In this document: positions 1-37,566 of the stretch, in pieces
How positions within the stretch are numbered: position 1 is the stretch's first letter
How the letters are laid out: each line of letters opens with the position of its first letter
Assembly (NCBI GenBank): GCA_001655205.1
Contig: LPNZ01009981.1
Coordinates: 1-37,566 of the forward strand
Length of the DNA: 37,566 nucleotides
Direction of reading: 5' to 3'
Source of the DNA: Lenisia limosa
Taxonomy: Eukaryota > Protista > Breviatea
Notes under the pieces: model-generated
Databases searched by the model: none
Told to the model about the DNA's origin: nothing
Seen by the model: only the letters and a program-made list of their open reading frames with translations
Made by a program: the position numbers and the translations under genes

Positions 1-3000
1 GAGGCTCTTCTGCTCAGCTGTGAGTCCGGGTTGCGAGAGGGTTTCAAGCAGACTGGCTTCTGCTGCGGCTAGAAGGTGCTTTCTGCGTCGTAAGCATTTA
101 GGAAATGATAACAAGGGGAGTACGACCAAAGCCGTTCACATTACCACTTCGTTGCTTTGGTCTATTTTTGAAGACCCTTCCCCTCCCACAATATCCCTTT
201 CTCACATTATCAATCACTATCATACTCCCATACATCACCCCCAACCTGTCACGGGCAATGGAGGAGAACATGGATTCTGAAGAGGTGCTGCCGGCGGCCG
301 AACGGGCACTGTCCGGGCCGGGGCCGAGGTCGCCTCTGGGGGGGTAAGTTTGATGTAGGCCAGTCGCTTCTGCATCCCATCACTCCAACGTACTAGTGGT
401 GTGTGTCGGTATATGTATAATCTACATTTTCCCAGATATAATAGTATATATATGTATATCATATATACATAAGTCTTGTCCACCCAGGCTTACGAGCTTG
501 CAGCAACTTCTATGTCCTCAACAAAACTGTCTTCCTCAGCCTTGGCCATTGCGGCCTCCATTCTAAACTATCAATATTTCCCTCACATTGGCATTATTGT
601 ACAAAACACCAATACAATATTCTTGGCTTAGATTAAGCGAAGCTCATTGGCACCACCAACCTTGCAACCACGTCATTAGTTTGGTTGGGCTCCTCAGCCT
701 CCTCCATGATCGAGCCCTCACCAAGACTGGACATGCTGCCTGGGGGTGTCAAAGGAGTGACCGATATCATGGACTTGAGATATTCAAAATAATAATAATC
801 AACAGAACATGAGATATTCAAACAATTTCTTTAATTTTCATACTTCAAGGAAACCCCAATATACCCTTATTTTGGGACTTTTTGGCGGCACGCGCGCGTT
901 TGGCCTCAAGACGCGATTTCAGCATCTTCTCTTGGCGTCTCTTTTCGGCACTGACGGCAGCCTCGACTTTTTGGATGGACGTCTCGTGAGACTGGGGGGG
1001 GGGGGGGTTNNNNNNNNNNNNNNNNNNNNNNNNNNNNNNNNNNNNNNNNNNNNNNNNNNNNNNNNNNNNNNNNNNNNNNNNNNNNNNGAGATGCAAAACA
1101 AAAAAGATAATAAGCTTGGAGTTTGGATCTACCCCCCCACACACACAAAAAAAACAAACACCAGAATGCAATATCATATTACTACTAATATATGATATCC
1201 AAAGAAACTGAATGATGGGTCCATGGAATCAAAACCGCCCAGTAGCGACAACCAGCTTACTGTTTTGAGTTGTTCGATTTGCTGTTGTAAAAGAACCTCA
1301 TCAGAGCACGTCTTCTTCTGCAGTTCAATAGACTTCTGCAGAACCTTTTCGCGCTCCTAGTGGGGTAAAAAGAGTGTATTCACTTTATGTTTGCGAGGAT
1401 CTGAAGCTGAGGCGCAAAAAGAAGTTCAACGTGTGTTTGTTTCTAATAGGTTGAAAAGCTGAATCGTACATACTATATATTTATAAAACCTTCAAGGTAA
1501 AGAAAAGCAGGCAAAGAAAAGCAAGGCAAAGAAACCACATAAAAAGATTCCACATCACATCACTTGGAAACCTAAGAAGAGACCCAGAATCAAGAAGTCC
1601 AATCAGACCTTCACTAATTGTTTACGCTTGAGGTTGATCTTCATTTCCAACTCAGCCATGGCCCTCTTCTCCTCCGCGTCAATATTGGCAAGCTGTGGTG
1701 TGGGAAAGTAAAATCCGTAAGATACAAGACAAAGAAGAAAACGTCATTGCATGTGGGTGAACCGCCCAACAGTTTCTTTACCCCCCTCCCCCAACAGTTT
1801 CTTTTTCTTTATCAGCGGACATAGAGGACATGCCACCCGCAGTGTTGAAAGAAGGCGGCTTGAGGGTCCTATTGAGTGAATGATACAAGTCAAGAATAGC
1901 AATCTAGAAGAAACAACAACAGCACTGACAACAAACAGCCACTTCAACTGACATTCTTGAAGGTGGCATTGATGATCTCGATCCTTGCATAGTTTCAACA
2001 CCAAGGCGGCTGCCTCCCATTGGGGCCTGCATTGTGAGGGGCTGTTAAAGCTCAGGTAAAAGATGATTGAGTATTCGATTGATGGGAGGCTTTGATATAT
2101 TTCATATAGAGGAGTGGAGACAGCAAACCGATTTTGACTGAACATGAGTGACATCAATAAATTAGGAATTTTAAAAATAAAGGAAATGGTAAAACACTCC
2201 ACTATGTCAAATGATGCTCAGCTCTCCCTGCACACAAACATCAATATACACTGACCGTAATAAACCTTGACCGATTTGCTATGTCATTTCTCAAAGAAAA
2301 TAGGGGTCACTGTATATTTTATCTGTACAGGCAACACCCATCCCCACATGGACCCTTGGAGGTAAGCCCTCCTTGATAGCTTTCTCCACCACAGGGGCTG
2401 GGAGACAACTCCTAGTAGGTGAGGTGACGGACATCACAATATTCCAAGGGTAATTTATAGGGCAATGAATTGAAAAAGCATACTATTTTAGTGTAAACTC
2501 AATTAGAAGCTGTAATTTCAAATTTGGTCAATTTCTTCAAAAAATGAATTGCACGGAGCCATATTATTTTAGGCAAAATCCGTTCACCACCCGATGTCTT
2601 CCCCCACCTGAAGAATTCCTCCTCCTCAACAGCCTCGAGAGCAGCAGCGTCCCTATCCACGGCCAAGACGGCCCTGACATGGCGGCTGAGCGCGAGGGCT
2701 CGGTCTTCTCCAGTTACGGATTGCAGCATTTCTGCCTCCAAAGTTCTGCAAAATGAATTGTTGGTGAAAATAGATTGGCCTTTTTTTATTAGTAATCTGT
2801 CTGCCACTCTTTACCTGTTAGAGTTGACCAGACTGGCCTCCCTTCGCGCGAGCCAAGAGCGATGAAGTTCCTGAGCCTGGTGCTGCTGTCCCTCAGAGAG
2901 GTTCGCAAGGAGGGTGCTTCTCATCATGGGGGGGATACGCCAGACGGGGTTGCTTGAAGACCTGAGAGTTGAGAAGACGTTTTTTTGAAAGGTGCACAAT

Positions 3001-6000
3001 GGCAAGAAACTCAAAACATTGATGATGAACCCAGGAGCCTACTCATTTGCAGCAGGCAGCATTCCAAGGCCTGCACCACCAACAGTAGAGAACTGCTGGA
3101 GAGATTCCAACTGAAGCATGAATACTGCCAAAAATAAACAAAAAGATTTATTCCATACTTGTAGTATACATACAAATGTTCATATATGATGTGTGACAAA
3201 CATATCATGTGCTCAATAAACACATCATGTACAATCAGATCATGTGCTATAGTATACATATCTCAATAAACTCATCTTCCCAGTGACCAAGGAGCTCACC
3301 TGGCTCTTTTGTTGGGAGATAATGACTTCCTGTTCATCGAGGGCTGCTTCTAACTCAGCTGTGTCTTCTCCTCCTGAGCGTGTCAATTAATTGATGATAA
3401 TTTGGATCAAATATAGAGAAGGTCCAAAATATCAAAGGAAATCAACGGTTAGTGATGGGATGCCCTTCAAGCCTCAGACCTCCAACTCCTCCCATGCCTG
3501 CTTCGCGAGTGCCTAGAGCAATAAGTCACAATTTGATAGCATTTGATTCCCTAAAAGGAAATCGTTTTCTTCCCAATAAGAACAATTTTTTTAAAAAAAA
3601 ACTCACAAATAATAAAAAAAAACAATAAACAATAACGAAACACGAACCACCCCATGATTGCAATGCCCTCACGCACGTCTGATGGCGGTTGCACTGTGAG
3701 CGGAGTGCGATACTAATCCGTGCCGGGCTACTGCAGCCTAAATCGTTATTTTCGGATGAATGAAAACTGAAAGATCCACATCTCTACAAAGTATCATCAT
3801 CTACCACTTTCTACACTAATCCTCTGACTGTGATGGACTTGATCCTTTTTTGAGTGGAAATATTATTCATATCGCTCTACCTCCATTTGGCATATCATGT
3901 CATATCACAAAAATAACATCAGATCATATTATTTTGCATATCAAACTATTAGAATATCAAATCATCATATGCGAGCAAATCAATGTAAGCCTTCAGGTCG
4001 ATGGCAGTCTTATCTCATCCTGAAGAAGAATTTCAAATGTTTATGGGGGGTAAGCTGTCCGCTCCTTATACACACCCCCAAAAAAAAATAAAAATAAAAA
4101 AGACAAAAGCCCTCACTCCATAGTAAGCACGGGACCCCCTCTGCCACCCGACCTGAGAAACAACGGCAGCCTGGGCGGCAGCCAGATGGGCGCTTGCCTC
4201 AGTCGCAGCCAGCGTCATAGGGGGGAGAACCTGGGGGATTAATCTTCGTGGAGAGGAGGGGGAGGGGTAGGAAATGTATAAAGCCCCCCCACACCTTTGC
4301 CAACTCTATTCTGCTGCTCTAATTCAAAGATACTCATACTACAATCTTCTTTTCTGTTGATTATGTAGACTTTGTGGGTAAAAACGTCGATGAATAAGGG
4401 GATTAGTAGGATCAGGCTTGCTCTAACGCCGCCCCTTTGCCAACTCTATTCTGCTGTTCTAACTTCTCTCCACCCCCTTCCCACTGCAGAGAGCTTGATC
4501 GCAGTCGCAGAGTGCTCGTTGGTTGCAGCAATGGCATCAGGAGAGAGACTCAGAATCTTTTCAAGAACGTCTCGTGACCTGGAGCGTCAGTATGGCCGCG
4601 ATTGAAATTCGCTGGAACATTGGCGGAATACTACCCCCCTTGTGTGTGTGGAACATAGTAAGTTACATGTTAGCGGGATGGTCATCCTTTCGTTCGCAAT
4701 CGTTGTTCCTTTTGTATCTCGAATGGAGCCCCGGAATCCCCCCCCCCCCCNNNNNNNNNNNNNNNNNNNNNNNNNNNNNNNNNNNNNNNNNNNNNNNNNN
4801 NNNNNNNNNNNNNNNNNNNNNNNNNNNNNNNNNNNNNNNNNNNNNNNNNNNNNNNNNNNNNNNNNNNNNNNNNNNNNNNNNNNNNNNNNNNNNNNNNNNN
4901 NNNNNNNNNNNNNNNNNNNNNNNNNNNNNNNNNNNNNNNNNNNNNNNNNNCAACTCTATTTACAATGATAATCTTGGAATCTTTGCTCACCAATTCCGCT
5001 AGGGCATGGATGCCTAAAACGTCCACACCAAGTCCCGAGGCGGATCGACGGGTGTGTTCCTCGCCAACAAGCCGTCTTATTGCTGCTATGGCAACCAGAG
5101 ACTCCTCATACGCCGCCTCCACGACCTTGAGTGTAAGAATTGGACTCAAAATGATAGAAAGTAAGGTCTAAATTGCTTTGCAGCACTTAATCATTGTCAT
5201 ATGTGGATTTGTCAAACAACTCTTCATTCTCATACCATTCACTTGTTTGTAAGATTTTCCTTCCCCTCTTAGTGTTCCTCAATACTTCTCTCGAAGCATG
5301 TCTCTCACCTTAACAGAGTTCTCTGAAGTGACGAGAGAGTCGCCGTGTTCCTCCTGGACCTGCCATACGACATCTCCTGCTCCTGCGACCCAAGGCTGCA
5401 AGGGGGTGAGAACAAGAGCTGTGATAGGTGATGGATGGTGTCAAATCAAACACACTATCGGAATGGGTTGGGGGGGGGGGNNNNNNNNNNNNNNNNNNNN
5501 NNNNNNNNNNNNNNNNNNNNNNNNNNNNNNNNNNNNNNNNNNNNNNNNNAGTTTTCGACGATGTATAGATAAATTCAGTCTTTTTTCGAACCGAAGTGAA
5601 GCCTTAGGTATCATCATGGGGTATCAACGATCATTTCAATGCTACTATCGTGTGTGGTTCTACTTGTCCAGCTTACCTGAGGGGGAAGGCAGTCAAGAGC
5701 CTTACACAGAACGTTGATAGTTCGGCAGACTGAGTCCCAAGCCGATTCTAGAGAACATTAGAACATTTGTGGTTGGAAAATAATAAACTTGGCAAGTATG
5801 AAGCAAATGTGTGTCGTGGAGCATTTTCACGTTGATATTGTAATGGTGGAAAACGTTATTCCACTTCTTGCCTTTACATACCAATCACCCTTACTGTAAG
5901 CAATGGGAATTAAAAAATAAGGATGTCTNNNNNNNNNNNNNNNNNNNNNNNNNNNNNNNNNNNNNNNNNNNNNNNNNNNNNNNNNNNNNNNNNNNNNNNN

Positions 6001-9000
6001 NNNNNNCTCGTATACATTCATATATTATAAGAGAATTTTAGCATACAATGATATAGTACACCAGATCAACAGAAGGATTAAATAATAAAACAGGAACAAG
6101 AACAAACCCCTCATACGCACAACAGCGTCACGTCGTTGACAGGCTTGGCGTCTGCGCCTCAATTCCTCCTCAATCTCCTGGACTGCATCATCTTTGTTGG
6201 CCGCACCCTGGCCCTCCCAGCCTTCATCGTTCATCGAGGCCGCCCATCTGGTGGTTAGTGGATTGAAAGAAATAAATTAATCTGATAATTGCATTTGTAA
6301 ATGCAAAATTGAACTAACATCAACAAAATATTCACCAAACAATTATGCCTATCAAGAGACCCGATTTACCGCTCAGTTCTCCGAAGCCCTGCAGCCGTAG
6401 CAGCCAAGCTGTTCAATGCTGACCTCTGCGACCCAGTAATGTTCGAAGTGGAGTTTCCACGTGCCAGGCCACAGTGTGCAATGGTTTCGGCGATATTGCC
6501 AAGGGCTACAACAACGTCGCTCGAGGTCAGAAGGGCCTTCTTTCCTTCACCCAAAGCCATCGCGGTGGCCTGGGCTGCGTCGACGTACGTCTGCCACGCC
6601 ATGATTTCAGCAAAGCTCTGTTCGCCTTCGATGCCCGAAATAACGGGTTGAAGCGTTCCAGCAGGTCCAGGGACGGCCATAGTCATGATACCGTTCCGTC
6701 CGTTCCATATGTCCTCCTGGTTGGACATGGGGGTCAACGGGGTGCCGTTTTCGCCGAGGCCGGACAGCGGGAAGACTTGTCCGAAGCTGTCCATTGATAC
6801 GCCCACGACGGGGAGAGGGCCCTTGTCTGCCGGTGCGGTGTGGCTAGTTGCGGCACCGTAGACAATCGGAGTTGGCTTGAACGTGATGGGACACGACATT
6901 ACGCCACCGATCGGGAAGGGCTCCCCGCTTGTTGGGTCAATCGTCACGGCTAAGACCGGGCATTTGATGTTGGAAAAAGGATCGATCACCTCGGCGCCCG
7001 GAACTATTCCACTCGAGCCGGCAAGACAGCATGTCGGCAGACGGGCGCCACCGGGAAGCGGGGCGAACGGAAGGAGTGTGGATGCGTTACTTGAAGGCAT
7101 GTTCGGCCACCCCAGGAGAACGATAGTGTTTTCGACTGGATCATAGGCAGCAGTCGAGGTGAGGGGAACAGCCCTTCCAGTCCCGGGGTGGAGACAAAAC
7201 AGCCCATGAGTTTCGGGGTGATACTGCACAATGTCATAGTCCGGTTGTGCGGTGGCGGGGGTAGCGTATTTACCTGCGGCTGCGGGTTGGTCCGGCTTGG
7301 GCTTGCTTTTTACAGAAATTCGAATCCCGGGCTGGAGCATAAAGAGCCCGGTGCTGGGGTCGTACATGGCAATGGACACTGGCGGGGCAAAGTTACCAGA
7401 CTGGTTACGGAACCATTCAGGCCCGGTAATGAGACTTCCCGTTTCGGGGTTGATCAGTTCGACACCCGAATAACGCCCCCCGAAGCCATAGATCTGCCGC
7501 CTCTTGCCCTCCGAAAGCACAGCATCACTCAAGGTGGCGACGCTCTCAGTCATCGCGCTATGGAGCATGTTGAGGCCGGTGGCAATGGATTCAATGTCCT
7601 AAGGAATTATCACTGAGAAGTAAAGCCAATATACTTTGAACACCTAGCGTTTCAATATGGCACGTGGATGATATGGAAGTGAATCCATAAATGAGACGAT
7701 TGGTGGAATATTTGACTATGAAAACGGAATGTGATATTATTACAGGATTAAAACCTTGACCAACCTGGACTGCTGATCCTGAAAGCAAAAGTTCGGTTCC
7801 AGCCACCAGGGATTCAAAGCGGTCGGCTAGAGACGCCAAATGCGCAGTACTGGAAGGTGACACATCAATTAAATAATTTTCAGACTCCAACATTAGACTA
7901 TTGTATGGACCATTATTCAAATGTAATGGTTTTGTAATGGAAAATAAAAAAACCGAATGTAAGACCAAAGACACTGTGAATAGAAAAACAGCTGATTAGA
8001 AAAATATTACTAAATGCAATTTGAAAAGCCCAGCCAACACAGAGTGTCTCTTGATAGTCTCAGCAGTTGCCGTCCTTGCCGCTTCATGGGCGTGCATGGT
8101 GAACTTTCCAGCAACGGCTTGCCGTCTCAGTACCTCGTTTTCACTGAGACCTGCGAGGCCCTTGCGCTTGGATGGCGCTAGAATGTCCAAGTTTCGGAGA
8201 AGCAAGGCTTTCAGGTTCTCATTTTGGTCACGAAGTACCCTAGAAATAATTATCTAACTGTTTTTAAAATAAATCACTGACAAACAGATGGGTAGCATTA
8301 AAAGATTATCACGTCCACATACCTATAAAACGATGCCGCTTCAGCTTTGGTCCGACTCAGTTGCGTAGAAACATGAATTGTTTGGTCCTCGAGCTTATCA
8401 TAGAACAACTTGGCCGAAAAGTCCTCAACCGTTCCGTCTCCGACAGTATGAACGACCTCCTTTGACGCAAAGCCATGGAGGCTTGTCTCAGCCTTCACAC
8501 GTGTCAGTGCGGGTCGTGCTTCATAGTCTGTCTCCGGTTTCCGCAAGGCAACAATGGTCTGCTGAGCCTTTTGTCGGTTTGAGCTTGCCGGAACTCGGCC
8601 GAAAACGGGGACAAATTGTTCTCCGACGCGTTTGTAGGGTGGCGGTCCAGTTGCGGATGCTCTCCAGCGAATGAAAAAGAGAATGAACGCAAGAATGAAG
8701 AACAAAGCCGTGAGCGCACCAAAGATCATCATCATTAAAAACCAGTCAGTTTTGAGTGTTAAGTTCATGCGAGGTGTGACACCCGCAGCAGTAAGCACAG
8801 TCGATGTTGTTGGAAGAACTCGAGCCAGCAAAGATTCAGGAACTTCTTCTTCTTCCTCAAGTACAATTACAATGAGTCTCTGGTCCAATTCAGCAGCGTC
8901 GCCGAAAACGTAGGTTCCAGACTCGGTAAATTGGAATGTGAATGAGGAGAGCTCCAGAAGTGGGTTGCTTTGGACGTTCGCCAGGCGACGGAAGTCTCCA

Positions 9001-12000
9001 TAGTCGAAATCCTCGTTTGTGTTAAGGAGGGCTTCGGGTATGTATTCTGGATAGTGTTCAGCGGTGACTGCGAAAGAAACAGCCTCTCCAGTAAGGAGCA
9101 CCATGGTTGGACGAATAATGCCGCCTGAGACGCCGTCGCCACTTCCAAGGTCCGTGGACAACGTGGAGTTCTCAAACCAGGCAGATTCTGCACGGCGCGC
9201 AGCGGTGGTAGTGAAAAGACTAGTGAGATAGGACGGGTGGGGGTCCAGAATGCCTCTAACTACACCACCAGCAAAAGACGTATGGAGAACAGAAAGGTTC
9301 TGACCCGGTTTAAGATCAACAGCCCACGCGGCTGACCAGTTTTCAGTCGAGCTCGCGTCTTGTTCAAGCTTGGTGTTGGTTCGTGGGACCTTCACAACGA
9401 TATTGAGACTTCCATCGTTGCTTGCTTCGACGGTCAACACGGCCTGGGAGCCGCGACAGTTGGCATCGCAGATCTCATCAGGGTCCGTAACATCACTGCA
9501 TTCGCATGCTGGGATGTTGGAAATCTTTTGCCCGGCATTGGGAATAAGTAGTTCTCCAGTTGTAGGATCACGACCAGCGCATACAGCGGCGCAATGCGAC
9601 TCGTCATTATCGCATTCTCCGTCCGGGTCCCGAGAGTCGCATCTGTCATAGGTCTTCTTGATGCAGTTCTGGGGACCACTTTCGGAACTCTCTACGCCTG
9701 ACGCCAAGAAATAGGCGTAACCAGGCTTACAAAGACACTTGCCGTCGGATTGTTGAAACGATCTGTTGGATCCGAAACACTCACAGGTTGCCCTGCCTTC
9801 TTCAGAGGAAGCAGAGGCACCACAGGGGAGACATGATGGCGATGCAGTAACAGGTGAGTATGACATAGCTGGACAGGGCAAGCACTCGGTAATGTTGCTC
9901 ATTTCGTATTCCGAATTGAAAGTGCCTGCAGGACACGCAATGGTTTCATACGAGCCTTCAGGGCAGTAGTATCCGGGCGGGCAGCGGAAGCCCTTGTCAT
10001 CCACAAGAGACACTGGAGTTGCAGTGGGCGTTTCGCCAAGACACACAAAACCTGCCGGGCATGGAAGGCAGTCCACGCGTTCACTTGCTCCACCAGCTTG
10101 GTACGTTCCAGGTCCGCAGACGACACAAGCCGTGTCAATCGACGATCGTCCTAACGCAGTTGAAGGGTAAAGAGGTCCGAAGCCAAGAGGACAAATGAGG
10201 GGTGATTGGCTGGCAGCAGGGCAGTAATATCCAGAGGGGCACTCGAGAGGGAGGTCAGAGTCATTAGGACAGTAGAATCCCGCTTCACATGGCGTTTGAA
10301 GCGACGTTCCTGAAGGACACAAATAACCGGGGTTGCAAGGGACAGCAAAAGATGCCTCGTTGTTACATTCGGAGCCTGTGGGACAAATAATAGGAACAGA
10401 TACCCCAGACGGGCAGTAGTAACTATCAGGACAAGCAATAGGATCGGCTGTCATTTCGGGACAGTATTTCCGTGCCGGGCATAGAGTGATTGAGTCAACA
10501 CCTTCGGGGCAATAGTACTTTTGGGGGCACGGGGTGGGTGTCATGGTGTTTTCTTCGCAATAATGGCCGGGGAGGCATAGGGGACAGTCAGCTGGGCTGC
10601 CGGCACCTTGAATGGCGGAGTATCGGCCTGCAGGGCAAGGAATAGAGAAATTAGCAGCTTCAAGACAATATCCACCGATAGGACATGGGTACTGATCCAA
10701 GTTGGATGTGGCTTCGTCAATACACAGTGTTCCTGGGGGGCATGGCAGACAGTCCTCCTTTCCTCCAGCAGCAGTGGATGGGAAGTAAGTTGTACGTGGA
10801 CAAGCCATTTGTGGCTCATCCGCTGGGCAATAATAGCCAGAAGGACAGGGTATGGGGGTTGGATCGCCATCTAAACAAATATAACCTGCAGGACACGGTC
10901 CACAGTCACTTGCCATTGCGGCTCCGGGAACAGCTCTGACCGTTCCTAATGCACAGGCGGTGGGAACGAGACAGGCCTCAGAACACCAGTGGCCGATCGG
11001 GCATGGCCCGTTTTGGCTAGGTGCAGATGAGGTGCCGTTGACACCATCAGGTCGAGGGTCGTCCGCACCGGAGTAGCAAATGTAACCAGCAGCACAGTTA
11101 CCAGCTTCAACGCCACCAAGACAGTATTTCGTTGACGGACACTCCGCACATTCGTCGGCACTTTGAAGGCCCGGAGTGGAGCCGATCCGACCCGCAGGAC
11201 AGAGAACAGGGTTACCAGTCCCTTCAACACAGAAATGACCAAGTGGGCATTCGGCTGGCACAGTGGCGTTTCCAAGACAGAACGTTCCGGGCGGACACAA
11301 GTCGCAGCTATCAGAACCCTCAGACAATTGATACTTTCCGTCTTCGCATCCGACAGGATACGGAGAGCCCTCGGGGCAATAATAGCCAGCAGGGCAAAGG
11401 TGATTTCCTGTGTATTCATGCACGGCCTTGGTGTTGTCATCACAATATACGCCGGCTGCGCAAAGAGCAGTCGGGGTGGTGAGAGCAGTACCAGCGCAGT
11501 AGTAACCAGGCTGACAGTTGAGACAGGAAGCAAGTGAACTACCACCCTCGCTTGGTCGATACGTCCCAACGGGGCATTCAATGGGCATTGTAGCACCACT
11601 TGGGCAATAGTATCCGGCAGGGCAGGGTCCGTTATCTGGGAAGCTTCCGACCGGTTCCGCAACTGCGGAGCCATTCGGACAGAACCACCCTGCACTGCAG
11701 GGACCAGTAACGGCCGAATTGCCTGTTGACTGACAATAAAAGCCGGAGTCACAGTACTGACAGTCCTCGATAACATCCGCATTGACATTGGGGTTGAATG
11801 TCCCGGCGGGACAAGGTTCGGCTACTGATGAGCTAGCAGTACAGTAATGGCCGGTAGGACAGTTTGACGGAACCGACATTTGAGGTGCATCACACAAGCG
11901 TCCTGCTGGACAAGCTGTGCAGTTTACCATGCCTGTGGAAGGTGCGTATGTTCCAGGAAGACATTGCTGGGGAGAAGAAGAGCCTTCAACACACACGTTT

Positions 12001-15000
12001 CCGACAGGGCAAATATCGCCATTGACTGTTGGGCGGGCAATTGTCGTGCCACCTGAACAGTACCATCCCTCGTCACATGGACCTGTGATTGCTGAACCTG
12101 GGGAACTGCCATCACAGTAAAAGCCCGGGGAGCAGGATTGGCAGTCTTCCACACGTTCTAACCCGGCGAGAAGAGAGGCGCTACCAGTTGGACAAAGAAC
12201 AGGCATTGTTGAGGCCTGTAAACAGTAATAACCGGCTGGACACTCACCGCCGTCTTTGGAAGCCAAGCCCAAAGTACAAGCATCATCACCACAACCGATG
12301 GTACAATATTGCCCCGCAGAACACTCGGGACCAACAGCAGACATCGCGGTTGTAGGACAATAGTGACCTCCCGAACATGGTGTACATTGGTCGACATTAA
12401 AAAGATCGGTAGAAGCAGAAAATGATCCAATAGGGCACGATGATGGACTAACTCCTGTCCCGTTTGGACAGAAATGTCCGGTAGAACAGTCAGCCGGTAT
12501 GATAGTGGTTGGTCCACATTGTTTACCGGCAGGGCACGACACACATTCTGACAACCCAATAGTACCACTATACATCCCTGCCACACATGGTAAGGGATCA
12601 GCAGTACCAAAGCCCGTTGATGAAACGTCTCCGGGACAATAATGTCCCTCGGGACAGGGGCCACCATTTACGGATGCCATGGGTTGGGCTGTTTGTTGGG
12701 CAGTCTTACACCAATAACCGGGTTCACAGGGGCCTGACGCTGCCCCAAGGCCTAAAATAGTGAAAGCGAGATAAAATTTTAATCATATTCAAATAGCAGT
12801 ATTTTTTTATGCTTGATGATGTATCCTACACTCACCGACCCAACATACCAAGAGAAGCACAGAACTGTCCAGCGGGACAATCTTCACAGAGAACTGGGTC
12901 TGTTGCACCAGATGATGGAAGAATCTTGCCGATGGCACATGGTAAGGGGTTAATTGTTCCGGCGGAGCATGTATGACCTGGAGGGCATGGTCCACCACCT
13001 TGGCTTGTTGACGCAGGGGCTGAAAGAAACGCCCCGCCACTACAGTAATATCCAGCTTGGCAGTCTCCAGCGGGCGTTCCCATTCCGGGAATGTCACAGT
13101 ATTGACCTGGAGGAAATTAAATACTGTTGTTGACCCATTTCATTTCCGTGTGTCTTTTCCAATTCCCCATCCCCCTTCATAGTTACATTTCAATAAGAAT
13201 GACGGGTAATGTAAAGTGTATTTCCGTTTAACATGAAATAATAATAACAAACAACCAACATACCTGGGGGACACAGAGCGCACTGGGTGGAGTTCGAGAG
13301 GTTGATAGCTGACGACGCGGTTCCAATTGGGCAAAGTTGTGGGGAGTCAGTCCCAAGGGGACAATAACGGCCGGCCGGGCAATCCAGGTAAATCTGGGTA
13401 CCAAGTCCCGGGCAGTAGTATCCTGACGGACAGTCTTGGCAAGCACTCTGGCCCGACTCAGTTGTGTAAGTACCAGGAGGACATAGTGTGTGGTTAGCTG
13501 CAGCGGCCTCACTGTAAGAACCTGGTGCATGAGAGAGGGACGGTAACATTACAATTGAAAATTTATTAGATTTATTAGTTTAGAGAGTTTGAATATATTA
13601 GAGTCATCATATGTTTGCAAAAAAAGTTTACAAATTGAGGAATGGACAAATAACATACCTGGTGGAGTAATATGCTGCATGGGGCTTTCAGCCGTACCAT
13701 CACAGTAGAACCCAGCTTGGCATTCACCAGTCACGGTTGCAAGTCCATTGGCTTCGCAATAGTAACCGGCGGTACACGGGTTACAGTCTATGAGGGCAGC
13801 AACACCGGTTCCAGGAGCAAATGTACCACGTGGACAAGGTTGCGGCGCGGCTGAGCCAGTAACACAGTAATGCCCAACAGGACAAATGTCCCCTGTGAAG
13901 TCGCCAGTGGGTGCTGATGATGACGCTGTTGTGATGCAGTAGTAGCCTTGGAGACAGTCGGCTGTGGGGGACGTGAGTGCTATGCCGTTGCAGTACTGGC
14001 CGCCTGGGCAAGAGACGCACTCGGAGAGGCTTCGGAGACCGGTCACATTACTGAAGGTTCCTGAGGGTGTCAATACGGTTATTTTATGGACTCAAGAAAA
14101 CTTTTCCAAAACACGAAGAATAATTATTGAATAGCAAACCTGGAGGACAGCCCTCAGCAGCAGTACTTGACTCAACACAGTAGAAGCCCATGGGACAAGG
14201 AAGCGGCTCTTCCATTCCCCAAGTCAGACAGATAGTTCCGGCTGGGCATGGCGTACACGCAGCAGCTAAGCGTTCACCTTCCACACTGTTATAGTATCCT
14301 GGAGCACAGGCGTTCTGGGTTGGCGAGTCGGAACCCGCAAGGCACCAATGTCCCTTTTGACACAATCCATCAGGTGCATCCAAACCCCCACTGCAGAAGC
14401 GACCAGCAGGGCATTCAAGGCAGTCCGTAATGACTTCTCCAAGAAGACTGGGGTTATAGTACCCGGGTATGCACGGGACGGGGGCTGCAACGGCTTCAGG
14501 GCAGTAGTGTCCCACGGGACAAGGATCAATTTGCCCTGTCGGAACGTGGTCGGTCCCAAGTGGGCATGTCATGCTTTTTGGGCATCTATTGAGGGCCATT
14601 TCAGCATCAGACGTGCCTTCTTGGTGACAGTAGAATCCTGCCGAGCACGACGAGCAAACTGACTGACCTGAAGGTGAATATTCTCCAATGAGGCAAGGAT
14701 CTGGAGTGATAGTTGTACCCGTGCATTTATATCCAGCTGGGCAGGCAGCGCAGCTCAAAAGGGCAGTTCCTCCTGTAGCTTCCCGATACGTGCCTGGGGG
14801 GCAAGACGCCGGGGTAGTGGAAGGACTTTCGCAAAAGTATCCTGAAACATTAAGAATGGCAACAACAAAGTGCAATAATTCAACAAAACAAGTAAAAATG
14901 TGATTTGTAACATATTTTGCTAGTATGACCCAAACTGTTGGCCAGTCTCGTAAATAATAGCATAATCTTTCAAGCTGGAAATGACGGGTTTCTATCAATC

Positions 15001-18000
15001 ATATTAAATGAAGAAATTTCGTCATACCTGCAGGGCACGAGGTGCACTCATAGCTGGCAACAAGATCGGTTGCTGCGGTATAGGTACCACTTGGACAGGG
15101 ATATGATGTTGCGGTGGGAGTGGACTCAGGGCAGTAATGACCAGTTGCACAAGGGCCGGAAATTGCTGAGTCTCCACCCAGGCAGAAAGAGCCTGGAAAA
15201 TCAGTAATTGCCCAGTATACCAGGATACGTGAAACAATAAAGCAATATGGATTTTATAGATTTGGACCCCCCCCCCCCCNNNNNNNNNNNNNNNNNNNNN
15301 NNNNNNNNNNNNNNNNNNNNNNNNNNNNNNNNNNNNNNNNNNNNNNNNNNNNNNNNNNNNNNNNNNNNNNNNNTGCAAAACTTGCAATGTGTTGCTCAAC
15401 CCACCCTGAGTACAACTGTAGCATTCACTTGAGGCTGTGAGCGACACCATTGGAGAATATGTTCCTGTGTGTGATAAACTGTTTGGAACAAAAAAAAACG
15501 GTCTGCCATACAGGGAATAATTTACATGGTACATTATCTCTTATGGTGTACTGCTCAAATCCAGTTGAGAAAAAAGCACAACATACCTGGGAGACAAGGG
15601 AATGAATTGGGTGTTGGTGTGCCTAAGGGGCAATAGAAACCCGCAGCACAAGGCAGCGACGAGCTGGCCCACTTTCCCGTTCCGGCAGCACATGCACGGC
15701 CGGCGGGACAAGTTGTGCAGTCTTCGGCTCGGATGAGAGAAGTTTCGCCAGTGTAGGTTCCGGCCAAACATGGGTAATCCGTGGGGTTGACAGTGCCTAA
15801 GGGGCAATAGTGACCCTCTGCGCACGGCGTTGAGGGGAGTGACAGGCCAGAGGTCGGGCATGATTGACCTAAAGAGAGTAGGGTAGTGAATGAATGAATC
15901 ATATTGAACTAAAAGACTCCATAAGACATAAAATATGTATGTAAGAAGAAAGAAAAGTATAGAGATGTTGAAATGACCACATTTCAAATGACATTGGGAG
16001 GAGGCAAACCTGGAGTACAATCTTCACAAGAGAGGACGTTAACACCTCCGATGACAGATCTAAAGGTTCCCGCAGGGCAGGGTGTTGGAGATATCGAGCC
16101 AGCTGGACAGTAGTTTCCAGTGGGACACTCTGAACAATCCGAAGCATCCTAGATAGTCAATTTCATATTCAAAAATTGCCTGGGTCTGCTTTTTTGTATA
16201 GTTTATATTAATGTGGTTCATTGAACATCTTAACGAGATCTAGCCACCCACCACTAAACCTGAGACGGAACCAGTGTACTTTCCAGCAGGACACGAGACG
16301 CCAGTTCCAGGAACAATCGTAGATGGGGTGGAACCTTAGCGCGTCAGATGAGTAATACTCACATTTATACACATCTACCAAAGAAGTAATCACATTTATG
16401 AAAAAAAGATACCAAGCTCGGACTTGTTTTGATACATAAAGACGGGAAACTAATGATCCTTGATGTTGTTATCCGTTACTGGGGGTGGGCGGAGAAATAA
16501 ATATCAATATGAAACCTCTGAAAGGAGAGAACCATATCGCCTTACCATACCTGGTCCGCAAAGGTAGCCAGCAGGGCAGAGTAAACTATCATCAATGCAA
16601 GCCTGGGGGCAGTACGATCCGGACGGGCATTGGAGACACGCGGATATGAGGGATGATCCATGCTCAGAGTTATAGGTTCCTGCAAGGCAGTCTAAAGCAG
16701 TTGGTAATGTCTAAATTACATTTCTAAAATTAATAGACAAGAAACGAAGTAAAATAAATATTGACAAGTCAAACTACTTGCAATGTGAAATCTGACTAAT
16801 GACATTCATATCAAATCATATTTAAAAGGCTTTTCTGTTTCTTTGACATTCACTACAGAAACAGACACCGTGTCAATGTAACCCAAACACTTTTCTCAAA
16901 ATATGATTAAAACTTCAACTCAAGCAACATATACGAGGCTTTGATTGCTTTTTTCAAAATTTAACGAGGAGGGAGAGTAAAACATACCAGTAGAAATTCC
17001 ACCACTGCACCAATGGCCTGGTTGGCAAAGGTTGTCAGAGAGCATTTCAAAGTAGGTCAGAGCAAGACTCTGGGCAGGGTGTTAACAGCAAATCCAGTAA
17101 ATAATCATATCATTTGTTATTCTCCCCACAAGCATCTATTATGACAGATAATCATATATAGTATCATCAAAAAAATATGGCGAAGGTGGCGAAAAAACAA
17201 AAACTACTCAATTCTGATAAAGAAACGCACAAAACCTCAAACGTTGCAAAAATAACCCGCGGTGCACGCTTCACAGGCTAATGCCTGGGTGGCCTGGCCT
17301 GATAAGCGGCCGAATGTCAGGACTGGACACGGAATGGGCTGTGGTGATAATGCCTAGATGGTTAACAAGGGTGGTAATGCCTGAGGAGTTAGAGTCGAGT
17401 CGTAGGAGTGTAAAAATGCCATTTCAAGAAAATACTGTCTGTGGAAATAAGAAAAGCATGAAAAAGCCGACAGATGTGATAGAAACCATTTCGAGCACCC
17501 CCCCCCCCCNNNNNNNNNNNNNNNNNNNNNNNNNNNNNNNNNNNNNNNNNNNNNNNNNNNNNNNNNNNNNNNNNNNNNNNNNNNNNNNNNNNNNNNNNNN
17601 NNNNNNNNNNNNNNNNNNNNNNNNNNNNNNNNNNNNNNNNNNNNNNNNNNNNNNNNNNNNNNNNNNNNNNNNNNNNNNNNNNNNNNNNNNNNNNNNNTTT
17701 TTGAGAAATATTATTTGCGCTTTTCTTTTTTTTAAAAAAGAAAACAAGTTGTGAAGAGGAAACAAGTTGTGAAAAGAAAACAAGTTGTAAAAAGAAGAAA
17801 ACAAGTTGTAAAAAGAACAAGTTAAAAGAAAACAAGTTGTAAAAATTCCCAATAGTATCCATGTCACCTCAAAAAAACAACCCCGACCCCCTTCCCACCA
17901 GCTGGACACGTGGAACAAGACACTCCAACAGATCCGGATATCGCGTACGATCCTGCTAAGCATGCCACGGCCGCTGAGCTAAAACCGATTACAGATTCTC

Positions 18001-20619
18001 ATTTAACACGCTTCTAAAATTGGCAAATTATATATGAAAAACACATAAAGATGATTGCGCAAAAGAGAAAATGTAAATAGTAACAAAATAAACAGCTCAT
18101 TCCCCCCCCCCTACCCTGCCGTAGGACAGATANNNNNNNNNNNNNNNNNNNNNNNNNNNNNNNNNNNNNNNNNNNNNNNNNNNNNNNNNNNNNNNNNNNN
18201 NNNNNNNNNNNNNNNNNNNNNNNNNNNNNNNNNCGCTTGCGCCACCCGTACTGTGCGTACCCTTGGGACACGGGACTGCGATTGACGAATACGTATCAGG
18301 GCAGAAAGACCCTGTTTTATCAGACCTTGGAAAACGGCACTTGCATTCCCTTCAAGATATCATTCTAATGCTCTGCTGAAAAAAAACAAACAGGAACAGA
18401 ACTAGGCAAACACAACTCTTCAACACACTACAGCCTCCCTCATACCAGAAGGACAGGGCGTGCACGTTGCCTGATTGCCCGAACTGTATGTTCCTGGGGT
18501 GCATGCAACGACGTTGGCAGCAGTCGTATCAGGACACGCGTGCCCAGGGGGACAGTCCTAGACAATTACGAAAACACATCAGAATATGAAAACAGTGATG
18601 ATAATTCATTAACTTTTGGAAATGTTGTTGAGAATGCTTCTTGACTGGTTGGTTTGATATGACTTGCTGGATGGAACGTGGAATTATATGAAGATTGCTC
18701 AAAAAGGATGGGGTCATACAACAGTTAATATAATCTTTGTAGCGATTAAAAAAATTGCACAAGTATCTGGTCAAACAAAAAAAAGGAATACGAAGCATGG
18801 TTCTATGAAAAAAATCAAATACATCTTTACCCTGATCATCATAATTATCGATTACATATTCTGCCCCAGCAAACGACACAATGTGCCGCACCCTCGACAC
18901 TATAGGTCCCAGCAGGACATGAAACTGATGGAGATGTATCAACCCTGTCACACTCCGATCCTGCTGCACACAACTGTTGATAGTGAAGCATGTCACTTGC
19001 TCAATTTTATCGGAGTTAATTAAAAAAAAAAAAGCACCCACAGTTGTCAATATAAACAATTCAGAATATATCAAAATAATCAAATATATTGTGAGAGGAG
19101 GAGAGTAAAAATTGAAATTATTTAAAACAAATACAACAAAAACCGACGCTATTCGCTTAGCTTGTGAAACAATAGATGACAACAAAACAAAACGAAATAA
19201 AAACAGCGCAGGTTACAAAACAGTCAAGTTGCACGCTCACAGTACAAGAGGACGCACCACCGGCTGAATAAGATCCGGGTGAGCACGGCTGTGGAGGCAG
19301 GGACGGATCACTACACTCAGACCCCGCAGGACATGGCGAGCAAATATCATCACCATCAAGTGAATATGTTCCTGGAGTTATAAAAATTATGCTCAGAGGC
19401 TGTAAAAGGGTGGAATGACTGCACTTCATGTTTTATTATTTTAATACACCACCAATTTGTGCAAAAACAAATTTTCAAGAATTCATTTAATTTTCTGAAA
19501 CAATAGTTCAAACTGAAGGTTGTTCTAAGCCACCAGCGTATTTCATATACATTCACAATGGGATTTTAACACAATTCTCAAGACTCATTGCATCTAACCT
19601 GGTGTGCACGCAGAGGGCGTGCCTGAGGCGCTAACACATCCAAAGCCCCGGGGACAAGGCTGGCATTCCACTTCAGCAAGGCCTGAATACTACAATGTCA
19701 GTCCAAACCATCAGCCTGGAGTGGGGCTATCATTCGAAGTGCTAGTTACCACTGTTGGCATACATATCCAGCAGGACAAGCCGTGGGGAGAAGTTCGGGG
19801 GTAGCACAAAAGCTGCCAGCCGGACATTCAGTGCAGGATGACTCGCCCAGACCAGAGTATTGCCCTGATACTGATGGGTGGGTAAAGAATTAATTGTGGA
19901 AGAAAAATTGGTGTCTCTGTGTGTGTTTGGTGTCAAGCAAGACAATAATGAGTCTTATTTAGCATATTAGCCCAAGAAACCTATTTTCCAATTGTTACTA
20001 ATACTGTTTCCAAACGTAGGTAGAAACGTGCAATTGAAATAATAAAAACAAAATAAAAAATGATGCCAAGTAAACCATCGAATATTTCCAGGCTCAAATT
20101 TATAATTTATAAAGTTAATGATTCCTTATTGTGTGAATACTCTAACGCAACGTCAACAACTTCTATTAGTACACTCACCGGAACAAGGTACAGGAAGTTC
20201 GTTCATGTTGGGACAGCTGTAGCCGGCAGGACAAGGTCGACACGAAGTCTGGCCGTATGCTGTGGAGTACTCTCCTGTTTCACAATCCTGCCCGGGTGAA
20301 CCGTAGGCAGCAGACGAGGGCCAAAATTAATGGCCACATTTGTACGAGAACTCATATTTCCCGCCTTACTTTACATGTTGAAATATGAGATGCTCCAATT
20401 GAAGGGGAGTAGGTGCCCGGAGAACAAGAATGGAGACTACCACCAGTGCAGCTATTACGTTAGATATGAAAATACTCCCTGTTTATCTCACTATGAGCCA
20501 CTTGGGCAACTTAGACAAAGGGCTCCAAACTCATAGGTACCTGGAGCACAAACTGAAACGCAAATAGGGAGGATAACCAGAATAGCTAGCCACGCTAAAT
20601 CTATTTGAAGAGACTTCAT
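1..20619 (-). CDS. Giant Cys-rich (GCC2/GCC3 / ephrin-receptor-like repeat) type I membrane protein with a long cytoplasmic DPxTG-repeat and coiled-coil tail; about 50 exons; 3'-partial
   Basis: ATG at 20619 starts a signal-peptide-like MKSLQIDLAWLAILVILPICVSVC. Dozens of CxxCPxGxYC...PxxCPxG repeats run across exons from 20545 to about 9450 (ORFs 14084-14998, 13549-14073, 8298-12680). One hydrophobic segment WFLMMMIFGALTALFFILAFILFFI (8670-8744) is followed by RWR. The frame can be continued through GT-AG junctions down to position 1 (last visible exon KHLLAAAEASLLETLSQPGLTAEQKSL). A few junctions (near 1750-1960, 4750-4950, 17350-17900, 18130-18230) are ambiguous or hidden by N-gaps. Confidence 0.9.
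4294..4462. repeat. 29-bp direct repeat (1 mismatch) within one intron of the giant gene
   Basis: cctttgccaactctattctgctg(c/t)tctaa at 4294-4322 and 4434-4462. Confidence 0.9.
5882..5893 (-). CDS. 12-nt micro-exon of the giant gene
   Basis: ttacag|TAAGGGTGATTG|gtatgt joins a phase-1 upstream exon (...DAVV c) to a phase-1 downstream exon, giving DAVV-LRVIE-SAWDSVCRTINVLCK. Confidence 0.6.
8323..12751 (-). CDS. 4,429-nt single exon of the giant gene (Cys repeats, juxtamembrane domain, TM helix, start of tail)
   Basis: Acceptor ttttag|gc at 12751 and donor ag|gtatgt at 8323; matches the 1,460-aa open frame 8298-12680. Confidence 0.9.
17741..17842. repeat. Intronic minisatellite, six ACAAGTT cores with about 15-21 nt period
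   Basis: Repeated (a)aaacaagttgt units separated by A/G-rich spacers. Confidence 0.85.
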
Positions 20620-21092
20620 CACGAATTATGGGACTCAAAAGCCCCAAGCAACCCTCGTTTTAGAAGAATGTTATCGTTAAGCGCATTTTGTTTGAAATAG
20701 TCATTCTTTTTTACTTTAAATTATGTAATTATGTAATTATATTAATATACAAAGATAATATAGATAGTTTTGGATATTTTGCAAAAAAAATTGATACTCA
20801 ATCAAAAGTGTATATCTTTATTAGAGGATTCTACTAATAAGATATTTTATTCAAAAACCAGCGTAAAATCAAAATAATTTATTCAAAAATATCCAGTCAA
20901 AAATATTTACGGTTTATGTTCATCTTATAAAGAAAATTTCCAAATATTTTCTCAGATTTTCTCATCAACTAGAAGATTATAGGTGACAAACGAAGCTGTG
21001 TTTATCTGACACTTAAATATTATATTATATTCACGGAGAGAACTCGACTTTATATGATAGTGTAATATTTTGTTCAATTTCCGTTCATCACA
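20620..21092. promoter_or_regulatory. Putative bidirectional promoter, giant gene / CPTP-like (473 bp, very AT-rich)
   Basis: Non-coding AT-rich spacer between divergent start codons. Confidence 0.6.
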
Positions 21093-22130
21093 ATGGGTAA
21101 AGGCGAAATTTTCACGATCGAACTTGTTATTGAAGCGTTCAAAAAGATCCACATTGAATCCGCTCTCCTAGAAGCCAATGCGAACCTTGAATGTCTCGAA
21201 ACTTCCCCTTCTGGAGTACCCCTTATTCCCAGAGAGGCCGATGTTGAGTTAGATTCATTCTGTGGAGCATTGGACGCGCTTATGAAGATGTTCAGTGTTC
21301 TTGGTCGTGCTTTTGGGTTTGTTTCCGCTGACGTTCATGACAAGACTGGAATCCTTCGCAAACTCCGTGAAAAGGCCAATGATGATGGAACCGACCCTTT
21401 CAGGGGGCTCAAGCCACTTGTAATGGTAAGCCTTACAGACCATGGAATTCCATTGACCTTTGTCAGAGTGATGTTGAAAACGGAACTACGAGGGCCAACA
21501 AGTCTGGGGCTCGCACGCTGTTGAGATTAGCCTGGGCCAACGAATTCATTGGGGATATGCTCAAGGAGATCAGGAGCTGTATGTTGGGAGGTTTTTTTTT
21601 TTTTTTTTTTTTTNNNNNNNNNNNNNNNNNNNNNNNNNNNNNNNNNNNNNNNNNNNNNNNNNNNNNNNNNNNNNNNNNNNNNNNNNNNNNNNNNNNNNNN
21701 NNNNNGAGTCCCTTCACACCAACGCCAGTGATGCTTATAACCGCACACTGTACAACCATCATCCTTGGATTGTTAGAAAGGTAGGGGGGTGGGGTGAGAC
21801 TTTTTTCAACCGGAGGGGCATGACCTCATATTGTGACTTCAGAGCTTCATTCCCTAGACTGTTGCAGCAGCACTCTACACACTCCCCTGCAGAGCAAAGT
21901 TCCTGGCTTCTGTGCACTTAGAGTAGGCGTGAGGAAATTGTCCATTGTTTTGGAGGAAAATTATGTGTTTGGTAGTCTTGATGCGAGCTTGGAATTCCAA
22001 TTATTTGCATTTGACAGAGTTTAGTGAGGAGTCAAAGAATGAGCCTTTTGATGAGTTGATCGCGCTTTCTGACCCTATTCTTGGTCTCCTTGATTTTTAC
22101 GAAGAGCACGATTTACTTGGTATCATTTAA
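21093..22130 (+). CDS. CPTP: GLTP-domain lipid transfer protein, CPTP/ACD11 (ceramide-1-phosphate transfer) type; 5 exons
   Basis: Spliced protein contains FGFVSADVHDKTGIL, SGARTLLRLAWA, AYNRTLYNHHPWIVRK and C-terminal FYEEHDLL, the motifs of the GLTP fold. Introns start gtaagc, gtatgt, gtaggg and gtaggc. The N-gap 21614-21704 hides an acceptor. Stop TAA at 22128-22130. Confidence 0.8.
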
Positions 22131-22266
22131 AAGGTTTTATTATGTTGTTTCTTTTGTTTCTAAGTCCATTTCATTGTTTCCACGTTTTCTTGCATCTGAT
22201 GTACAAGTATATCTCCTTAACCAGGCCAAAACAAGGTAAAGAAAGTTGAATAATAACCAAAAACCA

Positions 22267-25200
22267 TTATCTACGAAGGTAAGTCGCAACAGCACGTTCC
22301 AATGTTCGGACAGCAAGCTTGATTTGAGTGACGCTGTGTCCGGCACCAACAGTGACGCGGATGGAGGGTGCAGGTGTTTCCATTTCCAGTGGGGAGTATT
22401 GGGGGACAATCATGAGAACCCCGTTTGCGCGGCACTGGAAAGTCGTTATCAAAACATCTTAAACGTAACACTAATAAGCATCAAAGGAGCCTTATAATAC
22501 ACAATAATGGTGCAGGGTTCTGACATGAAGTACACGGTAACATACCATGAGGCAAATGTCACGAAGAGCGTTCTCAGCATCTTCCTGGCTTGCAAAGTGG
22601 CGGTCTAGGGTCACGTGCATGATGGGGAGGCCACCAGTACCAGTCACGATAATTCCAGGAATCTAATGGTGTAAGATAGTGGTGGATGTTGTATCTCAGA
22701 CGACACACTTAGAAAGATAATACAAGGCGAGAAGAAACATAAAAGAATAGAGCAATGAGAAAAAAAAAATAAGGTTGTTGTATCTGGCCGAAGCTCATAA
22801 TATTAATTCACCCGTACCTTGTCAAGACCTGCACGGAGAATCTGAGCGTTCTTTGAAAGGATCTCCAGACATGAGGCATCTTGTTCCAGTGACTTGAGGG
22901 TCTCAATCACAGCTATATGTATCAGTTTAGTCAAGTAACTCGCTGGCACGCAATGGTACCCCCCCAACTGTATTAAATTAAAAATCTCAACGTATGAACA
23001 CTGATACTATTAATTAATCATGAAATAGAAAATAAAATTAGTTAATTGCATTCCACAGACGCCCCTCAAACGTCCAGCCAGAAGGGGAGGGAGAGAAGCA
23101 GAGAAGCAGTATCCCTTGCTGGAGAGTCGCTGATGATCCACAACTTCCTATATCGACAATAAGAAACGTGTATAGATGAAGAAATTCGGAATAACTTGTT
23201 TTTAAGAAAATATTATGTGAATCTGGAACCCAAAAATTGAATCCCAAGTTTCAATTTTTACCCCCCCCCCCCACATTGCTACCGCAGCAGAAGCCGCCAA
23301 CAGAGCCGAAAGCCTGACCCAGGGATCCGCAAATCACGTCAATTTCCTTGGGCTGGGGGGGTCAGATCTGGTGAAAGAGTCATATCTACATACTAAATAT
23401 ATGAACTGTTTTGAACTACCTCCCCTTGCGATGTAAAATATGTAGTGTATGTTATTGTACTAAATGCCTTTTTCAAAGAATAGAACCTCAGAAAAAAAGC
23501 CCCAGCAGACGTCAATTCCATAGAACGAAGTGAGACCGCGGCCGTTGCGGCCAATAACACCAATACTCGATGACTCGTCAAGGATAATACGGAACTTGTA
23601 CTTGTTAGCGAGAGCCTTGACTTCAGGAAGTGGGCAGAGATCTGTGTTGTCAGTAGGAATGCTACTTGTAAGAATGCTAAGTTGTTCTTTAGACCCTAAC
23701 CAACCAGCATGGCGGGTGTAAAGTCCGTCAACAACAACAAAGCGACGATGAACCACACGCTTGTTCTAGATATAAATTACAGGNNNNNNNNNNNNNNNNN
23801 NNNNACGGCATTTTTTGGATACATAATCATCCATATTTTTCCATCATTAAAAGGAAAAAAAAATATGAAAATACCAAGACATACCTTCTTGTCATTTTCA
23901 ATCACAGCCTGGAGAGTACGCTCAAGGTCCTCCATATCATTGTGCCTGATGGTAAAACATAGTTTAGCATCAACATGAAATACCAATTAAAACAATAGCA
24001 GCAACAAGGGGGGGGGGGGGNNNNNNNNNNNNNNNNNNNNNNNNNNNNNNNNNNNNNNNNNNNNNNNNNNNNGAGGTCTACTCCAGTCTGGGTAGCAAGA
24101 CAAACGCCATCATCACTGGAATTGTAAATTACAAAAACGCAGTTAGCTGTGTGATTGTAGTTGTGGCGCAATATCTGCTCTTCCCTTCCAGCGTACCACA
24201 CGATCTGATCACCTCTCTTGGAGAAGGCAGGAATGGCAGAAGACACGGTCGCGAAGCTGTAGGTGAAGAGAAGAGCCGCTTCCGACCCGACGAAATCGGC
24301 AAGGCACTCTTCAATCTTTAGATGGGGTTCAAGGGTACCGTAGAAACCACGGGGCCCGCAGGTTCCACATCCGTATTTGTCAACTTCGGCAATGGCAGCA
24401 GCCTGTGGAGGGTGAAATGGACGAAAATGCGTTGTTAGTGAAAGTGCTGTGATTAATCAGAAGTAACACTTAACAAATTCCAGTACAGAATATCAGGGGA
24501 AAGGAAGTAATGTAAAAGCAAATGATGCGAAGCGCCAAACACAACAAAAAGCAAAAAAAGGGAAAAAGGAAAGGAGGGCTGTTTTTTTTTAATAAATAAT
24601 TGTCGGTATGATATACATATACGCAAAACTTTGAAATGAATAAATGCAGAAGGAAAGATATAAGAAGGCAATATCCATCAAAACAAATTAAATTAAAGCA
24701 GGTTGCGGTTGGAGAACCTGGCTCGGACGTGCTGTCTATCTCTGCCCTCCGTCCACAAACCTCAAGAGTACGGTCACCAATCAAATCAAGGAAATTGTAA
24801 GAGGAAAAGTCGACCATTTGCTTGCCTCCCATTGTACAGACGGTTTTGAGAGGACTATAACAGTTAGATATGAGAAGCAAAATATGGTTGTTAACACAGT
24901 ATAAGCATACCCTTCCAAAGCCAAAGTTTCATCAAGTCTACGTTTCTGAATAGCAGTGGGCTCTTCAGCAAGGGGGAGGGGCTTCCAGGTGGCAATTAGT
25001 TCCTCCTCCTCCTAAACAAGTTGTGAGATTAATTTGTGTCCGAGGTGGAACAAACTTCAGGAGTCAGTAGCTTCTTTTGTTTCTTCGGCTTCCTCAAAAA
25101 CAAAAAAATGATTGCTCCAATCAAAAAGAGCTCGCCGATAACATGGGTGGGACTATCCTGGTAGATTTCAACCAACTTGTCAGACCACCACTTCATCAAA

Positions 25201-25271
25201 ATCTCATAAGATGAGAGAAGGAAGTTTTGAGCCGCCTCAATCATCGTAACAATCACACTAGGAGAATCCAT
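22267..25271 (-). CDS. SPTLC1: Serine palmitoyltransferase subunit 1 (LCB1/SPTLC1); about 13 exons
   Basis: N-terminal TM segment ([16 protein letters not shown]), then [69 protein letters not shown] and [19 protein letters not shown]. It lacks the PLP-binding Lys (GSLGQAFG where LCB2 has GTFTKSFG), which identifies LCB1. Stop TAA at 22267-22269. Confidence 0.95.
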
Positions 25272-25577
25272 TAACTTGGATTTTTGTCAAGTTGATAAGG
25301 CAAATTCTTAATTGTTGTATATAACACAAAATGCCTACAATACTTTAAAAAGACCCGAAAAAACGAAAAATCCTTGCAAAAAGAGAGGAAGTTGCGACGT
25401 CTGTACGCGGCCGTATTTGATGTCAAAAAAAAACAATTAAAATTGTTAGTGCTGTACTTTAGCTGAGTTGGTATACGTTGAGGATATTTTTTTGAGTTAT
25501 TGAAATCGGAAGTTCATAGTTATGTACCAGTAAGAATTTAGCGAAACCTAGCTGTTATATCCTTTTAAAACTTAATA
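25272..25577. promoter_or_regulatory. Putative bidirectional promoter, SPTLC1 / PP2A-B56 (306 bp)
   Basis: Spacer between divergent start codons. Confidence 0.6.
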
Positions 25578-28008
25578 ATGTTGTCTAAAAGGAAAGTTGA
25601 GAAGAAAAAAGAAGAAAAGAAAACTTCAAAGCCCAGCCGCAAAAAGGAGTCGTCCTCAAAGAAAGATTCTTCCCGCTCAGACAAAGAAAAACATGTACCA
25701 GCTGAATCATCGGTAAGTATAGACGTTTTAGTCATACGCTCTGAACTTTGCTGGCTTTTCGAAGGCCTTATCCCGGTGTAGGGATCCCCACGCTTTGATC
25801 GGAATGTTTCTGCCAGAATGACTGGACAGGAGCAAATTTTAGAAAAGTTACCCTCTTTCAGAGGTGAGTTTTTGGATTGTACTTCCACACTTTCGTCTCC
25901 TAGCCTCCTCTTATCATATTTAGATGTCCCAGCTTCAGATAGACAGAGCCTCTTCGTCAACAAACTCACCCAGTGCTGCACATTGTTTGACTTTGCTGGT
26001 ATGTGATGAGTCTGTAATAAGTCCCCTTACCCTCTCAGATGTAATGAATGATTTGAAAAGCAAGGAAATTAAAAGACAGACCCTCTTAGAGCTTGTTGAC
26101 TTCGTTATGTCATCTCGCAATGTCCTCACAGATTCGGTTTACCCAGCCCTTGTCAAAATGGTTTCCACCAACCTCTTCCGCACCCTCCCCCCCAGCGGTA
26201 ATCCCGCCGGTGTTGCTTTCGATCCCGAGGAAGATGAGCCTGTTCTTGAAGCTGCGTGGCCCCATCTTTCTATTGTTTATGAATTTCTTCTTCGAGTTGT
26301 GGAATCCCCCGACTTCAACCCGCACGTCTCTAAGAGGTTCTTCGATTGCACCTTCGTCACCCGTCTCCTTGCTCTCTTTGACAGCGAGGACCCCCGTGAA
26401 CGTGATTTCCTCAAAACAACCCTCCATCGCATCTATGGCAAGTTCCTTTCTCTCCGCGCCTTCATTAGGAAGAGCATTGCCCACATCTTCTTCGAGTACG
26501 TTTACGAGAGTGAGAAGCACAATGGAATCGCTGAGCTCCTCGAAATCCTTGGCAGCATTATTAACGGCTTTGCCCTTCCCCTTAAGGAGGAGCATAAGGT
26601 CTTTTTGTCCCGCGCTCTCATTCCCCTTCACAAAGGAAAGGGAATTGCCCTCTACCATCCCCAGGTTGGATTCTTCCTCCAATTATGTAACTTCCATGAC
26701 CTAAATACCTTTTTTGACAATTCAGCTTGCCTACTGCGTGGTCCAGTTTATTGAGAAGGACCCTGCATTGACCTATGAGGTGATGAACGGTCTGCTACGC
26801 TTCTGGCCCCAGGTTAACAGCCCAAAGGAAGTCATGTTCCTCAATGAGGTAAGAGGATCCTTCCCTCCTCTCCCTCACTTGTGCTATGTCCTTTCTCATT
26901 TTTTTTTTTTTGTTTTTTTTTTTTTTTTTNNNNNNNNNNNNNNNNNNNNNNNNNNNNNNNNNNNNNNNNNNNNNNNNNNNNNNNNNNNNNNNNNNNNNNN
27001 NNNNNNNNNNNNNNNNNNNNNNNNNNNNNNNNNNNNNNNNNNNNNNNNNNNNNNNNNNNNNNNNNNNNNNNNNNNNNNNNNNNNNNNNNNNNNNNNNNNN
27101 NNNNNNNNNNNNNNNNNNNNNNNNNNNNNNNNNNNNNNNNNNNNNNNNNNNNNNNNNNNNNNNNNNNNNNNNNNNNNNNNNNNNNNNNNNNNNNNNNNNN
27201 NNNNNNNNNNNNNNNNNNNNNNNNNNNNNNNNNNNNNNNNNNNNNNNNNNNNNNNNNNNNNNNNNNNNNNNNNNNNNNNNNNNNNNNNNNCTACTTATGG
27301 AACAATGAGTATGTTGTCACATTGATTGCCGAAAACGCTGAGGTTATTCTACCTATCGTGTTCTCCGCCTTGTATAAGAACAGCAAGACCCATTGGAACC
27401 GCTCGATCCACCCCCTCGTCATCAATGCCCTCAAGCTTTTCATGGAGGTTGTTCCCGAGCTCTTCGACCAGGTTGGAGGGGTCAAATACAATTTTTGGTG
27501 AAGGAAAACAGAAATCATCGGAAGGTCACCCAACCCAACGCTTTATATAGGCATTTTATAAACTATTCAGTGTACGACGAACTTCAGACGTGAGACTCTC
27601 CGCGACCGTAAGGAACTGGAAGACCGTATGAGACGCTGGAGTATTGCTGAGTCTGAGGCTTCTCGTATCGCTAACGCCAAGGGTCTTGGTGAGAGGATGT
27701 GCAATTCCTGAAATTCTACTTCCAGCTTATTAGTTCCTTTTCTTTTTTATCTTCTACCTTCCTCGACTCATGGACTAGTCTTCAAGAAATTGATGTTGAT
27801 GGGAATTGACTCGGACATGGTTACCACGCCAAAGACTGAAGCTGTCGATACTGAAGGTGCTGATGATGGCGGTGGATCAAGGCGCGAAGAAGGCTCCAAG
27901 AGACCAAAGAACTACAACCCAAAACTCAGGCGAAAGTCTCTCCTGCCCCAAGATACCAACACTGTCGAGGCGCTTGCCCGTCATCGTTCCCTCGAGGACA
28001 TTGTTTAG
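25578..28008 (+). CDS. PPP2R5: PP2A regulatory subunit B' (B56/PR61, PPP2R5 family)
   Basis: [98 protein letters not shown] and C-terminal RRKSLLPQD. The N-gap 26930-27290 must hide the coding segment just before YLWNNEY. Stop TAG at 28006-28008. Confidence 0.97.
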
Positions 28009-28226
28009 TTTGTAGTTTCTATTTTATTGTTACAGTTTTGTTTGGTTTTTTTAGTCTGTTTCGTGCAACTTGGGTATTGTTGATGTAGTGATCCACACTT
28101 TCACGTCACGGATAAGAACCTGCTTTATTTTCATTGAATAATACAGTACAAAACTTAGGAATAGGAATGGTATTAAACAAAATGAGCCAGATTGATGATG
28201 ATAATTATATTGCTGAGGAGATACAC

Positions 28227-28703
28227 CTATTTACGAGGCTGGTTCACGTTATGAGGCTTTGCTTGGGGTACATTCTTAGCTTCCTTCACGTGGATCGGAT
28301 CATGGTCATGGGTTGGTTTCTAAACAGTTAACATAGCATAATAAAATATAAAATAAAAAATAAAAAAACGCAGTTCCTTCGTCCTCTTACGATCGGTGTT
28401 GTGGTATGTTCGACTTCTGCGTTGTCGCCAGGGAGATTCGCCTTGCCGACATGATGTTCCTAAAATCAATGAGATGCCATTATTCATCTCACATTCACAA
28501 AGGGTTGCTGCGAGAGGGCTAAAAGAGAGAAAAGTTGAAGGAAAATCCCAAACCTTGTGTTTATGCGGGTGCTGAACGATTCTCATGCCTCCAGCCTTCA
28601 CTAAATTGAATAAATACTACAATCCCATTTTTGAAAAGAGAAAACCAAGAAGGGATATTTACCTACCGGCTTCAGGATGTCCGGCTAGTGTTTGAGGGGC
28701 CAT
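28227..28703 (-). CDS. DAP: Death-associated protein 1 (DAP/DAPL1 family) homolog, 81 aa, 4 exons (28703-28667, 28600-28554, 28459-28391, 28319-28227)
   Basis: Spliced product MAPQTLAGHPEAVKAGGMRIVQHPHKHKEHHVGKANLPGDNAEVEHTTTPIKPTHDHDPIHVKEAKNVPQAKPHNVNQPRK*. It carries both family hallmarks: N-terminal AGHPxAVKAGGMRIVQ (human AGHPPAVKAGGMRIVQ) and C-terminal QPRK (human IQQPRK). All three introns are GT-AG and phase-consistent. Confidence 0.92.
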
Positions 28704-29091
28704 TTTCTAAATGAATTAGGGCAAATATATGAAAATGCTGCCTCTGGGCCAACATACATTTTGTAAGTTGAATGAAGACTAGTGACAAGGGTGATTTGAT
28801 GTTCTGCAAGCTTTGTTTGTGACGTTGGTTTATTATATTGAATATTTTTTTGGTGAATGTGAAAAAATGAATTTTTTGTTTTTGTTTAGAGAAATATCGA
28901 GATTATATCGATAATTTTCTAGACTGGATGGATAATAGTATTAATTATATTTATTCTTCACTAAATTTTCAAAGAAGTTTTCACAACAATTCTTCGGTGA
29001 AGCAAGGTCATATTAGTACGTCTAACAGAAAATTGATACCAGCATTATAAAAATACAGACTATGTTCTAAAATACTGTTGATCCAAGGAAG
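28704..29091. promoter_or_regulatory. Putative bidirectional promoter, DAP / coiled-coil gene (388 bp)
   Basis: Spacer between divergent start codons; TATCGATA palindrome at 28906-28913, near the midpoint. Confidence 0.6.
28707..28757 (-). other. Putative 51-nt 5'-UTR intron of DAP
   Basis: gtatgt...ccctaattcatttag|aaa-ATG: a canonical donor, a branch-like CTAAT and an acceptor 3 nt before the ATG. Confidence 0.6.
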
Positions 29092-31399
29092 ATGTCGACG
29101 GATTCAGGGGCTGAACTGCCTCCAGAGTCTCATACTGAGAATGATGCAGCAGTAGAAGAAAGCCCATGTAGTATTGGCCCTGACTCACCAAAATCAGAAG
29201 ACGTTTGCCATAACGAAAGTCCTAATTTTGAAGACAATATGGAAGAAGAATCACCAGAAAGCCAGCAGGAAGTTGAGTCCCCAAGCGCGGCCCATTCTGA
29301 TAGTATTGTTACTATCCTCCAGACAGGCCAAGTACCCTCTGAAGATGAAGCTGCTATTTTGGAGTTCATGTAGGAGTCATGACTCGCAAAATCCTTATCC
29401 CTCCCAGATCACAGCTTGAGCAACACAGAGTTCAGTGCGAAGCAGATGGCAACTACATGGAGGCAATGCTGGCGAATAAGCGTTCAAAAGAGCTTACTAA
29501 ACAGTATGCTTTCCAGCAGTTATTTAAGATCGAACAGGAGATATTGCGTTTTTTTTTTTTTTTCGTTTTTTCATATTCTATAGCATGTCAAAACGGAAGG
29601 TTGAAACCGTGAAAGCCTCTCAATCGGCTGAACGGATGGCGGTTCATGAGTCGCAACTTCTGGAATTCCACCAATTTAATGCGTTGTAAGTGGGTGTTTC
29701 TTGACCCTTTCAAATAGTTTTGATGTTTTGTCGCAGCCCTGTTAAAGGAAGAAATGTGATGTAAGGAGAAGTGTATTAATAATTGCTCTTGGTGAGAGGT
29801 CTACATTAACTTCCTTAATATACCTTTTTTCACCAGTTTCATCGTTTGTTATGGCTCAGGTGGGATGCTAAACTTGAACAACATGAAGCAACATGGGCCC
29901 AGGCAGCTGAGGATCTGAAAGTGGGATTAAGGGAGTCAACTTGGCCCATATGTTTATCAATAGTAATAAACACCAATTGTTTAGTCCTACGTGGATTTAT
30001 AACAATCAATTCGTCAAAAATTGACCAGTAATAGGAGACACACTCACGAAGAATGGCGGAGTTTTATGATGCTATTGCCGCCGCAGAGTTCCGCCCACGT
30101 TTCAGCAAGGCGTTGTTAGAAATGAGGTAGGAGGAGGGCTTTTCTATGATTCAAAATGAGACATCAAATATCCATGTTATAGGCTGTTTCTCAAGGAAAA
30201 TTTGGAGTATTTGGTTGACCTATTGCTCTTCCCTTCTATGAAGATTCGATATCATTCATTTGTTAACAGTTTTAGAAATATTGAAAAATCACATGCAACC
30301 AAAAGGAAATACCGAGAAGCACAGAAAGTGAAAGCCAAAGCAGATGCATTGGTGAGAAACTGTTTTCTTGTCTTGGTTATTCTAATTGTAATTTATGAGA
30401 CTTGTTATTCGTACTTCAATAACCTTCAATTCATTTATTTTTTTCTTAACAGCTACATTTAGGAAGCAGTTGAAGTAGAGAAACAAGTTAAGGAGAGGCA
30501 GGAGTCTATCAAACGGCGCGAAAAACAAATCAAGGCACAACAGAAACTGGTGAGCCCGCTGACAGCTGTGTGTGAACCTACTTCAAATGATTAGCTTTTT
30601 ATCACAGTATGATAGCCTAGGGCAAATGTGGGAGAGAATGGTTCGTGATATTTATCATTACATTCGCTCTGTCGTTTTGATTCATTATTCAAGGAAGCGA
30701 GAGCTCTTGAAGAGAGAATCACACGCCAGCGCAATGAACGATTGAGAGAAAAGGAAAAGGCCAAGTACCAGCTGACAAGGAAATTCAAGAACATGAAAAA
30801 CGAGCTCAATACTCATCACTGTTTGCGTTTGTGCAATTTGAGTGTTCTTTAGTCAACATACTGCAAAGGAAATTTCCCATATTGGTACTATCGGGTTTTG
30901 TGGACACACTTTGCGAAAAGGAGGGATATTACACAGAGTGAATGAATACTGCTTTTATTGACAACCTTAGCTTCGGAAAATGCCCGTCAAGCCCGACTAC
31001 AAACACTCCAAACAAAACGCCAGAACACAACAACCCGCTCAAAACGCCTCACAAGCACCGCACCCCTCCCGTCCATTCCTTCAAAGAAACCCCCTCCAGG
31101 TATGCATACCTGCAGTCCTTTCGGACCCTGCTTTTTCATAATCTTTGTACCTCCCTGTGTAAATGTGATGGTCTGGATGGCTTTGGCCATTCCTTCAGTA
31201 AACTTTCTCATGAGAGTTTTTGTCAATATTACTTTAAAAAAAAAAAAAAAAATAGCTCCATTTCACAATTTATTGAGAATTCTCATATTTCGTCTTTTTT
31301 GACATCAAACTGAATATGAGGTGAAGATCTTTCCCTTCAATTCTTGCTCACAATTCAGCCACAGCTTGCTTGTCTCCTCGAGGTAGCCCCCCGCAGCAG
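29092..31399 (+). CDS. Uncharacterised coiled-coil protein with an acidic, Ser/Pro-rich N-terminus; 3' end unresolved
   Basis: Phase-consistent exons give MSTDSGAELPPES...EFISQLEQHRVQCEADGNYMEAMLANKRSKEL...EFHQFNALWDAKL...PRFSKALLEMRNIEKSHATKRKYREAQKVKAKADALEAVE...RERNERLREK-type helical sequence, then a Ser/Pro/Lys-rich tail. Exons beyond 31099 are uncertain. Confidence 0.65.
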
Positions 31400-31825
31400 G
31401 TAAGAACGAAAGAGGGAACATTTGTGGACAATAAGCATTGTATTCATCTAATTTGTTGTTGCTCATTGCGATATTTAAAAGATATTTCATTGAGTATGTG
31501 CCTACTGCTACGCTTTCGCAGTTTTACGCCCTACCCCCACCCCTTGTTATCACCATGTTCAGGGCCAAAGGCAAGCGACAGAGTTGTGGGTTGGAGATGA
31601 TTAGGTGAATTAGCTGTAGATTTATGTACCATTATTTTTTTATCTTTGGGGAGAGCAATTATTATACAGCAGTTTTATGTAGTTTGAAATGCATGCATTA
31701 GGATTGTAACATTCACAAAACAACAAAATTATGTCTATTTCAAAGCAAAAAAAAAGGTACAACAGTAAGTAGAAGTGTACCTCAGTGGCCTCAGCAAGCC
31801 CTTTCCAAAGCACAAGGTAAGTGAC

Positions 31826-34050
31826 TTAGTTGCTAAACCTTGCAAACAGATCTCTGACCAGTTTTTGTGCCACCATAGGCTCGAGACCCGCACACGCTTG
31901 GATGGCGTTATGAATGAGCGTCATCTTCTTTGAGGAATCTGCGAAAATAAATTGGCACTTGGGAGAACGGAAGGGGCAGGGGCAACAAGAAAATTCGTAT
32001 TCAGAAAATCCTGAAACAAACAAAATAGAAACACGCGGGTTGAAAGTGACAAAACAAACAAAGCCTGTGTGCACCGCCTCCCATCGACTTAGTTAATGAT
32101 GTTTTCCAAACAAAATTTTTAAACAATATCATATGATCAAATGATACTGAATATCATCTTCACATAGTTCCCTCAAAGATACATACACACCCCCCCCCTA
32201 ACCGGCTGTTACGTAGACCACGCCATTCGCGCCGACTACAACCTCGTATGGCGTATGCTCGGAAATGGTTTGAAGAACTATTGAGTCTTCATAAAGTAAC
32301 CTGGGAAATGAGTACACTTCTATACTCCCATTTTTAAGAAGGATCAATATGGCGTTTTGCCAGCGTATAATGAATAAGCAGGCATGCAAAGAGCTTATAA
32401 CAATCAGCAAATGACTACTTAAATATGGTTCAGGGAGTATAATGGCCTTTAATTGCGTCTACTTAAGATCGTTCTTTGAGTGTAAATGCCCAAACTGCAC
32501 ACTCTCTTGCGTATAGCAAATCGATTCGAGAAGTAGATCCCGAAGTGAGAGCACCATATCCGTCAGCTTTTCCTCTGGGGGGGGGGGGGNNNNNNNNNNN
32601 NNNNNNNNNNNNNNNNNNNNNNNNNNNNNNNNNNNNNNNNNNNNNNNNNNNNNNNNNNNNNNNNNNNNNNNNNNNNNNNNNNNNNNNNNNNNNNNNCATA
32701 ATAAATATGTGAAAAAAAACTACTACTCCCCGAATGGTATTTCTAAATCTCGAAATCATATTGCCTGACAACCAATTATACACATTCTGAACATTGCCAT
32801 ACCTCTTGGAAACGCAAGACAACTCAGGCTGAATTCCTGGACCAGCAGAGATTACTCGGGCATATGCGAGATCACCTGAAGAAGTAAAAAAAAGAACAAT
32901 TCAGACTTTCCTACTCCGATACTCGTAGGTATTTATCGAAAATATATCGAGAAATTCCGTCTTTTTTCGGGATTGAAGGGCTGAATCAGGTACACTGCCA
33001 AACTATGCTTGCTATTATCTGTATTGATAATGTTTACACTATTTTTTGCCATATGCCCTACCACCTCCATAAAAACCATGGCAAACAAACCTGGTTTTAA
33101 GAAAATTTGATTTCTTCTGGTCACACCCTCAAATGCAAGAATGCTCAAATCTGCAGTTAACGCGGATCCAATGTCAACCTAAAACCAATAATATATAGCA
33201 ATGAGAAATAAAAAAAATAAGGTAGTATCTGGCAAAAGCCGTCCACACCATCACGCTTATAACAATAATTATAGCTAATTATCGTAATCATGATATAATA
33301 ATAAAAAAATAAATAAAATAAATGTAAATGTTACACTGTCCCTGGGTTTCGGAAAAAATAAAATAAACTTAGGCTCACCCTATAACTTTCTCCAAAACGC
33401 TCCATAATCGTTCCTATAACCATGTCGTCTGCTGCAGGGACGTACTGGATGGTCAGTATTGAATATTCGACTATCTCTGAGATCCCAGTTGATATTGGAA
33501 AATGGCCATCCTGAGAGTTGGCCAATTCTTTCCGTGATGTAAAACTATTAAAAATGTGATAGTATAGGGGCGAGATAATGTGTCCTAAGACCGCCACAGT
33601 ACTCTTTTATGTTTTGAAAAACACACCACATTATCTTGATTAAACTTCTCCTATTAAGTTAAAGCACCAACCTTCTTCTGTCTGTTTGAGATGTACCATT
33701 TGTTAGGGATCTGGAAGAAGAGCTCTCCTGCCTTCGCAGCAATAATCTAAAGACTGTCAGAAGAAAAAAAACCGACAATCAACAGTTCAGAGTCTTTTAT
33801 GTATTTTTTTTAGCATTATCAGCATAATTAAATATGCTTTCTGGGAGAAAAGCAAGGGAGCGTTAACATAAAAATGGACAATGATCGATCATACCTTGCC
33901 ATGCTCTCTGACAGCAAGTCCGGGGCCAATTACGGATGTTGTCAGCACATCTCCAGTAAATTCTTTTTCTTCGACATCAGAAGGTACCGGAGTCTTCGTT
34001 ATATCAATGATATCGCCAGGACATACAAAACGAACGGCGTATTCTTCCAT
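31826..34050 (-). CDS. EXOSC3: Exosome complex component RRP40 (EXOSC3); 8 exons
   Basis: MEEYAVRFVCPGD..., YVPAADDMVIGTI, YRVDIGSALTADLSILAFEGVTRRN, GDLAYARV, ELSCV, GKADGYGAL and YEVVVGANGVVYV match the S1 and KH motifs of RRP40. Stop TAA at 31826-31828. Confidence 0.92.
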
Positions 34051-34364
34051 TTTCTCTAATATGACAATATATCTTCAATCTAGACTTAGTTTCAAGCACT
34101 TTAAAGAGGTATTTGCGGTTTGATTTGTCACTTATATATCGATCATCGATCTTTTCGTTTTCTTCTCGTGTGAACATCCCTTTTTCAGCTGTCATCCTGC
34201 ATTCTAACTATATTTTTATTTTGAGACGACATATCCTCGACACCAGCTTGGGTGAGGCATCCCTTCCACTACCTATTAGGTAAGCCTCTGGTTGGCTCTT
34301 TGGAATATGGGAATATGGGTTAATCTTTTTGTTTATATGTTGTTTATTTTGTTAGAAGAGTATA
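34051..34364. promoter_or_regulatory. Putative bidirectional promoter, RRP40 / SLC35B4 (314 bp)
   Basis: Spacer between divergent start codons; two ATCGAT copies at 34138-34150. Confidence 0.55.
34280..34355 (+). other. Putative 76-nt 5'-UTR intron of SLC35B4
   Basis: ag|gtaagc...T-rich tract...ttgttag|aagagtata-ATG. Confidence 0.6.
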
Positions 34365-37140
34365 ATGCCAGCAAGGGTTTCTGAGGCTAGCAGAATGCGC
34401 ACTCGTAGTATGACAAAGAAGAAGACTAATGAAGCTACTTCCCCCCCTCCACCCAAGATCAATGAATGTCACGGCCTGGCTATTGCGTGTGCCGTGATCA
34501 TGATTATGATTGGTTGCAGCACAAATGTCATTGCACTGGAAGTGCTTATTTCTGTAGGCAATGCAGTTACTTTTGGTTTATTTTGAAAGCAAGGTGTCAA
34601 TGTTTATTTGTTGTGCACCTTTTTCCCCGTACAGTTCACCTTTTATTATCCCAATACTCCAGGCAAACAGCTCCTCTGGTGTTCTCATTACCACTTGTCA
34701 AGTTGGAAGGGTTTACTTGCTCTACTCAGAAGATATCGCAATTATGGAACACATATATTTGCATTTTTATGGGATGACTTGACAAATCTACCTTTTACTG
34801 TTCTTTTCCAACCATCCTAATTTTTTTTAGTTCATATTTATTGCGTTCCAAGGGCTCTTCCACAACCTCACGTTTGACACATCAAAGGTTTGTACCATTT
34901 ATTCCCAAATTGAGGTCTTCACTTCGCTTCTTCTCAATTTTCATAAAGTGGACATCTTTCCTGCATTGTTTCTAACGTTGTTGTTCCAAAGCTTCCAGAA
35001 CTGTAATTTCTCGAATACTATTTGGTTTTCCCTCATGTTATCTACTCAGGGAATTCCTATCCCTTCCTTGGTACCACGCCAAATTCCTCTTTGGTCCCAC
35101 TTGACTTTGGTATGAGGGGAGTTGACTTGACTGAACTGTTCCTGTACCTGTGATGCGTTTTCAGCAATAACCTTACTAATCGTGATAACTTTGTTTTTAT
35201 ATCGTCAACGATACTGGACAGATGACACAATTTAAGATTATATGTGGATAGTTTTGCACGTTTTGTTTCTATCTCGTTGAATGACTTTCCAGGGAGCCTG
35301 CTTTGCTTCGTTGACCCTCCTCAATAACATGATATACTCCTTCAACATTTCAATGCCGCTTCACATGGTTTTCAGGTGAGGTGTTTGCGTTTTTTTTAAA
35401 AGATCGCTGAAATTTTGCTTTATTATAATCCTGTGGTATACTACTATATATACATTGAGGGTCAAAACTTACTATTGTTAGTGTGTTGTATACTTTATGG
35501 ATGGTATGATGCCAAACGATATCTCTACTCGAGTGACTCTTTAGATCAGGAAGCCTCGTGGTTACTTTGCTTATGGGGTACTTTTTCCTCAAGAAGTCGT
35601 ATTCCTCATATCAGGTTTGAAGGGCTCCGTATTTTTTAAATGAAACTCTTTTTGAAATAATATCATTAATCATCCTCTTTACCTCCCCACAAGATTTCAA
35701 GTGTGATGATTGTAACAATCGGAGTGCTTACCAACACGTGGATTTCTCGACCTGTTTGCGTGGGGTTCAGGGACACCAAATTGATCTCTCAAATGTTCTC
35801 ATTTTTGTATTCAATAATGTACTATCATGCCATGTTGTTCATAGAATATATTTACCTGATAATCTAGATGCAAATGCTTGAGGAGACGGAAGAGTCCACA
35901 CCACTTCTGATCTGGCTGACTGGTATGGCGGGTGTCTTTTGTATGTCCTTAAAGTACCAACAAAGGTGTTTGCATTGTCCATAGTCATAGCATTAAAGAT
36001 TTGGACACAGAGTAAAAAGTAAAAGTTAAGCAGACAGTTTGGTGGTTTAAAAATGTTCAGTCACCATCGCAGTTTCATAATTGTATAAAAATATATCATA
36101 TGGACTCACTTCTATCCATATTTCTTGAACTGTATCCTATTTACCCAGCTTACGTAATCCCAGGAGTGGCTTTGTTGATAGTCGTGCAAACTCTCGCCCC
36201 TCTACTTGGCATTCTACAGGAAAATGTGGCTGATACATTTGGAAGACACCCTAACGAGCTTCTCTTCTACTCTCATCTTTTTGCCCTTCCATGCTCGCTA
36301 GTGTTCCTTCCGCAGCTGATTGCACTGGTTGGAAGGTGTTGAAATTTGGGTGAATTCTGCTTTTTAGTATTATCCACAAAGGGGAATACATCCAAAGCCC
36401 TCCCTTTGTCTTTTCTCACACCCCAGGTAAACGAATTCAATGAATCACCGGCTTTGTCGTTATTTTTATTTTCTGTTCCGCGATTGTGGTTCTGGATTGG
36501 CGTCAGCGTTGTGACGCAATTCATTTGCGTCAACGGTGTTTTCAGGCTCACTGGTACGTTAAAAGTGGTTTTTTTGTTTGTTTTTTTGCTGCTCCAATTG
36601 TTACTTTAGTTTTTAATTTATATTAGTTATTTTATATGATATAGTATACAATGTATAGAACAGAAAATGTCGTATTCCAAGTGTTGATTGATTTTAGGGT
36701 TAACGTCATCGTTGACCTGCAGTTTGACACTAACCCTGAGAAAAGTAGGGTGAACATTTAGGATTGGGATACATCATACACACCCAGTTTTTGCCTTAGT
36801 ACTCCGGGGCAAGAGTCCATTATAGATATTGTTTCAGAGTTGAGGATTTATAAGTCCGTCCAAAAGTCTTACCCGAATAGTTCTCTCTCCATTCATTGAC
36901 ATTTTAGTTCATTTCTCTGATTGGCTCTGTATTTATTTTCGGAAACCCCTTTACGGTGAGGGGTGATGCAAGGCCTTTTACTTTTTTTACTTGAGTGGAC
37001 CCTATTATCTCCCAATTTGGGATCTCCACGTTAGTCTGATATAACAGGTAGTGCATTGGTGCGGGGCTTTAACCGTGTTCGTTGGGAGTCTTATCTATAT
37101 TCTGAACCCGAAGCCGACAACAAAGCAAAAGGTTGAGTAA
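34365..37140 (+). CDS. SLC35B4: UDP-xylose/UDP-GlcNAc transporter, SLC35B4/YEA4 type (UAA transporter family)
   Basis: GCSTNVIALEVLI, LNNMIYSFNISMPLHMVFRSGSLVVTLLMGYFFLK, HPNELLFYSHLFALP, TQFICVNGV, LTLTLRKFISLIGSVFIFGNPFT and HWCGALTVFVG. It ends in KQKVE*, a KxKxx ER-retrieval motif. Stop TAA at 37138-37140. Confidence 0.9.
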
Positions 37141-37445
37141 AGTGTTTTTTTCTGATTTCATGGCTGATGATGTTATATGTATGTAAGTTAATTGTTTCCC
37201 CATAACAGTGGATTATATCAATAGTTATATTTATGATACAACTTGCAGTGTTATTCTCCCCTCCGGATATTTGATTACCATATCATCATTAAGGCTTTTT
37301 TCGGTTTAAAATAATTACCAAATTTGATAAATCTTCGATATTTTATCGGGGTTTTTGGACCGAAGTAAAGCCAAAGTCATCATGAAAATGGCACTTTGAG
37401 CAAAATACCAAAATTTCTATCAGCAAGAGGGACATAAAAATAAGC

Positions 37446-37566
37446 TTAGATAATCTCCCATTCCTAAATAGGTGAAATACTGCGGACATTTCTCGTTGAT
37501 GAATACCACCTTATCAAATAGGATTGTTATTCTAGAACAGAAATGGGAGAGGGCATTCCATTACAA
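37446..37566 (-). CDS. Possible 3' end of a ninth gene (two short exons, ...ITILFDKEWEII*)
   Basis: ttctag|22-nt exon 37531-37510|gtggta...46-nt intron...ctatttag|gaa tgg gag att atc taa. The fragment is too short to identify. Confidence 0.3.

Follow-up and report, generated by a model that had tools for sequence, protein, structure and literature searches.

The minus strand of the analyzed window, that is, the whole 37,566-nt stretch of Lenisia limosa contig LPNZ01009981.1, is predicted to encode between positions 28227 and 28703 a new, divergent member of the already known DAP1/DAPL1 protein family. Our overall reading of this locus, to which we assign a probability of roughly 0.55, is that of a four-exon gene whose 81-aa product would most likely plug the ribosomal exit tunnel together with eIF5A and is devoid of a human-type mTOR switch. 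That the 81-residue protein is a true DAP1/DAPL1 family member, divergent and shortened, is by itself highly probable. This homology, anticipated in an earlier note made from the DNA letters, is well supported by the family motifs at both protein ends, by profile matches of exons 2 and 4 in the order of the family, and by a phase-1 intron held in common with other DAP genes.

Both strands were read and the exon borders located by script, which delineated on the minus strand four predicted coding exons and three introns, all of the latter starting with GT and ending with TTTAG. Coding exon 1 (28703-28667; 37 nt) opens with the ATG at 28703-28701 and comprises 12 codons, ending in AGHPEA, and the initial G of a Val codon that continues in exon 2. 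This GTG codon, which belongs to AVKAGG, is divided as G|TG by the phase-1 intron 1 (28601-28666; 66 nt; GTAGGT...TTTAG). Coding exon 2 (28600-28554; 47 nt) completes it, (G)TG then KAGGMRIVQHPHKHK, and runs for 15 codons that begin as (V)KAGGMRIVQ and provide the core of the N-terminal DAP motif. It is followed by intron 2 (28460-28553; 94 nt; GTTTGG...TTTAG; phase 0; GC 0.39) and by the 23 codons of coding exon 3 (28459-28391; 69 nt; GC 0.54), which specify a His/Thr-rich linker. Finally, intron 3 (28320-28390; 71 nt; GTAAGA...TTTAG; phase 0; GC 0.25) precedes coding exon 4 (28319-28227; 93 nt including TAG), whose 30 codons plus stop end in the tail V-N-Q-P-R-K. The coding total of 246 nt equals 81 codons plus the stop, and the exons (GC 0.47-0.59) stand out against the introns (0.25-0.39) in base composition. 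An in-frame TAG (28709-28707) is found two codons 5' of the ATG, which is embedded in the context AAAATGG. Re-reading of the minus strand returned the same coordinates, motifs, length and exon number as the earlier note, all of them correct, and the locus is thereby predicted to be a real and intact gene with GT-AG splicing.

None of this structure is apparent in existing annotation. The mechanical ORF list offers at this place a 93-aa ORF (28320-28601) that corresponds to exon 2 running into intron 2, that is, the chimeric exon-intron fragment described in the note, and the stored gene calls for the contig hold zero genes at the locus. The note's remark that short multi-exon genes are easily missed applies here: because this one went without any called gene, genes of such kind appear to be invisible to ORF-based calling.

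The immediate surroundings of the gene are compact. An AATAAA hexamer at 28124-28129, 97 nt 3' of the stop codon on the same strand, is a possible polyadenylation signal by consensus match only. Upstream, an AT-rich spacer of 388 nt (28704-29091) separates the ATG from that of a divergent plus-strand ORF (29092-29373), which spans 93 acidic, Ser/Glu-rich codons, yields no Pfam match and is likely to represent exon 1 of some larger gene; the spacer is presumably the shared promoter region of this divergent pair. On the other side, a gene for the PP2A regulatory subunit B56 (25924-28008, plus strand; PF01603, 304 bits for its first exon) converges on the DAP-like gene, and their 3' UTRs may overlap, since only 218 nt lie between the two stop codons. 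The B56 gene has ordinary GT-AG introns of ~62 nt and longer, and its core is ~68% identical to human B56 gamma as estimated by eye, a value that is not informative as an indicator of the organism. The window further contains 12 runs of N (21-361 bases; e.g., 26930-27290, 21614-21705 and 4751-4950), none of which touches the DAP-like locus; those at 21614-21705 and 26930-27290 come straight after long T homopolymers within introns and look like masking or scaffolding gaps.

According to Leesch et al. (bioRxiv 10.1101/2021.11.03.467131), two motifs are common to all Dap proteins, namely an N-terminal P-A-V-K-A-G-G-M/K-R and a C-terminal I-Q/H-Q-P-R-K/R-(x). The former reads here E-A-V-K-A-G-G-M-R across the joint of exons 1 and 2, thus matching eight of the nine positions, and the deviating position 1 is also variable in animals (HPTA, HPQA). 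The latter reads V-N-Q-P-R-K followed by the stop, with a conservative replacement of I by V. The invariant Gln is kept as residue 78 of the model, directly before P-R-K, and corresponds to Gln105 of Dap1b and Gln109 of Dapl1. In the ribosome complexes described by the same authors, this Gln occupies the site of the last residue of a nascent chain and bonds the hypusine of eIF5A, its mutation abolishes ribosome binding, and in the frog and fish proteins the N-terminal motif forms crosslinks beside Rpl31, at the exit of the tunnel. The residue preceding the invariant Gln is Asn, not the Gln/His that in Dapl1 bonds 28S rRNA at this position. Asn occurs there in 3 of 110 animal members among the matches listed, and also in an environmental locus, L010. 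This locus (1103-1402, minus strand), whose tail N-I-N-Q-P-R-K carries the same Asn-Gln as the window protein, and L017 (57-344, plus strand) are environmental DAP transcripts that start with M-S-D-D-E-S-K and stand apart from the springtail-like majority.

These motifs co-occur at the locus beyond chance. Translated in six frames, the 37.6-kb window contains a single KAGG[MK]R, a pattern that none of 300 shuffles produced, and QPR[KR] at most two residues from a stop was found once against 0.12 expected. Both occurrences share a strand, are separated by 357 nt and follow the order of the family.

To place the exons against the family, reference loci were collected by scanning a metagenome collection with a degenerate DNA pattern encoding KAGGMRIVQ. 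The scan returned 19 loci, all of them DAP genes, of which 12 are intron-less transcripts (96-108 codons) and seven are genomic; all 19 are animal-like in look and none resembles the short 81-aa form. An alignment profile was built from the 12 full-length environmental ORFs. This reference set is sound, since every one of the 12 matches Pfam PF15228 (best 4.4e-29) and the profile also finds in the PDB the ribosome-bound chains of Xenopus Dapl1-B (7OYC_s1, 5e-14) and zebrafish Dap1b (7OYA/7OYD_s1, 3e-13). In a protein database it retrieved 1,194 proteins, 120 of which were listed and, where a source was named, were arthropod or echinoderm 'death-associated protein 1'.

The DAP-profile search proposed in the note as a check was made with single pieces of the window. 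A larger profile of 125 DAP proteins was compared with each of the 1,988 stop-free pieces obtained from all six frames. The best score went to the exon 2 piece (19.1 bits; E 1.9e-4 within the window) and the next to exon 4 (10.7 bits; E 0.073), the latter over the last 22 profile positions (82-103 of 103); both are on the minus strand, and the third-ranking piece reached 5.5 bits. Exons were also searched singly against Pfam, where the exon 2 read-through piece aligned to positions 8-22 of the 98 of PF15228 (DAP) with E 0.035, but its 15.5 bits fall under the gathering cut-off of 27 bits. Exons 3 and 4 gave zero Pfam matches, and exon 1 is too short for this search. Aligned one by one to the 12-ORF profile, exons 1 to 4 are colinear, occupying positions 8-16, 18-31, 73-80 and 84-104, respectively, with exons 1 and 3 scoring about 0 bits each. 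Protein searches with the single pieces were blank. A word-index search with the exon 2 read-through ORF returned no candidate, the same index having given >1,000 DAP proteins for the profile query, and an exhaustive search of 1.84 billion representatives with the 31-residue exon 2 piece yielded zero matches at E <=0.001. Such blanks with the exon 2 piece are expected because its match spans 16 residues, and they are uninformative. Likewise, phmmer against the PDB with the exon 2 and exon 4 pieces was blank, and ESM Atlas searches provided zero usable matches.

The position of intron 1 constitutes a separate line of evidence. In the window gene, this phase-1 intron interrupts the Val codon of A-V-K-A-G-G as G|TG, and its acceptor is TTTAG. 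In six genomic DAP loci (L002, L006, L011, L012, L015 and L020) an exon begins as cag|TN-AAR, that is, at the same acceptor position and phase, and the donor side of exon 1 was found in two of them, L012 and L015, as ...H-P-x-A then G|GT. That intron position and phase coincide argues independently for descent from a common ancestor. For introns 2 and 3 no match to the reference loci was obtained. The metagenome contig L016 (Ga0065711_1074970) bears a mammal-like DAP exon, either host or contaminant DNA, and was left out of the comparison.

It could be argued that the frame has opened by chance or is a decaying, unexpressed relic, in that exons 1 and 3 lack independent statistical support. We hold this to be very improbable. 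Each motif is present a single time, where chance predicts 0 and 0.12 occurrences, and the pair shares one strand and the order of the family. No other piece of the window matches the profile as well as exons 2 and 4, and AGHPEAVKAGG is restored only by splicing a GT-AG intron at the position conserved in the family. In addition, all four exons are in frame, and the stop follows immediately after the C-terminal motif. The evidence favors an intact DAP gene.

The predicted protein is nonetheless markedly divergent. With 81 aa, it is shorter than the reference DAP members (96-154 aa). It is small, basic and rich in His (11; 14%) and Pro (10; 12%, compared with ~15% Pro in the family), with 9 Lys (11%) and 2 Arg and with neither Cys, Phe, Trp, Tyr nor Ser, a composition from which we infer a disordered chain. 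The S-P-P-K block is absent from all four exons, S-P-P being present in 116 of the 120 animal members listed, and the F-[HY]-x-K-P block, which 108 of these 120 have, is absent from the protein too. S-P-P-K is likewise missing from the ribosome-bound Dap1b and Dapl1 chains; therefore, this block does not define the whole family, nor is its loss an argument against ribosome binding. As judged from the exons, the 81-aa protein would have kept only the two ends of the family and lost its middle.

This divergence bears directly on the mTOR and autophagy role of the family that the note had evoked. PMC7973646, citing Koren et al. 2010, describes human DAP1 (102 aa) as an mTOR substrate and autophagy suppressor, and its phosphorylation sites S3 and S51 are said there to be mTOR-dependent. 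The window protein has no counterpart of S3 or S51, as there is no serine in any exon; its N-terminus is M-A-P-Q-T, not M-S-S-P, and the sole proline-directed candidate is a single T-P dipeptide encoded by the 3' end of exon 3. Lacking both serine and S-P-P-K, the protein could not operate the human-type switch (phospho-S3/S51) in the same form, and this part of the note's proposal is weakened accordingly.

The two ends that are kept are those found close to the ribosome in frog and fish, where one branch of the family blocks the exit tunnel of dormant egg ribosomes, and for this reason the same mode of action would be the most likely one. Specifically, in non-growing cells the tail of the 81-residue protein would enter the exit tunnel of empty 80S ribosomes, where Gln78 would pair with the hypusine of eIF5A, and the N-terminal motif would sit near Rpl31 at the tunnel exit. 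Tail and eIF5A would together hold the 80S ribosomes silent, to be released on regrowth. That the protein binds ribosomes in this Dap1b/Dapl1 manner, through exit tunnel and eIF5A, is a proposal by analogy to which we give slightly less than even odds. Given that Q-P-R-K at the C-terminus and the N-terminal motif are both conserved, an exit-tunnel plug serving cysts or starvation, as put forward in the note, is nevertheless a reasonable proposal.

The tail of the window protein ends at K and is therefore of the DAP type, a feature that also fits a true DAP gene with a main role other than ribosome plugging, its product being a small disordered regulator of autophagy, growth or stress signalling. 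Indeed, vertebrate and fly Dap, which end in this way, showed weak or no binding to rabbit ribosomes in vitro and left translation unrepressed (Leesch et al., bioRxiv 10.1101/2021.11.03.467131), and suppression of autophagy has been described for human DAP1. In the same study, however, adding or removing one tail residue made no difference in binding, and in vivo the egg ribosomes of zebrafish carried Dap, whose Gln was required for binding. Moreover, the conserved parts of the window protein are precisely the two that solved and crosslinked complexes place on or inside the ribosome, whereas the mTOR-linked ones (S3, and S51 in the S-P-P-K block) are those lost. We regard such a different main role as possible but less likely than the exit-tunnel plug.

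The evolutionary meaning of the gene hinges on the origin of the contig. The source is a metagenome-style assembly; an exact look-up of neighbouring ORFs matched a single contig, NODE_179 of ENA ERZ3820729 (39,069 nt, coverage 28.8), which is present in no other sample. The DNA might belong to some other eukaryote of the sample, such as a small animal, with an ordinary invertebrate-type DAP1 gene, a source with which the common intron position fits equally well. The 81-aa protein is, however, so unlike 132 animal or animal-like members, with blocks found in 90-97% of the 120 listed being absent, that this origin is unlikely. The compactness of the locus, with introns of 60-94 nt and intergenic gaps of 218 nt (convergent stops) and 388 nt (divergent starts), also speaks against it, and we judge it improbable. 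We thus continue to read the gene as one of the protist. Introns read across the window are ordinary GT-AG ones of about 42-94 nt.

Several other genes were noted along the window. A glycolipid transfer protein (GLTP) gene at 21093-22130 (plus strand) has as its first intron an ordinary GT-AG one of 42 nt. An uninterrupted 1,460-codon ORF on the minus strand (8298-12680) belongs to no Pfam family, is alone in its 90% cluster of a 15-billion-protein collection and occurs on this contig only. Beside it, a minus-strand run of ORFs (13549-16020) encodes cysteine-rich Ephrin_rec_like repeats (PF07699; 28.9 bits in 14087-14998), and these ORFs are probably exons of a single large surface-protein gene.

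Our search of the literature for non-animal DAP1 retrieved nothing specific, and no protist member was mentioned. In the papers found, Dap1b/Dapl1 is a vertebrate egg factor with single invertebrate orthologues and the family is treated as animal, one NMR paper loosely assigning it to 'most eukaryotes'; according to a 2024 review, the breadth of conservation of the individual eukaryotic hibernation factors is unclear. The DAP family, and perhaps its ribosome silencing too, may therefore be older than animals. If the gene is that of a bona fide breviate member with an animal-type intron position, the origin of the family moves before animals, and the protein would be a stripped-down natural variant showing which DAP parts are needed. 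The weight of this point depends on the contig being that of the protist and on curated databases listing no non-animal members already. More tentatively, and in our estimation unlikely to hold in full, the Dap-eIF5A exit-tunnel plug would be at least as old as the breviate-opisthokont ancestor, with the 81-aa protein as a natural minimal form (two ribosome-contacting ends and a short linker, no mTOR sites) by which the anaerobic protist would park its ribosomes in starvation or oxygen stress.

Among known systems, SNOR of Schizosaccharomyces pombe (PMC13345908) has a similar outline, since its C-terminal tail lies in the exit tunnel of dormant 80S ribosomes and contacts hypusinated eIF5A. SNOR is nevertheless unrelated, and we claim no sequence relation: it has a folded SBDS-like domain and licenses restart rather than only blocking. 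Human DAP1 is closer, with motifs at both ends, a Q-P-R-K tail end and a disordered, proline-rich character, whereas the window protein is ~20 residues shorter and contains no serine, so that a human-type mTOR switch is not supported. Invertebrate Dap1 (springtail, insect, spider, echinoderm and environmental transcripts) represents the single-copy ancestral type, which the window gene resembles; its tail ends at K in 96 of the 120 members listed, and the phase-1 intron in the Val codon of AVKAGG is held in common (L012, L015). The invertebrate proteins differ in their length (96-154 aa) and in that most carry M-S-S-P, S-P-P-K and F-H-x-K-P, all three absent here. With respect to zebrafish Dap1b and Xenopus Dapl1-B (PDB 7OYA, 7OYD and 7OYC), which bind ribosomes, the protein described here is a putative ribosome binder. 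It has 81 aa compared with 109-113 aa, its tail stops at K where theirs is one residue longer, Asn replaces the second Gln that makes the 28S rRNA bond, and their D-F-P...H-x-K/R-P middle block is unrecognisable. Dap1b and Dapl1 are, on the other hand, likewise small and disordered, and S-P-P-K is absent in all of them; the AGHP-x-AVKAGG-x-R stretch of zebrafish Dap1b is matched at 12 of 16 positions (counted by eye), and the Q-P-R-K of the window protein keeps the very Gln that in these complexes contacts the hypusine of eIF5A.
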